From positions 1-63,434 of the forward strand of contig JAUSKT010000001.1 in NCBI GenBank assembly GCA_030646915.1: a stretch of 63,434 bases of DNA. Reading direction: 5' to 3'. Below, in pieces: positions 1 to 63,434 of this stretch. The notes beneath the pieces were generated by a model, which ran no database searches, was not told the origin of the DNA, and worked only from the letters and a program-made list of their open reading frames with translations. A program made the translations under genes and the position numbers. The stretch is from a bacterium (GTDB lineage: Bacteria; Patescibacteriota; Minisyncoccia; UBA6257; 02-FULL-45-10c). The stretch's first letter is position 1, and every line of letters starts with the position of its first letter.

Positions 1-1116
1 AATCGAATTTGCTTCATTACTCTGAACGCCTTCTCCTATACCATTTACGGCAGAAACTTTGTAATAATAAGTTGTCCCGCCGCTTACCGAGGTATCACTA
101 TAAGTTAAAACATTTCCAACTGTAGTTAATAAAGTCTCTCCGCCGGAAGTTGTTCCTCGATATATTTTATAATTTGTAATTGCGGATCCGCCGTCAGAAG
201 ATGGCGCTTGCCAGTTCAGAATAATTTGTCCGGTTCCGCCAGTAGCAGTCAAATCCCGAGGCGCATTTGGCGAAGCATTCACAGTTAAAGTATAAATTGC
301 AGTTCTAGTTGTAATGCCGTCAGTGCTTGCAATTGTTATTGCGCTGCTCCCGGGCGGAGTAGAGATTAAAGTATTAATAGTCATTACGGCGGTGCAGCTT
401 GGATTGCAGCTCACCGGGCTAAAAGAGGCAGTAACGCCAGCTGGCAGGCCGGAAGCGGAAAAATCTGTCAATTGGGAAGCGCCAGTTAATAAAGAAACAT
501 CCACGCCGGCAGCAGTAGAATTGCCGCTGGAAACAGTTCCGGAATTTGGGCTTACATTTAAAGAGAAATTAAAAGACGGAGCAGTGGAAAGAAATTCAAT
601 AGCGCTATTACCGGTGGAAATATTAATTGCCCTGGTAACTGATGTGTCATTAACTAGGGCAAGGACTATAACGTGAGACACATTAACCTTGCCAGTGGCT
701 TTCATAAAAATAATGTCATCTGACGCTCCTTGGGCCGGAGTAAGAAATTGAATTGCCGGCGGCAAAACTATTTTTTGGACAATCGTACCGCCGGCATAGC
801 TCGCTCCATAAAAAATTTCATAATAATCAATATCGCTGGCATCCGCCTTAAGATGAACCCCCCACTGGGAACTCTGGTCCTGAGAGACTGCTCTTTGCCG
901 AGCATCCCGCAAATGAGCGAGAAGTTCTTGCGCGGTTAATTCAAGGGTGTTGCGGGCCATAAATCCTGAAATGGATAAATAACTAACTGACCCGATAGTC
1001 GCGGTAATGCCCATAATGACCATTAATTCCAACAAGGTAAAACCAGCGTTAGCTTTTAGCTTGTAGCTTTTTAGCTTTTTAGGGTCAATATTTAATTTTT
1101 CATCTGACGTATTCAT
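1..1116 (-). CDS. Type IV pilin-like protein with prepilin N-terminal methylation motif and distal fibronectin type III domain (3' end runs off the window; absent from supplied ORF track)
   Basis: Manual minus-strand translation from ATG at 1116: MNTSDEKLNIDPKKLKSYKLKANAG|FTLLELMVIMGITATIGS... (G-1, F+1, E+5 class III signal). The distal part ...PRDLTATGGTGQIILNWQAPSSDGGSAITNYKIYRG...TYYYKVSAVNGIGEG is FN3-like. The frame stays open to position 1. Confidence 0.8.
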   Translation of the reverse strand, partial: MNTSDEKLNIDPKKLKSYKLKANAGFTLLELMVIMGITATIGSVSYLSISGFMARNTLELTAQELLAHLRDARQRAVSQDQSSQWGVHLKADASDIDYYEIFYGASYAGGTIVQKIVLPPAIQFLTPAQGASDDIIFMKATGKVNVSHVIVLALVNDTSVTRAINISTGNSAIEFLSTAPSFNFSLNVSPNSGTVSSGNSTAAGVDVSLLTGASQLTDFSASGLPAGVTASFSPVSCNPSCTAVMTINTLISTPPGSSAITIASTDGITTRTAIYTLTVNASPNAPRDLTATGGTGQIILNWQAPSSDGGSAITNYKIYRGTTSGGETLLTTVGNVLTYSDTSVSGGTTYYYKVSAVNGIGEGVQSNEANSI

Positions 1117-1200
1117 TGTTATTCGTGCTAATAAGCTAACACCTAAGAAGCTAGAACAATTTTCCTAAGAAGCTAATCCCTAAAAAGCTAAGAAGCTTAA

Positions 1201-2409
1201 TTAAATTCCCCCAACCAGCTGATAAATCGGCACAATGACGGACAAAGCAATTGTTCCGATTAAAACACCAATAAACAATAAAAGCGCCGGTTCAATAAAA
1301 GCTACCAAAGTTTTCACCGCGGTATCTACCTCCGATTCATAAAAAATTGAAAGAGTTTTTAAAATATCTTCAATGTGGCCTGCCTTCTCCGAAACTGCGA
1401 TTAAATTAGTAACAACTAATGGAAAAGCTGGCTCTCTCCGGAAAGCATCTCCGATAGTCAGTCCTTTAGAAATTCCCTCTCTGGAAATATTCCTCAAGCT
1501 TTTGGCTAATACATCAGAACCGACAGCATCCGCGGTAATTTCTAAAGAATGAGTAATTGGCAAACCAGCTCTCATTAAGGAAGAAAAAGTTGAAGTGAAG
1601 CGCTGAAGCGCCAATTGCGCCAGAACATTTTTTACAACCGGAAGATGGGTTCCTAAAAGCGCCACTAATTTCCTCCCCGAATAAGATTTCGTCAAGAAAT
1701 ACCACCCGCCAATAACTAAAAAGGCTATAAGAGGAAAAACAATCAGGACATTAGCATTCAAAAAAAGCCCTACCGAAAAAACAATTCTTGAGAAAATCGG
1801 GGGCTTGATCCCGGTTGATAAAAATACATTGGCAATTTTCGGCAAAGCAAAAGTTACCAAGAGTAAAAGCATTAGGAAGGACATAACCAGCAATATTATC
1901 GGATAAATCAAAGCAGCCTGGACTTTATTTTTTAAAGCTTGTTCTTTATCCAAAGAAACGCTTAAATTATCTAAAACCTCGGTAAGATTTCCGGAAGCCT
2001 CGCCGGCCTTGATTAAATTGATAAAAATCTGGGAAAAATATTTAGGATATTTTTCAAAAGTAATATAAAAAGGATTGCCTTTCTCTAAATTAGTTTTTAT
2101 TTCAATTAATAGCGCCTTTAAAACCGGTTTATCAAAATCATTAACTAAAATATCAATAGCTTTAAAAAGATCCGTGCCGGCTTTTAACATCAAAGAAAGG
2201 TATCTGGTTAAAAATACCTTATCAGAAATACTGATAGATTGGCCAAAAAATTTTATTCCACCAATATCCGCGGAACGGTTCAATTTAATAGAAACTGGGC
2301 GCAATCCCTTGCCGGCTAAAAATTGCAAAACCTCAGAAGAATCTTGCGCATCTACATCTCCTTCCAAAATTTTTCCGTTAAGTTGTGATGCAATGTAATG
2401 AAATTTCAT
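1201..2409 (-). CDS. pilC: Type II secretion system F / PilC family inner-membrane platform protein
   Basis: 402 aa with two GspF-type repeats and three TM segments, next to a GspE ATPase and pilins. Confidence 0.9.
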   Translation of the reverse strand: MKFHYIASQLNGKILEGDVDAQDSSEVLQFLAGKGLRPVSIKLNRSADIGGIKFFGQSISISDKVFLTRYLSLMLKAGTDLFKAIDILVNDFDKPVLKALLIEIKTNLEKGNPFYITFEKYPKYFSQIFINLIKAGEASGNLTEVLDNLSVSLDKEQALKNKVQAALIYPIILLVMSFLMLLLLVTFALPKIANVFLSTGIKPPIFSRIVFSVGLFLNANVLIVFPLIAFLVIGGWYFLTKSYSGRKLVALLGTHLPVVKNVLAQLALQRFTSTFSSLMRAGLPITHSLEITADAVGSDVLAKSLRNISREGISKGLTIGDAFRREPAFPLVVTNLIAVSEKAGHIEDILKTLSIFYESEVDTAVKTLVAFIEPALLLFIGVLIGTIALSVIVPIYQLVGGI

Positions 2410-2410
2410 T

Positions 2411-2450
2411 TTAGCTTGTTAGCTTGTTAGCTTGTTAGCTTGTTAGTTTA
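2411..2450. repeat. Tandem octamer repeat (TTAGCTTG x4 plus degenerate TTAGTTTA) directly upstream of the pilC start
   Basis: Read directly: ttagcttg ttagcttg ttagcttg ttagcttg ttagttta. Confidence 0.9.
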
Positions 2451-2495
2451 GGAACTAAATTTCCTAAAAACTAAGAAGCTACAACCTAAAAAGCT

Positions 2496-4202
2496 TTACT
2501 CTCGTATAACTCTTAATACTTCTTCAATAGTAGTCATTCCCCGCTCCGCTTTTCTAAGCCCGTCTTCGAACATAGTAATTAATCCTTTTTTTCGAGTTAA
2601 CTCACGCAAACCGTCTAAAGAAAAATCCGGCTTTATGATGTAGCTCCTAATCTCATCATCAAAACTCAAAGTTTCAAAAATGCCGATTCTTCCTTTTAAT
2701 CCGCCATGGCCGCAAGAACCGCAACCCTTGCCCCTGTAAAATAATTTTGGCGCTTTATACTTAGAAGCTAAGCCTAAATCTTCAATCTGCTTTTTTATTA
2801 ATTCTAACAGAGAATCAGTGGGCTTATAAGATTCAATGCAGTCGGCGCAAATTTTTCCAACCAGCCTCTGAGCTAAGACTAAATTCAAAACCGCCGCTGC
2901 CAAAAACGGCTGGACTTTCATATCAAATAATCTTGGTACGGCCGTAGGCGCGTCATTAGTGTGGACTGTTGATAAAAGTAAATGCCCGGTCAATGCCGCA
3001 TTGACGGAAATTTCCGCAGTTTCTTCATCTCTGATTTCTCCGACTAAAATAATATTCGGATCTTGCCGCAATAAAGACCGGAGAGCGCTTGCAAAAGTAA
3101 TTCCAGCCGCCGGATTAATCTGGGTCTGATTCACGTATTTAATATTGTATTCAATAGGATCTTCAACTGTGACAACATTCACTTCTGTCTTATTTAAAAC
3201 ATTTAAAACCGAGTAAAGAGTAGTGCTTTTACCGGAGCCGGTCGGTCCGGAAACTAAAATCATACCGAAAGTCTTCTTAATATTATCCATTAAAATCTTC
3301 ACCGTATCCTCGAGCATTCCCAGTTCTTCAAAAGATAATGGCCTTTGAGTTGCGGATAATAAACGCATTTCGGTTTTTTCTCCGTAAAAAGTCGGAATGA
3401 TGGATACGCGGATATCAATATAATCTTTTCCTAAATTTTGCCTGAACCGGCCGTCTTGCGGACGGGAATGTTCATCTAATTTCATGCCAGCCAATAATTT
3501 AATCCTTGCGGTAATCGCTGAATGCACCTCCTTCGGCAATCGCATAATTTCTTTCAAAACTCCATCAATTCGATATCGCACTAATAATGATTCCTCTAAA
3601 ATCTCCAAATGAATATCCGAAGACCTGGAGGCCAGCGCATAAGCAATTAAATTATCAACAATTGCGACAATCGGCAGATCTTCCGCTGATTCTTTCGTGC
3701 CGGAAGCTTTAGAGTTAATAGAAGCATTGACACCTTCTTCAATAATTTTCCTGAAATCTTCCGCGCCTCCTTTGGAATAAAGAGACAAGCCGATATTCAA
3801 ATCTTCTGGAGATGCAAGATATGGCTTAATTTCTGTCTTAAGATAGCGCTTTATAAATTCTACAGTTTCCAAATTGCTCGGATCCTCCATCGCCACTCCC
3901 AGCATGCCATCTGCTTCTTGTTGGAAAACCACCACCCGCTTATTCCGCGATATTTCTTCCGGTAAAAGATGCAATACTTTTTCATCAATGGAGCGGAAAG
4001 ATAAAGCGGCTTTAGCCACGCCGAAATAAGAAGCCAAGAGATCGCTGAAATAATCTTTAGTAATAACCCCCCTAGAAATTAATATATCAGGCGCATTTTG
4101 TCCCATTCTGCCGGCTTCGGAAACTATCTTATCAAAATCTTCGGCGCTGATAAGCCCTTCATTAACTATCAGATCTTTTAATTTTTCATTAGGAATTTGC
4201 AT
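2496..4202 (-). CDS. pilB: Type IV pilus assembly ATPase (GspE/PilB family)
   Basis: 568 aa with an N-terminal MshEN-like domain, Walker A GPTGSGKST, a VGEIRD Asp box and a C-terminal CxxC...CxxC cluster (CADC...CGSC). Confidence 0.93.
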   Translation of the reverse strand: MQIPNEKLKDLIVNEGLISAEDFDKIVSEAGRMGQNAPDILISRGVITKDYFSDLLASYFGVAKAALSFRSIDEKVLHLLPEEISRNKRVVVFQQEADGMLGVAMEDPSNLETVEFIKRYLKTEIKPYLASPEDLNIGLSLYSKGGAEDFRKIIEEGVNASINSKASGTKESAEDLPIVAIVDNLIAYALASRSSDIHLEILEESLLVRYRIDGVLKEIMRLPKEVHSAITARIKLLAGMKLDEHSRPQDGRFRQNLGKDYIDIRVSIIPTFYGEKTEMRLLSATQRPLSFEELGMLEDTVKILMDNIKKTFGMILVSGPTGSGKSTTLYSVLNVLNKTEVNVVTVEDPIEYNIKYVNQTQINPAAGITFASALRSLLRQDPNIILVGEIRDEETAEISVNAALTGHLLLSTVHTNDAPTAVPRLFDMKVQPFLAAAVLNLVLAQRLVGKICADCIESYKPTDSLLELIKKQIEDLGLASKYKAPKLFYRGKGCGSCGHGGLKGRIGIFETLSFDDEIRSYIIKPDFSLDGLRELTRKKGLITMFEDGLRKAERGMTTIEEVLRVIRE

Positions 4203-4229
4203 GAAATTAGCTTTTTAGGTTGTAGCTTA

Positions 4230-4646
4230 TTAGCTTTTTAGGGTTGCAAGCATCTTATTCAACATTTTCATTACTTCAAGTAATAATCTATCTACATCAG
4301 TATAATTCAAGTTTTTACTAAAAGATAATCTTTTAGATATTTCAATTTGAGTTTCTAATTCTGCGCCAGAACCGTAAGCAATAACCAAAAAATGTCTAAA
4401 ATCCTTTCTAGTGCCACGCTTTCTGCCCTCCGCAATATTAGAAGAAATCGAAACAGCTGATCTTCTCATTTGAGAAATAAGACCATATAACTCTGATTTA
4501 GGATATTGTTCAGTCAATTCATAAACTGCTACTACTAACTCAATAGATCTTTGCCATACAATTAAATCTTTATAACTAACTAGCTTGTAGCCAGTAGCTG
4601 GTAGCTTTTTAGGGTCAATATTTAATTTTTCTTCTGTCGTATTCAT
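4230..4646 (-). CDS. Four-helix-bundle protein (23S rRNA intervening-sequence protein / Avd-like family)
   Basis: DLIVWQRSIELVVAVYELTEQYPKSELYGLISQMRRSAVSISSNIAEGRKRGTRKDFRHFLVIAYGSGAELETQIEIS matches the family pattern W-Q..(x)..P..E.y.L..Q.rRsa.Si..NIAEG. It carries a 25-aa N-terminal extension shared with the pilin-like gene. Confidence 0.75.
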   Translation of the reverse strand: MNTTEEKLNIDPKKLPATGYKLVSYKDLIVWQRSIELVVAVYELTEQYPKSELYGLISQMRRSAVSISSNIAEGRKRGTRKDFRHFLVIAYGSGAELETQIEISKRLSFSKNLNYTDVDRLLLEVMKMLNKMLATLKS

Positions 4647-4713
4647 TGTTATTCATGCTAATAAGCTAATGCCTAAAACCTAATTCCTTCCTAACAAGCT
4701 AATCCCTAAAAAG

Positions 4714-5301
4714 CTAGAACTTCAATATCTGCCACCACGGAAGCATCTCTAGCCATCTACTTATAAGTATAGTAGAAATCGCTACCGGCAACCAAAGATA
4801 ATATAAAGACAATCGTTTTTTAGGCTCAAAATAAATAGAGTGGATTGCAGATAATAAAACACTGGTCAACAGCAATAAAATCAAATAAAAAAGCCAATTC
4901 GGATGCCCGACTAAAAAAAGTGCAGTTGCGAAAATATAGGTTTCCGATTCTTCAAAAAATCTTTCTTCATATTTTTTATTGAAACTCTTGGCACTCCAAA
5001 AAAACAGCAAGCTGAAAAATAAAGATAAAATATATGGATTAAAAAATCTGGTTCGCGCATAAAAAATTATATAATCAAAATTCTGATAAGGAGGCAAAAG
5101 CAATTTTCCTATATCGTCATTTTTCCAAAGCTGGTATTGATCCCAGGATAAATAAAAAGCATAGGAAAAAATAAAAATAACCGATATCCAGAATACTAAC
5201 TTACCAAAAAACCCGCTTCGAAAAATTTCAAAACGGGTTTTTGTGCCCAGTAGTTGCAAGCCAAAAATAATACAAAGAATTATTAAGGCGATATTAACCA
5301 T
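4714..5301 (-). CDS. Polytopic membrane protein of unknown function inside the pilus locus
   Basis: 195 aa with about 5 hydrophobic segments. No GxGD/A24 peptidase motif is seen. Confidence 0.55.
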   Translation of the reverse strand: MVNIALIILCIIFGLQLLGTKTRFEIFRSGFFGKLVFWISVIFIFSYAFYLSWDQYQLWKNDDIGKLLLPPYQNFDYIIFYARTRFFNPYILSLFFSLLFFWSAKSFNKKYEERFFEESETYIFATALFLVGHPNWLFYLILLLLTSVLLSAIHSIYFEPKKRLSLYYLWLPVAISTILISRWLEMLPWWQILKF

Positions 5302-5310
5302 TCTTAAAGA

Positions 5311-5889
5311 CTAAAGATCTAAGCCATTGTCAGTTCCAACTTCGTACATAGCTGGCTTATTGCCACCATCGGTTGCTTCTTTATTATCAGCACCAGTAGT
5401 ATATCGGTCACTTTCCAATTTGGCATCTAATTCAAAAGTCTTGCTAGTAGTATTGTCATTGGCATAAGAATAGAAATAGGTGCCATTATTAGTTGGATCA
5501 ACTGGCAATACTGATAAAGCTGGGCCGCCTGGAACTGAAGCGAAATTAACTGGAACCCAACCGTTTGAATCAACTGCTCTTGAAGTTACTAAAGTAGAAC
5601 CCCCACTATGACGGCCACCGCAATTAGCAGCCAAAGCATCTAAATCTGTATCGCCATCATTATAAACATAACAGTTTGCTGTAACTCCCATGGTTGGACT
5701 TGAGGCCGTAGAAACGTAAAGCCCTAAAGCATTACGCAATACTCCTATATCTTGAATTCTGGTTGTGTCTCGAGCTTGAGCGAAAAGCTGAGCTGGGTTT
5801 AATACTAAAACCGATACGGCGCCCAAAACCGCCAAAATACCGATAACGATTACTAATTCTAATAAGGTAAAACCTTTTTGTTTTGACAT
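5311..5889 (-). CDS. Type IV pilin (candidate major pilin)
   Basis: MSKQKG|FTLLELVIVIGILAVLGAVSVLVL is a short leader plus the class III signal. 192 aa. Confidence 0.88.
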   Translation of the reverse strand: MSKQKGFTLLELVIVIGILAVLGAVSVLVLNPAQLFAQARDTTRIQDIGVLRNALGLYVSTASSPTMGVTANCYVYNDGDTDLDALAANCGGRHSGGSTLVTSRAVDSNGWVPVNFASVPGGPALSVLPVDPTNNGTYFYSYANDNTTSKTFELDAKLESDRYTTGADNKEATDGGNKPAMYEVGTDNGLDL

Positions 5890-5987
5890 ATTTTTTTATT
5901 AAACTAAATTTCGACGTCTTTATTAATTAATAATTAGTATAGCATAAGCTTAATAATAGAAAACTTGATAGCTGTTAATAAGTTGCA

Positions 5988-6035
5988 TTAGCTTCTTAGC
6001 TTCTTAGCTTCTTAGGTTCTTAGGTTCTTAGGTTT
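5988..6035. repeat. Tandem octamer array TTAGCTTC x3, TTAGGTTC x2, TTAGGTTT between the response regulator and the major pilin
   Basis: Read directly; six 8-bp units. Confidence 0.9.
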
Positions 6036-6057
6036 TACAATTTATTTTTCTAACAAG

Positions 6058-6423
6058 CTAAACTAAAAAACTTTTGATTTTAGTGACTAAATCGTCAATA
6101 GAAATTTTGGCTTTGATTACATAATCCACTGCGCCAAGTTCTTTGCCTTTTGCCACATCTGATTCCTGCCCTAAATTGGAAATAATCAAGACGGGAATTT
6201 TGGAAATTTGCGGGTCGGATTTCATATCGCCCAATAATTCAAATCCGGATTTATCCGGCAAAATAATATCCAGCAAAACCAAATCCGGCCGGTTATCAGA
6301 CATCGCTTTTATAACCTCGCTGCCTTTTTTTACAGAAATAACTTCCAAACCCTCCTTCTTCAAACGGTTTCCTAAAAGCGAAGAAAGAAATGGATCGTCT
6401 TCAATTAATAAAATCTTTTTCAT
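6058..6423 (-). CDS. Single-domain response regulator (CheY/PilH-like receiver)
   Basis: 121 aa: ILLIEDD...DLVLLDIILPDKSGFELL...PVLIISN...K, with the receiver acidic pocket and conserved Lys. Confidence 0.9.
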   Translation of the reverse strand: MKKILLIEDDPFLSSLLGNRLKKEGLEVISVKKGSEVIKAMSDNRPDLVLLDIILPDKSGFELLGDMKSDPQISKIPVLIISNLGQESDVAKGKELGAVDYVIKAKISIDDLVTKIKSFLV

Positions 6424-6545
6424 AGTGCGATACCAATATACGAATACATGCTAATGATACGAATACTACTAATTATAATATTAAAATGATTTAATATCAA
6501 AATAATACAAGCTAAAAAACCTTCCAGTTCTAACAAAACTATTTA

Positions 6546-6591
6546 CTCAAATTTTTGAGCTATTGACAAGATTTATATAGTGTGCTATAAT
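6546..6591 (+). promoter_or_regulatory. Sigma70-type promoter (TTGACA-17-TATAAT) preceded by the inverted repeat CTCAAATTTTTGAG
   Basis: -35 at 6563-6568, -10 at 6586-6591, IR at 6546-6559. Confidence 0.65.
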
Positions 6592-6597
6592 ACTTAT

Positions 6598-6754
6598 TAT
6601 GAGAGTGGTTGGCGATGATAGCTCTGCCTAGCTATAAGCTGGGTTCGACTATAAGCTGGGTTTTTCCCCTAATCGCGGCAATCCCGCGAAACACCCAGCG
6701 GCCATTCTCACGTTCTTTCCTTAAAGCCACTGCTAACGCGGTGGCTCTTTTTTT
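6598..6754 (+). ncRNA. Candidate ~155-nt small RNA of unknown family (promoter to intrinsic terminator, no credible ORF)
   Basis: Consensus promoter upstream. Closing stem GAGAGTGG/CCATTCTC, inner stem GCTGGGT/ACCCAGC, hairpin CGCGG-caatc-CCGCG. Terminator GCCAC...GTGGC plus a T-run at 6726-6754. Confidence 0.45.
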
Positions 6755-6774
6755 ATTTAAAAATCCAAAGTATG

Positions 6775-6819
6775 CTCAAATTTTGAGCTATTGCCACTGA
6801 AGAAAATTAAGATTACTAT
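6775..6819 (+). promoter_or_regulatory. Second copy of the IR-plus-promoter unit (CTCAAATTTTGAG, TTGCCA-17-TACTAT) driving the 84-aa ORF
   Basis: Near-duplicate of 6546-6568: CTCAAAT(T)TTTGAGCTATTG(A/C)CA. Confidence 0.5.
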
Positions 6820-6851
6820 TCATAATAGCTTATTACCAGTGAGAAAATAGA

Positions 6852-7106
6852 ATGAAAATACAGCCTGATGTTATTTCGGTGCAGATGCGACTGAAACAAA
6901 ATACTATTAAAAAAGTAGAAAAAATATCTAAAATATTTTCTAGTGAAAATCGGGCAGATGCAGTGAGAACTTCTATAGATATAGCCGACTTAGTTACAAA
7001 AACAATTGCTAGCGGATCTCGGGTTATGATTTATCCTCCTTGGTGGAAATTTTGGAAAAGTCCACAAAGACTCATTATACCTTCTCTAAACCAACCGCAA
7101 CTTTAA
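6852..7106 (+). CDS. Small hypothetical protein, possibly ribbon-helix-helix DNA-binding
   Basis: 84 aa. The N-terminal ISVQMRLKQNTIKKVEKISKIF...RADAVRTSIDIA has a strand-helix-helix pattern. It has its own promoter and terminator. Confidence 0.5.
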   Translation: MKIQPDVISVQMRLKQNTIKKVEKISKIFSSENRADAVRTSIDIADLVTKTIASGSRVMIYPPWWKFWKSPQRLIIPSLNQPQL

Positions 7107-7124
7107 CAAGTGGCGGTTTTTTTT
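7094..7124 (+). terminator. Intrinsic terminator after the 84-aa ORF
   Basis: ACCGC...GCGGT stem followed by T8. Its tail TTTTTTATTTAAAAATCCAAA repeats the tail of the sRNA terminator at 6747-6769. Confidence 0.6.
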
Positions 7125-7170
7125 ATTTAAAAATCCAAAAATTAAACACCCCATCAATCCAACCAACAAG

Positions 7171-7343
7171 AAAGTTTTACTTGTTTATCGTGCAGTAACT
7201 ACGGAGGCGCTAAAAGCTTGGTATTTTACTTAACCAAAAAAATTACTTTTTGGTTAAGTAAAATTTTTAGCGCTGAGGGGTAGGAGCCGCTTACCGCAGG
7301 AGCAAGCGGACTCCGGTACTGTCAGATAAATAAGTAAAACTTT
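7171..7343. repeat. Nested palindromic ~173-bp element downstream of the 16S processing stem
   Basis: Outer 19-bp IR AAAGTTTTACTTGTTTATC / GATAAATAAGTAAAACTTT (1 mismatch). Inner long hairpin GCGCTAAAA...TTTTAGCGC (7208-7272) and hairpin GGAGCCGCTT...AAGCGGACTCC. Confidence 0.7.
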
Positions 7344-7612
7344 AAAAGAAAACTTTCTAGTTATCCCAACCTTATGCGGCTGCTTATTCAGCAACGAGCA
7401 AATCGAGACTTAAAGCTCCTCGATCAAAACTTTTCTATATGCTTTCGCATATTATCGTTCTTAATCAAATATAAATATTTGATTTTTGTTTAATTGATCC
7501 ACGCACAGCTTCCGCTACGCGTGCCTTGTTACGACTTCTTCCATGTCACCGATCTTACCCTAAGCCCAGCGAACTGGGATTTCAGGTATTACCGGCTCCC
7601 CTGAAGTGACGG

Positions 7613-8495
7613 ATTGAACTCATTGGGTTAATGGTTCGTTCCCATTCCGACTTAATATCGGAACTTCGACTTTCCATATCGAAGCTGAACATACGGATTT
7701 CCCGTATTCAGCGAGCCCGGTATTGATGCATCTGCTTTTTTAGTTGCTTAATTTTTTCTATTCCTTTTTTATCCCAATGCTTCTTTTTTAATACCAATTT
7801 AATAATCTTTTTAAACAAAAGATAATCATAAATTTTCTTACTTTGAAGCTTATGTCGGTCAAAAAATGGAATAATCACACCGCAAATCTCTTTTAAATTG
7901 GTAGTTTCGTAACGATAACAATTATGGTGGTTAGGCCTCCTATCCAATTGGAAAGAAATCCTGCCAACCTTAAAAAATTCTTTTACTTTTTTAAGCAAAA
8001 ATAAATCATCGTCACGCAACTTAATGTAATAATGGCATTCAATTCTATAATTCTTTGACTGCCATTTAGATTGCGGCGGCTTAATATATATAGTGAAGCT
8101 TCCTTCACCATCAGTTAAGCCAACTATATATTCTGCAGATAACATAAATATTATTCCGGTTAGGCCCTTCCCGAATACATAAACATTCTATGCTCCGGTA
8201 CTATGGCACTAGCTGACTTCCTAAAAATCTTTTCTAACCCGATTTTTTAGGATCTCTTTGGGTCACTTATTTTACTTTTCCTAACATCCCGACTTTATAC
8301 TTAAATTTTTGAACTTCCTGACTGACCGCCCGCAGGAGTCGTTCAATTTTATCTTAACATGGGCTGTTATTTGCCTCAAGCCCTCCATCCAAATTATTAC
8401 TAATGTGGACTGCTATTTTTGGCTACGCTCCGATAGACAATCGGAGGAGTGGATTTTAACTACTTAGTAAAACAAGCTGCCAAACACAGTTATTT
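7613..8495 (-). mobile_element. Intervening sequence (probable self-splicing intron) inside the universally conserved 1392-1407 segment of 16S, carrying a homing-endonuclease ORF
   Basis: Exon junction GTACTCACCGCC | ... | CCGTCACTTCAGG, compared with canonical GYACACACCGCCCGTCAC. Boundaries are good to +/- 2 nt. Confidence 0.75.
7708..8145 (-). CDS. LAGLIDADG homing endonuclease (single-motif, homodimer type)
   Basis: 145 aa with N-terminal EYIVGLTDGEGSF. Same strand as the rRNA and inside the insertion. Confidence 0.9.
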   Translation of the reverse strand: MLSAEYIVGLTDGEGSFTIYIKPPQSKWQSKNYRIECHYYIKLRDDDLFLLKKVKEFFKVGRISFQLDRRPNHHNCYRYETTNLKEICGVIIPFFDRHKLQSKKIYDYLLFKKIIKLVLKKKHWDKKGIEKIKQLKKQMHQYRAR

Positions 8496-8538
8496 GGCGG
8501 TGAGTACAGGACTCGAGAACGTATTCACCGCGGCGTGA

Positions 8539-8574
<36 letters not shown>

Positions 8575-8812
8575 GCGAGTTTCAGCCTCCAATCTGAACT
8601 GGGGCCATTTTTGTTGGGATTAGCTCCGCCTTGCGGCTTGGCAACCCATTGTAATGGCCATTGTAGCACGAGTGTAGCCCAGGGTATCAAAGGGCCATGC
8701 TGATTTGACGTCATCCCCGCCTTCCTCCCCCAAACAGAGGGCAGTTTCCGATGACACTTGTAACATCAGATAAGGGTTGCGCTCGTTACCCCACTTAAGG
8801 GAACATTTCAAA

Positions 8813-8843
<31 letters not shown>

Positions 8844-8969
8844 GAATAATGTCCTTGAGAGAAGGCCACCGTTTCTGGCGGCTTTCATTATTCTTTCAAA
8901 CCCTGGTAAGGTTTCTCGCTTACTGTCGAATTGAACCTCATGCTCCACCGCTTGTGCGAGTCCCCGTCT

Positions 8970-9001
<32 letters not shown>

Positions 9002-10307
9002 TCCCAGGCGGTCTACTTAACGCGTTAGCTTCGCCACCCCGAGGGTCGATACTCGAGATAGCCAGTAGACATCGTTTAGGGCGTGGACTACAAGGGTATC
9101 TAATCCTTTTTGCTCCCCACGCTTTCGTGCTTTAGAGTCAGTAATGCGCCAGCTAAATGCCTTCGCCTTTGGTATTCCCCACGATATCAACGGATTTCAC
9201 CCCTACACCGTGAGTTCTATTAGCCTCTCGCACACTCTAGTCCGATCGTATTCCTTGCAGCCCCAAAGTTGAGCTCTGGGATTTAACAAGAAACGTGTCG
9301 GTCCTCCTACGCACTCTTTACGCCCAATAAATCCGGATAACGCTTGGAGCCCTCGTATTACCGCGGCTGCTGGCACGAGGTTAGCAGCTCCTTATTCCTA
9401 CAGTACAATCAGCCTTGCGGCTTTTTCCTATAGAAAAGAAGTTTACGATCCGAAGACCTTCATCCTTCACGCGGCGTCGCTCGATCAGGCTTTCGCCCAT
9501 TGTCGAATATTCTCGACTGCTGCCACCCGTAGGTGTACGTTCCGTGTCTCAGTAACGTCGTTGGGGATCAGCCTCTCAGCCCCCCTACTGGTCGTAGCCT
9601 TGGTAGGCCATTACCCTACCAACTAGCTGATCAGACCTAGGTCGCTCCCGAAGCCCCTTGCGAGATTTACTCTTGCGAGACCATCGGATATTAGCCCAGC
9701 TTTCGCTGGGTTATTTCCGTCTTCGGGGTACGTACCAAGGTGTTACTAACTCGTTCGCCACTAATCAGTTATTGATGTAATCACAAACTGATCCGTATGA
9801 CTTGCATGCCTTATCCACGCCGCCAGCGTTCATCCTGGACCAGGATCAAATCCTCTAAATAAAAATCAGTTGCACGAAACCCTCGAACGAGTTTCTAGCA
9901 ACTAACCTTTTATTGGGACAACTAGAAAATTTTCAATCTACAGAATTCCTGTGTTCTGCAGATTATTACTTTTTTACTTTTACTTTTTTGAACTTATTGA
10001 ACTTTTTTGGACCCGCTCATCCGCCAACTGGCGAATAAACGATTTTGCATATCATTTTTTACTAAATTAAAAAATGATACATTTACTACCCACTTGAAAG
10101 GATAGTTTCTTATGGTGATTTTGAAAATCACATTTTTCAAAGTGGCCTGTATTTATGTAACCCTTCGATAAACTCAGGGTAATTCCTACCGGAATTAAAT
10201 AAATACACCCGCCTCACCTCTCTGTTTCCACAAAGGTAAGGCGGATGCACTAAAAATATTTCTATTAAATTTTAAAGCTTAAATTGTTTTATCGTTAATA
10301 CTTATTT

Positions 10308-10335
10308 AGTATATTCATATTTCAAAAACTGTCAA
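10308..10335 (-). promoter_or_regulatory. Candidate rRNA promoter (TTGACA-16-TATACT on the minus strand), ~450 nt upstream of mature 16S
   Basis: Minus strand: GGGGGTTGACAgtttttgaaatatgaaTATACT. An alternative A-tract-rich promoter region lies at 9960-10015. Confidence 0.45.
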
Positions 10336-10405
10336 CCCCCACACCTAATGAGTTTTGGTTCGCTATAAGCAAACGAAATTTAACTAAACTCATTAGGTGT
10401 GGGGG
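10336..10405. repeat. 20-bp perfect inverted repeat CCCCCACACCTAATGAGTTT / AAACTCATTAGGTGTGGGGG with a 30-nt loop
   Basis: Read directly. Related C5/G5-clamped hairpins occur at 47299-47341 and 28500-28526. Confidence 0.85.
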
Positions 10406-10485
10406 TCAATAGGTGCTATAGCCTAACAAAAACTCGCTAAAAAGCGAGTTTTTGTTAATAAAAATTCTCGAGAATTTTTAACGCT

Positions 10486-10722
10486 TTAGGCAGCGTTGCA
10501 AGTGCCGCAATCTTTGCAATCCATTTTAACCGGAGCTGATAAAGCGGCTAAAATTAATGCATTCCAATACCAAGCAAGTGGTTCTAATCCCAACACTAAT
10601 CCTCTCTGATAAACCGCCACCCAGGCCATAACCAAAGATAAGGCTCCCAAACCCCACAATACCTTCCAAAGCAAACACTTTAAACTGTGGCTTAAAAGAT
10701 TTTTCATAATATAATTATTCAA
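10486..10722 (-). CDS. Small two-TM membrane protein with C-terminal CxxCGxC motif (paralog of 26598-26852)
   Basis: Shared core LVMAWVAVYQRGLV(L/F)GLEPLAWYWNAL. C-terminus CKDCGTCNAA. Confidence 0.7.
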   Translation of the reverse strand: MNNYIMKNLLSHSLKCLLWKVLWGLGALSLVMAWVAVYQRGLVLGLEPLAWYWNALILAALSAPVKMDCKDCGTCNAA

Positions 10723-10774
10723 TTTCTCAAACGACCTTTTTTAAATTATAACACAAAACCCGATAATAATCGGG

Positions 10775-11017
10775 TTAAATAACTAATACTTTTCTTTCAA
10801 ATTTAAACAGTTTAAAATCTCTGTACTCTTCGTGCCTTATTCGGGCTTCTTTGAATGTTTGAAATTGTTTAATGGCGTCAGTATCATTTTTTGCATTTTT
10901 AAGAATTACTATCCGTTTCTTCCAATCTATTTTAAACCTTCTCGGACCAAGCATTTTACCGATGAAAGCGCTGCGCCATTGGATCATATACATAACCGCC
11001 TCTGCCCTCTTTGCCAT
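10775..11017 (-). CDS. Small hypothetical protein (80 aa), monocistronic
   Basis: Own TTGACA promoter (11075-11080) and hairpin terminator (AAACCCGATAATAATCGGGTT). Confidence 0.55.
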   Translation of the reverse strand: MAKRAEAVMYMIQWRSAFIGKMLGPRRFKIDWKKRIVILKNAKNDTDAIKQFQTFKEARIRHEEYRDFKLFKFERKVLVI

Positions 11018-11103
11018 TTTTATTTTTTTGATTACAAAATAACTAATAAGAATATAAGGGGTTTATGATATCCTTGTCAAACAAAAAACCGGCTTTTACC
11101 GGT

Positions 11104-11343
11104 TTATAAAATAACGCTCCTAATCTCCAGAAGATGCGGGGTTCCACCAATAGTCTTATCGTCTTTGTGCGCCTCTTGCCATCCCTTAAGTTCTAATTTT
11201 GCCTCTGCTAAAGTTGTGGCCGATAAGCGCGCTTCTTCGCCAAACCATACTTCCCCTCCTTTTGGGATTTTCATAATCCTTGCAAAATTAATTCTGTAAG
11301 AAACTATATCCTGATAATCTTTAGGCTTTGCTTCCTCTGCCAT
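11104..11343 (-). CDS. Small hypothetical protein (79 aa), monocistronic
   Basis: Own TTGACA promoter (11396-11401). Terminator AACCGG-ctttta-CCGGTT plus a T-run at 11086-11103. Confidence 0.55.
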   Translation of the reverse strand: MAEEAKPKDYQDIVSYRINFARIMKIPKGGEVWFGEEARLSATTLAEAKLELKGWQEAHKDDKTIGGTPHLLEIRSVIL

Positions 11344-11416
11344 ATTTTATTATAAAAATTTCAGCTGATTTGAGGATATATTTATATTTCCATTATGTCA
11401 ATAAAAAAACCCGGCA

Positions 11417-11686
11417 TTAGCCAGGTTTTGTTTTTATTTCTTCCAAACGAAAGAGCTTCCAACTCTTAATCTTGCTGAACTTGCTCAGTTCTTCTTTCTT
11501 CCTGGAAGATTCTTCGTTCGCTTCATCCAATGTCATTTCTTCTTCAAATCTCAATTCCCTCTCCTCAATTTTTGTATCAGGATAAGGATGGATTTCTACT
11601 TTATAACTTACCAGATATCTGCTCTTGGTCGGCAGAAAAGCCTTCTTGATACAATCAAGATCCGGCTGTCCCTTTGACTGCGTCAT
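11417..11686 (-). CDS. Small hypothetical protein (89 aa), monocistronic
   Basis: Own TTGACA promoter (11744-11749). Terminator at 11403-11429. Confidence 0.55.
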   Translation of the reverse strand: MTQSKGQPDLDCIKKAFLPTKSRYLVSYKVEIHPYPDTKIEERELRFEEEMTLDEANEESSRKKEELSKFSKIKSWKLFRLEEIKTKPG

Positions 11687-11750
11687 TTTATGAGTCCTTA
11701 TTTTTATTAAACTATTTTATAGAATAATCTTAAGGGCAATAAATGTCAAA

Positions 11751-11828
11751 CCAGGAAGTGAAACTTCGGTGGCTATACGCGATCAGCCACGACTTTATGT
11801 CGTGGCTAACCGAAGTTCTACTTCCTGG
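11751..11828. repeat. Compound hairpin: 20-bp imperfect outer IR enclosing a 9-bp perfect hairpin
   Basis: CCAGGAAGTGAAACTTCGGT ... AGCCACGAC-tttat-GTCGTGGCT ... ACCGAAGTTCTACTTCCTGG. Confidence 0.8.
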
Positions 11829-11880
11829 CAAACAAAAAACCTGATATTAATCAGGTTACAAAAATTTATTACTTAACTAT

Positions 11881-12342
11881 TTATAATTCTACGAGCTCAA
11901 TATTTTGATAATCTTCCGGATTTTTTAAATTGCTTTTCCAATTGCTGAACTGCCAATTGGCTGAACCGCGAACAATCCTCCCCAAACGAATCTCTTGAGG
12001 TAGCCATTTTGGGAGGAGAATAGCGACTGATTCGGTCATTTTTTCAAATTTAATCACAAAATCGCGAACCTCATTAACTTTATGCGGATCCCTAGCTGCT
12101 CCTGCCAAAGATAGTTTGCGAGTCATTTTTCTAATCTCTAACAATTCTAAAACCGTAATCCGGGTAAAACCCATTATATCTTGCTCGCGCTTCAGCCAAG
12201 ACTCCAAAGATCGCCGAGCAGCAGTTTCGTTTTTGCCAGTTAATTTTTTAGAATCAATAGTAGTTTCGGTGCCAGCGCGGTCCGGGTTTTCTTCTACTCT
12301 ACGATATTTAACCCAATATTCTCGAACTTGCTTGCTGGCCAT
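11881..12342 (-). CDS. Hypothetical protein (153 aa)
   Basis: Own TTGACA promoter (12401-12406), overlapping back-to-back with the rpmE promoter. Terminator at 11833-11857. Confidence 0.6.
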   Translation of the reverse strand: MASKQVREYWVKYRRVEENPDRAGTETTIDSKKLTGKNETAARRSLESWLKREQDIMGFTRITVLELLEIRKMTRKLSLAGAARDPHKVNEVRDFVIKFEKMTESVAILLPKWLPQEIRLGRIVRGSANWQFSNWKSNLKNPEDYQNIELVEL

Positions 12343-12438
12343 CTTTTCTTTAATTGTTTTATTTAAGTTCTAAAAAGAGTATAGATTACACTAAAAAACT
12401 TGTCAAACTAAAAATTCTCATATATAGTAGTAACTACT

Positions 12439-12702
12439 ATGAAATCCGACATTCACCCGACATATTATCCTAAAGCAAAAGTTAAATGCGCTTGCGGGGC
12501 GGTTTTTGAGGTTGGCTCCACCCAGTCAGAACTTCGTGTTGAAATTTGTTCTCACTGCCATCCATTTTTTACCGGAAAAGAAAATCTTATTGATACCGCG
12601 GGCAAGGTGGAACGCTTCAAAGCCCGAAGAGCCAAAGCTGCCGCAAAACCAAAAACGGTAAAAAAACCGCGCGTCAAAAAAATCAAGACACAAAAATCTT
12701 AA
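12439..12702 (+). CDS. rpmE: 50S ribosomal protein L31 (zinc-binding type)
   Basis: [10 protein letters not shown]...CACG...[11 protein letters not shown]. Confidence 0.93.
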
Positions 12703-12783
12703 CCATTTTCGGATAACGAATCATGAATAATGAATCATGGGAAATTTTTTATTCCTAATTCATTATTCCTAATTCATAATTCT

Positions 12784-13521
12784 ATGACTCAAAAAATAAT
12801 TTTGGAAATCCGGGGCGGAGCAGGCGGCGACGAAGCTTCAATTTTTGCCGGCGATCTTGCGAGAATGTACCAACGCTATTCCGCAACCCGCAGCTGGAAA
12901 TTCAGCATTCTTGATACCAGCCCGGGAACACTCGGCGGATACAAAACTTTCATCAGCCGGATTGAAGGCGAAGGTTCTTATGACGCCTTAAAATACGAAT
13001 CTGGCGTCCACCGAGTCCAAAGAATCCCTCAAACCGAAAAAGCCGGCCGAGTACATACATCTACCGCCACAGTAGCCATACTTCCGGTAGTAGAACCGAA
13101 AGAAGTAAATATAAATCTAAACGATTTGGAAGTTACTTTTTCCCGCGCTGGCGGCCCGGGCGGACAAAACGTAAATAAAATTGAATCGGCAGTCAGAATC
13201 ACGCATAAACCGACCGGCATAGTAGTTTCCTGCCGGGAAGAACGGAATCAGCATGCCAACCGCGAACGGGCAATGGAAGTTTTGCGTTCCAAGCTTTATG
13301 AAATGCAAAAAGAAAAAGAAGTTGGCAATATTACCGAAGCAAGGCGCGAACAAGTCGGAACGGCCGACCGCTCGGAAAAAATCCGCACCTATAACTTCCC
13401 GGATGACCGGATTACCGACCATCGGTTCAATGTTAAAGTCCATAATCTGGAAAAAATCTTTGATGGTAATTTAGATATATTGCTGGAAAAAATCACCAAA
13501 CAAACCAAAAAAGAAGCATAA
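12784..13521 (+). CDS. prfA: Peptide chain release factor 1 homolog lacking N-terminal domain 1
   Basis: [24 protein letters not shown] (domain 2 start), [16 protein letters not shown] (PxT position), [13 protein letters not shown] (GGQ), [14 protein letters not shown]. Only ~80 nt separate it from rpmE. Confidence 0.85.
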
Positions 13522-13647
13522 TGTGGCTAAATCAATTCGCAAAGCGAATTGATTGCCCGAACATTTTACTTAGTAAAATGTTTTAGGGAAGAAGTCCTAG
13601 ATGGAAATTTTGACGCTATTTTAAAAAAGATAAATAAATCCCAATAA

Positions 13648-13672
13648 GAAAACTGCCTTACGGCAGTTTTTT
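13648..13672. terminator. Bidirectional intrinsic terminator (AACTGCC-ttac-GGCAGTT flanked by A/T runs)
   Basis: Read directly. It lies between the convergent prfA and 13676-14170. Confidence 0.65.
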
Positions 13673-13675
13673 ATT

Positions 13676-14170
13676 TTAAGAATGCATGGAGTCTAGCGTT
13701 GCATGCGCATATGCCCTGAATTCATCTTCATCTACTCGTAAAGATGTTTTACAAGAAGGGCAATTGAATCTAAATTGATATCCTTCCACTACGCCATGCG
13801 CATCTGATATTACGCCATGCTGGGCCTGCATTTCTTTGATTTCATCTAAATAATGCTTTCTACCGCACTCACCGCACTTAACTTCTGTGTAATATAAAAT
13901 TTTTTCTTGGAAAGTTTTGAGGCGCTTATTTAAAACTTCCTCCATTAACGGATTTTTAAATTCTTCTGAACAAAATTTTTCTATCGCTTTTTCAGAATTT
14001 CCGTATTTCTGGATTGCATTCGCATAAATCCGATGGGCGGAATATTCTGTTTTTTGGGAAAGTTCAGCGACTAACTGCGCTGTTTTTAAAGAAACCTTCA
14101 GCTCTTTTACATCTCCGGAACCCAGAACGATATCCAAAACTCGCATATCGCCATTTTTCTGCTTTGGCAT
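13676..14170 (-). CDS. Hypothetical protein with C-terminal zinc-ribbon (CGECG...CPSC)
   Basis: 164 aa. TTGACA-17-TATATT promoter upstream. Confidence 0.6.
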   Translation of the reverse strand: MPKQKNGDMRVLDIVLGSGDVKELKVSLKTAQLVAELSQKTEYSAHRIYANAIQKYGNSEKAIEKFCSEEFKNPLMEEVLNKRLKTFQEKILYYTEVKCGECGRKHYLDEIKEMQAQHGVISDAHGVVEGYQFRFNCPSCKTSLRVDEDEFRAYAHATLDSMHS

Positions 14171-14245
14171 TGCAACGCTCTTTTTTATTTAAATCTGCTG
14201 CTAATAATATACCAATAAAATTAAAAAGTGTCAAAACAATAGCCC

Positions 14246-14437
14246 CTAATCTTTAATCTGCTTCTCAATTTCCTTAAGCTTAATTTCCATTTTTGCTTTA
14301 ACTTCTGGATCTAAATCAATTTCTTTCCTGTCAAATTTTCTTAAAGTTTCAAAAATTTCGCTCCAGCGCCTTTGTTTTTCCGAACGGGATTTCGCCCGTT
14401 CAGGATGTTCGCCCAAAGCTCTTTCAAATAAAGACAT
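14246..14437 (-). CDS. Small hypothetical charged/helical protein (63 aa)
   Basis: ORF only. Confidence 0.4.
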   Translation of the reverse strand: MSLFERALGEHPERAKSRSEKQRRWSEIFETLRKFDRKEIDLDPEVKAKMEIKLKEIEKQIKD

Positions 14438-14465
14438 ACTTTAAATATAATTTAACTATTTAAAA

Positions 14466-14528
14466 TATCAACCCCGTTAGAGGCAGAGGCGCGCTGCGTG
14501 CCCTCGCGGCCTCTAACGGGGTCAATAT
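14466..14528. repeat. G+C-rich palindromic element (arms ATATCAACCCCGTTAGAGGC / GCCTCTAACGGGGTCAATAT), intergenic copy
   Basis: Read directly. Shares the CCCGTTAGAG...CTCTAACGGG arms with 21214-21283. Confidence 0.85.
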
Positions 14529-14532
14529 CTAC

Positions 14533-16020
14533 CTAAGAGTTAAGAATATCTATATCCTTTTGCAGCGCATTGGCTCTTTCCACTACTGGATCTCCGTAAA
14601 AGAAACGGTATTTAAACCAATTGCCGCCCGCATAATATTTCGCTGCCGCGCAGCGTTCCTGTAAAGTCTTAACTGGCAAAACATTTTTATTCGCCTGGGC
14701 ATAATCCCGGCAACCGCTGGATCCATAAGCATCATTCAAGTAAAGCGCTGTGCCCGTAAAAGCATCTCCATTATTCCAAGGCGATGCCGGACTACTTCCG
14801 GTAATATCGCTGATCCGGCTCTTATAAATATTCCAAGTTGAAGGAATGAATTGGGCTGGCCCCATCGCTCCGCCGTAAGCGCCGTGGCGGGAAATTGCGC
14901 ATGATACCAAAACAGGCTCTGGAGGAGATTTGCCTGCTGACTTTAAATCAGATAAAAGCGATAAAAATACCGGCAAATCTCTAGTTGGATGCATTGCAGT
15001 TTGATAACTGCATCTTCCCACATTTTCACCCAAAGAAGATTCTCTGTCTAAAACAGCCAGAATCATAGCCGCCCGCATCCCCGTTGACTGCTCGGCAAAT
15101 TGCGCGAGTTTATAAGCAGCCTCAAAAGATAAACTTCCGCCGCCAATCAATTCAAAGAGCCTGCTTCTAATTTGAGCGGCAGTTTTTTGAGTTTCTTTCA
15201 AAAGCGACTGAAATTTTTGTTCATTGCCCTTAGTAACATTTAAAAGATTGGATTTTTCTTGTTTTGTAAGATCGATCGCGACTTTTTGGGCGTCCTGAAG
15301 AGCTTTAAGCCTAGAAGTATCTGATTTTTTAATAGCAAGGGATTCTTGTTCGTCTAACAGCTCTTCGTGCAAGTCAACAACTTTTTCTAAAGTAGCCCGC
15401 ATGCTTTCCTGAATTTCAATCAAATTATTTACATCCGCAAAAAAATCAGAGAGTTTGGGCCGGCGCAATAAAATTTCTGCCAAACTTAAATTTTCATTTT
15501 CATAAATACTCTGCAAAGACTTTGCCAAAATGGCTTGATTCTGATCAATTTTCTGTCTAGTAGTTACAATTTGTTTTTGATTAACAATAATTTCTTGACT
15601 TAAATTTTGAAGTGAAATATTAATCGCTTTAATTTGAAGATTAACTTTATTAATTTTAGCAGTCAGGCTATTAATTTCATTTTGCAGCCCCTTCCCCTGA
15701 GTTTTATATTGGTCAATGGTAGATTCATATTGGTCTATTTGATTCTCTAAGTTTTGAAGCTGTTTTTCCAAAGCCTGCCTTTCTTCATCGCTTTGAGCCG
15801 CTAAAGACAACTGATTTTGGCCAACTGGAGCAAGCACAGAACCAAAAACCAAATAAGATATCACTCCGAAGACAATAGCTATTTTAGAAAACTTAATAAG
15901 AGGCATCCGAAAAATACGGACAGTGTCCAAATTTATCGTTTTTTTCAGATTAGAAAAAGAATCTTTTTTATGAGATAAATATAAGTCCCGAAAAACTCTA
16001 GGCTTTGGTCTATCAGCCAT
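14533..16020 (-). CDS. Membrane-anchored coiled-coil protein with C-terminal lytic-transglycosylase-like domain
   Basis: N-terminal TM segment, ~250 aa of heptad-rich Q/E/L sequence, then LAVLDRESSLGEN... and GAMGPAQFIPSTW (MltB/SLT-like motifs). Confidence 0.75.
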   Translation of the reverse strand: MADRPKPRVFRDLYLSHKKDSFSNLKKTINLDTVRIFRMPLIKFSKIAIVFGVISYLVFGSVLAPVGQNQLSLAAQSDEERQALEKQLQNLENQIDQYESTIDQYKTQGKGLQNEINSLTAKINKVNLQIKAINISLQNLSQEIIVNQKQIVTTRQKIDQNQAILAKSLQSIYENENLSLAEILLRRPKLSDFFADVNNLIEIQESMRATLEKVVDLHEELLDEQESLAIKKSDTSRLKALQDAQKVAIDLTKQEKSNLLNVTKGNEQKFQSLLKETQKTAAQIRSRLFELIGGGSLSFEAAYKLAQFAEQSTGMRAAMILAVLDRESSLGENVGRCSYQTAMHPTRDLPVFLSLLSDLKSAGKSPPEPVLVSCAISRHGAYGGAMGPAQFIPSTWNIYKSRISDITGSSPASPWNNGDAFTGTALYLNDAYGSSGCRDYAQANKNVLPVKTLQERCAAAKYYAGGNWFKYRFFYGDPVVERANALQKDIDILNS

Positions 16021-16048
16021 ATATATTTAATTATACCAAGAAAATAGG

Positions 16049-16792
16049 TTATTTTTTCGAAGCCTTAGGAGCTTCTTTAGCTGGCGCTGCTTTAGGCGTT
16101 GCCGATTTTGTCCCTTCGGTTGCGGGCGCTGCTTCTCCCGTTACAGACTTAGTAGCATCGCGCTCAGCCTTCTTTTCTTCAGTTTCCACCTTCAAAGTTT
16201 CTACTCCGGCCGATCCGGCTTGCTGCATTGCAAGTTCCTCTTCTTCGGTAATTTTTGCGGTAACAGTCGTCACTACAGTTTCTGGATTTACTAAAACTTT
16301 AACTCCGGAAGGAATAGTTAAATCTTTAACATAAATGCTCTGGCCGATTTCCACCAATTTAGAAACATCAACTTTAAATTCGTGCGGGATGTCAGCAGGT
16401 AAAGCTTCCACTTCTAATTCCTGCAAAGCTTTAACTAAAAGTCCATTTTTTTCCTTAACGGCTGGAGCAACCCCGACAAACTCCACCGGAACATTAACTT
16501 TCAATTTTTCATCCATTCTAACCTGATATAAATCCGCGCTTAAAACTTCATCAGTTACCGGGTGGTAAGAAACATCTTGAATTAGCACGGGATATTTTTT
16601 ATTATCCAGCATTATATTTACAATAGTATTTTCACCGGCTACCTTAAAAACTTTATTAAATTCCTTTTTAGGAACAGTTAAATGGAGGTTCTCAAGACCC
16701 CTTCCATATAATTCCGCCGGAACTAAACCCTTCCTTCTGAGGGCATTAACCTTTCTGCCCAATGTTTCCCGTTTTTGAACTTGTAAATCCAT
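16049..16792 (-). CDS. rplY: 50S ribosomal protein L25 / general stress protein Ctc with A/P/K-rich tail
   Basis: RRKGLVPAELYG...VLIQDVSYHPV... Confidence 0.88.
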   Translation of the reverse strand: MDLQVQKRETLGRKVNALRRKGLVPAELYGRGLENLHLTVPKKEFNKVFKVAGENTIVNIMLDNKKYPVLIQDVSYHPVTDEVLSADLYQVRMDEKLKVNVPVEFVGVAPAVKEKNGLLVKALQELEVEALPADIPHEFKVDVSKLVEIGQSIYVKDLTIPSGVKVLVNPETVVTTVTAKITEEEELAMQQAGSAGVETLKVETEEKKAERDATKSVTGEAAPATEGTKSATPKAAPAKEAPKASKK

Positions 16793-16972
16793 AAATTAAA
16801 CCTTATTTAAAAGTTTCAATCTATTATATACCACCCCTTTAACTTCCGCAACTACTGGAGTTTTTCTACTTCTTCCACTAGGTATTTTTTCATTTTGGAA
16901 ATTGTGTCTTTTAATTTATTGAATCGCAAATCCATTTGGGGCGCCGCTTCCGGAGTGATAGTTTTTTCTTTT

Positions 16973-18877
16973 TTATAAAGCCGCTCCAAACCAGATTTTC
17001 CCTCCAAGAAGCTTGGTTGCCTCGCTCGCAATATAGAGTCCCACGCCAGTACCGCCGGCTTTAATCACCATAGCGTTTGAAGCGCGAAAAAACTTGCTGA
17101 ATATTTTTTTATATTCTTCTGGCGGTATGCCAACGCCGGTATCGCGGACAGTTACCAAAAAAGTGTTTTCCTTTTTCTCCAGAGAAACTTCAACACTTCC
17201 TCTTTCCGGAGTGTATTCTATAGCATTGACCACTATGGACTGAATGATGTTTTGAAACGCATTTTTGTCAGTTACTACTTCCAGCTCACCAACCTGATTT
17301 TTAAAATTAAAAGTAAGATTTTTTTTCTGACAAAGCGGGTCAGTCTCCTTAAAGTAGTTTTTTAAAAAAACTGCGATATCCAGCCGCACTGGAGTAACGC
17401 CAATCGTGCCGGATTCAATGCGCGAAATATTCAAAAGGGCATCCACAAGGTCCGACAAGCGGGAAGCTGATTCCGTAATATCAGTCAGAGATTCTAAGGT
17501 CTTCGCATCAACATCTTTGTTCTTTAATAACCGCTCTATGGTCCAACGAATTCCAGTAAGCGGAGTGCGGAGCTGATGAGAAGCAATGGTTACGAATTCG
17601 CTTTTTTGGCGATCAATTTCTTTTTCTTTGGTGATGTCGCGTTCTATCCCGACAAAAAATTTAAGATTGCCGTCCTTGTCCAAAATCGGGGAAATTTGGG
17701 CATCCGCTTCGTAAATTTCCCCATTTTTGCGCCGGTTCCTGATCTGCCCCGAAAATACCCTCTTGTCGGTTTTGATGGTTTTCCACATCTGTTCATAAAA
17801 TTCTTTCGGCATCTGCTTTCCCCAAAGCGACGGCCTGCTTCCGATGATTTCTCCGCGGGTGTACCCAGTGATCCGCTCCGCCGCTTTATTCGCGTAAAGC
17901 ACGGTCCCATCCGGATCCGCAATGATGATGTGTTCATAAGCGTTCTCCACCGCCAATTGGAACTTATTCAGCTCAATCACCAACGATTCGGATTTTTCTT
18001 TTTCCAATTTGATATCCGTCAATAAATTAACAAGAGCTTTTTGAGAATCATCCATTTTTCTGACCTGCAAACGCATCTGATCGGCATTCTTTTTCTCCTC
18101 AGTGATATCCCTGACCGTGGCTTGAAGAAACGACTTTCCCTGCAGATCGATCCTGGTCAGAAGCACTGTGGCCGGAAAATCCTCGCCGGTCATCCTCCGA
18201 TGGACCCATTCGAAGAAATGCGAACCGTCGCGCATGGCGACCTCAATCATCTCTTTCGCCTTTTCGGCGGAAAGCCTGCCGTCCGGCTGTTTTTCCGGCG
18301 ACAGCCGCCACGGTTCCGCGGACGCGAATTCCTTCTCGTCTTTCGCCTTGAACATCTTCAGCGTCGCCGGATTTCCGGACGAGAACCGCCATGCCGGCGG
18401 CTCAAGCGTCATCAGCGCGTCGCGGGAACTTTCAAACAGCATCCTGAAACGCACCTCGCTCTCGCGTACCGCCCCCTCCTGCGCCCTGCGATTGGTGATG
18501 TTATTCGAATAAAAAAGAATCCGCTTGATGTTGCCATCCTTATCTTTCAAGGGGGAAATAATGCCATGACACCATGCGTGTTTTGAACTTTCCGGCGTAT
18601 GCTCAAAATCAATTTCACCATATCCTCCACGCAAAACCGAATCAAAGATTCTTTTCATCTCCGGCTGATATTCTTTTTTGACCGTTCCCAGCCAGTTAAA
18701 TTTACCCACATCATCGGTATCTTTCAAAAAATGTTCCTCCCTACCGCCTTTGTTGATGAACAGTAGAGTGCCTTTCACGTCAAAAACCTTAATGCACAAT
18801 GGCGTGTTCTCTATCAGGTCGTAAAATCCCTCTGACTGCTCCGTGATATTTTTTTTTGTTACTTCAAGATTAGGCAT
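16973..18877 (-). CDS. Cytoplasmic multi-PAS sensor histidine kinase
   Basis: Three PAS-like modules, H-box ASHQLRTPLTGI and G-box GTGVGLYIA. The ORF ends early after GGKIWFGAAL. Confidence 0.88.
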   Translation of the reverse strand: MPNLEVTKKNITEQSEGFYDLIENTPLCIKVFDVKGTLLFINKGGREEHFLKDTDDVGKFNWLGTVKKEYQPEMKRIFDSVLRGGYGEIDFEHTPESSKHAWCHGIISPLKDKDGNIKRILFYSNNITNRRAQEGAVRESEVRFRMLFESSRDALMTLEPPAWRFSSGNPATLKMFKAKDEKEFASAEPWRLSPEKQPDGRLSAEKAKEMIEVAMRDGSHFFEWVHRRMTGEDFPATVLLTRIDLQGKSFLQATVRDITEEKKNADQMRLQVRKMDDSQKALVNLLTDIKLEKEKSESLVIELNKFQLAVENAYEHIIIADPDGTVLYANKAAERITGYTRGEIIGSRPSLWGKQMPKEFYEQMWKTIKTDKRVFSGQIRNRRKNGEIYEADAQISPILDKDGNLKFFVGIERDITKEKEIDRQKSEFVTIASHQLRTPLTGIRWTIERLLKNKDVDAKTLESLTDITESASRLSDLVDALLNISRIESGTIGVTPVRLDIAVFLKNYFKETDPLCQKKNLTFNFKNQVGELEVVTDKNAFQNIIQSIVVNAIEYTPERGSVEVSLEKKENTFLVTVRDTGVGIPPEEYKKIFSKFFRASNAMVIKAGGTGVGLYIASEATKLLGGKIWFGAAL

Positions 18878-19784
18878 GGGTGTCTTTCGGTTTCCCTTTT
18901 AATTCGGCAATCTCCTTTTTCAGCTCCACCATCTTTAATTCACGACCGACCATCAGGTCGTTCATCTTTTCCGATTCCGCCATTTTTTCTTCCAGCTGAG
19001 CGGTTCGTGATTGAACTTGTTTTTCCAATCCGGAATATGATTCCTTAAGCTTGCTTATCATAACATTAAACGCCTGCCCTAATGCGCCAATTTCGTCTCC
19101 CGAACCGGTAGTAATAGTAGTAGTAGTAGTAGAGGAAAAATCAAGCGAGGCAATGCGCGTAGCGGCTTCTTTGAGTTTTATAAGCGGTTTGGCAATAAAC
19201 TGATTAAAGAAAAAGAGCAATGCCACAAGAAACAAAATGAGTATGGCCACACTCGCGCCAACCGCAAAAACCAGCATTTGTTCAGCCGTCTGCACATTCG
19301 CCAAATTAACGTCAGACAGCGCATACGCCCTGGTGATGTTTATTTGGGTCTTCGCCAGTAATTGCGAAACCAATACCTCCTCCAGTTCTTGGGAAAGCGC
19401 GCGCTCTGCCGAGTTTGATTTCGGTTTTTCGTAGTTGGCTACTATTTTGGCAAAGAGTAAGTTTACTTGCTCGCTGGTTTCCTGAATCTCCGTCAAAGAA
19501 GCTTTATGTTCTGAATCAGTCTGAAATACTTCGCTTTGCGTGAGTTGGGTTTGCCTATCCGCTAACAGTTGCCACTGCGCTTTCGGCCGTTCTTCATGAA
19601 AGCGATAATAATCCAGTACCAATCCCCGCCGAGTAGTTGACGTTTGCACGATTTTCGCGGCAATTTCAGCATGTCCAATTTCATGCTCTATCTGCTCTGT
19701 CGCTTGGTAAACAAAAAAACCGGTAAAAGAAATCAGTATGGTAATTGCAAGAATGCTGGACAGGAGTTTGGTTTTAATAGTCAT
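18870..19784 (-). CDS. Two-TM sensor protein with HAMP domain and coiled coil (no kinase core)
   Basis: IAKPLIKLKEAATRIA...GDEIGALGQAFNVMISKL. Its stop overlaps the kinase start (ATGCCTAA). Confidence 0.8.
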   Translation of the reverse strand: MTIKTKLLSSILAITILISFTGFFVYQATEQIEHEIGHAEIAAKIVQTSTTRRGLVLDYYRFHEERPKAQWQLLADRQTQLTQSEVFQTDSEHKASLTEIQETSEQVNLLFAKIVANYEKPKSNSAERALSQELEEVLVSQLLAKTQINITRAYALSDVNLANVQTAEQMLVFAVGASVAILILFLVALLFFFNQFIAKPLIKLKEAATRIASLDFSSTTTTTITTGSGDEIGALGQAFNVMISKLKESYSGLEKQVQSRTAQLEEKMAESEKMNDLMVGRELKMVELKKEIAELKGKPKDTHA

Positions 19785-19797
19785 AGCATTTTATCTG

Positions 19798-20805
19798 TCA
19801 TCGGATAATGGTTACCGCTTCCGGTTTTACTTTTTCCAGCGCATCCATATAAATATAGTCAAGATAATTTGGTACTACGGTTTTGTCCGTCAGCTTATTT
19901 TTGATCGCCCAGCGCGCTTGAGCTTCCATATTTAACAGGAGTGCTTGGGATAGCTCACCTGAAGCATTGAATTTGCGCCAAACCAATGTCATATACTCTG
20001 GCTCATAACGAAATGCATCCGATATAAACATTTCTACTTCCGCGGGATTAGCTTTGACGAATTCCTCTGTCACTGCCATTGCGGTTAAAAACCTCTTTAA
20101 AACATCGGGATTCCCGCTAATGAATCCTTGTGTACTAATAAGAAGGAAATATGAATCTTGGCTTCCCTGCGCGGGAAAACTCATTATATTCTGCCCTAAA
20201 CTTTTCTTCAATTTAAAAACGGTCGGTTCCCATGTAAGCGCAATATCTATCTCGCCTTTTTCAAGAGCAGAAACTATCTCGGAAGGTTGTAAATTAACCA
20301 ACTCAATATCCGCGAGATTGATACCATTTTCAATCAGTAATTTGCCAAGAAAAAATTCGCCGGAGGACTTTTTTGTAACGCCAACTTTCTTACCTTTAAT
20401 ATCTGCTATTTTCTCAATTCCTCTGTCTTTTCTTATTATTAATTCATGGGTGTTGTTGGATACTGTTACAGTAGAAAAAATCCGAATATCATTTTTGATA
20501 AAACTGTCGCTTACAAAAACAAAGTCGGCTGCCGTAGCTATATCCGCTTCTCCATTTTCTAATGCGTTCATCGCCAACCTACCTGATTCAAATGTCTTAA
20601 TATCAACATCAAGCCCAGCTTCCTGAAAAAAACCTTTTTCTTTGGCCAGATACACAAAAGGAGCGTAATCTGGATACGCCGCCACGGTAACTTTCTCAAC
20701 CGGCCCGGTGTATTTTTCTAGTTGTTTTTGGCCAAGAAAATACCAAGCCAAAAACCCTGCCAAAATAATAATAGTTACGATAAGTAGGATGGATATTTTT
20801 TTCAT
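19798..20805 (-). CDS. NMT1/THI5-like (NitT/TauT family) substrate-binding protein with N-terminal anchor
   Basis: VTVAAYPDYAPFVYLAKEKGFFQEAGLDVDIKTFESG... Confidence 0.75.
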   Translation of the reverse strand: MKKISILLIVTIIILAGFLAWYFLGQKQLEKYTGPVEKVTVAAYPDYAPFVYLAKEKGFFQEAGLDVDIKTFESGRLAMNALENGEADIATAADFVFVSDSFIKNDIRIFSTVTVSNNTHELIIRKDRGIEKIADIKGKKVGVTKKSSGEFFLGKLLIENGINLADIELVNLQPSEIVSALEKGEIDIALTWEPTVFKLKKSLGQNIMSFPAQGSQDSYFLLISTQGFISGNPDVLKRFLTAMAVTEEFVKANPAEVEMFISDAFRYEPEYMTLVWRKFNASGELSQALLLNMEAQARWAIKNKLTDKTVVPNYLDYIYMDALEKVKPEAVTIIR

Positions 20806-20905
20806 ATATTATAATGAAGCGCTTCGTCTTCTTTTCAGAATAACAAATTTTTTAGAAACTCTTGCTTTGAATATTTTTTGCGGAATTTTTTCCATATTGC
20901 TTTAG

Positions 20906-21871
20906 CTAAGATAGTTTATTAAATAATTTCAGCCTTGCCTTCACCACCGCTTTCATCACCTCTACTGCTTCTGGCTCAACTTTATAGGGAGCGATTTCTT
21001 CTATGTCTTTGTGAAGTCCGGATTCTAAACCCTTGCGCCACGCCACCCGGATTTCCGTATTAATATGTATAATCGCCACCCCAGCATCAATTGCGGCCAA
21101 AAAATCCGCGTCCGTATTTCCAGAACCTCCATGAAGAACAAGTGGAATTTTTACAGCTTTTTTAATAGCCTGAATGCGCTCTATGTCTAATGGATAGTCA
21201 TAACCCTTGGCAAATCCCGTTAGAGACCGCGCCCGCGCTTGCGCGCCCAAAGGGCCCATGGGGCGGGCTGTCTCTAACGGGATAAACATTCCGTGCAGAT
21301 TCCCAACTGCCGGCGCAAGTAAATCTACTTCAGTTTCTTTTAAAAATCTGGCCGCATCTTCCGGCTTGGTTAAATCTTCCGGACGAATTTTCGCCGCGCC
21401 CTTCGACAAGCTCAGGCCAAGCCCTTTTGGCAATTCTTTCCTAATGGAAGATCCGCTGCCGATATTCCCCAACTCGCCCTCGATGATAATTTCCGGATTA
21501 ATTGATTTTATATATTCAACCACTTCTTTAGTCTGCCGGATATTTTCTTCAAGCGGCAAAGTTCCGCCGTCAAATAAAATCGCATCATAACCCGCGTCTG
21601 CGGCTTTTTTTACTTCTTCTAAAGATTTAGTATGGTCGGAATTCAAAAAAACCGGTTTACCTGCTTTTTGCAGGCTTTTTACCAAAGCAACCGCCTGTTC
21701 GCGGCCGACAAATTTCGCTTCACCCTCCGAAGTTCCCAAAATCACCGGCACGCCCAATTCTTCCGCCGCTTCCACAATCGCCTTAAAGCCGATTAAATCG
21801 GCAAAATTAAAATGCCCAACCGCCACTTTCTTTTCCTCTGCTTCTTTCAAAATTTGTCTTAAATTTTTCAT
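20906..21871 (-). CDS. fba: Class II fructose-bisphosphate aldolase carrying an in-frame palindromic insertion
   Basis: VGHFNF...SDH...EGELG...APAVGNLHG...PLVLHGGSG...HINTE. Confidence 0.9.
   Translation of the reverse strand: MKNLRQILKEAEEKKVAVGHFNFADLIGFKAIVEAAEELGVPVILGTSEGEAKFVGREQAVALVKSLQKAGKPVFLNSDHTKSLEEVKKAADAGYDAILFDGGTLPLEENIRQTKEVVEYIKSINPEIIIEGELGNIGSGSSIRKELPKGLGLSLSKGAAKIRPEDLTKPEDAARFLKETEVDLLAPAVGNLHGMFIPLETARPMGPLGAQARARSLTGFAKGYDYPLDIERIQAIKKAVKIPLVLHGGSGNTDADFLAAIDAGVAIIHINTEIRVAWRKGLESGLHKDIEEIAPYKVEPEAVEVMKAVVKARLKLFNKLS
21214..21283. repeat. G+C-rich palindromic element inserted in frame in fba (arms ATCCCGTTAGAGAC / GTCTCTAACGGGAT)
   Basis: Read directly. It encodes ~IPLETARPMGPLGAQARARSLTGFA between the LHG motif and KGYDYPLDIERI. 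Confidence 0.8.
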
Positions 21872-21874
21872 AAA

Positions 21875-23155
21875 TTAAATTTCGAAATAGCCTTGCAGTA
21901 GGTATTCTTTAGCAAATTTCTCCAGTTCATCTTTACTGAAATATCCCATAAAAATCTTATTCCAAAGCGCTTCTTGATGATGATAGAGATATTTTACCAT
22001 CTCTTTTTCTTTGACCAAAGACATCACCGTATCCACCAGATTAAAACTTACCAGCACTTCATTCCCCACATCATCTTTAAAATAATCCCCCACCCAATCC
22101 AAATCATTCCAAAAGCTAAGCTCTGGGCTAAGCCGTTCTTTCTTATTTCGGTTAGAAAGCATATCCGCCGCCATAATCAAATCTTGGGAAGCCTTATCCC
22201 AATGCAAAGCCTCTGGATTCAAATGCGGAGCAAATAGCCTCCAGTCATTTTCATCGTCTTTCGCCAAATACCTTTGGACAACCAGCCACTGCGACTTGGG
22301 GCTTTCTGATAAATGCTGTGCGATCACGTCTCCCCGGAGCAAAGAAATGCAATTCTCCGAGAAAGTTTCCGGCACTTCGGCAATCTTTTTGAAAATATCC
22401 GAATAAAAAGGGATTTCATGTAAATAATGGAAAACGAGGCTTAACATCCGGAGCAATTCCCCGGAAATGCCAAGAGAAATCGGAATCACAAAAACCACTC
22501 CAAGCTCTTTCAAGTGGCTTATATTATGTTTCTTCTTCACCACAAATTTTTCCGTGATTGCCACCCATTTTTGGTCTAAAGAATGGACTACCAATTCGCG
22601 TATTTCAAAATCATCCGGCGTTAAATTTTCATACTGCTTAAAAAATATCTGATTAAGCCATTCTGAGCCTTCTAAAAATCTGAGTGCGCTGTAAAGCTCA
22701 AACAAATTTTCCTTTTCCACCATCTTTTCCGGAGAATCATATCCGAGATACTCCATTACCTTTTTAGGCGGCTCTTTAATTAAAAATTCTTTGGCCTTAT
22801 TCAATTTTAGAAAAAATCCGTGGTTAGACTCCGCGATTTTTCTGGCAATTTCCAAAATCTGATTGCAATCCTTGGAATTATCGCAGACCAATCCGCCAAA
22901 AGCTTTAAGAAGAAGATAATCATCTGATTCAATCTTGGAAATAAGAGCATCGTAGACTTCTTTGGCGCTGGAATCTCTGGATACGCCGAGCGTAAGAAGT
23001 TTTTCTTTCACTTTTTGCTCATTTTCTTTGACAATCTTTTCAAAGACGCCGGTTTGTCCGGTTACGCGAGACAAGCGGTCTTCAATTTTATAAAGAGCCT
23101 GCTTGTCAGCCCTTAAAATTTTAGCGATTTTATCCGCTGCTGTTCTATCAGCCAT
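21875..23155 (-). CDS. Hypothetical protein (427 aa from Met-18 of the track ORF) between the pfkB-family kinase and fba
   Basis: Long ORF with no motif I recognise. The start at 23155 avoids a 50-nt overlap with the upstream gene. Confidence 0.7.
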   Translation of the reverse strand: MADRTAADKIAKILRADKQALYKIEDRLSRVTGQTGVFEKIVKENEQKVKEKLLTLGVSRDSSAKEVYDALISKIESDDYLLLKAFGGLVCDNSKDCNQILEIARKIAESNHGFFLKLNKAKEFLIKEPPKKVMEYLGYDSPEKMVEKENLFELYSALRFLEGSEWLNQIFFKQYENLTPDDFEIRELVVHSLDQKWVAITEKFVVKKKHNISHLKELGVVFVIPISLGISGELLRMLSLVFHYLHEIPFYSDIFKKIAEVPETFSENCISLLRGDVIAQHLSESPKSQWLVVQRYLAKDDENDWRLFAPHLNPEALHWDKASQDLIMAADMLSNRNKKERLSPELSFWNDLDWVGDYFKDDVGNEVLVSFNLVDTVMSLVKEKEMVKYLYHHQEALWNKIFMGYFSKDELEKFAKEYLLQGYFEI

Positions 23156-23156
23156 A

Positions 23157-24164
23157 TTAAAGTTCTTTGACGTTAATTTTAAGATTTTTCCATCTTGCTG
23201 ATTCAAATTGCTTATTCGTTAAAATTCCTTCCGTGGCGCCCGCTTGTTCCACCACTGAAGTGGCATTGGCAGAAGCAAGGCGAATAGCATATGAAATAAC
23301 TTCCTTTTGACTTTTGATTTTTGATTTTTGACTTTTCAGAAGTCCGGCCACAAATCCAGAACCAAAAGCGTCACCGGCGCCAGTCCGATCCACGACTTTC
23401 TGTTCTTTAAAAATTCCGGCTTTATATAAATATTCTCCGTCTGAAACCGTAACGCCATTTGGGCCATCGGTGACCGCCACAATACCCGGCATCAATTTAT
23501 CCAATTTTTTAAAAACCGCTTTTTCATTTTTAAAAGGTATGCCGACTAAATCTGCCGCTTCGCTTTCATTTAAAACCAAAAAGGAAATATCTTTAAGCGA
23601 AGACAGGATTTCGTTTCTTTTATGCTTAATATGGTGCCCGCTCGGATTAAAAGCGACTTTAATATTATTTTTTTTAGCAAAGTTAAGCAGGGGCTTTAAA
23701 AATTTATCAGACTCGCCGGCTAAAGATAAATACCACCATTTTGCTTTTAAATTTTTCCAAGGTATATCTCGCAATCGCATAGTATCCGAAGCGCCATGAT
23801 AACCCAAAATAGTCCTTTCTCCTTTTTCTAAAAGCAAAACTGAATAAGCTGTAGGCCTATTTTTTGAAACCGTGAAAAGCGGCCGGACTTTTTCTTTTTT
23901 TAATTTTTCCGCAATTTCCTTGCCCGACAAATCATCACCCACTTTTCCAAAACAAGCAGTCTTAAATCCTTGCCGGGCAAAAGTAACACTGGCATTAGCC
24001 GAATTCCCGCCAATAGTGGAATAAACTTTTTTAACTTCCAATTTTTCCCCGAAAGGCAAAAAAATCGCTTTGCCGGAAGGCGCCGTAGGGCTTTTTACAA
24101 TCGGAAAATCCCCTTCCAAAAAATTATCTCTGGTAATAGAACCAATAGTAATTACATCAAACAT
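23157..24164 (-). CDS. PfkB-family carbohydrate kinase (ribokinase-like fold)
   Basis: ...GGNSANA... and DRTGAGDAFGSGFVAG (PfkB signature 2). Confidence 0.85.
   Translation of the reverse strand: MFDVITIGSITRDNFLEGDFPIVKSPTAPSGKAIFLPFGEKLEVKKVYSTIGGNSANASVTFARQGFKTACFGKVGDDLSGKEIAEKLKKEKVRPLFTVSKNRPTAYSVLLLEKGERTILGYHGASDTMRLRDIPWKNLKAKWWYLSLAGESDKFLKPLLNFAKKNNIKVAFNPSGHHIKHKRNEILSSLKDISFLVLNESEAADLVGIPFKNEKAVFKKLDKLMPGIVAVTDGPNGVTVSDGEYLYKAGIFKEQKVVDRTGAGDAFGSGFVAGLLKSQKSKIKSQKEVISYAIRLASANATSVVEQAGATEGILTNKQFESARWKNLKINVKEL
23305..23339. repeat. Heptanucleotide tandem repeat (TTTTGAC/TTTTGAT x5) inside the kinase CDS
   Basis: Read directly. Encodes LKSQKSKIKSQK. Confidence 0.85.
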
Positions 24165-24238
24165 AAATTAATTATATCACCTTGCGCTTCTCTCTCTAAA
24201 TTACTAAAATTAAAGCAGTTCATCTATAACAAAAAGCA

Positions 24239-24817
24239 ATGATTGTAGCTCTGACTGGCGCCTCCGGAACCGGAAAAGACACTATTTTTGAATTATTAAA
24301 GAAAGATAATCCTAATTTAAAATTTGTAGAAAGCATAACTACCAGAGAAAAACGATCCAGCGATCGCCCTGGGGCATATAGATATGTAGATATTAAAGAA
24401 TTTGAAAAGTTAAAAAGAGAAGATAAATTCGTATGGCACGTTGGCGAACATAATAATTCTTACGGAACTTTGAAAGAATCCCTTCAAGAAGCCATCGAGT
24501 CCAAGGAAATTTTCTTTATGATTTTAGTTCCAAAAAGCGTTAAACTTTTATTCAATATCAGTAAAGGAAAAATTATCCCTTTTTATATCATTTCCCCGGG
24601 AAAAAAAGAATTGATTGGGAGATTAAAAAATCGCGGCGACAAAGATATAGAAAAAAGGATTGCCGATTGTCTGCTTTGGGACAAAGAAGCTTATCTTGCG
24701 GCAACGTTCGGCGAAATTCCCTACAACTTTATTGCTAATGACTTTCATCCGCCGGAAAAATTAGCCATACCGAATATCAAAAAAATCCTGGAATTAAAAT
24801 ACAAAATCTCGATCTAA
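24239..24817 (+). CDS. Guanylate-kinase-like P-loop NMP kinase
   Basis: ALTGASGTGKDT...ITTREKRSSDRPGAYRYV...NNSYGT. Confidence 0.65.
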   Translation: MIVALTGASGTGKDTIFELLKKDNPNLKFVESITTREKRSSDRPGAYRYVDIKEFEKLKREDKFVWHVGEHNNSYGTLKESLQEAIESKEIFFMILVPKSVKLLFNISKGKIIPFYIISPGKKELIGRLKNRGDKDIEKRIADCLLWDKEAYLAATFGEIPYNFIANDFHPPEKLAIPNIKKILELKYKISI

Positions 24818-24832
24818 GATCGAGATTTTTTA

Positions 24833-25426
24833 TTACATTCCGGTTATCAGAGAATAAAATAACTGGACTAACGGAAAAATCGGGAGGTATGGCAAGAGTA
24901 CTAAAAGAATAATTAAGAACATAAAAGCATTAGTTTCAAAAAAATATCTCATATCATCAGGAAGCCAAACTCCCCAGATTCTCCAGCCATCAAGCGGAGG
25001 TATCGGCATTAAATTAAAGACTGCTAATAAAAGATTGATTCTCACCATTAAACTTAAAAGTATCATTAAATTCAAATTCAGATCACTGCCAAAAAATCTT
25101 AAGATTAATCCGAAAACCATCGCAATTCCAAAATTTACCAATACGCCAGCGAGGCTTACGCAAATTTCTTCTTTTCTGGAAAGAAAATTGAAATTAACCG
25201 GAACCGGTTTTGCCCAGCCAAAAATTGGAGCGCCGGATAAAATACAGAATGCCGGAAGTAAAATTGATCCGAATAAATCAAGGTGCGGAATTGGATTTAA
25301 TGTGAGGCGCCCCTCATCTTTAGCGGTAGAATCTCCAAAATAAAGCGCTGCTGCGCCATGAGCGATTTCATGCAAGATTACCGAATATAAAAGTACAGCT
25401 ATTGTTAATAGCGTACCTAGCAACAT
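24833..25426 (-). CDS. Site-2 protease family (M50) membrane metalloprotease
   Basis: ILHEIAHGAAA (HExxH in TM1) and LNLMPIPPLDG. SD-like GGGAGGA upstream. Confidence 0.8.
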   Translation of the reverse strand: MLLGTLLTIAVLLYSVILHEIAHGAAALYFGDSTAKDEGRLTLNPIPHLDLFGSILLPAFCILSGAPIFGWAKPVPVNFNFLSRKEEICVSLAGVLVNFGIAMVFGLILRFFGSDLNLNLMILLSLMVRINLLLAVFNLMPIPPLDGWRIWGVWLPDDMRYFFETNAFMFLIILLVLLPYLPIFPLVQLFYSLITGM

Positions 25427-25486
25427 CCATCCTCCCTATTATTAAAAAACTAAAGTAATAGTAAGCTCTTTTTTAAGATAGGTCAA

Positions 25487-26497
25487 TTATTTTCTTTTTA
25501 TAACTTTCTTAACTGCCTCCTTTATATCTTTCACGCCCATTCCATATTTTTCAATTAAATCTTTTGGCGGACCAGATTCACCGAAAATATTTTGCATACC
25601 AATGAATTCTATCGGCGTCGGCAAATTTTTTCCTAACAATTCTGCCACTGCTCCGCCCAGCCCTCCCATAACTTGATGCTCTTCAACCGTTACCACTGCT
25701 CCGCACTCTCCAACTAATTCCAAAATTTTCTTTTCATCTAATGGCTTAATAGTATGGCAATTAACAACGCAAACTCCAATACCTTCAGCATCTAGTTCTT
25801 TGGCTGCAAGAAGCGCGTAATGGACTAAAGAGCCACAGCCAATAATTACTGCTTCCGGTTTTTTGGCTTTATCTTTTTTAGGATTCGGCTCCCAGAAAAT
25901 CTCAACTTTACCTGGTCGGAAAGGAGTTTCTTCGGTAGTAAAAACCGGCATTTTTTCCCTGCCAAATCTTAAATAAACCGGTCCCCAAATTTTCGCCGCG
26001 GCCAATGTAGCTTTTCTCGCTTCATTTGCATCGCACGGCACAAAAACTTTCATATTCGCCATTACCCGCATCGTCGCAATATCTTCAATTGCCTGATGAG
26101 TCGCGCCGTCCGGGCCTACAGAAATTCCGGCATGAGCGCCGGCAATTTTTACATTAGCGTCATTATAAGAAATCGTAGTTCGAATCTGCTCCCAATTTCT
26201 ACCAGGAGAAAAAGTCGCGTAAGAAGAAATAAAAGGAATTTTTCCGCTTACTCCTAACCCCGATGCAATAGTGGCCAAATTTTGTTCTGCCACACCAACT
26301 TCAAAAAACCTTTCTGGAAATTTTTTGGAAAAAGCTTCCGAGCGGGTGGATTCAGTAAGATCAGCGCATAAAACTACTACATTAGGATCCTGCTCTCCTG
26401 CAATCACTAAACCGTCGCCATAACCATCGCGGGTCGGCTTTTGCTCAATATCCTTATCAAAAGTTTTAAGACTAAGTTTTACCCGAGAATTAAGCAT
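25487..26497 (-). CDS. Transketolase, C-terminal (pyrimidine-binding) subunit
   Basis: RDGYGDGLV...FFEVGVAEQN...GPDGATHQAIEDIA. Confidence 0.9.
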   Translation of the reverse strand: MLNSRVKLSLKTFDKDIEQKPTRDGYGDGLVIAGEQDPNVVVLCADLTESTRSEAFSKKFPERFFEVGVAEQNLATIASGLGVSGKIPFISSYATFSPGRNWEQIRTTISYNDANVKIAGAHAGISVGPDGATHQAIEDIATMRVMANMKVFVPCDANEARKATLAAAKIWGPVYLRFGREKMPVFTTEETPFRPGKVEIFWEPNPKKDKAKKPEAVIIGCGSLVHYALLAAKELDAEGIGVCVVNCHTIKPLDEKKILELVGECGAVVTVEEHQVMGGLGGAVAELLGKNLPTPIEFIGMQNIFGESGPPKDLIEKYGMGVKDIKEAVKKVIKRK

Positions 26498-26597
26498 AAA
26501 TTAAATTTTAAGCTCTAGAATTTTCGAATCCCTCGCTCACCTCCGCCAGCTGGCGGACAGCGAATGAGGGACGATGAAAATTCTCGAGAATTCTCTT

Positions 26598-26852
26598 TTA
26601 CATTCCTTCTTTTTTTCCCAGCATGCAAGTTCCGCAGCTGCCATGGCCATATCCCTTTTTACCCATAGATAAAACGCCAAGGACTAATGCATTCCAGTAC
26701 CAAGCTAATGGTTCTAATCCAAAGACTAAACCTCTTTGATAAACTGCTACCCAAGCCATAACTAAACAGGCAACAGCAGCAAGCCAAAGAGCAAAACTTA
26801 GCATTGGCCGAAAACAGCAGGACAAATGGAATTTTGTGTGTTCTTGATTCAT
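26598..26852 (-). CDS. Small two-TM membrane protein with C-terminal CGTC motif (paralog of 10486-10722), lying between the two transketolase halves
   Basis: LVMAWVAVYQRGLVFGLEPLAWYWNALVLG...GSCGTCM. The start codon is uncertain. Confidence 0.7.
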   Translation of the reverse strand: MNQEHTKFHLSCCFRPMLSFALWLAAVACLVMAWVAVYQRGLVFGLEPLAWYWNALVLGVLSMGKKGYGHGSCGTCMLGKKEGM

Positions 26853-26951
26853 TATAATTAAAATAAATTCATTATTTCCCGACCTTTTAATAATTACTTT
26901 CTATTATAACATAAATAAACTTCAACTAAACGAACCTTTCATTTACTTGAG

Positions 26952-27083
26952 AACATTGCGGAGGCAGAGTTACAAAACTTTGAGCGAGTAGTAAAAATTT
27001 CGGGATACCCAGGAATGAAATGACTAGGGTGAAATTTTTACGCCATGAGCGAATTAGTTTTGTTTCTGCCGGAGCAGCGTTTG
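26952..27083 (+). ncRNA. Candidate structured RNA / repeat element, copy 1 (antisense to the flanking genes)
   Basis: Shares ordered blocks AACATTGCGGAGGC, TCGGGATACCCAGGAA, TGACTAGGGTGA, ATGAGCGAAT and GGAGCAG with the reverse complement of 49563-49698. Two stems show compensatory changes. Confidence 0.55.
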
Positions 27084-27103
27084 AAAGGAATGAAAGGTGA
27101 GTG

Positions 27104-27970
27104 TCACTCATGTTCCGATTTAATCCGTCCTCCAAGCGTCCGTAATTCCGATAAAGCAATTTTTGCTTCTTCTTTTGTCGGCGGTTTGCCGTGCCACATG
27201 TAATCATTTTCCATAAAACTTACTCCTTTACCGGGAATAGTATGCGCAATAATTATTGTTGGCCTTTCATAAATCGCTTTTGCTTCATTAACTGCCGAAA
27301 CAAATTCCAAAATATCATGGCCATTTACTTCAATCACATGCCAGTTAAATGCTTCGTATTTTTCCCGAAGCGGTTCAAGCGGCATTACCTCTTCCGTAAA
27401 CCCGTCAATCTGGATATTATTCCGATCCATAATCACCGTCAGATTATTTAATTTGGATTTCTGCTTGCCGGCAAACATAATCGCTTCCCATGTATTTCCT
27501 TCTTGATGTTCGCCATCAGAAGTTAAGCAATAAACCCGATTTTTCTTTTTATCCAATCGCGCTGCAAGCGCCATTCCAATAGCTTGGGAAATTCCAGAAC
27601 CCAGCGGTCCTGAAGTAGTTTCAATTCCTGGTAAAGAATTCCGATGAGGATGCCCCTGGAGCCTTGAATCAAGTTTCCTGAGCGTAAAAAGTTCTTCCAT
27701 TGGAAAATATCCAGCATTAGCTAGCGTCGCATAAAGCACCGGACAAATATGGCCATTAGAAAGCACTACCCGATCCCTTTCCGGCCAGCTGGGATTTTTC
27801 GGATTATGATTTAAAATATGAAAATAAAGCGCGGTAAAAATATCCGCCATCCCAAGCGGTCCGGCAGAATGCCCGGATTTTGCTTCCACCAGCATCTCAA
27901 TAATATCCTGCCGGATCTTATTCGCCATCTCTTCCAGAAATTTTAATTTATTTTCGTGTAAATCCGCCAT
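27104..27970 (-). CDS. Transketolase, N-terminal (TPP-binding) subunit
   Basis: GHSAGPLGMADI...LSNGH...TSDGEHQEGNTWEA. Confidence 0.9.
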   Translation of the reverse strand: MADLHENKLKFLEEMANKIRQDIIEMLVEAKSGHSAGPLGMADIFTALYFHILNHNPKNPSWPERDRVVLSNGHICPVLYATLANAGYFPMEELFTLRKLDSRLQGHPHRNSLPGIETTSGPLGSGISQAIGMALAARLDKKKNRVYCLTSDGEHQEGNTWEAIMFAGKQKSKLNNLTVIMDRNNIQIDGFTEEVMPLEPLREKYEAFNWHVIEVNGHDILEFVSAVNEAKAIYERPTIIIAHTIPGKGVSFMENDYMWHGKPPTKEEAKIALSELRTLGGRIKSEHE

Positions 27971-27991
27971 TAATTTTATTATAACTTAAAA

Positions 27992-28243
27992 CTAAATATA
28001 AACATCTTTACGATGCCCAATTTTTAAAATAATAATTTTATCTTTATCTACATCAAAAATAACCCGATAATCGCCAATCCGAAAACGATATTCACCCTCG
28101 TAATAATCTGTTAATTTTTCAGCAAATTTTAACAGGTTATTTTGAGAAACATAAAAACGCATCTTCTGAGCGATGCGTTTTTGAATTAATTTTGGTAAGG
28201 CCGCTAACTGCTTTGCAGCTTTTTCGGTATAAAAAACCTGCAT
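27992..28243 (-). CDS. relE: RelE/ParE-family type II toxin
   Basis: 83 aa: ...YRFRIGDYRVIFDVDKDKIIILKIGHRKDVY. Confidence 0.8.
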   Translation of the reverse strand: MQVFYTEKAAKQLAALPKLIQKRIAQKMRFYVSQNNLLKFAEKLTDYYEGEYRFRIGDYRVIFDVDKDKIIILKIGHRKDVYI

Positions 28244-28247
28244 ATCG

Positions 28248-28439
28248 CTAAATGCCTAGTTTCTTAAAAAGCTTTTCCTGTTCCACTAAACGTCCCTTAG
28301 CCGCTTCTTTCCGCGCTTCCCGGATATCCGTTAAATATCCAAGGCGCTTCAAGGCTTTTTGAAACTGCTTTTCCATATTTTTTAACCGTTGATATTCCCC
28401 CCTGCTAATAATTATTTTATTTAGCGTTGAAACTGACAT
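28248..28439 (-). CDS. Putative cognate antitoxin (63 aa)
   Basis: Lies 4 nt upstream of the toxin. Small, helical and charged. Confidence 0.55.
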   Translation of the reverse strand: MSVSTLNKIIISRGEYQRLKNMEKQFQKALKRLGYLTDIREARKEAAKGRLVEQEKLFKKLGI

Positions 28440-28499
28440 AATTTAATTATAACAAAATTTAAATGAAAATCAAATCTCGTATTTCAATAAAAATAGAAA

Positions 28500-28531
28500 C
28501 CCCCACAGAGCCAAGCTCTGTGGGGGTTTTT
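28500..28531. terminator. G5/C5-clamped hairpin CCCCCACAGAGC-caa-GCTCTGTGGGGG plus a T-run, first of three G+C hairpins
   Basis: Read directly. Followed by GGTCC-aag-GGACC and GCCCCGC-ttc-GCGGGGC. Confidence 0.6.
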
Positions 28532-28575
28532 GCTAAGGGTCCAAGGGACCAATAGCCCCGCTTCGCGGGGCGAAG

Positions 28576-29145
28576 CTACTTGCAGACGACTAGACAATCA
28601 CCGCGGCCCCAAGTGCGGTTCAACTCGATCCATACCAAGTACCAGCGGCGGCCGAAGCGGAGGCACGGGACACGCTGGATGCCGGAGGGGTCCTCGCAGA
28701 TTGTTCCCGGAAAGACGCAGCAATATTGTCGCCATTTCTCAGGTATACGATCTGCCTTGGCAAGTAGAGCATTCGCGTGCCTCAAGCCGAACATGAAGAA
28801 ATGCGTTACTGCGCGCTTCAGCATCTCCTCGCCTTCCACTGTCTCGCCTTTCTCTAAAAACTCAGTGAGTTTCAGTGTCACGGTGCCGATCGGAATCGCG
28901 GCTTGTTTGATAACCTTCCAACCTGCGTATGGCGGCTGGAGATCGCTTATATCGGACACACCGATAGCGATCATATTAAGTCCAAGCAACTCGCGAAACT
29001 TTTCGCGATCCGTTCGGCTCGTATCCGCATCCAGCAGGTCAGACAACAGCCCGGACGCGAACAGCGCCTGGAGCTGCTTTTCCGACGGGTCTTTCTGCGA
29101 TATCAGGTTCAAGACCTGATTCGCTTGCTGCAGGGTTGGCTTCAT
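28576..29145 (-). CDS. Hypothetical protein encoded in a G+C-rich islet
   Basis: 189 aa with strikingly higher G+C than its surroundings (ORFs open on both strands). Strong SD AAAGGAGGG lies 7 nt before the ATG. Confidence 0.6.
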   Translation of the reverse strand: MKPTLQQANQVLNLISQKDPSEKQLQALFASGLLSDLLDADTSRTDREKFRELLGLNMIAIGVSDISDLQPPYAGWKVIKQAAIPIGTVTLKLTEFLEKGETVEGEEMLKRAVTHFFMFGLRHANALLAKADRIPEKWRQYCCVFPGTICEDPSGIQRVPCLRFGRRWYLVWIELNRTWGRGDCLVVCK

Positions 29146-29211
29146 ACCAATCCCTCCTTTTTGTGAAATATACGATAATCGAGCTATACCCGATTAAAAA
29201 TAATTATACCA

Positions 29212-29868
29212 CTATATATTTAATAAGTCAAGATATGCCTCTTTCGAATTTTTGCCATTCCAGATATATGAAGCCGAAACCAAAATATCCGCTCCGGATT
29301 CTTTTATCTTTGGCGCGGTTTCCAAATTCACTCCGCCATCTACTTCTATTTTAGCATTTGGAAATTTCTGCCGCAAAGCTTTAATTTTCGCCAGCTGGTC
29401 TTCTTTAAATTTCTGACCGGCAAGTCCTGGATTGACCGCCAAAATTAAAAATCCGCTGGCGTCCCCTTCATATTTGAATAAATGCTCTACTGGGGTATCC
29501 GGCTTAATCGCAATCACTAATTCCACTCCAAAAGCCACGCATTTCATTTTTATAACATCAATATCTTTTATTGATTCCGAATGAACGATAATTCTTTTAA
29601 CTTTTGCATCCAGCCATGCATCCAAAACCGCATCTGGATTCTCTACCATCAAATGAACTTCAATTTTAACATTCGGCATTTCACTTTTTACCTTTAACAA
29701 ATCCGCCGGATTCTTCCAAAGAACATTGCGGGTGAATTTTCCGTCTGCCACATCTAAATGAATCCAGACTGCCTCATCTGCAGGATCAATAACAAAATCC
29801 TGCGCCGCTTTTATTTTCTTTTTTACTTCCTTAAAATTAGTTTCATTAATGGCTGGTATAACTTTCAT
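29212..29868 (-). CDS. rpe: Ribulose-phosphate 3-epimerase
   Basis: IHLDVADGKF...HLMV...VNPGLAGQKF...VDGG. Confidence 0.9.
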   Translation of the reverse strand: MKVIPAINETNFKEVKKKIKAAQDFVIDPADEAVWIHLDVADGKFTRNVLWKNPADLLKVKSEMPNVKIEVHLMVENPDAVLDAWLDAKVKRIIVHSESIKDIDVIKMKCVAFGVELVIAIKPDTPVEHLFKYEGDASGFLILAVNPGLAGQKFKEDQLAKIKALRQKFPNAKIEVDGGVNLETAPKIKESGADILVSASYIWNGKNSKEAYLDLLNI

Positions 29869-29903
29869 ACAACAATTTTAACATGGGCAAATATATTAAG
29901 CCT

Positions 29904-30344
29904 TTATAAAATATCAATTTTCTCTAATCGTCGGCGATGCCGTTCTTCTTCGGAAAAATCTGTTTGAAGCCAGATAGTCAAAATCTTTTTTACTTCACTT
30001 TCAGTCAAAAAATCCGCTGCAATTGAAAGCACATTAGTATTATCATCATTTCGTGAAGATGCGGCTTGATCTGGAGTTGATGCCAAAACCGAACGGACAT
30101 TTTTAAAACGATTGGCAACGACATCCATCCCAACGCCCGATCCGCAAATTAAAATTCCCCTGGAATTCTCCGGATCCAGACTGATTTCTTTCGCTACCGC
30201 TTTTCCAAAATCCGGATAATCATCAGCCTGGTCAAAAACTGAATTGCCAACATCCGCTATTTCATAACCGCTTTCTTTCAAATAAATTTTTAAAGATTCT
30301 TTAAGCTTGAATCCCCTGTGATCCGAACCAATATAAATTAACAT
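29904..30344 (-). CDS. rpiB: Ribose-5-phosphate isomerase B
   Basis: IYIGSDHRGFKLKE...ILICGSGVGM. Confidence 0.9.
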   Translation of the reverse strand: MLIYIGSDHRGFKLKESLKIYLKESGYEIADVGNSVFDQADDYPDFGKAVAKEISLDPENSRGILICGSGVGMDVVANRFKNVRSVLASTPDQAASSRNDDNTNVLSIAADFLTESEVKKILTIWLQTDFSEEERHRRRLEKIDIL

Positions 30345-30348
30345 GAAT

Positions 30349-31371
30349 TTACAAATTTTCTGCCGCTTTCAAAACATGTCCCACTAAAGTCGCCACATAC
30401 CCCGCCTCATTGTCATACCAAGAAAATACTTTTACAAAATCTCCGTCTACTACTTGGGTAAATTTTAAATCTACAATCGCACCATATGGCTCGCCGATAA
30501 TATCCGAAGAAACTAATTGGTCTTCAGTAACTTTTAAAATTCCTTTCCAGCGCGGGCTTTTAGCTGCTTTGCGGAAAATATTATTTATCTCTTCCACGGA
30601 AGTTTTTCTTTTTGCTAAAAAAGTAAAATCAGCAATCGAGCCTGTAATTACCGGAACTCGCATTGCCACGCCGTCAAATTTTCCTTCCAATTCCGGCAAT
30701 GCCCGCACTACAGAAATCGCCGCTCCAGTAAAAGACGGGGAAATATTTTGGGCAGCAGCCCGACCGCGGCGGAAATCTTTTCCTTTAGTCGGGCCATCGG
30801 TTAAATTTTGCGTCGCAGTATAGCCATGGACGGTATTTAAAAAAGCTTTTTTAACTCCAACAGTTTCCAACATAATCGCCGCCAATGGCGAAGTCGCATT
30901 AGTAGTGCAAGATCCATTAGAAGTAATTTTGCATTTTTTAAACTGCTCCTCGTTTACGCCAAGTAAAACCGTTTTAGCGTCACTGCGTTCTTTGTCTTTG
31001 GCTGGCGCAGTAATCACCACTCGTTTTGCTCCGGCAGTTAAATGCATAGATGCTTTTTCAAAAGATTCAAAGAAGCCAGTTGATTCCACGGCAATATCAA
31101 TCTTTAAATTTTTCCAAGGCAGTTTAGCCGGATCCTTTTCCTGTAAAACTTTCACCGATTTTCCATCAACTAATAAATTATTGCCTCTAATTTTAATTTC
31201 AGACGAAAATTGACGATAAACAGTATCGTATTTTAAAAGATAAGCAAGGTTCTCAATATCACCCAGATCGTTAATGGCGACAATCTCCAGGTTTTTATTA
31301 TCCCAAGCCTGCCTAAAAAAGAGACGCCCTATTCTTCCAAATCCATTTATTGCAATACGCGCTTTTGCCAT
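30349..31371 (-). CDS. gap: Glyceraldehyde-3-phosphate dehydrogenase
   Basis: INGFGRIGR...SNGSCTTN...WYDNE. Confidence 0.93.
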   Translation of the reverse strand: MAKARIAINGFGRIGRLFFRQAWDNKNLEIVAINDLGDIENLAYLLKYDTVYRQFSSEIKIRGNNLLVDGKSVKVLQEKDPAKLPWKNLKIDIAVESTGFFESFEKASMHLTAGAKRVVITAPAKDKERSDAKTVLLGVNEEQFKKCKITSNGSCTTNATSPLAAIMLETVGVKKAFLNTVHGYTATQNLTDGPTKGKDFRRGRAAAQNISPSFTGAAISVVRALPELEGKFDGVAMRVPVITGSIADFTFLAKRKTSVEEINNIFRKAAKSPRWKGILKVTEDQLVSSDIIGEPYGAIVDLKFTQVVDGDFVKVFSWYDNEAGYVATLVGHVLKAAENL

Positions 31372-31379
31372 CCTTACTA

Positions 31380-32570
31380 TTATACTCTAGTAACATGCCT
31401 GTTTAAATGAATAAATGTTAACAAGCCCATCAGCATCATAACCGCCCCATAAATCAACGCCATATTTGATCCCACAATAGTCCAGATAGATCCGCCGATT
31501 ACTCCGGCTAAAAGCGAAGAAAATCCTACGGCAGCATTTAAAAATCCTTGGCCGGTCGCTAACTTATTTGCCGGAACCAGCCTGGAAGCTAGAGCGCGCT
31601 CCACTCCGTCAGTCATGGCAGAATAAATTCCAAAAATAATAAATCCTAAAATAACGCTTAGCATGTTGGAAAATAAAGCTAAACTTAAATAAGAAAAAAT
31701 TGCCGCTAAAAATCCAAACATTAATACTTTTTTCTCCCCAATCTTATCGGATAATTTGCCGGCCGGGATAGCGCAAATCACAAAAGACAAATTATAAACA
31801 AAATACATTAAAGGCATGGAAAACCCATTTAATCCTACTTCTTGAGATTTTAATAGGAGAAGCGCCACTGGCATCACGCCTAATCCAAAAATAAAAACTG
31901 CTAAAAGATACTCCTTAAATTCTAAGCTGTATTCTTTAAGGGAAAAACTGAACGGAGGGTGGACGGCTTTTTCCATTTCCGTATGCCCCGCCACGTCTTT
32001 AACAAAAATAAAAGTTAAAACAGCTAAAATTCCAATTACAAAACTGATGCGGAAAAGCAGCCGATAATCATTCATAATCATTGGCATTAAAATTACTGCC
32101 GCTAATGGCCCGAGAGTGGCGCCCACAGTATCCATTGCCCGATGATATCCGAAAGATTTCCCTAATTCATTCGAAAAAACAGACTCTGAAATTAAGGCAT
32201 CTCTTGGAGAATCGCGCAAACCCTTGCCAGTTCGATCGATTGCTCTCAAAATAAAAACTTGCCAAAAATTTCCCACCAAAGATAAAAACCAGCGTGTTGA
32301 AACAGAAATAGTATAACCGCTGATTGCTAAAATTTTCCTTTTGCCAATCTTATCCGAAAACCAACCGAAATAAATCTTTAAAGTGCTAGCTAGCGCATCC
32401 GCAAATCCTTCAATAAAACCGACGAAAACCGGCGGAGCGCCTAAAACCACTGTCAAAAAACCCGGCATTACCGAGTACATCATTTCCGCGGAAAAATCAT
32501 TGAATAAGCTGACTATTCCAAGTGAAAATACATTTTTCTGAAGACCAAAAATTTTCTTATCTTTTCCCAT
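31380..32570 (-). CDS. MFS transporter
   Basis: 396 aa, about 12 TM segments, DRTGKGLR-type loop motif. Confidence 0.8.
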   Translation of the reverse strand: MGKDKKIFGLQKNVFSLGIVSLFNDFSAEMMYSVMPGFLTVVLGAPPVFVGFIEGFADALASTLKIYFGWFSDKIGKRKILAISGYTISVSTRWFLSLVGNFWQVFILRAIDRTGKGLRDSPRDALISESVFSNELGKSFGYHRAMDTVGATLGPLAAVILMPMIMNDYRLLFRISFVIGILAVLTFIFVKDVAGHTEMEKAVHPPFSFSLKEYSLEFKEYLLAVFIFGLGVMPVALLLLKSQEVGLNGFSMPLMYFVYNLSFVICAIPAGKLSDKIGEKKVLMFGFLAAIFSYLSLALFSNMLSVILGFIIFGIYSAMTDGVERALASRLVPANKLATGQGFLNAAVGFSSLLAGVIGGSIWTIVGSNMALIYGAVMMLMGLLTFIHLNRHVTRV

Positions 32571-32590
32571 AAGCTTCTATATATAAGACT

Positions 32591-33049
32591 CTACTTTAAC
32601 ACAATCTTATCACCCTCTCTAATACCCAATTTTTTGACTAAACCGGCATTAATTTCTAAAACTTTATCTACTGCCTCTGACGGATTATACAATTGGACAT
32701 TGACACTGCTGGCGGGAGGCAAATTTTCCGAAAAACCGATTACCTTATTATCCCTTATCCAAATAATATCCAGCGGAAATTTCATGCCCGCCATCCAAAA
32801 GCTTCTTTGGCCTAAATCAGGAAAAATAAAAAGCATTCCTTGATTTTCCGGCAAACTATCCCTTCCAGATAATCCGCGCGCTTGATTTAATACATTATCT
32901 GCTATTTCCACTTCAAAACTCTGGCTGCCAATTTCCAAAATAGAAAAATTCTTCTTTTTATCCTGCAATAAAAATCCGGATACTAATCCTAAAATAATTA
33001 AAAAAATAAATGCCACAATGCTTAGTAAAATTCTTCTCAGTTTATCCAT
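32591..33049 (-). CDS. DUF192-domain protein
   Basis: GLSGRDSLPENQGMLFIF...FWMAGMKFPLDIIW. Confidence 0.75.
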   Translation of the reverse strand: MDKLRRILLSIVAFIFLIILGLVSGFLLQDKKKNFSILEIGSQSFEVEIADNVLNQARGLSGRDSLPENQGMLFIFPDLGQRSFWMAGMKFPLDIIWIRDNKVIGFSENLPPASSVNVQLYNPSEAVDKVLEINAGLVKKLGIREGDKIVLK

Positions 33050-33532
33050 TTATTTATATAATAACCCAAAAACTACTATCCCAAATGCGACCGAAACATT
33101 TAAAGATTCTTTTTTGCCCCTCATTGGAATTTCCAAAATTTTATCGCACTTTTTTAAAATTGCCTGCGACAAGCCGCTAACTTCGTTGCCAAAAATCAAT
33201 GCGACTTTTGACTTTTGACTTTTGACTTTGGACTTATAGTACGGAACTGATTTTTTGTTTTGTTCAACTGCAAAAACTTTATACCCTTCTTTTTTTAACT
33301 TTTCGAGTAACTTTAAAGTTGCTCGTGGTGAGCGCGCCGAATCATCCCAAGGCACGCTTTTTTCCGCTCCTAAAGAAACCTTCGCCAATTGTGGCCTAAA
33401 CCGACCAAATAGGTCGGTCGGCCGAGGCGTAATTCCGCAAAGATAGATCTTCTCAATCCCCGTCGCATCCCCCGTCCGGAAAATCGAACCTACATTATAT
33501 AAGCTCCGTATATTGACTAATATTACTATCAT
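33050..33532 (-). CDS. SpoU/TrmH-family RNA 2'-O-methyltransferase
   Basis: NVGSIFRTGDA...LIFGNEVSGLS...EIPMRGKKESLNVSVAFGI. Confidence 0.85.
   Translation of the reverse strand: MIVILVNIRSLYNVGSIFRTGDATGIEKIYLCGITPRPTDLFGRFRPQLAKVSLGAEKSVPWDDSARSPRATLKLLEKLKKEGYKVFAVEQNKKSVPYYKSKVKSQKSKVALIFGNEVSGLSQAILKKCDKILEIPMRGKKESLNVSVAFGIVVFGLLYK
33203..33237. repeat. Heptanucleotide tandem repeat (GACTTTT x3 plus 2 degenerate units) inside the methyltransferase CDS
   Basis: Read directly. Encodes KSKVKSQKSKV. Confidence 0.85.
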
Positions 33533-33580
33533 TGTTATAATATAAGCAGAAAATGACTTTTTAGGAAGAGGGGGGCGATA

Positions 33581-34177
33581 ATGAACCTTAAAAACTTAAT
33601 ACTGCCGATGCTTCTAATTCTATCACTGGCTGGATGCGAAGAAGAGCCGATTGATGATATTTTAATGAATAAAATATGGCTAGAAGCAATTACCTTAATC
33701 CAAATACCTCCCGCTACTCCGATTCCTGAAATAAAATTTTTAGAAGAATGCCCCGATATAGGCAAGTGCAAAAAAGAAAAATTTAAAGACCTGGATAACT
33801 GCCCCCACAAAAACCCGGATATCCTTGGAACATGGCATGATTCAATCATACGAATTTGCCTTAATAACATCTACGAAAATAATTGGAGTCATGATAAATA
33901 CTATGCTTATTACCACATACACTTCAGCTACAAGCACAAAAGGGCTATGTTTTATGGAACAGTCGCTCATGAAATGCTCCATCATGCTCTTTTTTTAAAA
34001 GGACGCAGTAATAATCATGAGCATCAGCTGATGAAAGATGAAAAGCTGATTGAAAAAATGATGGATTTAATCAGCGATCACCTTAAATTGCCAAAAGATG
34101 GAATACAGAAAGAACCTCCTCTCAGATCCTTAGATCGCGGAATAAAATTAGATAAAGAAAAGGCCGAGAAAGACTAA
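33581..34177 (+). CDS. Putative lipoprotein with HExxH zinc-metalloprotease motif
   Basis: Lipobox LSLAGC and VAHEMLHHAL. Confidence 0.6.
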   Translation: MNLKNLILPMLLILSLAGCEEEPIDDILMNKIWLEAITLIQIPPATPIPEIKFLEECPDIGKCKKEKFKDLDNCPHKNPDILGTWHDSIIRICLNNIYENNWSHDKYYAYYHIHFSYKHKRAMFYGTVAHEMLHHALFLKGRSNNHEHQLMKDEKLIEKMMDLISDHLKLPKDGIQKEPPLRSLDRGIKLDKEKAEKD

Positions 34178-34264
34178 GAAACGCCGGAAAAACCGAAAAA
34201 AAATTATAAAATTTTTAAAAAATCTGGGAATTCAAAAAGGGATTATTTGAAATGTTTATAATGT

Positions 34265-34290
34265 AAAAGCGGCCTAAGGCCGCTTTTTTT
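34265..34290. terminator. Bidirectional intrinsic terminator AAAAGCGGCC-taa-GGCCGCTTTTTTT
   Basis: Read directly, between convergent genes. Confidence 0.7.
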
Positions 34291-34298
34291 AATCTTTT

Positions 34299-34793
34299 TT
34301 ATTCTTTGCTGAAAAAAAGAAATTTAACTGAAAAAACTATGATGCCCAAACCTAATAATACATCCCCAATGCTGAAAAGTATGTCCAGGCGCTGAAAATA
34401 AATCCAATCTGAAAGAAACGGCAAAATGGTTTCATTGGTCATTGGTGTATGCCGTAAAGTTTCCGCAGGGAGATCTATGGATGGCATCCTGCCCCCGTTT
34501 AAAACCACCACCAGCATATTTGAAAATTGGCCCAGCGCGTAAATCGCAATTCCAATCTCTTTGTAATTATCAATAAGGCATAAAAGCGCTATGGTTCCGA
34601 AAGTGATTGCCTCAATTACCGGCAGATTATTAGAAAGTTCGGAAATTTCAGCTAAATAAAATATTACAAAGGCGGCAGTCGCGTAGACAAATGATCGCCA
34701 ATTTATGCTTGCCACTGCTTTTTGGGATTTTAAAAAAACCAGGGCAAAAAGTATAAACAAAGATGGCAACAAAAAGCCCCATTGCTGAATCAT
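34299..34793 (-). CDS. Membrane protein, DUF5317-like
   Basis: 164 aa with 4-5 TM segments. The NMLVVVLNGGRMPS motif resembles the family's NGG(K/R)MPV, recalled from memory. Confidence 0.5.
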   Translation of the reverse strand: MIQQWGFLLPSLFILFALVFLKSQKAVASINWRSFVYATAAFVIFYLAEISELSNNLPVIEAITFGTIALLCLIDNYKEIGIAIYALGQFSNMLVVVLNGGRMPSIDLPAETLRHTPMTNETILPFLSDWIYFQRLDILFSIGDVLLGLGIIVFSVKFLFFSKE

Positions 34794-34883
34794 TTTTTAT
34801 TCTATTTTCAATGCTAACCTAAACTACTTATAAAATAACATGGAATTTATAAAAAAGAAAACCGCCTTTGAGCGGTTTAAAAT

Positions 34884-35177
34884 TTAATTGCGGTTTCGGT
34901 AATGCCAGATAACAGCGAAAAGCGCTCCCCCTAAAACTATCTGGCAAATACAGCAGACAATCTGGGTGAAATTATTAAGTTCAAGGCCATAAAAAAGCCA
35001 GGCAACTGGAACTAAAGTTCCAAGTGTCGTCCGGGTTAAAGAAACTTGCTTGGAACTTTTATGCTCAATAATCAAACGGATCTGATCCGTAATTCCGATT
35101 GTAAGAATAACCACTGTCACTACCGGCGCTATCACTCCCCAGCTCCAGCTTATACCGTTAAACAATTTACTCTCCAA
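34884..35177 (-). CDS. Small 3-TM protein, possibly SemiSWEET/PQ-loop-like
   Basis: 97 aa. DQIRLIIEHKSSKQVSL occupies the PQ-loop position. A weak call. Confidence 0.4.
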   Translation of the reverse strand: MESKLFNGISWSWGVIAPVVTVVILTIGITDQIRLIIEHKSSKQVSLTRTTLGTLVPVAWLFYGLELNNFTQIVCCICQIVLGGALFAVIWHYRNRN

Positions 35178-35285
35178 TTAACAAGTAAAAGAACTTCTGG
35201 ATATTCTAACAAATTTATTCCTGAAAGTAAATTAAAAAAATCACTTGTATTATACTAGCCATGGCTGGAATAATACAAGTAAATA

Positions 35286-35317
35286 AAAACGCCCATTACC
35301 TTTTACGGTAATGGGCG
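35286..35317 (-). terminator. Intrinsic terminator after 35334-35618
   Basis: Minus strand CGCCCATTACCgtaaaaGGTAATGGGCG followed by TTTTT. Confidence 0.7.
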
Positions 35318-35333
35318 CTCGGTGGCAGAATGC

Positions 35334-35618
35334 TTATCTGCCGGTCCGCTCGAAGTACTCTTTGGACGCCGTGATGCAGAAGAAGTTCGTCCAGTCTCCC
35401 GAGTCATAGACGTCGTACGTGATGCAATGCGTATGGAAATACTCGGGTTCGATCTGGATCTCTTCCATCGTGATGCCAGGCCACTTGGCCTGGATCTTTT
35501 CGTAAAGCTCCTGAAAGTTCATGCCCAGAGTCCCTTCGATGTAGAGGGTCTCTTTGGTTTCCTCGGGCCAGCGCTGTGCATCTTGTTCCCTATAGCTTCT
35601 CTCGGTTATCGCAGCCAT
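35334..35618 (-). CDS. Hypothetical protein (94 aa) in a G+C-rich patch
   Basis: TTGACA-17-TATACT promoter and AGGAGA SD 5 nt before the ATG. The composition is unlike the neighbours. Confidence 0.6.
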   Translation of the reverse strand: MAAITERSYREQDAQRWPEETKETLYIEGTLGMNFQELYEKIQAKWPGITMEEIQIEPEYFHTHCITYDVYDSGDWTNFFCITASKEYFERTGR

Positions 35619-35720
35619 GATAATCTCCTATTTATAAATTTAACTTCTGAACTAATGATAGTATAATATATTTTCTTTAATCTGTCAAACAAAAATAAAA
35701 AAACCGGCTTATATAGCCGG

Positions 35721-35930
35721 TCATTTGTAGAGTCGGATGCTTTTAACAATGTATTCCAAATTACCAACGTGGGTTGAGATTAGTAATGCATCGGCAATTT
35801 TCTTTGCTGATTCCCTAGCTTTCTTAATATCCAAACTCCACAACAAAACAACAATAATATCTTCTGTTTTATCTTTTCTAAGGTTTATCCCTTCAGCGGT
35901 TTGTAAAAGTTCAATTCTGTAGTGCTTCAT
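35721..35930 (-). CDS. Small hypothetical protein (69 aa)
   Basis: AAGGAG SD 6 nt before the ATG. Strand-helix-strand pattern similar to the small ORFs at 10.8-12.3 kb. Confidence 0.5.
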   Translation of the reverse strand: MKHYRIELLQTAEGINLRKDKTEDIIVVLLWSLDIKKARESAKKIADALLISTHVGNLEYIVKSIRLYK

Positions 35931-35995
35931 CCAAATCTCCTTTTCAAAAATCTTAACTACAAATATCCTACAAAAAAATCAAAATTAAATCAACC

Positions 35996-38900
35996 CTACT
36001 CCTCAAAATAAATTTTCTTATTATAAGCCGCTACTTTATTAAAATTGCTCCCGCTTAAACTATAAAATCCTAAAGTAATATAATCGCTCGTAGAAAAAGT
36101 ATGAGTGATAGTGCCGCTGTCGCTAAAAACTCCCAAAACATTTGTGGATAAATCCATTTGTCCTAAAGTCAAACTATTTCTGGAATATCTTGTACTTAAT
36201 CCAGAACCGCTAGTCAGGCAACTGCTTGAATTATGCATTAATAATCCTCCAAGTATAGTGGCATTGTTATTATCGCAAGCGCTATAACCTAAACTTAAAA
36301 CTGTATTAACTCCGCCAATTCCCCAGCGTTCAACAAAATTAGAAAAGGACGAACTGACCGGCGGCGATTGATTTAAAAAGAAAATAATCGCGCTTGGCGT
36401 CCCGCTTGCCATAAACGGATACGGATTAGAACTAAAAGCGACAGCTACCGAAGAACTGCTGGTTAAATGCCCCCAGCGAATATTATTTAATCCATACGGA
36501 GGCGGCGTTTCCGGAACCGAAAAAACTGCTGTAACGGATTGAGAAATATCTCCAAAATCATCTTTGGCGCGAAGAGCAATATTATAAGTTTTACCCGGTT
36601 CAACACTAATATTTAAACTTGTCCCAAAAACAGCTGTCCAGCCGCTATCGCTTAACGTAGTAGTGGAATAATTAATTTGATAAGTAATTAATGCATCTAA
36701 AGTATCAGCATCTTTAGAACTATCCCATGTAGCCGCTAAAATCGAAGTGGTTGCATTATGGCTTAAACTTAGGTTACTTGGTGTTGCTGGAGCTTGATGG
36801 ACTGGCGCTATATTTTGGAAAAAATATTTATTTCTATCCAATGCGGCCAAATTAAATTTCTGATCTCCTCCGCCAGAACTAGCCAAGGAATACATCGCAA
36901 CTGTAACAAAATCTTGCGAAGTAAAGGTAATGCCGCTGGTAGTGGTGGCCAGCTCCAATAAAATATAGGGGTCTTCCAAATTACTCCAACTAAACGCCCT
37001 ATTCTCTACGCCGCCGCCATTAGAACATCGCGAAAAACTGTCTGGAAGAACTAATGAGTAATAGCGGGAATTACCTCCAGTACAATTTTCATATCTTATA
37101 TCTAAAACTCCAGCGGTATTAGCCGGCTGCCAATTATTGACAGTATTTAATACCAGCTCTTTCGGCGCATCTTTATTAAGATAAAATACCAAAATCTTCC
37201 AGCTACTCCAGATGCCAGTTTGATAAATATCTGGCACAAAAGGATAATTATTATAATAAAAATCCAAAAGATATTTCTGGCTGGTAGAACTGCGGGTATC
37301 GTGATAAAAATATAAGTTAGTCAGCGGACTCGCGGCATTAATACTGGCAATTGTAGCATTGGATAATAAATTTTCCCGATCTTTGGCTAAAATATTAAAA
37401 TAAAAATCTGTCCCGACTTCATTAATTTTAAATTTATAGGTGGTGGTTGAATTTAATTCTATTAAAGATTTTAGGGTGTCCGGCGAAGAGGTTCCGTAAT
37501 TTAAAATATATTTTATAGTAGAGGTGGATTCAGAATAATCTTTAGATTGATCCCAATTTAAAATCAGCTCCATCGTGCTGGAGCTGTAACTTACATTAAA
37601 ATTTGCTGCCACAGTCGGCTGGCTGCGGGGTTCTGGAAAACTTTTGGAATTTTGGGGATTGGAAGCTGCGCGAATTTCAAAATCACTGCTGTTGCTATTA
37701 GTATCACAACTATTTCCAAGAAATTCGCCACTGCCACTTGCTGAAACACAGCCAGAAGAAAAAACTTTTCTCTCTAAACTCTGATTTGCTCCTGGATTAG
37801 TTGCAAAAACTGTTCCTTCAACAAAATTAGACTGGTTTTCTCCCCAACCAACGCTATCAATAATAATCCCTGTATCTGCCGGGCCTTGCCGAAGCGCAAT
37901 TCCATTGTCATCAGCTATTGTTGCAGTTGTCGTCGCATCTGGCGCAACCGCAATACTTGTGTAATTACTTGATGCCCAAAGATAAAATCCTTTTGCTGGA
38001 ACAAATTCATCGCCAATCCAAGATTTAATTGAGGTATCGGAAGTTCCAGTTTTAGTTCTTTTTACCAACCGATATCCGTTTAAATTTATCGGTAAATTGG
38101 TAGAATTATAAAGTTCCACAAAATCATTAGTAGTTTGACCAGCGCCGCCAGTAGTTTGCACCTCACTGATTACCAAATGGTTTGCTTGCTCTGAGCTAGT
38201 CGAAGGGTTGTCATTATTTATCGTAGTTGTTGTCGCAGCCGCAGTCGCAGTCGAATTAGTTTCTGTGCTAATTACATTTTGAGTAACACCGCCAGATTGA
38301 AAAACTACTGCCGGGCTATTTTCTGCTTTTGGCGTTCCCATCATTAATAAAGAACCAAGAGTTTGGCCGTTGCCATTATAAGTATTCCAACTTAAATTAA
38401 TCTGGCGTTCCATTGTCCGCCGCGCTTCAGAAATTCCTGCTGGCCAATCTGTCGCCGCCATAATCTCATCTATTAAATTGCAATCACTATCAAAAAGCCT
38501 TAGGCCCTCATTAGTATTAGAAAGCGCTCCGGAATAAATTACATCGGCAGTAATCGTGGGCGCTGAACTATCATCTGTGCGCTCCAAAAGTAAAAATCCG
38601 CCAGCCGGAACTTTTTTATTTTCTAGGGTAATTTTAATCTGTTCCCCCTGATCCAATAATTGCCATCCGGAAATATCCAGCGGAACTCCGGAAATATTTT
38701 TAAGTTCAATCCACTCGTCATTTGCGCTATTAGCAGTCCCCATCCAGGCAACTTCATTAATTAATAAATTTTGATGGCTGGGTGTCTTATTAGTATTATA
38801 AGTGCAGACTTGGATTGGTTTTAATGGGGTGCTAGCAGTTTGAGTATTAGTATTTAAAACATTAGTTGTTGGCAGTTTATTATCAGCAAGCGCCTGCCCC

Positions 38901-40039
38901 GCAACGCTCTCGGTGGCATCTTCATCTTGCGTATCTGAAGTATTTAAATTTTCTTGCGGACTATTAGATTGATTAATTTCATTATTAAGAAAATTATTTG
39001 CAATCACTCTATTTGTCTTTTCGGCGACTGCCGTATTATTTAAATTAATTTCAGATAAAAGTGCTAAACCGCTAGTGTTAATGCCCTTATTCACGAGTTC
39101 TTTTAAAAAAGTTCCAGCTATAACAGCGCCATTTTGAAGAGCAGCAAGGGCTGAAATAGAATCGTTATATACAGTCTCTCCAACCAACGCGATAGTTCCA
39201 TTCGCTGCCACTACGCCAGCGGCCGCAGTGTCGGCAACTGCAAAAACAGATTTTTGGGCGTAATAAGTTAAACTTTTTGCCGGAGGCGTAAAACAGCCGG
39301 CATTGGCTAAGTTTGTAATTTCCGTGGCAACAAGTTTTTTAAGAACATTCTCGCTGTCAGAAACTATGCGGGCTGAATCATTAGCAAGATATACTCCGCT
39401 AAAAGAATGTCCTCCAAAAGAATTAGCCGCCTCCTCTGCCGTAAGAGGAATATTGATATTAGCAGAAAGCGGCTGTTTAGCTCCAATTTTAAAAGCCGCC
39501 CCACGGACAGCATTTATGACTTTATCATTTTCTGAAGTAAGATATTTTCCACTTGCAGTGAGCTGTGCCGAACTGTCGCCTGAAACAGAACTAGCGGGCG
39601 TTGCAATATTATATACTCCAACTGACTCCTTTGATTCGCCGTTCTTTAGAAGATAATTATAAATTTCATTTGTATAAAAAGTTCCCTGCGAATGCCCCAC
39701 TAGAAGAATTTTTCGAGTAGTCACTTCCGGATATATCTGAAGAAGAATTGTGTCACGATCGTAGTTATTAATAGAAGAACCAAGTAGTTGAGACGCTGAT
39801 TCAATTAAATCGCCAGCGCCAGCAAGATGAGATTGATTGTAGCCGTTAGTAAATTTTAGAGAATAATCACCAGTATTTTTTATATATTCAACTTGTAACG
39901 TGCCTAAATCTTTTTTAGCATCAGAATAATTTGTTAATATTCCATTAACATAAACCACCGTCGCACCAGAAGAACTACAAGAAGCAAAAACAACAAAGGG
40001 GAAAGATATAATAACAATTACTAAAATAAAAATCCGCAT
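35996..40039 (-). CDS. Giant secreted protein: N-terminal alpha/beta-hydrolase (lipase-like), two lamin-tail domains, FN3-like repeats
   Basis: Signal peptide; LLVGHSQGTFY (GxSxG); LINEVAWMGT...DEWIELKN and LVISEVQTTGG...NDFVELYN (LTD signatures). The ATG at 40039 is preferred over the TTG at 40045. Confidence 0.85.
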   Translation of the reverse strand: MRIFILVIVIISFPFVVFASCSSSGATVVYVNGILTNYSDAKKDLGTLQVEYIKNTGDYSLKFTNGYNQSHLAGAGDLIESASQLLGSSINNYDRDTILLQIYPEVTTRKILLVGHSQGTFYTNEIYNYLLKNGESKESVGVYNIATPASSVSGDSSAQLTASGKYLTSENDKVINAVRGAAFKIGAKQPLSANINIPLTAEEAANSFGGHSFSGVYLANDSARIVSDSENVLKKLVATEITNLANAGCFTPPAKSLTYYAQKSVFAVADTAAAGVVAANGTIALVGETVYNDSISALAALQNGAVIAGTFLKELVNKGINTSGLALLSEINLNNTAVAEKTNRVIANNFLNNEINQSNSPQENLNTSDTQDEDATESVAGQALADNKLPTTNVLNTNTQTASTPLKPIQVCTYNTNKTPSHQNLLINEVAWMGTANSANDEWIELKNISGVPLDISGWQLLDQGEQIKITLENKKVPAGGFLLLERTDDSSAPTITADVIYSGALSNTNEGLRLFDSDCNLIDEIMAATDWPAGISEARRTMERQINLSWNTYNGNGQTLGSLLMMGTPKAENSPAVVFQSGGVTQNVISTETNSTATAAATTTTINNDNPSTSSEQANHLVISEVQTTGGAGQTTNDFVELYNSTNLPINLNGYRLVKRTKTGTSDTSIKSWIGDEFVPAKGFYLWASSNYTSIAVAPDATTTATIADDNGIALRQGPADTGIIIDSVGWGENQSNFVEGTVFATNPGANQSLERKVFSSGCVSASGSGEFLGNSCDTNSNSSDFEIRAASNPQNSKSFPEPRSQPTVAANFNVSYSSSTMELILNWDQSKDYSESTSTIKYILNYGTSSPDTLKSLIELNSTTTYKFKINEVGTDFYFNILAKDRENLLSNATIASINAASPLTNLYFYHDTRSSTSQKYLLDFYYNNYPFVPDIYQTGIWSSWKILVFYLNKDAPKELVLNTVNNWQPANTAGVLDIRYENCTGGNSRYYSLVLPDSFSRCSNGGGVENRAFSWSNLEDPYILLELATTTSGITFTSQDFVTVAMYSLASSGGGDQKFNLAALDRNKYFFQNIAPVHQAPATPSNLSLSHNATTSILAATWDSSKDADTLDALITYQINYSTTTLSDSGWTAVFGTSLNISVEPGKTYNIALRAKDDFGDISQSVTAVFSVPETPPPYGLNNIRWGHLTSSSSVAVAFSSNPYPFMASGTPSAIIFFLNQSPPVSSSFSNFVERWGIGGVNTVLSLGYSACDNNNATILGGLLMHNSSSCLTSGSGLSTRYSRNSLTLGQMDLSTNVLGVFSDSGTITHTFSTSDYITLGFYSLSGSNFNKVAAYNKKIYFEE

Positions 40040-40046
40040 ATTCAAA

Positions 40047-40640
40047 TTAATTGGTAAATGTATTTGGATTAATATCGCAATAATTCGAATTAGGAAGAGT
40101 GTATGATGTCATAAATTTCTTATATAAATCCTCCTTAGTTTTTTTACGAATCTCTGTATTAAACACAAGCTTTTCAATTTCTTGAGTTCGCTCCAAATCT
40201 AAAATACAAATATTTCCCCTACCCTCTTCCTGAATCGTAGCTACTAATGTTTCGCTATTAAACACATTAGCTAATTCATTCTGCAGTGCCATCGCATACT
40301 GCAATTCCGCCGCGCGGATGCGGGCAGAATCAGGATGAAGTTTAAAAATAGCGAGCTCTACATCATCGCGAATGCCATTATTATTAGCGTCAATTCCTTC
40401 AATAGTAGCGTCTTTTAAAGCTGGGTCGGGTTTCGGTGGCAAATTCTCCCCCATAACATCCGCCAAAGTAATTTTCTGCGCCTGTATTTTCTTCACAACT
40501 TCCTCCGTCTTCTGGCGTTCCATCACGGCCGGTATGCGATAAATAACCAAACCAGCAAAAAGTATAAAAATAATTGTAAGCGGGATACGTACAGCGTAAC
40601 TAATGCGATAAACAAGTTTAAAAAAGTCTTTGAAAAACAT
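40047..40640 (-). CDS. Membrane-anchored protein with a canonical EF-hand-type Ca-binding loop
   Basis: N-terminal TM segment. DANNNGIRDDVE fits D-x-[DN]-x-[DN]-G-x-[ILV]-x-x-x-E. Confidence 0.6.
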   Translation of the reverse strand: MFFKDFFKLVYRISYAVRIPLTIIFILFAGLVIYRIPAVMERQKTEEVVKKIQAQKITLADVMGENLPPKPDPALKDATIEGIDANNNGIRDDVELAIFKLHPDSARIRAAELQYAMALQNELANVFNSETLVATIQEEGRGNICILDLERTQEIEKLVFNTEIRKKTKEDLYKKFMTSYTLPNSNYCDINPNTFTN

Positions 40641-40649
40641 ACGCTGACT

Positions 40650-40678
40650 ATTCTACTTTATATTAAAAACTTCGTCAA
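40650..40678 (-). promoter_or_regulatory. Candidate promoter TTGACG-17-TAGAAT for the 40640-35996 operon
   Basis: Read on the minus strand, 28 nt downstream of the 40-bp palindrome. Confidence 0.5.
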
Positions 40679-40705
40679 TATCCGCTGAATACTTAGAATT
40701 ACTAT

Positions 40706-40745
40706 CCACCTCCTTATATTTGCTATAGCAAATATAAGGAGGTGG
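40706..40745. promoter_or_regulatory. 40-bp perfect palindrome CCACCTCCTTATATTTGC-TATA-GCAAATATAAGGAGGTGG
   Basis: Read directly. Sister palindrome at 41383-41420. Confidence 0.85.
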
Positions 40746-40779
40746 AATTTAAAATTTTAAAAAAACAATTAATAAGTTA

Positions 40780-41343
40780 TTAACTAGATAATAACTTATT
40801 AAAAATCTTTCTTAAATGAAAATCGTTATCTATGTCAGAAATAACTAATTGACGAAGGTGGGGTCGTATTTGATAAAACTCTATTAAAAAATCAATTTCA
40901 TTTTTACAATCATATGGATAAATAAATACACTTTTTTGATATTGAAAAAATCCTAAACGCTTTAAATGAAAACGTAATACTTCTCTAATTTTCTTTTTAC
41001 TATCGGGGATATCAAAAAGGACCATTCGCCATTTTCCATCCCACTTAATCGGTTTTTTAATATTCATATCTTCTAATTTGTATTCTAAAACCTTCTTATT
41101 GCCGCTATCTTTTAAAGTTATTTTAATTCTGCCATCTACTAACTCTTTCATATCAATTAATCTATTTTTGTAAAGTCCTTCAATAGCCCTTCTTAGAGAT
41201 TCCTCCTCAATCTTTTTCCATTCCCTATCTATACCCCTCAAGGTTCGAGATCGTTGTCCTGGCGTATAGCAAAGCCCAAGAGATAGATGCTTAAAAAGCA
41301 AAATAAGGATCTTTTTTTGAATTATTCCGATTCCACGCGACAT
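40780..41343 (-). CDS. PaaX-like transcriptional regulator (winged-helix N-terminus plus Cas2-like fold C-terminus)
   Basis: WDGKWRMVLFDIPDSKKKIREVLRFHLKRLGFFQYQKSVFIYP. Confidence 0.6.
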   Translation of the reverse strand: MSRGIGIIQKKILILLFKHLSLGLCYTPGQRSRTLRGIDREWKKIEEESLRRAIEGLYKNRLIDMKELVDGRIKITLKDSGNKKVLEYKLEDMNIKKPIKWDGKWRMVLFDIPDSKKKIREVLRFHLKRLGFFQYQKSVFIYPYDCKNEIDFLIEFYQIRPHLRQLVISDIDNDFHLRKIFNKLLSS

Positions 41344-41382
41344 ATAAAAATTAATTAAATTTATTATAAAGTAATAGTATAT

Positions 41383-41420
41383 TACCTCCTTATACTTGCT
41401 ATAGCAAGTATAAGGAGGTA
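41383..41420. promoter_or_regulatory. 38-bp perfect palindrome TACCTCCTTATACTTGC-TATA-GCAAGTATAAGGAGGTA overlapping a candidate promoter (TTGCTA-17-TAATAT)
   Basis: Read directly, 40 nt upstream of the PaaX-like ATG. Confidence 0.85.
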
Positions 41421-41453
41421 TGGATATTACACATTAAAAATATGAGTATAGTG

Positions 41454-41837
41454 TTATGCTTTCTTCTCTAGCTCTAAACAAACAGAATTTATGCAATAGC
41501 GTTTGCCGCCTTTTTCTTCCGGGCCGTCATCAAAGACATGGCCAAGATGGGAGCCGCAATTTTTGCAAATTACTTCTGTCCGCTTCATGCCGTAAGCATT
41601 ATCTTCTTTAAGTTCAATATTCTTTAAATTTGCCGGCTCGGTAAAACTCGGCCAGCCGGTTCCGGAATCAAATTTAGCATCAGAAGAAAAAAGTTCTGCT
41701 CGGCACGCTGCGCACTTATACATTCCCATTGAATGCTCATTTACATATTTTCCAGTAAATGGAGCTTCGGTCCCCTTTTCTCTTAAAACCCTGTATTGCT
41801 CTTGGGTTAATTTATTTTTTAATTCTTGCTCGTCCAT
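41454..41837 (-). CDS. msrB: Peptide-methionine (R)-S-oxide reductase
   Basis: CAAC...GWPSF...CKNCGSHLGHVFDDGP...RYCINS. Confidence 0.92.
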   Translation of the reverse strand: MDEQELKNKLTQEQYRVLREKGTEAPFTGKYVNEHSMGMYKCAACRAELFSSDAKFDSGTGWPSFTEPANLKNIELKEDNAYGMKRTEVICKNCGSHLGHVFDDGPEEKGGKRYCINSVCLELEKKA

Positions 41838-41838
41838 A

Positions 41839-42183
41839 TTATGAGGTTTTATTTTTTAATTTTCGGCGGAATTTCAAAACCATTATTGTTCCAAATATTA
41901 AAAATACTGGAAATAATATTACTGCCAAAGAAAAATTTCCGCTAAATTTAGAACTCAAAATGATAGAAGTTATTAAAGAAATAGCTAAAGTACTTAAAAA
42001 TCCGCTAATTAAAAAAGGCCTAAGTTTTTTACGCTTATAAAAATAAATCGAAAGCCCTAAGGTAAAAAGCCCTAAAGCTGAAATTATTAATATCGCAAAA
42101 ATAAAAATCAATACTACTTTTACAAGCGCTACTCCAATCCCCTCAGCTAACCCCCTCCCCAATGCCTGGCTAAATTGATTCAT
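41839..42183 (-). CDS. Small membrane protein (3 TM)
   Basis: Hydrophobic ORF abutting msrB. Confidence 0.5.
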   Translation of the reverse strand: MNQFSQALGRGLAEGIGVALVKVVLIFIFAILIISALGLFTLGLSIYFYKRKKLRPFLISGFLSTLAISLITSIILSSKFSGNFSLAVILFPVFLIFGTIMVLKFRRKLKNKTS

Positions 42184-42191
42184 AAATAATA

Positions 42192-42410
42192 CTATAGGAT
42201 TTCCACTATTTTATTTTTAGCAGCATGACCAGAAACAATTCTTAATTTTGATTTAGAGATTTTAAAATATTCTGCCAAAGCATCCAGAATCGCCAAATTA
42301 GCTTTTCCGTCCCGTGGCCGCTCTCTGACAGAAATTTCAAAGTGGTTTTCGCTGACTTTCCTTACTTTCTCTAATTTTGAGCCTGGCTTTGCCTTAACAA
42401 AAATTTTCAC
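42192..42410 (-). CDS. DUF167 (YggU-like) protein
   Basis: VKAKPGSKLEKV...RERPRDGKANLAILDALAEYF. Confidence 0.75.
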   Translation of the reverse strand: MKIFVKAKPGSKLEKVRKVSENHFEISVRERPRDGKANLAILDALAEYFKISKSKLRIVSGHAAKNKIVEIL

Positions 42411-42425
42411 GCTATAGAACTCGTC

Positions 42426-43349
42426 TTATTTATTTTTATTAAGATAATCGTAAATATTCAATACGGCTTTTATTGCATCACCCGCAGAAATATTGTTCTG
42501 CTTGTATAAAACATCACTGACATCCCCAGCAGCCCAAATGCCCGGTAAAGAACTCATTTGAGTTTTGTGATCCACTATAATTTGTCCCCGCTCATCTATT
42601 TTCACTAAATCTTTTGCTAAATCAGAATTGGGGGCAGAACCGATTTCTACAAATACGCCGTCTAATTTTAATTCTTTAATTTCATTTTTATTTTTATCTG
42701 AGTATTTCAAGCCAGTAACAAATTCATTCCCTAAAATTTCTTTAACTTCAGCCTGATAAATAATTTCCACCTTAGAGTTATTTTTTATCTCTTCAAAAGT
42801 AACCTGATCGCCTTTTATTTTATCGCTCCTAACCAATAAATAAACTTTATTTGCGTAAGGAAAAAGATCGCGAACCGCTTCCAAGGCAGCATTGCCAGCG
42901 CCAACCACGGCTACGATTTTTCCGCCAAAAAGCGGGGCATCGCAAGTGGAACAATAAACAACGCCCTTTCCATTTAACCTATCTTCTCCTAGAACACCTA
43001 ATTTCTTATGATGACTTCCAGAACACACTAGGACAGTTTTAGTTTCAAAATTTTTACCAGTTTTAGTGCTAACTTTAAAATTTCTATCTTTTAATTTCTC
43101 AACTTTATCCACTAAATCGCCATCCAAAATTTCAATCCCTTCCTGAGACCGCAAATGCTCTTCCAAATTTTTTGCCAGATCAAATCCAGAAAGAGATGCT
43201 GCACCGATCCAATTTTGGATATCCGAAGAAACTAAAGATTGGCCCCCGAAACTTTTCGCAATAAGAAGCGCTTTAATCTTTTTTCTGGCAGCATAAACAC
43301 CGGAAGCAACACCAGCCGGACCGCCACCAATAATAACTAAGTCGTACAT
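42426..43349 (-). CDS. trxB: Thioredoxin-disulfide reductase
   Basis: VIIGGGPAG...CSTCDAPLFGG...GAGNAALEA...GIWAAGDV. Confidence 0.9.
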   Translation of the reverse strand: MYDLVIIGGGPAGVASGVYAARKKIKALLIAKSFGGQSLVSSDIQNWIGAASLSGFDLAKNLEEHLRSQEGIEILDGDLVDKVEKLKDRNFKVSTKTGKNFETKTVLVCSGSHHKKLGVLGEDRLNGKGVVYCSTCDAPLFGGKIVAVVGAGNAALEAVRDLFPYANKVYLLVRSDKIKGDQVTFEEIKNNSKVEIIYQAEVKEILGNEFVTGLKYSDKNKNEIKELKLDGVFVEIGSAPNSDLAKDLVKIDERGQIIVDHKTQMSSLPGIWAAGDVSDVLYKQNNISAGDAIKAVLNIYDYLNKNK

Positions 43350-43588
43350 TATTTAAGACCTAAAGCCCTTTCTAATTCCGAACGATTGAATCCAACGTGA
43401 ACTTCTCCACCAATATCAATCACTGGTACGCCAAGTTGGTGAGATTTTTGCACCATTTCTTCCCGCGCAGCATCATCTTCAGCAACATTATGCTCCTCAT
43501 ATTGAACATTATTTTTATTAAAAAATTCTTTTGCCATCTTGCAATAAACGCAGGTTGGAGTGGAATAAATAACAACTGATTTTGACAT
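43349..43588 (-). CDS. Glutaredoxin-like (NrdH/YruB-type) thiol-disulfide protein
   Basis: 79 aa: YSTPTCVYCKMAKEFF...GVPVI. Confidence 0.8.
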   Translation of the reverse strand: MSKSVVIYSTPTCVYCKMAKEFFNKNNVQYEEHNVAEDDAAREEMVQKSHQLGVPVIDIGGEVHVGFNRSELERALGLK

Positions 43589-43677
43589 ATAAAATTTAAT
43601 TTTTAAGTTAATTAATTGACCTTATTAATATTATAACATAGTAACCCGAGGCAATGTTATAATTAAGTGACAATCCA

Positions 43678-45018
43678 ATGAATTCCTTTTCTAGGCTTAA
43701 GCAAATTATATTGATTTTCGGCGACATATTAATTTTATATGCTGCCCTTATTTTAACGCTATGGTTAAGATACGATAAACTTTTCTACAAGCAATTTTTT
43801 GATTATCACCTAGGACCATTTACTTTTATTTTTATAATTTGGACTATCTGTTTTTATATTGCCGGACTTTATGACTTAAAATCTTTGAAAAATGGCTTTG
43901 AATTTGAACAAAAATTCATTTATGCTTTATTTTTTAATTTCATCATCGGAGTCTCGATATTCTATCTTATTCCATATTTTGGGATTGAACCGAGAAGAAA
44001 TCTAATAATTCTCTTTTTAATTTTTGGGCCGACTAATTATATCTGGCGAAGAATCTATAATTTTATTTTAGCCAGATCTGGAACGGCAAATAGAGTGCTA
44101 TTAATTGGAATTAACAAAACAACTGAAGAAATATCGGAAAAAATTGAGGCTAATCCGCAACTCGGATACAAAATAAAATACTGGATGAAAGAAGGATTGG
44201 GTGATAAAGAATTCGACCACATAGCTCAAATAATTATTTCCCAAAATATCAATACCCTGGTTATTCCCGCGCATCTTAAAAAAGACACTAAAGCGGCGAA
44301 ATTAATATATAAAACTTTAAGTTTGGGAATCGAAATTATGGATCTTTCTACTCTTCATGAAGAAATACTCCAAAAAGTTCCTCTAGCTGAACTCGAAGAG
44401 GTATGGTTTTTAGAAAACTTAATTAAAAAACATAAAATCTATAAAATTATTAGCGAGCCAATTGAAAGAATTTTTGCTTTTTTATTAGGAATAATTTTAT
44501 TGCCAATTTTACTTATTGTCGCCATTTTAATTAAAATTACCTCTCATGGATCTGCTTTTTTCAGCCAGCGACGAATTGGAAAAGGCGGAAAAGAGTTTAC
44601 CATTTGGAAATTCAGGACAATGGTGTCAGACGCGGAAAAAGACGGGGCAAAATGGGCAAATTACCACAACGATCCAAGGGTGACAACTTTAGGAAAAATC
44701 CTTCGCTGGAGCCACTTGGATGAGTTACCCCAGCTTTATAACATAATACGCGGTGAAATCTCTTTTGTCGGACCAAGGCCGGAACAGCCGGAATTTGTAG
44801 AAAAACTCCAAAAAGAATTGCCTTTTTACGATCTACGACATTTGACCAAGCCCGGCATCACGGGCTGGGCGCAAATTAATTACCGCTATGCCGCTTCAAC
44901 AACCGATTCTTACCAAAAACTGCAATATGATATCTACTATATTAAAAATAATTCCCCTTTATTGGATTTTCTAATTATTTTAAAAACAATAAAATTTCTA
45001 ATCACTAATCATAGCTGA
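43678..45018 (+). CDS. Polyprenyl-phosphate glycosyl-1-phosphate transferase (bacterial sugar transferase, WbaP-like)
   Basis: N-terminal TM block; QRRIGKGGKEFTIWKFRTM...LDELPQL...GPRPEQPEF...KPGITGWAQI. Confidence 0.88.
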   Translation: MNSFSRLKQIILIFGDILILYAALILTLWLRYDKLFYKQFFDYHLGPFTFIFIIWTICFYIAGLYDLKSLKNGFEFEQKFIYALFFNFIIGVSIFYLIPYFGIEPRRNLIILFLIFGPTNYIWRRIYNFILARSGTANRVLLIGINKTTEEISEKIEANPQLGYKIKYWMKEGLGDKEFDHIAQIIISQNINTLVIPAHLKKDTKAAKLIYKTLSLGIEIMDLSTLHEEILQKVPLAELEEVWFLENLIKKHKIYKIISEPIERIFAFLLGIILLPILLIVAILIKITSHGSAFFSQRRIGKGGKEFTIWKFRTMVSDAEKDGAKWANYHNDPRVTTLGKILRWSHLDELPQLYNIIRGEISFVGPRPEQPEFVEKLQKELPFYDLRHLTKPGITGWAQINYRYAASTTDSYQKLQYDIYYIKNNSPLLDFLIILKTIKFLITNHS

Positions 45019-45031
45019 AATTTTTTGAAAA

Positions 45032-46300
45032 ATGTTTAAAAAAATAAAAAATCTGCTTTTTGAAAATCAAAGCTTGAAACAAAGAATCTTTAAAAATGCC
45101 TTTTGGCTTTTTTCCGGGCAAATTTTTGGACGATTAATAAGGGTAGCAATCGTAATATATGCAGCACGAATCCTCGGACCGGCAAGCTGGGGAGCATTTT
45201 CATATGCAATGAGCTTCGCGGCTTTTATGCTAATTTTTTCCGATCTGGGAATCAATGCAATTGTAACCAAAGAAGCGTCTAGAAATATTGAAATGGCAAA
45301 AAAATATTTTTCCACCGCATTTTTTATAAAATTAATTCTATTAATAATCGGGGTTTTAATTTTATTTGTGGCGCCCAATTTAACGAACTTAGAGGAGGCA
45401 AAGCAATTATTGCCTTTAATTTCCTTTATACTTATTTTTGACAGCTTAAGAAATTTCGGGTTTTCCATAAGCCGAGCGCATGAAAAAATGGAAATAGAAG
45501 GGTTAAATGAAATAGCTACTAATTTTTTTATAACCTTATTCGGCTTTATTGCTTTGAAAATAAATGGCACGAGCCAAAGCCTAACAATCGCCTACTCTGC
45601 CGCTATTATGCTGGGATTTTTATTGATCGCTTTTCAATTAAGGCACTATTTTAAAGAAGTAATTAATAATTTTGATTTTAATTTAATTAAGCCGATTCTT
45701 GAAACTGCTTGGCCATTTGCCTTAGCCGGATCACTTGGGGCAATAATGATTAATACAGACACCATTATTATCGGCTGGTTCCGCTCCGCGGCAGAAGTAG
45801 GATATTATTCCGCGGCACAACGGCCAGTCCAATTACTATACGTTCTGCCAACTCTTTTTGCCGCAAGCCTCTTCCCAAGCTTAAGTAGGATGGCAAAAGA
45901 AAAAATGGATTCATTTAAAGAAGTTCTTAAAAATGCTATTAAAATTTCTTTGATAGTTGCCATTCCCATAACTATTTTTGGAATTATTTTCGGAAGCCAA
46001 ATCATCAACCTGCTTTTTGGACAAGATTATCAATCCGCCACGCTTTCTTTTCAAATATTGATGCTGACTATTTTAGTGATTTTTCCATCGGCAATTATTG
46101 CCAATGCTAATTTAGCGGCCGATCAACAAAAGAATTTCATAATTTTTTCAGCGATTGGGGCAATTGGAAATATTATTTTAGATCTACTATTAATACCTAA
46201 ATGGGGCATTGCCGGCTCATCATTCGCAACCCTCGTAACCCAAATCATTGCTAATAGTTTTATTTGGTTTAAAATGAAAAAATTAATTGAATCCACATAA
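45032..46300 (+). CDS. Oligosaccharide flippase (Wzx/MOP family)
   Basis: 422 aa, about 12 TM segments, typical N-terminal NAFWLFSGQIFGRLIR. Confidence 0.8.
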   Translation: MFKKIKNLLFENQSLKQRIFKNAFWLFSGQIFGRLIRVAIVIYAARILGPASWGAFSYAMSFAAFMLIFSDLGINAIVTKEASRNIEMAKKYFSTAFFIKLILLIIGVLILFVAPNLTNLEEAKQLLPLISFILIFDSLRNFGFSISRAHEKMEIEGLNEIATNFFITLFGFIALKINGTSQSLTIAYSAAIMLGFLLIAFQLRHYFKEVINNFDFNLIKPILETAWPFALAGSLGAIMINTDTIIIGWFRSAAEVGYYSAAQRPVQLLYVLPTLFAASLFPSLSRMAKEKMDSFKEVLKNAIKISLIVAIPITIFGIIFGSQIINLLFGQDYQSATLSFQILMLTILVIFPSAIIANANLAADQQKNFIIFSAIGAIGNIILDLLLIPKWGIAGSSFATLVTQIIANSFIWFKMKKLIEST

Positions 46301-46343
46301 AACCTTTATCATGTTTAAAAGATTATATTAATATATAAAAATT

Positions 46344-47246
46344 ATGGAAAAATCACCTAAAATAGGCATTCTTGGAGTAGGATGGGTTGGCCAACAATTA
46401 AAAAGGTATTTTGAAGAAATTTGCGGATATCAATCCGGAAAAAATCTGTTTCTTTATGATATTGTTCCGGAAAAATGCGCAGGCGATATTAACGACGCTG
46501 AAATTATCTTCGTTACAGTTCCGACACCGCGCAATCCCAAAGATGGCTCCTGTGATATTTCTATAGTAATTGACGCGGTAAAAAAACTTAACGGAAATAA
46601 AATTGTAGTTTTAAAGTCTACCGTACCACCAGGAACAACAGAATTTTTTCAAAAAAACTACCCCCAGCACAAATTTTTATTTAATCCGGAATTTTTATCA
46701 GAAAGCCGCGCTTGGGAAGATCTAATACGGCCAGACAGACAGATTGTCGGTTTTACAGAAAAAAGTTTGGATGTTGCCAATTTAGTCCTGTCACTTTTAC
46801 CGAAAGCCCCATTTATGTCTCCCTGGGGAGTGGGAACCTATCACCAAACTAGAATTACAGCCACTGAAGCAGAAATGATAAAATATGCCGGCAATATTCA
46901 TTTTGTAAGAAAAGTGAATTGGGCTAATGCGCTAGTTAAACTTTCAGAAAAATTGGGCATTGATTACGAAAATATACGAAAAGGGATGGCTGCGGATCAT
47001 AGAATTGGTGACTCTCATCTAGACGTTAATCACGGCGGTTATCGCGGCTGGGGAGGATCCTGTTTCCCAAAAGATCTGGATGCTTTCATCCAATTTTCAA
47101 AAGACTCAAATATTAAAGATGTGGCTTCAATTCTGCAATCAGACAGAGACTTTAATGAAAATCTTCTTAAAGAACAAGGATTATCTTTAGAAAAAGTCAG
47201 CCATCATATTGATGTCTTAGTAAAAAAACTTAAAAAAGGTAAATGA
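46344..47246 (+). CDS. UDP-glucose/GDP-mannose dehydrogenase-like protein lacking the C-terminal sugar-nucleotide domain
   Basis: GILGVGWVGQ (Rossmann) and GGSCFPKDL (catalytic Cys). It ends ~50 aa after the Cys. Confidence 0.7.
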   Translation: MEKSPKIGILGVGWVGQQLKRYFEEICGYQSGKNLFLYDIVPEKCAGDINDAEIIFVTVPTPRNPKDGSCDISIVIDAVKKLNGNKIVVLKSTVPPGTTEFFQKNYPQHKFLFNPEFLSESRAWEDLIRPDRQIVGFTEKSLDVANLVLSLLPKAPFMSPWGVGTYHQTRITATEAEMIKYAGNIHFVRKVNWANALVKLSEKLGIDYENIRKGMAADHRIGDSHLDVNHGGYRGWGGSCFPKDLDAFIQFSKDSNIKDVASILQSDRDFNENLLKEQGLSLEKVSHHIDVLVKKLKKGK

Positions 47247-47298
47247 AACTCCACGGCCTAATAGTTCGACAAGCTCACTATAAGCGGCCGTGGTTTCG

Positions 47299-47341
47299 CC
47301 CCCACACTTAATAATTACCTCCGGATTGTTAGGTGTGGGGG
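47299..47341. terminator. G5/C5-clamped hairpin CCCCCACACTTAA...TTAGGTGTGGGGG, same arms as 10336-10405
   Basis: Read directly. It lies in the convergent intergenic gap with two other hairpins. Confidence 0.6.
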
Positions 47342-47412
47342 TTTAGTAAGGTATTTCGGCATATAATAAATCCCGCTTTTAGCGGGATTTATAATCTCAA
47401 GTTATTTTTATT

Positions 47413-48390
47413 TTAAGTTCCAATCAGGAATGGCAACGGACTTTGTGGGTTTGGTGCTGGCTGTGATTGCTGAGCTTTCAACTGCGCCTGTAAAGCTTCT
47501 ATTTGCTTTAAAAGACTTTGAAGTTGAGATTGAAGCGCAGAATTATCTGTGGCTGGAGTTGGAGTCGAAGCTGCCGGGGCTGGAGTTAATTCAGAAGCTG
47601 GAGCTACAGGCGCAACTGCACCATTGCCATAAACTTCCGATAACTTTGCTCTAGTTTTAGGACCCAAACGTCCATTACCCGACTCATTAGCGCTCTTTAT
47701 AACTCCATGTTTAAGCTGAAAACGACGCACTGCATTTTCGGTCAATTGGCCATACAAACCAGTGGCTAATCCTTCCGGATAAACATCTTTGTCTTGAGCA
47801 AGAAGCTGCTGAACTCTTTTAACATCATCATTCCGAGCTCCACGAACCAAATCTTTATTAAAGACTGGAGAAACTGCTTGAGCTACCGCTGATGGCTGAG
47901 CTACGGATGGGGCTTTAGGAACACTTGGAGTTGGCGCTGGGGCTGGAGTTGTTGGGGCATAACTATAAGAACCGCCACCGCCTCCACCACCGCCACCTCC
48001 GCCTCCTTCTCCGCTGCCATCGCATGTTTCTGAAGTAGAAGGGGTAATAGTAACTGTAATCGCTCCAGAAGCTTGGGTTGTGGTTAAACTCATTGAAGAT
48101 TCGCTAGCGGTACAGGTATTAGCTGATTTTACATAAGTTAAAGGATCGACAGTAAACTTTCTTCGATCAGCCGAACTAACGCCGAAAGTTCCTCCTGGTG
48201 AAAGCGTAACAGTAAAACTGCTGGCGCTAACATCCATTGAATCAATTATCCTGTCGGTACCAGATACAACCAATGTATAATTACTAACCGAAAGCTGCGC
48301 TCCACCGGAAGTTAAAGTAACATCGTTTGCCGCTAATACTAAAGAGGTTGAGGTTATCAATCCGACTAGAATTGATAGATATTTTTTCAT
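47413..48390 (-). CDS. Secreted protein with poly-Gly linker and peptidoglycan-binding (PG_binding_1-like) domain
   Basis: Signal peptide; GEGGGGGGGGGGGS; DVKRVQQLLAQDKDVYPEGLATGLYGQLTENAVRRFQLKHG. Confidence 0.75.
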   Translation of the reverse strand: MKKYLSILVGLITSTSLVLAANDVTLTSGGAQLSVSNYTLVVSGTDRIIDSMDVSASSFTVTLSPGGTFGVSSADRRKFTVDPLTYVKSANTCTASESSMSLTTTQASGAITVTITPSTSETCDGSGEGGGGGGGGGGGGSYSYAPTTPAPAPTPSVPKAPSVAQPSAVAQAVSPVFNKDLVRGARNDDVKRVQQLLAQDKDVYPEGLATGLYGQLTENAVRRFQLKHGVIKSANESGNGRLGPKTRAKLSEVYGNGAVAPVAPASELTPAPAASTPTPATDNSALQSQLQSLLKQIEALQAQLKAQQSQPAPNPQSPLPFLIGT

Positions 48391-48434
48391 AAATTATTAA
48401 ACGAAATTTAAATTTACAATCTTAATTAACTTAA

Positions 48435-49385
48435 TTACTTGCAAGCACCAAGTTCTAGAAGAAAAGTCGCACCAGATCCAGTCGTAGAGGCGCCTGCCCC
48501 GGTAACGACGTACGCACGATAAGCACCTAATTGTACACAAGGACGCGTATTCGCCTTAGTAGTATTTAGATACAATGTTGTGGTTGCACTACCAACAGCT
48601 GCAAATTCTGCCGCTGGAGTAGAAGTAGCGACACCAATACCTTGTAATGTGGTAGAAGTGCTACTAGCAACAATACTTCCAGTAGAAGTTATTGCCCCGG
48701 ATGTATCAAAGTTTCCGTTTGAAGCCGTAGTAGTAGCCATGCTATTAAAATTCACATTACCATAATGATTAGTAACTCCGGTTACCGATAAGGTGCTGGA
48801 GGCATTTACAGGACCACTCACTTTTAACATATCGGATAAAGTAGCAACTCCAGTCACATTTAATCTTCCTAAGCTGACTAAATTGTTAGAAAATGTTCCA
48901 AATCCCGCAGATAATCCAGCTATCGTAGAAGTTCCGCTAATATTAAGAGTTGAGGAAAAAGTGGAAGAGGCAGTGGAAAGAATACCGCCAGTATTAAATA
49001 TTTGCAAACCAGTCCAGATGTTGCTGGCAGAAGTTGAAGTAGCTGTCCCGATACAAGATCCGCTTGCATCTATGAAACAACCGGAACTTAACCGAATACC
49101 ATTTTGGAAAGTAGAAGTGGCAGTAGAAGAAGCCTGAATCATACCGGAAATATGCAACGGACCAACAATAGAAGAAGACGCTACGGAAATATAACCACCG
49201 GTTAAAGTAGCCAATCCCGTAAGAGCCGATGTGCTGGTAACGGTTAAAGTACCGCCAGTATTTATATTTGAACTGATAGTTGTTGCGCCAAAAGCGGCTG
49301 CCCATACGACCAATAAGGAAAGAACAACTGCAGAAATAACAGCAAAATATTGCTGCGTTCTAGTTAAAACATTACTTTTATTCAT
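48435..49385 (-). CDS. Secreted Thr/Ser/Gly-rich repetitive protein
   Basis: N-terminal anchor/signal, low-complexity T/S/G repeats, two C-terminal Cys. Confidence 0.6.
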   Translation of the reverse strand: MNKSNVLTRTQQYFAVISAVVLSLLVVWAAAFGATTISSNINTGGTLTVTSTSALTGLATLTGGYISVASSSIVGPLHISGMIQASSTATSTFQNGIRLSSGCFIDASGSCIGTATSTSASNIWTGLQIFNTGGILSTASSTFSSTLNISGTSTIAGLSAGFGTFSNNLVSLGRLNVTGVATLSDMLKVSGPVNASSTLSVTGVTNHYGNVNFNSMATTTASNGNFDTSGAITSTGSIVASSTSTTLQGIGVATSTPAAEFAAVGSATTTLYLNTTKANTRPCVQLGAYRAYVVTGAGASTTGSGATFLLELGACK

Positions 49386-49520
49386 AATTTTTATCTTTTA
49401 TTTATTTTCATTCCGTTATCTTAAGAAACGGAGTGAAACGACCTAATTTATTTTTCCGACCTATTTTATTAATTTTTAATAATGCTATTAGTATAAAATT
49501 ATTTGGATATTAGGAGATGT

Positions 49521-49529
49521 GGGGGGGGG
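49521..49529. repeat. G9 homopolymer tract in the upstream region of 48435-49385
   Basis: gatgtGGGGGGGGGtgtgg read directly. Confidence 0.9.
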
Positions 49530-49562
49530 TGTGGATAACTTTTTCATTCGCTTATTATTCTC

Positions 49563-49698
49563 GCCAACGACTGCTCCAGCTTTAACAAATAATATTCGCT
49601 CATATACGGAAATTTATCACCCTAGTCATTCTTCCTGGGTATCCCGATAAATTTCCTATTCTCTCATTTATTTGCAATAAAGCCTCCGCAATGTTGGC
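49563..49698 (-). ncRNA. Candidate structured RNA / repeat element, copy 2 (same orientation as the flanking genes)
   Basis: Its reverse complement aligns block-for-block with 26952-27083. 11-bp stem GGAAATTTATC/GATAAATTTCC and 6-bp stem GGCTTT/AAAGCT. Confidence 0.55.
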
Positions 49699-49823
49699 TC
49701 GAATAACCAAGCTCACTCAGCTTATTTTTTTTAAAGCTCCGTATTTGCCATACAACAAATAGTTATAGCTCGTTCTTAATAAGAGGCGATATTTATCTTT
49801 TAGTCTAATAAAATTAGCTTCGC

Positions 49824-52019
49824 TTACTTTTCGGATTTTATCTGCTGGATGTAAGCTTCCCCCTCTGCTTTAAAAGAAGGGTTTATTTGGATTGCCTCTT
49901 GGATAGTTCCAATAGCGGCAGTTTTATTTCCAGCCGAAAGATAAGCGCCGGCCAAATTTTTTCGGTATTCCAAGTTATCCGGATTCTTTTTTACAAAAGC
50001 TCCCCAGACGCCGACTAAGCGGTTATAATTTTTAACCCGAGAATAAGCTTGCGCTAAAATCTGATCCGCAACATCCACGGCGCCAAATCCTTCTTTTAAT
50101 AATTTTTCAGATTCAGCTTGCTGATTATTCAAAATATAAGCGGCGGATAAATTAATCCGCCCGCTGCTAAATTCCGTATCAAGTTTGAAAGATTTTTCCA
50201 GCGCCAAAATAGCGTTTTGATAATCGCCTTTTTGAAGATAAACATCAGCCAATTCAAAATAAATTTGCTGTTTTTGCGGAGACAATTCTATCGCCTTATT
50301 AAAAACTGCGAGCGCTTGATCTGATAAGCCGACTTTTTGATAAATCGTTCCTAAAAATAAATAAGATCGCGGATCCAATGGATTTTCAGCAACGCTTTTC
50401 TCAGCCTCTTCAATAGCCTTCCGAAGCATCTTATCTCGAAAATCCGCGCCTAATTCTTGAATTCCGCCGGCGCCAATAGCAAATCTTATTAGTTGTTCCC
50501 GGATTTCCTGATTGCCCAAAGTATTATAAGATAAGGCTTTACTAAATTTTTCAAAAGCTAGCGGAATATTTTGGCCCTGGATTGCCAAAGCGCTTAAAAG
50601 ATTTAAATTAGCCAGCAAAGGTCTGACATTAATAAAATATATAATTGACACCAACGGCACCAATAAAATTCCGGCAACCACGGGCCAATCACTACGCTCC
50701 CGGCTAATTGATAAAGTAGTAGTTTCCTTAACAGAAAAACTATTGATATAAGCTAGGATCGCAAAAAAACCGATATAAGTCGCAATCTGATCAAACACAA
50801 AAAAGTTTTGCGCCAAATAAACCAATAAGAACGTAGCAATCAAAAGCGCCCGTTCCAAAGAAATATTTTTTTTATTAAAATGCTGCCAAAGCAAAAACAT
50901 TGCTGCCACAAAAATTCCAAAATATGATAAAATGCCCAAAATACCGGCATTAATCAGCCAATCAAAAACAATGTTATGAGACCGATCAAACCACGGCTCC
51001 TGTTGCCAAAGCTCCGCTTTAAAATACTTAGAAAAGACAATATCATAATTACTTGGTCCCCAACCTAAAATCGGGCGTTCTTTAAAACCTTCAAAACTCA
51101 TGCTCCAAATCGTAAATCTGGAAGTTATAGTTCGCTCCTGCAAAGAAAAAGAAGTTAATCTATTAAGAATTGGATTATTTCTTATTAAAGAAGTGTCTTT
51201 TAAAAACCAAGTAACTGCTGGAATTGTGACTAAAAACGCAAGTATGATTAAAATTGCCTTTTTATTTAGCGCTGCTTTATCTTGATCGTCGGAATGTTTC
51301 AATAAAAGATATAAAACAACAAAAATCATGGCACCTCCTAAAAGAGCAAGCGTAGCTCCCCTAGTGGCGGTAAAATAAATAGTAATCAAAGTCCAAACCG
51401 CCATTATCCCGTAAAAATATTTTTGCCATTTCTGTTTGGCATCCATCCAAAGTAAAAAACAAAAACTCAAAATAAATATCAGATATGCCGCTAAATAGGT
51501 CGGATTGCCTATAGTACCATCAGCGCGGCTCGTACCGCCTTGCGGCGATAATAATACTCCGATACTTTGTAAAAATGCATAAGAATTTTCATAAATAGCA
51601 GCTAATACAAATAAATTTAAAAAAGTATGCCAATCTGACTTTCGAAATATATGCGTCAAAACTAAAAAATAAGCGAATAGATGGAGATAAGAAACTAGCC
51701 CTTCCATTCTTTCAAAATTTGACCAAAAACTTTTGGCAGAATTAGCTCCAAAAACTGTCGCTAAAGTGACGACGACAATAAAAATACTTAAGGCCAAAGT
51801 TAAATAAGTTTTTTTAGGACGATACTCTTTATACAAAATTGCTAAAAATACCCACGCCGCAAATACAATTTCTATCACTATCCGAAACACAAAAGCCTTG
51901 CCGGTTATATAAGGAAAAAATAATACTTTAGAAATGTAAAGCGGTATAAAAGGAACTATAAAAAGTCCGCCTTTAATTATCCATAAAACAGCCGATTTCG
52001 CAGTAACTTTATTAGACAT
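49824..52019 (-). CDS. O-antigen-ligase-like (Wzy_C) polytopic membrane protein fused to C-terminal TPR repeats
   Basis: About 12 TM segments with the ...TATRGATLALLGG... motif, then repeated A..Y..A/L..G.Y..A TPR pattern. Confidence 0.8.
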   Translation of the reverse strand: MSNKVTAKSAVLWIIKGGLFIVPFIPLYISKVLFFPYITGKAFVFRIVIEIVFAAWVFLAILYKEYRPKKTYLTLALSIFIVVVTLATVFGANSAKSFWSNFERMEGLVSYLHLFAYFLVLTHIFRKSDWHTFLNLFVLAAIYENSYAFLQSIGVLLSPQGGTSRADGTIGNPTYLAAYLIFILSFCFLLWMDAKQKWQKYFYGIMAVWTLITIYFTATRGATLALLGGAMIFVVLYLLLKHSDDQDKAALNKKAILIILAFLVTIPAVTWFLKDTSLIRNNPILNRLTSFSLQERTITSRFTIWSMSFEGFKERPILGWGPSNYDIVFSKYFKAELWQQEPWFDRSHNIVFDWLINAGILGILSYFGIFVAAMFLLWQHFNKKNISLERALLIATFLLVYLAQNFFVFDQIATYIGFFAILAYINSFSVKETTTLSISRERSDWPVVAGILLVPLVSIIYFINVRPLLANLNLLSALAIQGQNIPLAFEKFSKALSYNTLGNQEIREQLIRFAIGAGGIQELGADFRDKMLRKAIEEAEKSVAENPLDPRSYLFLGTIYQKVGLSDQALAVFNKAIELSPQKQQIYFELADVYLQKGDYQNAILALEKSFKLDTEFSSGRINLSAAYILNNQQAESEKLLKEGFGAVDVADQILAQAYSRVKNYNRLVGVWGAFVKKNPDNLEYRKNLAGAYLSAGNKTAAIGTIQEAIQINPSFKAEGEAYIQQIKSEK

Positions 52020-52203
52020 AAGAATTACTATAACCTTTATATTATTTTTCTACAACGCATTTAAAAACCAGATGCTTCATTCTTTTATGCAGAAACGGCA
52101 AAAAGACAGCCGCCAAGCGGTCAAACTTATGTTTCCATCCATAAAAACGGAGAGCATCAGCTCCGCGATAATTAGTAACCTGAAAATTATGCTTTTCTAA
52201 AAT

Positions 52204-52731
52204 CTACTTCATCTCTTTGAAATCAAAAAATCGGTCATCTACCGGCTGAATATTTTTCCGGCTTTTAATATAATTTTTAAATAAAAGCCATTTCCGATTA
52301 GGAACAGTAACAATGAATTTTCCATTTGAACGCAAAACGCGCTTAACTTCCGCTAATGCCTTATCAATATCCAATAGATATGGAAATACTCCAACCATAA
52401 TGACTAAATCAAACGAATTGTCTAAAAAAGGCATGATCTCTACATCGCCCTTGACCAGCATGGCCTGAGGAAGGATCTTTTTAGTCATTTCCAAAAGACG
52501 GCTGGAAAGATCAATGCCGGTCAAACTTTTGATATGATGGCCTCCTCGTTCGGAAATTTTTTTTAATACCGTCCCTTGCCCGACACCAGCTTCTAAGATG
52601 TCCCCATGGAAATCTTTTTCAATGGCCAGCATATCATTATAATATTCTTCCGAAACATACATCTTTCCGGCGATTGCGTCATAGCCAGCCTCAATATCTT
52701 TTTTAGTAACTATAGAACGGTCAATTGGCAT
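52204..52731 (-). CDS. Class I SAM-dependent methyltransferase, terminated by an in-frame TAG before the last fold elements (possible pseudogene or read-through)
   Basis: ILEAGVGQGT (motif I), DLVIMVGVFPYL, GKFIVTVPN. The frame continues for 53 codons after the TAG, to a TAA at 52042. Confidence 0.7.
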   Translation of the reverse strand: MPIDRSIVTKKDIEAGYDAIAGKMYVSEEYYNDMLAIEKDFHGDILEAGVGQGTVLKKISERGGHHIKSLTGIDLSSRLLEMTKKILPQAMLVKGDVEIMPFLDNSFDLVIMVGVFPYLLDIDKALAEVKRVLRSNGKFIVTVPNRKWLLFKNYIKSRKNIQPVDDRFFDFKEMK

Positions 52732-53869
52732 GTTTTTTATTATAAAAATCTGAAACTAATTTTTCAAAAGTTTTTTCATAATTTTGCATCGTATACGGCT
52801 TAACCATTTCTGCGCCAGCTCTTCCTATTTTCTCGCTCGCTGCATTGTCCCTAAGCAAGATTAAAATTTTATCTGCAAGTTCTTTAGAATTTGCAGGCGG
52901 CACCGTAAAGCCAGTTTCATTATTTTTTACAAAAATTGGAATATCGCCGATTGCACTTGACACGACTGGCTTTCCAAAACTTAACGCTTCCATAATAGCA
53001 AACGGCATATCAGTTCTAGTGGATGGATCCGCAAAAATATCCGCTACCGGCAAAATATTTTCAATATCTGATTTCCCCAAAAATAATCCGGGGAATAAGA
53101 CTTTACTTTCTAACTTTAGACTTTTGACTTGCGACTTTAAGCTTTCCTCCAATGGCCCCCAGCCAACTATTAAAAAATAAACTTGGGGAAATTTTTCTAA
53201 AACTAATTTAGCGGCATCAATCAGATATTTATGTCCCTTTTCCGGAACTAACCGGCTGATTGTCAACACAACTTTAGATTCTTTAGGCAATCCCAAATCC
53301 TTGCGGATTAAATCAGGATTTCTTCCTTTTGTTTTATCGACAAAAGATGGCGCGTACATTGTTATGAATTTTTCTAAGGGAATTTTTTCTTGCTTAACGG
53401 TAAAAAATTTCGCCGCATCTGAATCAGTGATTATCTTATTGGTCCATTTGGATAAAATCCAATCCATCCAAATCTGCCATTGATGCTTGTCTTCATATAT
53501 ATTGTGTTCATGAATAATTATTACCGGGACCCCGGCAAAAATTGCTGCAATCCGGACAATTAAATTAGCGGAAAAAAGCGACGTAATAACCGCATCAAAT
53601 TTCTCTCTCTGGAGAAAGCGGAATAATTTCAGCCAAGAAATTAAATCAAATAAAGATCGAAAATCCAATTTCTTCCAATGGTCATCCGCTAAAACAATCT
53701 TTTCTTCAAAAGTCGCGCTTTTTTTCTCCGGAAACAAAGTTAAAAGATAGGGGTCAAATTTTGCCCCATCAACAGCCGGCAATTGGTTTACCAATAATTT
53801 TTCCGCCCCGCCTACGCTTAACCTGCCTATGGCAAAAAGTATTTTTAATTTCCCCCCATTATGAATCAT
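52721..53869 (-). CDS. Glycosyltransferase family 4 (GT-B)
   Basis: GGAEK...; RLVPEKG...; FAIMEALSFGKPVVSSAIGDIP. Confidence 0.88.
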   Translation of the reverse strand: MIHNGGKLKILFAIGRLSVGGAEKLLVNQLPAVDGAKFDPYLLTLFPEKKSATFEEKIVLADDHWKKLDFRSLFDLISWLKLFRFLQREKFDAVITSLFSANLIVRIAAIFAGVPVIIIHEHNIYEDKHQWQIWMDWILSKWTNKIITDSDAAKFFTVKQEKIPLEKFITMYAPSFVDKTKGRNPDLIRKDLGLPKESKVVLTISRLVPEKGHKYLIDAAKLVLEKFPQVYFLIVGWGPLEESLKSQVKSLKLESKVLFPGLFLGKSDIENILPVADIFADPSTRTDMPFAIMEALSFGKPVVSSAIGDIPIFVKNNETGFTVPPANSKELADKILILLRDNAASEKIGRAGAEMVKPYTMQNYEKTFEKLVSDFYNKKHAN

Positions 53870-53945
53870 AATATTGTAACTCTCAGATAAATTATAGAGT
53901 AACTCTTTGAAAAGCCGTGTTCTGGTATAATATAAATAATAAAAT

Positions 53946-55565
53946 ATGAAAAGTGATTTAAAGGCAATATTTGCCCTTATAACAACTTATACGATAGGAA
54001 ATTTTCTTCTTCTCTTTAATCGGGGGATGTATTGGGATGGCTGGGATTTGATAACTCTATTAGGAGAGAAAAAATACGGCCTGCTCCGGGAGATTTATTA
54101 TGCTCAATTTCAACGATATACTGAATATTATATACTGCGACTTTTAGGATTAACCGATAATCCCCTGCTCATCAGCAAATTCCTCGCCTTTGCAAGCTGG
54201 ATTTTAGCCGGGCTTTTCCTTTATGGAATACTGAGAAAGAAATTTTCGCTTCCTATAAATAAAGCCTTTTTCTTATCCTCTTTTTTCTCATTAATTCCAA
54301 TTTATTTGGTAAAAATAGATCTGGCTTTCGCGCATTATTTCGTGAATAATACGTTATTTTTTGGCGCGGTATTTTTATATTTTCTCGTTGAAAAAAATAA
54401 AAACCTGTTCATCAAATATACGGGACTGATTTTTTCTTGGATAATATTTTTTATATCTTTCAACACGGAATCGCTGTTAGTTTTTTATGGAGGATTTTTA
54501 TTAATATTGTTTTTGGATCGCAGAAAAGAGCTTACGGATAAACCGCTATTCTCATTAATAATTTCTTGGCTGAAAAAAGATTTTATATTTATAATTTTGC
54601 CCGTAATCTTCTGGGCAATAAAATTAATGATTGGAAAACCGATCAGCGGACCGGAAAGCTACTATAATGAATTTCTTCCTCTAAATACCAACTCTCTAAT
54701 GTACTCTATTCAAAACATCTGGCAATTTATAACTTACGGATTCTTTTGGCCGATTATCGCCCCCATTACAATATTAGATAGAAAAATATTTACCGGAATT
54801 TTTTTAACAATCCTTGGCCTGTTTTATGTAATAACTAAAAAGATTTTTTCATTAAATGATCAAGGAGCTGATTTCTCTCCTAAACAATATATTAGCTTCG
54901 GTTTTTTTCTATTTATATTAGGAATGATTCCTTATCTCGCGGTAGGAAAAGCCCCCCAGGTCTTCGGAAATGGCTTTGGAATGCGGCACGCCCTACTTTT
55001 ACCAATTGGGTCATCTTTAATCATTTTAGGCGCTATTCTCACTATGATAAAAGATCGTTGGCAAATTCTTCTGCAAATAATCCTTTTGGCGCTCTTTTCA
55101 ACGTTTACTATCTATAATTATTATTGGCTGGATATGGATTGGTATAAGCAACAAGCCATTATAGAAAGTTTAAGAGAAACAAAATATGAATCTATCAAAA
55201 ACGCTTCAACGATAATTTTTCACGATAACACGGGAATCAATTGGCAAAATAGAAATGTCCGCAGCGCGGAATATTTCAGTTATGTGTATAGCGCCTTTCC
55301 TAAAAACCATAGCAAGCTTGTAGCTACTGAAGAATATAATCCCATTGAACAATACTCTTTTGCCAAGATGCGGACCGAATTTCCCCTAAATTTTAATCCA
55401 TTAAAAAATGTTATTAAAATTGATATTATTTCCAAAGCAACCAGTGAAATACCGACAATTTCTAATTGGCTATCAATTAAAAAATCAGAAATCTTTTCTG
55501 ATAACTCAGTTTTCTTAGAAAAAATAAAAAATATCTATAAGATTGAGACTGTTCCGCGTTCTTAA
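53946..55565 (+). CDS. Large polytopic membrane protein (possible GT-C-type glycosyltransferase/polymerase)
   Basis: 539 aa with about 12 TM segments, in a glycan locus. No motif recognised. Confidence 0.6.
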   Translation: MKSDLKAIFALITTYTIGNFLLLFNRGMYWDGWDLITLLGEKKYGLLREIYYAQFQRYTEYYILRLLGLTDNPLLISKFLAFASWILAGLFLYGILRKKFSLPINKAFFLSSFFSLIPIYLVKIDLAFAHYFVNNTLFFGAVFLYFLVEKNKNLFIKYTGLIFSWIIFFISFNTESLLVFYGGFLLILFLDRRKELTDKPLFSLIISWLKKDFIFIILPVIFWAIKLMIGKPISGPESYYNEFLPLNTNSLMYSIQNIWQFITYGFFWPIIAPITILDRKIFTGIFLTILGLFYVITKKIFSLNDQGADFSPKQYISFGFFLFILGMIPYLAVGKAPQVFGNGFGMRHALLLPIGSSLIILGAILTMIKDRWQILLQIILLALFSTFTIYNYYWLDMDWYKQQAIIESLRETKYESIKNASTIIFHDNTGINWQNRNVRSAEYFSYVYSAFPKNHSKLVATEEYNPIEQYSFAKMRTEFPLNFNPLKNVIKIDIISKATSEIPTISNWLSIKKSEIFSDNSVFLEKIKNIYKIETVPRS

Positions 55566-55568
55566 AAA

Positions 55569-56660
55569 TTATTCTTGAATTAAATTCCAGGAAAGAGGGG
55601 TGGCAAATTCTATATCTTGAGATGCCTTTTTGCCTATTACTTGATCGTAGTATTTTGTTTCTAACCCAAAAGCCGGGCGCACATCGCGAATATTATCTTT
55701 TGTAAAAATCTCCCCTTTTTTAATATCTTTTCCGACAAAAAGCGATCTACGCCATCTTTTATTATATTCTTCTAATTTATTATTTGGCCCGTAATGAATT
55801 TGGCCTAAGGCAATTTTTGATAAGGTTATTTTTTCCCTACCAGATTCCAATGCCCGGATTTTTTCCACTAATTCTTTCAGTTCTTGCGGTTCAATGGAAA
55901 ATTGGGCATCAGGACCGCCCGTTTTCCGATCTAAAATAAAATGCTTTTCAAGCATACTAGCTCCGGCGGCAACGGCCATTAGTGGAATTTCAATACCGGC
56001 ATTATTATCGGAAAAACCGCTTACTATACCAAAGCGATCCCGCAAATCCTGAATATTTTTTAAATGCATGTCTTTTAATTCCGGCTTGCCAGAATATCCA
56101 GTTACGCAATGAAGCGCAAGAATATCTTTAGCGCCATTATCCTTTAAAGCATCCAAAGCAAAACGCACTTCTTCTTCTGAAGAGTACCCAAATGAAATAA
56201 TAATCGGTTTCCCGGTTTTAGCTACTTTACGCAATAAAACAAAGTCAGTTGCTTCGTAAGCGGCAATTTTATAACAAGGCATATCTAACTCTTCCAAAAA
56301 ATCTACTGCAGTTTCATCAAAAGGCGTGGAGAACAAAATAATTCCCAGCTCATCGGCAAGTTTTTTTAATTTTGGCTGCCAAGTCCATGGCGTATAAGCA
56401 GTTTGATAAAGTTCGTAAAGATTTTTACCCTTCCATAATTCCGGATTATCTTTTCCGCCAACCAGAAACCATTCTTTAGTTGAATTTAAAGTCATAGTAT
56501 CCGGAGTATAAGTCTGGAGCTTAATTGCATCCGCACCTGCTTCTTTCGCCGCCTTCACTAAAGCAACCGCCTCTTCATATTTTTGATGATGATTTCCAGA
56601 AACCTCTGCAACGACAAAACAAGGATTGCCCAAGCCGATATTTTTATCGCCGATTTTCAT
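55569..56660 (-). CDS. Nonulosonic-acid synthase (NeuB/PseI/LegI family) with C-terminal SAF domain
   Basis: FVVAEVSGNHHQ...AIKLQTY...HCVTGYSG...; SAF-like KGEIFTKDNIRDVRP. Confidence 0.88.
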   Translation of the reverse strand: MKIGDKNIGLGNPCFVVAEVSGNHHQKYEEAVALVKAAKEAGADAIKLQTYTPDTMTLNSTKEWFLVGGKDNPELWKGKNLYELYQTAYTPWTWQPKLKKLADELGIILFSTPFDETAVDFLEELDMPCYKIAAYEATDFVLLRKVAKTGKPIIISFGYSSEEEVRFALDALKDNGAKDILALHCVTGYSGKPELKDMHLKNIQDLRDRFGIVSGFSDNNAGIEIPLMAVAAGASMLEKHFILDRKTGGPDAQFSIEPQELKELVEKIRALESGREKITLSKIALGQIHYGPNNKLEEYNKRWRRSLFVGKDIKKGEIFTKDNIRDVRPAFGLETKYYDQVIGKKASQDIEFATPLSWNLIQE

Positions 56661-56715
56661 AGTAATGAATATAACTTTAAAAAACAGCCCTGAGTAACAA
56701 AAACTCGCTAATTAC

Positions 56716-57174
56716 TTAGCGAGTCAAAATCAAAAGAATACGAGGATGCTCTACCTCTCCTTGAAGTGCATAGCCAGCCTTGATAAAACTACGGATTGAT
56801 ACCAAATTATCTGGTTTAATAAAGGCATGGATTGAATTTATTTTTGGAAAAAGTTCCAAAAATTTAACCGCTGATTGACGCAAAATTCCCGAACCATACC
56901 CTTTACCTTGAAATTTTTCCGTAACGGCCACATTTACTTCCGCATCGGCATCGCCAATTAAATCAAACCTAACCATGCCTATCGACTGGGATTTAACTTC
57001 GGCAATAAAAATCTGGCTTTGAGAATCGGCCAATTTCTTTTTAAACCATTCTGAATGACCCATTGGATTAATTGATTCCTGGTTAAAAGATACCCTCCGA
57101 ACACTTTCTTCGTTTCGGAGATTAAACAGGAAATCGGAATCCCCAATCATCACTTTTCGCAAAGTAAAATTCAT
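56716..57174 (-). CDS. GNAT N-acetyltransferase (PseH-like)
   Basis: LRKVMIGDSDFLFNLRNEESVRR...FQGKGYGSGIL. Confidence 0.7.
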   Translation of the reverse strand: MNFTLRKVMIGDSDFLFNLRNEESVRRVSFNQESINPMGHSEWFKKKLADSQSQIFIAEVKSQSIGMVRFDLIGDADAEVNVAVTEKFQGKGYGSGILRQSAVKFLELFPKINSIHAFIKPDNLVSIRSFIKAGYALQGEVEHPRILLILTR

Positions 57175-57809
57175 TGAAATTTATATAAACCAGATTTTAT
57201 CTCCACGACGCCCTGCGCTTCTTTTTTAACTCTTTCCTGCATGGCCACGCTCCCGAGGGCCACATCAATCAATTCTTTCCATTGAGAAGGATTTGAATCA
57301 ATTAAAACCTGCTCGGCAGAAACCAGACTAAGGTTACCGGCAGTTAATCGTTCTTTTAAAAAATCTAATCCCGGCCCATATTCAATCATGGCTCTGATTC
57401 TATGCAAATGCCAACCATTAGAAAGAATTAAACAATTTTTCAGATGAAAATTCTGAATAATTAAAATCAATTGTTGAAGTTGCTGATAAGTATTATTAGA
57501 ATTTTCTTCCAGTAAAATTTTTTCTTTAGGAACGCCAAGCGCCACCAATTCTTTTTTTATCACGCTAGATACCGATGGAGAGTCGGAAATATTTCTTAAC
57601 TGCCCTCGGCCGCCGGAAGATATTATTAAAAGATTTTTATTTGGGGAAGAAAATTTTTTATATAAATAATAAGTAGCATCCACTCGTAAACGGTCTCCCT
57701 GAACTCCAAAATTATCTCCGGACTCGTCAAAATTAGTGGTTCGCCAGCCGTTTTTATCTTTTTTTAAACCGCCGCCTAAAACTACAATAACATCGATCAT
57801 TTTTTTCAA
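57171..57809 (-). CDS. DUF218 (YdcF/ElyC-like) protein
   Basis: IVVLGGGL...IISSGGRG.... 4-nt overlap with the downstream gene. Confidence 0.6.
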   Translation of the reverse strand: MKKMIDVIVVLGGGLKKDKNGWRTTNFDESGDNFGVQGDRLRVDATYYLYKKFSSPNKNLLIISSGGRGQLRNISDSPSVSSVIKKELVALGVPKEKILLEENSNNTYQQLQQLILIIQNFHLKNCLILSNGWHLHRIRAMIEYGPGLDFLKERLTAGNLSLVSAEQVLIDSNPSQWKELIDVALGSVAMQERVKKEAQGVVEIKSGLYKFQ

Positions 57810-57831
57810 TTTAATATTTATAATTATATTG

Positions 57832-58497
57832 CTATAGAACCGTTAGTAATTTGGGTAAGTTTTTCAAATTCTGGAGACAATAATCAGCTTCATATTTTTT
57901 ATTAAGTTTAAGAAATTTAAAATCTCCCCGCAGAATCCGAATAGTCTTGAGGCCAACTCTTCTAGCTCCAATAAAATCCTTATACGGATTATTACCTATA
58001 TATACTGCTTCTTCCGGCTGGACCTGAAAATGCAATAACATCTTTTTAAAAGAAAAGGGGTGGGGTTTTTCTTTACCATAATCATGAGTATACATAATGC
58101 AATCAAAAAAAAATTTAAGTTTTAATGCCCTTACTTTTTTTCGTTGAACCATCCCCTTACCATCGGTAATAATACCAAGACCATATTTTTTTTTAAGGGC
58201 ATGGAGAATAGATCGTACTTCTGAATATAAAACTATATTGGGAATATGTCTTTGATAGCAATTCACGAGCAAAGCGACGCGCCTTTTACTAAAAAGATTA
58301 TATTCTGTGAGTATATTGTCAAAAATTTTTCCCCTGCCATCACTGTTAAACCTATTAATCAGCTTTTTATAAAATTCTTTTTCTGAAACTTTAAAATTAA
58401 TCGCCGCATATCGCGCTACGGCAATAAACCCACTCCTTACAAAGGTAATTTCTGAATATAGGGTGTCATCTAAATCAAAAATAATCGCCTTAATCAT
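57832..58497 (-). CDS. HAD-superfamily hydrolase
   Basis: IIFDLDDTLY (motif I)...GIITDG...GNNPYKD. Confidence 0.8.
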   Translation of the reverse strand: MIKAIIFDLDDTLYSEITFVRSGFIAVARYAAINFKVSEKEFYKKLINRFNSDGRGKIFDNILTEYNLFSKRRVALLVNCYQRHIPNIVLYSEVRSILHALKKKYGLGIITDGKGMVQRKKVRALKLKFFFDCIMYTHDYGKEKPHPFSFKKMLLHFQVQPEEAVYIGNNPYKDFIGARRVGLKTIRILRGDFKFLKLNKKYEADYCLQNLKNLPKLLTVL

Positions 58498-58500
58498 AAA

Positions 58501-60111
58501 TTAAGCATACTTCGCGGGAATCGCCAGCAAAGCTGGGCCCTTTGAATCAAAAAGGCTCTTCAAAGCCGCTTCTAAATCTTCCTTGCCACGAACCGGCACA
58601 AAGCCAATGCCAAAACTGCTAGCCAAAGACTCAAAATCTGGATTAGTAAAATCGAGATTTTTCACCCGCTTATATTTTTGCAAAAGGTTTGCCTTGATCA
58701 TGCCGAAAGAATTATCTACAAAAATAATTATTTTTACATCTAAATTATACCGCTTAATCGTTTCTAATTCCTGAAGATTCATTAGAAACCCGCCATCGCC
58801 ATTAATAGAAATTATCCGCTGAGATTTCGGCGTAATAAACCGCAAACCAGCGGCAAAAGGAAGAGAAAAACCCATAGAAGATAAGCCGTTAGAAAAATTA
58901 ACGCCAAAAGGCTCTTCAACTTGATACCCTAAGCCGATTACCTGTTTATGCACTCCCACATCAGAAACAATCAAATCTTTTGGTTTAGATAATTTCTGAA
59001 TTGTCTGCATTATTTTAAAAGGATTAAATGGAAAACTTTTAAGGTTTTGGTTGTTTAAGGCCTGCTCTCGACGTGATTTTTTAATTTTAGAAATAAATTC
59101 TAAATTCCAATTAGACCGATATTGATCCGATAATAATTCTTCGGCAAACTTACTGGAAAACTGAGAAACATCACCAACGCATTCCACCGCCGGACTAATA
59201 AGATGATCAACTTTAGAAGCAACCGTATCAAAATAAATTATCTTTTTCTTATCGAAAATTTTTGACGATACTCCCTCAATATAATCATAGCCAAAAACTA
59301 AAAAACAGTCGGCTTTTTCCAGCACCTCAACAAGCTTATCTTTAATATGGCGGCTCGCCGTACCTAAAGCTAATGAATTGAATTCCGGAAAACTACCTTT
59401 ACCAAGAAAAGAAGTCATCACTGGAATACGCGCTTTTTCAAAAGCCCGCACCAACGCTCCATCTCTCCGCTGCATTGCACCACCCCAAAAAGCCACCGGA
59501 TATTTTGATTTCTTTAAAACTTTAATGGCTTTTTGGATATTTTTAATATCCAGCCTAGCTAAAGGGTTGAGATGAGGATGTGAAAATCTGGAGGTTTTTT
59601 TAGAAATTACCGTTTCCATAACATCAACTGGAAGAGTGATGTGAACTGGTCCTGGCCTGCCCCCCATAGCAATATCAACGGCTTTTTGCAAAACCACCGG
59701 AATATCTAAAACATCTCTTAAAACAAAAGATGCTTTAGTTACCGGACTAAAAAGTTTTTGGAGATTAATATATTGGTGAGCTTGCGGATTGGTATCGTGA
59801 TACTTCTTTTCAATTTGACCGCTTAAAACTATAACTGGCGACCGATTTTGATATGCATCTGCCACTCCTGTTACCAAATTAGTCGCCCCGGGACCAAGCG
59901 TGGAAATACATACACCCGGAAGACTCCCGACCTTACCTACAGCTTGCGCCATAAATGCCGCACCCTGCTCATGACGAGTAGTGACAAATTCTATTTTCGA
60001 ATGAGCAAGGGCATCAAAAATTTCTAATTCATCACCGGGTATGCCGAAGATCCTTTTAATTCCAAACTTATGTAATAAATGAAAAAATAAATCTGCTCCG
60101 TGAATATCCAT
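58501..60111 (-). CDS. Thiamine-diphosphate-dependent enzyme (acetolactate-synthase-like large subunit fold)
   Basis: RHEQGAAFMA...; GDGGFLMNLQELETI (TPP-binding motif). Confidence 0.85.
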   Translation of the reverse strand: MDIHGADLFFHLLHKFGIKRIFGIPGDELEIFDALAHSKIEFVTTRHEQGAAFMAQAVGKVGSLPGVCISTLGPGATNLVTGVADAYQNRSPVIVLSGQIEKKYHDTNPQAHQYINLQKLFSPVTKASFVLRDVLDIPVVLQKAVDIAMGGRPGPVHITLPVDVMETVISKKTSRFSHPHLNPLARLDIKNIQKAIKVLKKSKYPVAFWGGAMQRRDGALVRAFEKARIPVMTSFLGKGSFPEFNSLALGTASRHIKDKLVEVLEKADCFLVFGYDYIEGVSSKIFDKKKIIYFDTVASKVDHLISPAVECVGDVSQFSSKFAEELLSDQYRSNWNLEFISKIKKSRREQALNNQNLKSFPFNPFKIMQTIQKLSKPKDLIVSDVGVHKQVIGLGYQVEEPFGVNFSNGLSSMGFSLPFAAGLRFITPKSQRIISINGDGGFLMNLQELETIKRYNLDVKIIIFVDNSFGMIKANLLQKYKRVKNLDFTNPDFESLASSFGIGFVPVRGKEDLEAALKSLFDSKGPALLAIPAKYA

Positions 60112-60121
60112 AAATTTTTTA

Positions 60122-61174
60122 TTATTCAGTATAAAATTCTTTCCAAAAACGTATCATCCGTACCGACTTCGGTTGTAAATCTTTTGGATATGGCAAACCA
60201 AGAGATTTTAAAATAGTAAAAAATAACAAGTCAACTCCGGCTCCTGTATTAGCGGCAACAGTCGCAGAAATACGTGGATTAATTTCGTATACCCGAGGCA
60301 ATCCTTCGTCGGAATATTTCAATTGAACGTTGAAAATAGAATCAAATTTAAATAATCTCGCGATCTCTTTAACATAAGCTTCAACTTCAGGATTTTTCTT
60401 AAATAATGCTTCTTGCGAATGTCCTGGGAGCGGGGCTACCCTCACTCTGGGCAAAATATAAACCGATTCGCCATTTTCCGCCAATCCATCTACGCTATAC
60501 TCCTCGCCAGAAAGATATTCCATAACCACAGTTTCCGGAAAGTGTGATGTCTTCTTAATTTGCTCAACAAGAGAATCGAGCGTAATAAATGGTATGCCCT
60601 TAGCATTTAATAAATCTTTGCTAAAATCTTCTTTTACTAACCAAACACCGCGATTTCCGCCCCCCGCAAATGCCGGTTTAAAAATTACTGTCTTCCTCGG
60701 ATAACCGAGGAGTTTGACAGCGTTAATAAGTTCCTCAATAGAAGATGGGACTTGAAACTTAGGGGTGGGGAAACCTTTATCTTTTAAAAACTGCAACATT
60801 TTTGCTTTATCAAGCGCAGAATGGGTAATTTCATATGAAGAACATAATGAAGCCGCTCCGGCATCATTAATTCTGTCCTTATTTTTGGAAACTACCTCTA
60901 CTTCAAAATCAGAGTTGGGAACTACTACATCTATTTTTCGATTCCTTACTATATCAATCAAAGCATTAATAAAATTAGGGTCGGTTGCCGTAGGCACTTT
61001 AATTTGCTCATCTAATAATGGCAATTTATATTGATTTTCAGATGCATCCATGCCAACAATATAAAAATTATATTGGGTATTGGATTTAAGATTTTCTAAT
61101 CTCCCTAAATTAATGGAGCCTCTGGACGCACCTAATAAAACTCGAATTTGTTTTTTATTATTATCTGTTAACAT
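60122..61174 (-). CDS. ATP-grasp domain protein
   Basis: VIFKPAFAGGGNRGVWLV...EYLSGEEYSVD...VYEINPR. Confidence 0.8.
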   Translation of the reverse strand: MLTDNNKKQIRVLLGASRGSINLGRLENLKSNTQYNFYIVGMDASENQYKLPLLDEQIKVPTATDPNFINALIDIVRNRKIDVVVPNSDFEVEVVSKNKDRINDAGAASLCSSYEITHSALDKAKMLQFLKDKGFPTPKFQVPSSIEELINAVKLLGYPRKTVIFKPAFAGGGNRGVWLVKEDFSKDLLNAKGIPFITLDSLVEQIKKTSHFPETVVMEYLSGEEYSVDGLAENGESVYILPRVRVAPLPGHSQEALFKKNPEVEAYVKEIARLFKFDSIFNVQLKYSDEGLPRVYEINPRISATVAANTGAGVDLLFFTILKSLGLPYPKDLQPKSVRMIRFWKEFYTE

Positions 61175-61204
61175 ACGCGTTTATTTTATAAATTATATAA
61201 CTAC

Positions 61205-62419
61205 CTACAAGGGAATTTGGATACTCTCCTTTTTGGGCGTAACTGGATTTTTAAGCCCCGAACCGTAATCGGCATAACGCTTCAATAAATTATAATCCTT
61301 ATCCCGTAAGAATTTTCCCTGCGCATCGGTCAAAAAAAGCGCTTTATTGGTGAAAGAATCGGTAATTTTATCAAATTCTTGCTGGGTCATTCCAAAATAT
61401 CCCAAACATTTCTTCACCGCTTTCCAGGGATACTTGCCGTCATATTTTTTGACTAATTTCACCGCATCTTCTCTTGCCAATCTGCCGTTCCGAATATCCG
61501 TGCAAGCGTGATCCGTCGCTCTGCCAAATCCGAATTTTACAAACTTCAGATAAGAATGGATGACTTCCAAATCTTCATCAAGTTTTTCATAATTGATATA
61601 GGTGCCTTCTACCGGCCCGTCTTCTTTTACTGAAAAACCGTATTTTTTCATCAAATCTACCTGGGGACGCGCATCCCACTTGAAATAATAACCGAGAAAA
61701 ACTCCTTTCACGCCAACATTTTTTAATTCTTCATCTGATGGATAAAAATAAGAAACCAAATCTTCTTTAGTAATGCCGTCATAACCTATCATATCCTCAA
61801 TGCGAAGACCTAAAAGCCCGCCAAATTCTTCTAACCAGCGGCGATCAAGCACATTTTTCATTCTGGAAACTTTCGGACCACCGTATTCCAATTGAGAATT
61901 CTCTCCCCAAATAATTAAAGGAATTTTCATTTGAACAGCAAGGCGGACTGGGACCGTAAAAATACCCAAGTGATTAGGCCATTCATTATCGCCGACATCA
62001 CGAAAACCGCGGAGACACATTTTTTTATAAACCTCCGGATTTTTTTCAAACACGATCATATCACAGCCAAACGCCTTCTTAATATTTTCCCGGTTTTTCA
62101 TACCGACATCATTCTTGGTAGTGACTTCAAAACTCACCAAAAGGGGGTTCATGCCATGAACTTTTTTTATCATATATGCCTGATAATAGCTGTCCTTCCC
62201 GCCGCTTACCGGAATGATACAGTCGTAATTTCCGGGATTTTTGCCTTTATACTTAGCCACTACCTCATTTTCAAATTCCTTCTTTCGGGATTCCCAATTG
62301 ATATTTTTTTTTAATTCTGCCGAGCGGCAAGCATCGCAAACACCTCCTTCGTCAAAAAAAAGGTCGGGTTTTGTATTTGGCATCACGCAATTATTGCAAT
62401 ATCTAAAAGTTATATCCAT
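61205..62419 (-). CDS. N-acetyl-sugar amidotransferase (PP-loop; WbuX/PseA-like)
   Basis: CNNCVMPNTKPDLFFDEGGVCDAC... and IPVSGGKDS. Confidence 0.85.
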   Translation of the reverse strand: MDITFRYCNNCVMPNTKPDLFFDEGGVCDACRSAELKKNINWESRKKEFENEVVAKYKGKNPGNYDCIIPVSGGKDSYYQAYMIKKVHGMNPLLVSFEVTTKNDVGMKNRENIKKAFGCDMIVFEKNPEVYKKMCLRGFRDVGDNEWPNHLGIFTVPVRLAVQMKIPLIIWGENSQLEYGGPKVSRMKNVLDRRWLEEFGGLLGLRIEDMIGYDGITKEDLVSYFYPSDEELKNVGVKGVFLGYYFKWDARPQVDLMKKYGFSVKEDGPVEGTYINYEKLDEDLEVIHSYLKFVKFGFGRATDHACTDIRNGRLAREDAVKLVKKYDGKYPWKAVKKCLGYFGMTQQEFDKITDSFTNKALFLTDAQGKFLRDKDYNLLKRYADYGSGLKNPVTPKKESIQIPL

Positions 62420-62424
62420 AATTT

Positions 62425-63174
62425 TTAAACTCTGGTTTCAACGCCGAATTTTGCAAGATATTCTTTAATATTAAGCGGTGTAGTTTGAGTATATTGAAAA
62501 ATACTTCCGGCGGCCACTGCCGATGCTTCTGCTTCTTTTACAACTTTTACAAAATCATCCAAGTTACCAGCGCCACCGCAAGCAATCACTGGAATTTTAA
62601 CCGCTCTAGTAACTGATTTAACTAGATCCAAATCATAACCATTCATCCTGCCATCTTCGTCAATGGAAGTAATTAAAATCTCTCCAGCGCCAAGTTTTTC
62701 AGCTTCTTTTGCCCACTCTTCCGGTTTCCGACCGACCCCAATCATTCCGCCATTTTTAAAAACTTCGTAATGATCATTAACTTTTTTAGCGTCAATTGAA
62801 ATAACTATACATTGGTTGCCAAATTTTTCCGCTGCTTCTGAAATAAATTCTGGTCTTTCTAAAGCGGCAGTGTTAATAGAAACTTTATCTGCTCCTAATT
62901 TCAAAAGGGTTCGGATATCTTGCAAAGTTTTAATTCCGCCGCCAATTGTTAATGGCATAAAGCATTCTTTGGTAAGTTCTTCCAGAAGCCAAGGTTTAAT
63001 GCCAGTCTTAGCAGCATCTAAATCTAAAACAATCATTTCATCTACATCCCGCGCATTAAATACGCGAACTGCCGCAATATAACTTCCAATATTGCGATGC
63101 TCCTTAAATTGAATGCTCTTTACTAATCGCAAATCTTTTATTGTAAGGCAGGGTATTACTCTTGTTTTAAGCAT
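62425..63174 (-). CDS. Imidazole-glycerol-phosphate-synthase cyclase-subunit homolog (HisF/WbuZ-like) of glycan loci
   Basis: RVIPCLTIKD...DEMIVLD...GGGIKT...IDEDGRMNGYD...ACGGAG. Confidence 0.88.
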   Translation of the reverse strand: MLKTRVIPCLTIKDLRLVKSIQFKEHRNIGSYIAAVRVFNARDVDEMIVLDLDAAKTGIKPWLLEELTKECFMPLTIGGGIKTLQDIRTLLKLGADKVSINTAALERPEFISEAAEKFGNQCIVISIDAKKVNDHYEVFKNGGMIGVGRKPEEWAKEAEKLGAGEILITSIDEDGRMNGYDLDLVKSVTRAVKIPVIACGGAGNLDDFVKVVKEAEASAVAAGSIFQYTQTTPLNIKEYLAKFGVETRV

Positions 63175-63195
63175 ACCAGGAAGTAGAAATGCGAC

Positions 63196-63434
63196 TTAAT
63201 TTTTCGACTTATTTTCATAAAAATATTCTTTAAGCATGCGCTTTAATAATCTGGCACCTTGACTAGATTTAAGATATTTTTCTCTTCGTCTAGCGTCTTG
63301 TTCGTTTCTATAAGCTTCATAATGAATAAGTTCCCAAGGCGCATATGGCTTGGTAGAAAAATTTAATTTATGATTATGTTCTTGAAATCTTTTTCTCAAA
63401 TCGGTTGTGAAACCTATATAGAGGTTGTTGTTTT
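63196..63434 (-). CDS. GIY-YIG nuclease-family small protein (5' end beyond window; the track ORF begins at an internal TTG)
   Basis: Extending the frame upstream gives KNNLYIGFTTDLRKRFQEHN..., the GIY-YIG core. Confidence 0.8.
   Translation of the reverse strand, partial: NNNLYIGFTTDLRKRFQEHNHKLNFSTKPYAPWELIHYEAYRNEQDARRREKYLKSSQGARLLKRMLKEYFYENKSKN

Follow-up and report, generated by a model that had tools for sequence, protein, structure and literature searches.

[quoted passage not shown] The copies are short and non-coding and end in terminal inverted repeats, they are bordered by target duplications that differ between copies, and they lie at many unrelated loci, with empty sites in relatives seen at fba.

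A hairpin in frame within a class II aldolase gene

The host gene encodes a class II fructose-bisphosphate aldolase of the PF01116 fold, in which conserved motifs for metal and substrate binding flank the insert. Class II aldolases in the PDB match the window protein in two aligned blocks around the insert (phmmer, best E = 6e-37), PF01116 is present in its homologues, the invariant H80, H193 and H247 are present and the AlphaFold2 model has a mean pLDDT of 85.9. The features at this locus are the following.

20906..21871, minus strand: fba, the host gene, class II fructose-bisphosphate aldolase of 321 aa (ORF, PDB phmmer, PF01116 homologues, AlphaFold2 model)
21211..21214, no strand: left target duplication of 4 bp, plus strand CAAA, coding strand TTTG (empty-site orthologue L126, ATG[TTTG]CC; flank statistics)
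21215..21282, no strand: element proper, 68 nt, T + CCCGTTAGAG + 46-nt G+C-rich interior (class C) + CTCTAACGGG + A, within residues 197-220 when translated on the minus strand
21283..21286, no strand: right target duplication of 4 bp, plus strand TAAA, coding strand TTTA (three of four positions equal to the left copy)

The preliminary description of this DNA placed a G+C-rich palindrome in frame inside fba, and this was borne out: perfect 14-nt arms (21214-21227 and 21270-21283) lie within the 321-aa ORF, and the insert follows directly after the GNLHG (GNxHG) motif as residues 197-220, IPLETARPMGPLGAQARARSLTGF (24 codons, 72 nt, frame kept). The extent first given, 21214-21283, is right for the palindrome, but the outermost A/T of the arms is part of the flanking duplication and not of the element. 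On the plus strand the locus reads ...GG[CAAA]T CCCGTTAGAG AC-42 nt-GT CTCTAACGGG A[TAAA]CA... and its duplication is imperfect (TTTA/TTTG), which counts against the transposon reading. Word depth at the element is 292 versus about 9-20 alongside, and other loci in the same metagenomes yield contigs that part from the window sequence precisely at 21214/21216 and 21281. None of the RNA runs searched contained the gene. A peptide predicted for the insert region of the window aldolase is IPLETARPMGPLGAQAR.

The insert had been thought absent from typical class II aldolases, and we found it to be so. PDB homologues span the site with about 6 residues, versus 32 in the window protein, and typical orthologues from the Candidate Phyla Radiation (CPR, i.e. 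Patescibacteria) have 288-289 aa and read GNIHGM-F(A/K)NAPEP without the insert. Alignment with orthologues, the suggested way of delimiting the insertion, yielded empty sites in the DNA of two of them (L126 and L127; ATG TTT GCC / ATG TTT AAA). Structure modelling had also been proposed; in the AlphaFold2 model residues 200-223 have a pLDDT below 50 and the flanking blocks average 94-98, such low values being confined to the insert and one other loop. The model thus shows the 24-residue insert as a predicted floppy surface loop.

An ancestral, lineage-specific aldolase loop that is palindromic by chance, with no mobile element involved, was also considered. The preliminary description took sharing of the segment by unrelated lineages as a sign of such a loop, and Fba orthologues from several other lineages (P0028, P0038, P0086 and P0011) do have an insert at exactly the same site. 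At the DNA level, however, these inserts are intact elements of the same family, each bordered by a duplication of its own, and one belongs to a different interior class, so that two interior classes with identical termini occur at one site. Orthologues closer than these lineages are empty. Because of the empty closer orthologues and the separate element copies with their own duplications, the insert is not an ancestral loop; these observations and the same termini with target duplications at at least 240 unrelated loci (see below) refute this reading and leave it a negligible probability. P0002, the closest relative, carries an armless relic at the same fba site. The window copy may therefore be old and yet still perfectly paired, which pure selfish drift would not predict.

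An intergenic sibling in the window

A second hairpin, reported at 14466-14528 and confirmed at 14465-14528, was correctly assigned to the same family, but the element proper is shorter and is bordered by a perfect duplication.

14468..14471, no strand: left target duplication, TCAA (sequence)
14472..14521, no strand: intergenic sibling, 50 nt, C + CCCGTTAGAG + 28-nt interior (class A) + CTCTAACGGG + G (sequence, fold, word depth)
14522..14525, no strand: right target duplication, TCAA, identical to the left one (sequence)

The sibling lies 7 nt beyond the stop codon of a 495-aa ORF (14533..16020, minus strand) and upstream of the next minus-strand ORF, which starts at 14437; a U-rich tail and a promoter-like site are found just downstream of it. 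Its word depth in run X1 is 1932 versus 11-12 in the flanks, it is amplified also in X2-X4, and many CPR MAGs carry identical or near-identical copies.

Across the 63 kb of the window the exact 10-mer CCCGTTAGAG occurs four times, as two inverted pairs, where about 0.1 occurrences are expected; allowing up to one mismatch gives 6 matches versus 2.1 expected. The folding energies of the hairpins are -41 to -49 kcal/mol, and comparison with shuffled sequences gives z-scores of -4.5 to -7.3. A search of the window with up to two mismatches per arm gave no third copy, no transposase was evident by eye among its translated ORFs, and none of the contigs aligned to it contained a joint skipping either element.

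The family across genomes and metagenomes

A genome- and metagenome-wide search, as had been advised, found the same termini at at least 120 loci in GTDB genomes and at least 120 in JGI metagenomes, at least 240 in total and all further to the window pair, so that copies beyond the first two do exist; these counts and the taxon shares of the copies are not quantitative. Among the matches listed, the elements are 44-72 bp long and come from uncultured hosts only, namely Patescibacteria, Omnitrophota, Planctomycetota, Nitrospirota and others; MAGs rich in copies include Planctomycetaceae MAG CAZBLD01 and some from Omnitrophota and Saccharibacteria. Their ends are Y-CCCGTTAGAG ... CTCTAACGGG-R (Y-CCCG…CGGG-R), of which the 10-nt core termini were set by the search pattern itself; the extra outer Y/R base (-1/+1) is complementary in 95% of the matches listed.

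The flanks of the matches listed from the two collections define a target consensus R-TNNA-Y in which the 4-bp TNNA is duplicated. Positions -5 to -2 on the left equal +2 to +5 on the right in 75-85% of the first collection and 82-88% of the second, and positions -6/+1 and -1/+6 show no repeat. Identical 4-mers flank 77 of 126 and 90 of 125 of the copies listed, most commonly TTTA, TAAA, TCAA, TTCA, TTGA and TGAA; TTAA makes up 1 of the 167 identical duplications. Elements of identical sequence are bordered by different 4-mers where they occur at unrelated loci of different taxa, as in L035/L039/L120, L146/L068 and L149/L102.

The copies are all from assembled metagenomes and coincide with breaks in Logan contigs, as might be expected if assembly or library preparation had produced an artefact such as a chimeric fold-back or an adapter. 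A genuine repeat, however, gives just such breaks. The depth excess at the elements is 15- to 160-fold. The assemblies with copies derive from many studies and assemblers, the copies sit in frame in conserved genes with site-specific 4-bp duplications, their interiors are diverse but structured, and related genomes retain orthologous copies. The variety of assemblies, the in-frame copies, the duplications, the structured interiors and the retained orthologous copies refute an artefact, to which we give almost no credence.

We found one match in 2.9 million viral contigs, and a phage vehicle for the element is unlikely; a plasmid search returned chance G+C-rich partial matches only. Rfam 15, at gathering and at permissive thresholds, gave only generic hairpin matches (8-21 bits versus gathering scores of 39-128). 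About 1.7 Mb of sequence flanking the copies gave no autonomous partner and no transposase that recurs beside them. This search looked for arms without a mate and for pairs of arms separated by 90-6000 nt and bordered by the same 4-mer, and it clustered every ORF in the flanks to detect a recurrent protein; pattern matching allowed gaps of up to 600 nt. A large serine recombinase near three copies was judged a coincidence.

Compatibility with coding sequence

The elements are mostly a multiple of three in length (3n; 85 of 124 and 87 of 125 among the matches listed in the two collections, about 70%), and insertion, which adds the element length plus 6, therefore keeps the reading frame. As a simple ORF test (36 of 36 intragenic copies 3n) is circular, it was superseded by a register test that asks whether the element is flanked on either side by an ORF of 150 nt or more, the two sharing the register of an interrupted gene. 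Of the testable 3n copies among the matches listed, 34 of 82 and 33 of 81 (about 40%) passed this test, as did 3 of 34 and 2 of 34 non-3n copies. Genes that hold in-frame copies include those for Fpg, Sua5, a class II aaRS, GltB, FtsZ, DnaE and DUF711. The preliminary comparison with Rickettsia palindromic elements (RPE), which insert in frame into housekeeping genes, is supported by these copies.

The arms are free of stop codons in two of three frames per strand, encoding PVR[DGE]...SNG[VI] and PLE...(S/P)LTG[FL]. With the 3n length, this would allow copies in tolerant gene loops to survive and, judging from the frame statistics, to be translated as 16-24 extra residues. Intragenic copies share neither gene nor position and occur in either orientation and in two frames, and the peptides encoded by different interior classes are wholly different. 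In 72 intragenic copies the fold of the sense strand is slightly less stable than that of the antisense strand (+0.96 kcal/mol, p = 0.003).

Interior fold and alternative origins

Many interiors adopt a T-shaped, two-hairpin fold with compensatory changes. In alignment A2, which was chosen from well-folding sequences, 92% of cells pair and 13 pairs show double changes; its covariation score is 0.374 versus 0.158 for shuffles (0 of 500 reach 0.374) and at most 0.113 when slid. Both 7-bp hairpins are in register in 18 of 31 unselected 63-nt elements, with 22 different stems. L090 and L091, orthologous in-gene copies whose hosts are 90% identical, differ by compensatory changes and by a flip/flop-like inversion of a loop. 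The compensatory changes in this pair could reflect in-situ function or template-switch correction, not selection for mobility.

IS608 and ISDra2 target TTAC/TTGAT, and the commonest left flanks of our copies, TTTAC, TTGAT and TTCAT, recall these sites. They would suit a folded single strand moved by a Y1/HUH enzyme, like REP/RAYT or IS200/IS605-derived elements, with the T-hairpin as substrate and TNNA as recognition or cleavage site. Interior hairpins kept with compensatory changes agree with this, as does a sense fold no better than the antisense fold, which fits a constraint at the DNA level. REPs, which are known within genes, are likewise short G+C-rich hairpins, mostly downstream of genes and sometimes in dnaE or uvrA (Di Nocera et al. 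2013, PMC3733652), but they have a GTAG/CGTC tag, RAYT linkage and no target duplication. The tagless R-TNNA-Y flank logo with its 4-bp duplication, and the lack of a recurrent RAYT-like or TnpA gene near copies, lead us to reject REP/RAYT. IS200/IS605-derived palindromes have no inverted termini and insert 3' of a fixed tetra- or pentanucleotide without duplicating it; they are rejected because the ends here are perfect terminal inverted repeats, not subterminal hairpins, and because the same variable 4-mer lies on both flanks; as it differs between identical elements, this 4-mer is a true target duplication, which Y1/HUH enzymes do not make. We regard a Y1/HUH origin as improbable.

A host-useful structured module (terminator, mRNA-stability hairpin, protein-binding site or peptide loop) that is kept in place, with spread secondary, would account for the position of the sibling between a stop codon and a promoter-like site, for the perfect arms of the window fba copy where the sister lineage has only a relic, and for the pairing kept through double changes in L090/L091. 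It is at odds with copies in unrelated genes and positions, both orientations and two frames, with peptides that differ completely between interior classes, with the predicted disorder of the Fba insert and its absence from many orthologues, with the poorer sense-strand fold and with the lack of an Rfam family match. We therefore hold this explanation to be quite improbable as well.

Relation to known mobile elements

Parvovirus terminal repeats are T-shaped, with an outer stem and two small inner palindromes, and yeast mitochondrial G+C clusters are G+C-rich mobile hairpins in A+T-rich genomes, some of them in coding sequence. The hairpin family shares with these the fold (outer stem plus two inner palindromes) and the loop inversion (L090 versus L091), but hosts, sequences and replication modes are unrelated and the likeness is an analogy only. 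Integron attC sites were rejected, since the arms hold GTTAGAG 5' and CTCTAAC 3', the opposite of 5'-RYYYAAC ... GTTRRRY-3', and the copies are in genes and not in cassette arrays.

RPEs (Ogata et al. 2000, as summarised in PMC10969869) are about 100-150 bp long, restricted to Rickettsia and without a known mobilising enzyme. They resemble our elements as palindromic repeats inserted in frame into unrelated housekeeping genes, where they give surface-tolerated peptide segments, and also found in spacers. The hairpin family differs in its length of 44-72 bp, its termini (Y-CCCGTTAGAG), its 4-bp TNNA duplication, its often two-hairpin interior, its hosts (Patescibacteria, Omnitrophota, Planctomycetota, Nitrospirota and others) and its identical copies in different taxa. 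Thus the in-frame insertion of a palindromic repeat into genes is as in RPEs, but by hosts, length and termini the family does not belong to them, a separation drawn from their published description.

Bacterial MITEs such as Correia/NEMIS, RUP, ERIC and Nezha, as described in PMC10969869 and PMC11602168, share inverted termini, target duplication, non-coding character, many copies and occasional in-frame fusions. The hairpin family is much shorter, has a strong 3n bias, stop-free arm frames and a very high intragenic share, and is distributed across phyla; the flanks searched gave no parent insertion sequence. The searched literature on MITEs and palindromic elements in CPR, Omnitrophota and Planctomycetes contained no description of it, and two MITE surveys and reviews made no mention of these host taxa; in line with the preliminary description, the family is apparently undescribed in this type of genome.

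Proposed mechanism and implications

As no partner was found in the flanks, the class of the mobilising enzyme can only be inferred. The elements would be mobilised in trans by a transposase making 4-bp staggered cuts at a palindromic target, most likely a DDE enzyme (acidic catalytic triad). The folded, often T-shaped form may bring the ends of the short element together, which would explain why interior pairing is preserved. A role as terminator or RNA-stabiliser hairpin is also conceivable for intergenic copies, for example 14472-14521, which lies close behind a stop codon.

In piggyBac/IS1380 transposons a 4-bp T..A duplication abuts CCC termini and seamless excision is possible, piggyBac being specific for TTAA. 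The CCC ends and 4-bp T..A duplication of the hairpin family recall these transposons, and seamless excision by such an enzyme would suit elements living in genes. However, TTAA is nearly absent among the duplications, an extra Y/R base separates the duplication from CCC, and no transposase of this kind was found; we take the likeness as a lead and not as a test.

More tentatively, the elements might form an undescribed pan-phylum family adapted to coding sequence, in which 3n length, stop-free arms and a selected T-fold permit life in essential genes. Such a family might spread between ultra-small bacteria (Patescibacteria, Omnitrophota) and Planctomycetota/Nitrospirota in shared habitats, through a transposase new to MITEs and possibly of a seamlessly excising, piggyBac/IS1380-like kind. 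If this were true, it would be a major source of lineage-specific loops and hence of hard-to-align proteins in these phyla.

For 25 years selfish hairpins lying in frame were a peculiarity of Rickettsia; the same lifestyle now appears in at least seven other phylum-level groups. The elements explain patchy insertions in conserved proteins of uncultured phyla (such as Fba, DnaE and FtsZ), loops that can mislead alignments, phylogenies and structure models, as well as places where metagenomic contigs break off. Where different taxa share identical copies, these mark recent DNA exchange between ultra-small bacteria and their neighbours. The clean termini, clean 4-bp duplication and high copy numbers should make the enzyme findable by correlating copy number with transposase families. 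Of note, a second family in the window, CCCCCACAC..., has TCAA on both sides and follows the same end logic as the hairpin element.

Two related hairpins in the window

The window, which looks like part of a Parcubacteria-type (CPR) genome, has a G+C content of 38% and holds a 16S rRNA gene, type IV pilus genes and ribosomal protein genes. We found in it the two hairpins of the preliminary description, the first exactly as described there:

21214-21283, fba hairpin: perfect 14-nt arms and a 42-nt G+C-rich centre, within a 321-aa ORF, 20906..21871 (-)
14465-14528, intergenic sibling: arm core (10 nt) identical to that of the fba hairpin

The exact arm 10-mer occurs four times in the window, as two inverted pairs, where about 0.1 occurrences are expected by calculation; with up to one mismatch there are 6 matches versus 2.1 expected. 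Both hairpins fold far more strongly than shuffled sequences (z-scores -4.5 to -7.3). No further copy was found in the window when up to two mismatches per arm were tolerated. The sibling lies 7 nt beyond a stop codon; next come a U-rich tail and a promoter-like site, the -35 hexamer of which starts inside the 4-bp duplication. In this sequence context a terminator-like side effect is possible.

The fba hairpin is an insertion in the aldolase

Solved class II FBP aldolases match the window Fba as two blocks; in 7ncc, chain residues 183 to 189 are the counterpart of query residues 196 to 228. Amongst 7300 homologues the commonest CPR Fba length is 288-289 aa, reading GNIHGM-F(A/K)NAPEPALD. The DNA of two un-inserted orthologues reads GGG ATG TTT GCC AAT (L126) and GGT ATG TTT AAA AAT (L127), and the window site reads ATG [TTTA] T-CCCG...66 nt...CGGG-A [TTTG] CC AAG. 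Together these comparisons bear out the claim that the hairpin was inserted in the gene. The insertion amounts to 72 nt (24 codons), that is the 68-nt element plus one additional copy of the 4-bp target. In an AlphaFold2 model built on 26 homologues (mean pLDDT 85.9), residues 200-223 score below 50 and the flanking protein blocks average 94-98, which is consistent with a floppy surface loop directly after the GNLHG motif, a possibility raised in the preliminary description.

The window Fba also carries a mini-insertion, LGLSLSKG, at 21398-21421 (residues 151-158), where pLDDT is low too and which is found in the homologues P0008, P0021 and P0043. Other patchy mini-insertions of CPR aldolases in alignment A1 include LRQAQGK, PTPGFVRGRTSG (P0086) and an insert rich in Asn, which P0077 and P0112 carry at the same HGM site. 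The distribution of these mini-insertions is at odds with the tree.

A widespread family of elements

The pattern CCCGTTAGAG-N20-50-CTCTAACGGG matched at least 120 loci in GTDB contigs (one genome per species) and at least 120 in JGI metagenome contigs, so that copies do exist beyond the two in the window. These counts are minima, and all the data come from metagenome assemblies. The pattern matched 1 of 2.9 million viral contigs and nothing real in the plasmids searched. Among the matches listed, in which taxon shares are not quantitative, hosts are all uncultured:

Host groups
Patescibacteria: many lineages, Saccharibacteria included
Omnitrophota
Planctomycetota: Pirellulales, Planctomycetaceae, Phycisphaerae
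Nitrospirota
Single bins each: Elusimicrobia, Ratteibacteria, Cloacimonadota, Bdellovibrionales, Methanosarcinales

The Methanosarcinales contig (L027, JAIWAR010000050.1), binned as an archaeon, has two copies, which could be a real cross-domain presence or a binning error.

In the groundwater metagenomes containing the window, word depth is 292 over the fba copy and 1932 over the sibling versus ~10-20 alongside, and contigs from other loci match the element alone, diverging precisely at its ends. In four groundwater metagenomes two short coding stretches, 21922-22062 and 14829-14882, have depths of 115-230 versus ~10; they appear to encode protein motifs conserved across many community members, and are not repeats within the window.

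Sets of 100% identical elements (L035/L039/L120; L146/L068; L149/L102) come from different taxa, where they stand at unrelated loci and between different 4-mers, so the 4-bp repeat derives from the target and the spread is recent. Longer relatives of 93-115 nt (L012 1490-1582; L016 5456-5554; L048 1990-2083; L052 2545-2659) share the arm variant CCCGTTAGAA/TTCTAACGGG, and their 4-bp duplications are perfect; a 58-nt class has a third arm copy internally. The search pattern therefore covers only part of the family.

Termini and target duplication

Flanks were tabulated for 123 and 125 copies (two collections, among the matches listed). A Y precedes CCCG and its complementary R follows CGGG in 95% of copies, and left positions -5..-2 are identical to right positions +2..+5 in 75-88%, with consensus T-N-N-A; no repeat was seen at -6/+1 or -1/+6 in this table. 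The element is thus Y-CCCGTTAGAG...CTCTAACGGG-R, and the uninterrupted target is therefore R-TNNA-Y, a palindrome. Identical 4-mers stand on both sides of 77/126 and 90/125 copies, in which TTTA, TAAA, TCAA, TTCA, TTGA and TGAA prevail and TTAA occurs once.

Compatibility with coding sequence

Measured from arm to arm, 85/124 and 87/125 copies have a length divisible by three, so the insertion (length + 6) preserves the frame. On each strand a stop codon within an arm closes one frame (CC CGT TAG / CTC TAA), and the two remaining frames read PVR[DGE]...SNG[VI] and PLE...(S/P)LTG[FL]. Interiors of multiple-of-three elements have 3.08 of 4 frames open versus 2.57 in shuffles. In a non-circular register test, a copy had to be flanked on either side by an ORF of 150 nt or longer, in the register that an interrupted gene would leave; 34/82 and 33/81 multiple-of-three copies passed versus 3/34 and 2/34 of other lengths. 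Interrupted genes encode Fpg, Sua5/TsaC, an O-antigen ligase, a GAF protein, a radical-SAM enzyme, a class II aminoacyl-tRNA synthetase, glutamate synthase, FtsZ, DNA polymerase III alpha and DUF711, and the insert often falls within a Pfam domain. At the sequence level, this indicates frame-compatible survival within genes and upholds the proposal of RPE-like, in-frame insertion in housekeeping genes.

Conserved fold of the interiors

Recurring interior classes (additional ones exist)
48 nt: includes the intergenic window copy
57 nt: purine-rich
63 nt: two 7-bp hairpins
65-69 nt: includes the fba copy

The 63-nt class forms a T-shaped structure, an outer stem and two hairpins joined by GAC, in which 92% of cells pair (11 sequences) and both sides have changed in 13 pairs. 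Its covariation score is 0.374 versus 0.158 for shuffles (0/500 reach 0.374) and at most 0.113 when slid. Out of 31 distinct 63-nt elements, taken without selection for fold, 18 retain the two hairpins in a common register, and 22 different stem sequences are represented. Comparison of the strands in 72 intragenic copies showed slightly weaker folding of the sense strand (+0.96 kcal/mol relative to the antisense strand, p = 0.003) and fewer G·U pairs in it. Hence mRNA-sense structure is not the constraint, and a DNA-level or orientation-free constraint fits. Two orthologous DUF711 genes, 90% identical, share an insertion site, and their elements differ by two compensatory pair changes and an inversion of the loop, which may be due to selection or to template-switch 'correction' of quasi-palindromes.

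History of the fba site

A class-C interior, the type of the window copy, occupies the same nucleotide site in other Fba lineages (P0028/L123, P0038 and P0086), and P0011/L124 has a different two-hairpin interior there; each of these elements has its own flanking 4-mers. The nearest relative, P0002/L121 (80-85% identical), has only an armless G+C-rich relic, CTT GCCCGCCGAAGCCCGCAGGGCGAAGGAGGG TTT, which it shares with P0003 and P0006, although these are placed elsewhere in a rough NJ tree. Empty orthologues are interspersed among occupied ones in this tree. The preliminary description had considered that a segment shared by orthologues of unrelated lineages would be an ancestral loop. Other lineages do share an insert at this site, but its varied interiors with their own 4-mers, the relics off the tree and the interspersed empty orthologues led us to reject an ancestral loop. 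Since occupied, relic and empty lineages are intermixed, the site is a hot spot of repeated gain, loss or segment exchange.

Mobility and relation to known elements

Many sites carry the element, a discrete repeat with inverted ends and a 4-bp duplication that derives from the target, and empty sites exist as well. Its movement would take place in trans, by a transposase whose cuts in the palindromic target are staggered by 4 bp; a DDE enzyme is the simplest candidate. Towards this scheme we lean slightly. The folded form would draw together the ends of an element whose length is far below the bending length of duplex DNA; that folding is required for this we suggest only tentatively. CCC termini abutting a T..A 4-mer are reminiscent of piggyBac/IS1380, but the family avoids TTAA. 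In the ~1.7 Mb searched we found no piggyBac/IS1380-type transposase gene, and neither unpaired arms nor arm pairs at long range nor recurrent neighbouring ORFs revealed an autonomous partner. In three loci an element lies 0.1-1 kb from the end of a large serine recombinase ORF (L208 1384-3048, L238 1101-2600, L101 4347-5789), and the distance is 6.7 kb for a fourth member of this ORF cluster; the proximity is probably coincidence.

The family works like Rickettsia palindromic elements (PMC10969869) and intragenic REPs (PMC3733652) but differs from them in taxon, size, termini, tag and duplication. Structurally it answers to the definition of a MITE, save for a parent element. Rfam has no matching family and our literature search found no description of it. 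The family, apparently undescribed so far, is set apart by its extreme shortness, coding adaptation, conserved T-shaped fold and cross-phylum distribution.

Other features of the window

A second hairpin family has the same end logic: the copy at 10336-10406 reads [TCAA]CCCCCACACCTAATGAGTTT...AAACTCATTAGGTGTGGGGG[TCAA], and a shorter relative lies at 47299-47341. Its ends, C-rich and adjoining a TNNA repeat, point to a sister family that a related enzyme would move. A terminator-like CCCCCACAGAGC hairpin at 28497-28529 precedes a T-run. A LAGLIDADG-like ORF (…GLTDGEGSF…), 7711-8187 (-), neighbours the 16S rRNA gene, 8443-9861 (-), at a distance of a few hundred bases. That gene is just 1419 nt long despite a full-length match to a 1533-position model, and the 63 kb yielded neither a 23S rRNA gene nor a tRNA gene. 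Two perfect palindromes, 42 nt at 40705-40746 and 38 nt at 41383-41420, have AAGGAGGT on both strands; each lies immediately upstream of a minus-strand ORF, and they may be operators overlapping ribosome-binding sites. Finally, an intergenic inverted repeat at 11751-11828 (20-nt arms, 90% complementary; 38-nt spacer) has no sequence relationship to either hairpin family.

Follow-up and report, generated by a model that had tools for sequence, protein, structure and literature searches.

MITEs and the Rickettsia palindromic elements are small non-coding palindromic insertions. The ERIC sequences of enterobacteria, reportedly treated by Wilson and Sharp in 2006, are imperfect palindromes of about 127 bp whose means of spread is unknown. 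REPINs are doublets of REP sequences that form hairpins and are mobilised by RAYT tyrosine transposases (PMC3116915, PMC3337134), and compensatory changes across the mobile hairpin are common in them (PMC3116915).

Few known genomes are as compact as those of CPR bacteria (Patescibacteria), and almost nothing of their non-coding content has been charted. Here we describe two stretches of one such genome that are copies of an undescribed element family of Paceibacteria (Parcubacteria/CPR); they lie in contig JAUSKT010000001.1 of assembly GCA_030646915.1, the whole 63,434-nt stretch that we analysed and call the window. Our literature search returned no account of an element like this from CPR bacteria. 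A full unit is about 185 nt long (175–190 nt), and we favour, with a probability of roughly 0.55, its interpretation as a new family of mobile hairpin elements that are small, non-coding, non-autonomous and dependent on their structure, with REPIN or ERIC as analogues but with an atypical architecture.

Like REPINs, the element is a short, non-coding, non-autonomous intergenic unit that forms one long single-strand hairpin, is variably present, and has compensatory changes and no consistent target duplication of the classic kind. REPINs have invariant ends and a variable spacer; the present unit has variable ends and an invariant apex. The GTAG of REPINs is not a constant feature here (GAGTAG, GAATAG and GAGCAG are found, all at a single internal position), and the unit is not a symmetric doublet, as its apex is asymmetric, its halves are non-equivalent and its GA motifs run in the same sense on both arms. 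There are two or three copies per genome, compared with tens to hundreds of REPINs; we saw no replication-strand bias, and a Pfam scan of about 60 flanking open reading frames (ORFs; about 300 kb of fragments) found no RAYT (Y1 transposase) gene.

With ERIC, the element shares a whole-length imperfect palindrome, an intergenic position in either orientation, presence or absence between relatives, and compensatory upkeep of structure. It differs from ERIC in showing no sequence similarity (5,426 E. coli genomes) and in its host phylum, longer unit, GA-motif loops and conserved three-way apex. Like MITEs and the Rickettsia elements it persists in reduced genomes and can land inside other genes or introns, but it shows no consistent target duplication and was never seen in frame in a protein gene. 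Unlike MITEs, it has no conserved terminal inverted repeats related to an insertion sequence (IS), and the outer stems differ completely between subfamilies.

Two copies in the window

A sequence-only reading of the window had proposed a two-copy non-coding element with compensatory base changes. The element is present with all of the conserved blocks listed in that reading, and the two copies align over about 135 nt at 79% identity. The 11-bp stem that it reported (GTAAAAATTTC/GAAATTTTTAC in copy 1 and GGAAATTTATC/GATAAATTTCC in copy 2) differs at four positions, all four compensated. The 6-bp stem (GGCAGA/TCTGCC versus GGCTTT/AAAGCT) has three compensated changes and one G–U pair, and the GGA/GGA loop and TGC/GCA pairing were found as claimed. 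Missing from that reading were an 8-bp helix, P3 (ACAAAACT/AGTTTTGT in copy 1 versus GCAAATAA/TTATTTGT in copy 2), an outer stem and the GAGCGA motifs on both arms of the internal loops.

Beyond the conserved core, each copy extends into a full unit that folds as a single rod (Table 1); the unit of copy 1 starts at about 26912 or 26923. The fold energies are −64.9 kcal/mol for copy 1 (z about −6.9) and −59.3 kcal/mol for copy 2 (z about −6.4). The outer stem, 10–19 bp long, is formed in copy 2 by TTATTC, GCTTG and TAAGC, GAATAA. A covariance model built from 14 homologs (R1) recovered both copies and no third copy above noise in the window. A search of the window for the two longest blocks with three mismatches likewise returned only copies 1 and 2.

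Table 1. Positions of the two copies, their parts and related sites in the window
Feature	Position	Strand	Remarks
Conserved TGTTATAAT promoter next to copy 1 (ATTATAACA)	26903..26911		
Copy 1, full inserted unit	26912..27103	+	A-rich 5' leader (about 26912–26929), then rod
Copy 1, conserved core	26946..27081	+	Covariance model R1; 142 bits, E = 2.5e-32
Copy 1, outer stem P0, 5' arm (ACCTTTCATTT, CTT)	26934..26948	+	Pairs with 27085–27098; minimum-energy fold
Copy 1, outer stem P0, 3' arm (GAATGAAAGGT)	27085..27098	+	Minimum-energy fold
Copy 1, P1, 5' arm (GAAC, TTGC)	26951..26959	+	Pairs with 27074–27082 (GCAG, GTTT)
Copy 1, GGA of symmetric GGA/GGA internal loop	26960..26962	+	Partner 27071–27073
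Copy 1, P2, 5' arm (GGCAGAG)	26963..26969	+	Pairs with 27064–27070
Copy 1, P3, 5' arm (ACAAAACT)	26972..26979	+	Pairs with 27056–27063 (AGTTTTGT)
Copy 1, inner GA loop, 5' side (TTGAGCGAGTA)	26980..26990	+	GAGCGA opposite GAGCGA of 27042–27055
Copy 1, inner GA loop, 3' side (CGCCATGAGCGAAT)	27042..27055	+	Alignment
Copy 1, P4, 5' arm (GTAAAAATTTC)	26991..27001	+	Pairs with 27031–27041
Copy 1, apical domain (GGGATACCCAGGA, variable insert, GACTAGGGT)	27002..27030	+	Alignment
tktN stop codon	27104..27106	-	
Copy 2, full unit	49547..49719	-	Fold; absent in L020, L021 and L022 between the same two genes
Copy 2, conserved core	49567..49701	-	Covariance model R1; 143.1 bits, E = 1.3e-32
Copy 2, P4, 5' arm (GGAAATTTATC)	49646..49656	-	Pairs with 49608–49618
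Copy 2, apical domain	49619..49645	-	Alignment
Empty site, 13-nt spacer, sugar transferase/polysaccharide-synthesis gene	45019..45031	.	L012 has a type-A copy
Empty site, 28-nt spacer after L25 gene	16021..16048	.	L015 has a family-B element and rod
Region A	7165..7350	-	Second structured repeat

A family in Paceibacteria

The pair is part of a family of at least 16 distinct members, found in groundwater Paceibacteria/Harrisonbacteria genomes and in metagenomes, with about two copies in three of the genomes. Homologs were sought with the pattern GGGATACCCAGG-N(2-12)-GACTAGGG in 185,579 species genomes and in JGI/ENA metagenomes. The genomes gave six real members and one chance match in a cyanobacterium. 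Of the six, three are from Harrisonbacteria (two on one contig and one in another genome), two are from a single Paceibacter genome and one is from a Patescibacteria metagenome-assembled genome. Eight more members came from the metagenomes, from the Hainich aquifer and a Ga02095xx sample. None of the pattern-found members overlaps the window. Two copies out of the pattern's reach, both in L009, were found by the covariance model only: one has a 31-nt hairpin in the apex and the other lacks GGGAUACCCAGGAA.

The sequence-only reading could match the element to no RNA family, and broader searches agree. A scan of the whole window against Rfam 15 at gathering thresholds returned 16S only, permissive scans of both copies (E < 10) returned only noise of 12–19 bits, and thirteen homologous loci contained rRNA and tRNA matches only. 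Comparison by blastn with plasmids, phages and 5,426 complete E. coli genomes gave no match, nor did two pattern scans of IMG/VR viral contigs, and no IS end matching the element was found in the plasmid and phage collections. We rejected a phage or plasmid origin on the plasmid, phage and IMG/VR results. Identification as a T-box, TPP or ykkC element, a hammerhead or hairpin ribozyme, SRP or RNase P likewise has no support from Rfam.

Near-identical units of one subfamily, type A, occupy three unrelated loci (W1, which is copy 1, L001 and L012). Type-A copies have the same outer stem at different loci; in other subfamilies the outer stem differs yet stays complementary. Some members are chimaeric: L013 joins a type-A 5' outer arm to a type-B 3' outer arm, in L008 the outer parts are of type B and the inner parts of type A, and L011 is a mixture of three types. 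As judged from these mosaics, the copies recombine with each other.

Covariation and the structured strand

Compensatory substitutions keep the whole unit as one long rod. The covariation seen between two copies extends across the family: in alignment A3, a 141-column core of 14 sequences with 41 pairs, 97.7% of 570 pair cells are standard and 20 of the 41 pairs are changed on both sides (81 such cells). Not one of 500 column shuffles matched any of these measures, and sliding the partners by 1–3 columns lowered pairing to 32–48% (about 40%). RNAalifold, applied to a longer alignment (A2), recovered the outer stem and found compensatory changes in 32 of 51 pairs. Across the family, double compensatory changes affect six of seven pairs in P2 and seven of 11 in P4, where every cell is paired, and three pairs of P3 switch in 5–7 of the 14 sequences. 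All 16 units have the one-rod fold. The element is a covariation-supported secondary structure of one strand, the pattern of a structured RNA in the generic sense.

The apical pairing (CCC/GGG and AG/CU) is invariant and so offers no covariation test. The apical domain is identical in all pattern-derived members, which is partly ascertainment by the search pattern; the apex is also kept in one of the model-only copies (L009, 11768–11926), where the 31-nt hairpin sits in the variable slot. The central A of the GGA/GGA loop is invariant in the 14 sequences.

Two measures distinguish the strands. Pair cells hold 18 G–U and four A–C combinations, and the sense strand folds better than the antisense strand in all 16 units, by 4–25 kcal/mol; antisense strands also fold stably (−41 to −87 kcal/mol). 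The bias and the better sense fold, together with the GAGCGA motifs that read in one sense on both arms, indicate that the functional form is a single strand of sense polarity. The sense strand is the structured strand, which fits RNA and single-stranded DNA equally.

The internal loops carry UGAGCGA on both arms in the same 5'-to-3' sense, with a further UGAGCGA-type pair near the base and often another at the termini; all 14 sequences retain the GAGCGA motif of the inner GA loop. Placing 5'-GAGCGA-3' opposite 3'-AGCGAG-5' gives the succession G.A, A.G, G–C, C–G, G.A, A.G. In this model the two arms can be joined by tandem G.A pairs on either side of a GC/CG step, which would make the sense-strand rod nearly continuous. 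On the opposite strand the same positions are pyrimidine mismatches. Genome-wide, GAGCGA is not enriched (24 observed versus 22 expected).

Three further identities were discarded on structural grounds. The loops are no K-turns, as three base pairs between the bulge and the tandem G.A pairs misfit that geometry. A small coding ORF is contradicted by RNA-like covariation and by the apex ATG, which is ACG or GCG in other copies. The copies are no template and variable repeat of a diversity-generating retroelement (DGR) either, since their differences are compensatory and not adenine-specific.

Filled and empty sites

Filled and empty sites could be compared with relatives at four loci, where the unit appears as a discrete insertion in tiny intergenic spacers, absent at the same sites in close relatives. 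The sequence-only reading had placed copy 1 within an insertion that splits the tkt genes; this is wrong in detail, as the comparison shows that only the element itself was inserted. Seven relatives (L016–L019 and L023–L025, with tktN 85–92% identical) lack the element, and their sites consist of a stop codon, 4–30 nt, the conserved TGTTATAAT promoter of a conserved 73–84-aa ORF and then tktC. The window differs by about 190 additional nt, which lie precisely between the stop codon of tktN and this promoter (Table 1). Because relatives without the element keep both ORF and promoter, the 84-aa ORF between tktN and tktC is native to the locus. No orthologous filled tkt site was found in the closest relatives, and insertion is favoured over loss here because seven empty sites stand against one filled site; at some other sites, loss by deletion instead of gain may be the explanation.

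At the copy-2 site, the relatives L020, L021 and L022 have spacers of 117–182 nt without the element. The G9 tract noted beside copy 2 (C9 on the element strand) is native to the site, as L020 has TTATCCACACCCCCC there without the element. The remaining two loci are empty in the window (Table 1). At one of them L012 has about 195 extra nt between flanking proteins that are 86% and 85% identical to those of the window. The covariance model found no copy in about 105 kb of related sequence. Taken together, these comparisons show that the element turns over on the timescale of species divergence.

The ends give a mixed picture. Copy 2 is flanked by GAGTGA and AAGCGA where L020 has a single GAGCGA, so that a duplication of 5–6 bp is possible. 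At the tkt site no target duplication was found relative to L023 and L024, which have no such motif there, and at the L012 site the ends are ambiguous (AGCGA versus CAGCTA). The empty tkt spacer of L025 contains three AGCGA motifs in the element's sense, which may be a footprint. The filled and empty sites at four loci support the MITE-like alternative that the sequence-only reading had raised, but the variable ends and the lack of a consistent target duplication do not fit a typical MITE. We also rejected the idea that the element entered a terminator hairpin that was already there, since no hairpin is present at the empty sites and one and the same outer stem accompanies type-A copies at three loci.

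The element is a marker for recent genome dynamics in CPR organisms, and for annotation it explains puzzling intergenic insertions in conserved operons (tktN–tktC and rpsP–khpA). The inverted copies, 22 kb apart in the window, are possible substrates for rearrangement.

Genomic neighbourhoods

The neighbours of the copies are unrelated from locus to locus. Copy 1 (W1) lies between tktN and a small ORF, and copy 2 (W2) between a Wzy/TPR gene and a gene for a hypothetical protein. Other copies lie between genes for a CCA-adding enzyme and a DUF559 protein (L001), a sugar transferase and a polysaccharide-synthesis protein (L012), a type IV secretion system (T4SS) coupling protein and EF-P (L006/L009a), and between rpsP and khpA–trmD, khpA being a KH-domain gene (L005). 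Further copies are found about 20 nt after tRNA-Phe (L008), convergent with tRNA-Lys (L009b), at DksA (L013), at the L25 gene (L015), near 23S–5S (L004) and inside a 16S group I intron (L002). One lies near an rve-type transposase (L014), with a terminator and another palindrome between the transposase and the rod.

The sequence-only reading had described copy 1 as antisense to its neighbours and copy 2 as co-oriented with them, and had concluded that the element is independent of flanking genes. Both orientations are correct, and across loci the orientation of copies follows no rule, which together with the unrelated neighbours agrees with that independence. In at least six loci the element faces a convergent downstream gene. 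The window, with negative GC skew along its whole length and 57 of its 63 ORFs on the minus strand, is a single replichore and has one copy in each orientation.

All-against-all BLAST of the flanking ORFs revealed no recurrent partner protein, and none of the copies has a linked transposase, recombinase or reverse transcriptase. The three copies of L009 do not mark a composite transposon, as the genes between them are housekeeping genes (SecDF, PPIase and an ABC transporter). A riboswitch or leader was also rejected, on the convergent downstream gene at at least six loci, the unrelated gene functions, and a promoter after the element in L005 and L003.

Neither window copy has a consensus promoter or terminator at its flanks, and no U-tract follows either copy. 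The proposal of a candidate novel structured RNA stands in part. None of the outcomes named in advance as refuting it was seen (a match to a known family or IS end, no additional homologs, or no covariation beyond the two copies), and the element is novel, conserved, strand-specific and structured. Its identity as an RNA gene, however, is not borne out by these flanks or by the mixed orientation relative to neighbouring transcription, and the filled and empty sites demonstrate mobility.

A proposed mobile hairpin

We favour a mobile hairpin in which the sense strand would fold into the rod, either as single-stranded DNA during mobilisation or as a transcript. The rod would then offer features for recognition by a protein. 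These would be the invariant apical junction (GGGAUACCCAGGA, variable hairpin, GACUAGGGU), the GGA/GGA loop, and three dyad-symmetric tandem-G.A sites formed by GAGCGA/GAGCGA and spaced at about two helical turns. An enzyme whose gene lies elsewhere in the genome could recognise the rod and copy or move the unit without obvious target duplication, much as RAYT or IS200-type single-strand transposases propagate REPIN hairpins. Propagation would be limited to copies that keep the rod, and we propose that covariation arises because only such copies propagate. The host probably tolerates an inserted rod because of its place after a stop codon or terminator and before the promoter that follows, and the rod may act secondarily as an RNA hairpin, in 3'-end protection or as a substrate of RNase III.

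The ends, which are the usual targets of transposases, are the most variable part of the element and its centre is invariant, the reverse of REPINs and MITEs, and the copy number is very low; both observations count against mobility, as do the absence of a linked transposase, recombinase or reverse transcriptase and of a consistent target duplication. A strictly lagging-strand-dependent, IS200-like mechanism is disfavoured because both orientations occur within one replichore. A conserved centre, variable ends and same-sense GA motifs do not fit substrate recognition by known transposases, and the partner enzyme could reveal a new mechanism of single-strand recognition.

Alternative explanations

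Strong covariation and sense-strand bias would also be expected if the units were independently transcribed, trans-acting small RNAs, with the rod as a protein-binding scaffold or sponge acting through its GA and GGA sites and apex, and with genes relocated by recombination. Paralogous pairs of small RNAs in one genome are familiar from 6S-1/6S-2 and CsrB/CsrC, and here about two copies per genome occur in three genomes. Variable stems with an invariant apex suit such a role; an upstream terminator precedes several copies (L003, L004 and L006), some have a good −10 box just upstream (TATATAAT in L015 and TATAAT in L003), and the perfect TTGACA-17-TATAAT after the element in L005 means that the element is not the leader of that gene. 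The CAGGAAG and GGA motifs, which we presume to resemble CsrA-type sites, are a lead only in the same direction. We nevertheless regard this explanation as doubtful. Presence and absence at four loci in close relatives and about 105 kb of related sequence without a copy speak against it, as do the lack of a conserved promoter or terminator at the window copies and the positions of two copies, one within a group I intron and one only a few nucleotides away from the stop codon of a convergent gene.

Among described RNAs, 6S RNA (RF00013) resembles the element in being a rod of about 180–190 nt with internal loops and, in Bacillus, in having two copies per genome. The element differs in that it matches neither 6S nor any other Rfam family even at E < 10, lies at polymorphic loci, and has bubbles made of self-pairing GA motifs instead of an open central bubble. 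The conserved part is the apex in the element and the flanks of the bubble in 6S RNA.

Placement close to gene ends raises the question of a cis-acting RNA hairpin with a role for the host: it could terminate or insulate transcription in both directions, stabilise mRNA 3' ends or offer RNase III a processing site. Such a hairpin would have spread like ERIC or REP and now be retained for its role; this would be compatible with a mobile element. Five copies (W1, L001, L012, L006/L009a and L009b) lie 0–7 nt from the 3' end of a convergent gene or tRNA, the remaining copies have a terminator or stop codon on one side and the next promoter on the other, and both strands fold stably. However, the spacers are so short that any insertion adjoins a stop codon, and relatives manage without the element at the same sites. 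An invariant 25-nt apex and same-sense GA motifs are unneeded in a simple terminator, and the window copies have no U-tract after them. As the primary explanation we consider it unlikely.

Decidedly unlikely, in our estimate, is a version in which the rod is a functional RNA and itself the mobile unit, that is, a protein-less structured RNA gene spreading within and between Paceibacteria genomes, whose invariant apex, similar to the 790-loop sequence of 16S rRNA (GAUACCCUGG), and three dyad-symmetric tandem-G.A sites would recruit a host protein. If true, it would imply a mechanism of mobilisation or decoy without a described counterpart. The host protein could be a ribosome- or rRNA-binding factor, or a nuclease or recombinase.

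Group I introns in rRNA are common in CPR bacteria, and the L002 copy raises the possibility that the element is a peripheral domain or derivative of such introns, with solo copies as remnants or escaped modules. The L002 genome (Harrisonbacteria) is syntenic with window positions 1192–5884, and its 16S gene is interrupted by 1213 nt of inserted sequence within GGAU|UAGAUACCC, at about E. coli position 788. The insertion is a group I intron (Intron_gpI, 42.5 bits, E = 5e-9), with R and S elements and a terminal G, and the rod follows the P9-region hairpins and precedes the 3' splice site; the 83-aa ORF of the intron has no homolog elsewhere in the material. Region A, a second structured repeat, occurs in the same intron, directly 5' of the rods in L009 and L015, and in the window (Table 1). 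The apex (GAUACCCAGGAAG) matches 11 of 13 positions of 16S GAUACCCUGGUAG just 3' of the insertion site, but this is within chance expectation for a 16S-by-element comparison. All other copies lie outside rRNA with no intron core nearby, so that an intron origin is very improbable, and we read the L002 intron as simply one more harmless landing site for the mobile hairpin.

A single-strand recombination site like integron attC, suggested by a folded hairpin with internal bulges and a conserved ...AAC/GTT... pairing near the base (GCCAAC/GTTGGC in type B), is effectively refuted: the sequences (AGCCAAC, GTTGGCG and GAGAAC/GTTTGA) depart from RYYYAAC/GTTRRRY cores, the unit has 175–190 nt compared with 57–141 nt for attC sites, and the copies, with a conserved apex, are solitary among housekeeping genes with no cassette arrays and no intI nearby.

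A second repeat family

Besides the rods, which are copies of a mobile hairpin element, another family of structured, unannotated repeats is present in the window and in three homologous rod-bearing loci: region A, about 165–185 nt long (coordinates tabulated below). Its fold is Y-shaped, with a closing stem leading to two hairpins; across the four sequences, compensatory changes occur in 27 of the 46 pairs, and there was no match to Rfam. Rod-like termini of the GAGCGA type occur on its reverse complement, and in L009 and L015 a copy lies directly 5′ of a rod. The fourth copy is enclosed by the group I intron of the Harrisonbacteria 16S gene (L002), where it is surrounded by a 20-bp long-range helix, and the rod of this intron sits near the 3′ splice site.

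Coordinates of features in the window and in related loci
Feature	Locus	Positions	Strand	Details
Region A	Window	7165–7350	−	
Region A	L009	6655–6822		
Region A	L015	1085–1262		
Region A	L002	7195–7365	−	
Group I intron	L002	6246–7458	−	In 16S; 1,213 nt
LAGLIDADG homing-endonuclease ORF	Window	7708–8145	−	PF00961, E = 1e-19
Extended −10 box and downstream motif	Window	26885–26911; 49420–49465		
Extended −10 box and downstream motif	L016–L025	tkt spacers		
Extended −10 box and downstream motif	L020	9925–9960		
ParE and 63-aa partner	Window	27992–28439	−	Slot upstream of tktN
MNT/HepT	L024	146–752		Slot upstream of tktN
MNT/HepT	L025	2–883		Slot upstream of tktN

A group I intron and a probable intervening sequence in 16S genes

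The L002 intron is inserted at about Escherichia coli position 788 (the 790 loop) and contains an 83-amino-acid basic ORF, for which we found no Pfam match and no homologue within the material examined. In the window, the annotated 16S match is closely followed on its 3′ side by the LAGLIDADG ORF, and a further match (7500–7616) resembles the 3′ end of SSU rRNA; close to its 3′ end, the gene is therefore probably interrupted by about 830 nt of intervening sequence (region 7500–8443, minus strand). Upstream of the gene is a perfect 21-bp inverted repeat (10335–10406; ACCCCCACACCTAATGAGTTT, 30 nt, AAACTCATTAGGTGTGGGGGT).

Promoter-like motifs and palindromes

Several genes are preceded by a conserved extended −10 box, TGTTATAAT, followed about 15 nt on by AAAGGTCG or TAGGTCG, which may be a promoter-proximal or leader motif specific to the lineage. 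The same AGGUCG underlies the weak lysM-TM7 Rfam match of a rod copy. Two perfect palindromes of 19–21 bp (TCCACCTCCTTATATTTGCTA|TAGCAAATATAAGGAGGTGGA and a variant; 40705–40746 and 41383–41420), each 40–65 nt upstream of a minus-strand gene, pair a Shine–Dalgarno-like GGAGG with CCTCC and could be operators or translation-control hairpins.

Contig organization and the tktN slot

The window is the complete contig (63,434 bp), has negative GC skew throughout and carries 57 of its 63 ORFs on the minus strand. Its two rods are inverted relative to each other and 22.5 kb apart, a configuration that could allow inversion between them; compared with L020, a relative with an empty copy-2 site, gene order showed no inversion. 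Just upstream of tktN, the transketolase half beside one rod, toxin–antitoxin pairs differ among relatives, and this slot appears to be a variable hotspot. L025, with an empty tkt site, has a duplicated, alternative tktN 3′ end (1747–1874; 22 codons and a stop) downstream of the current stop codon, which resembles a scar left by recombination or integration, and the spacer beyond it contains three AGCGA motifs in the rod sense.
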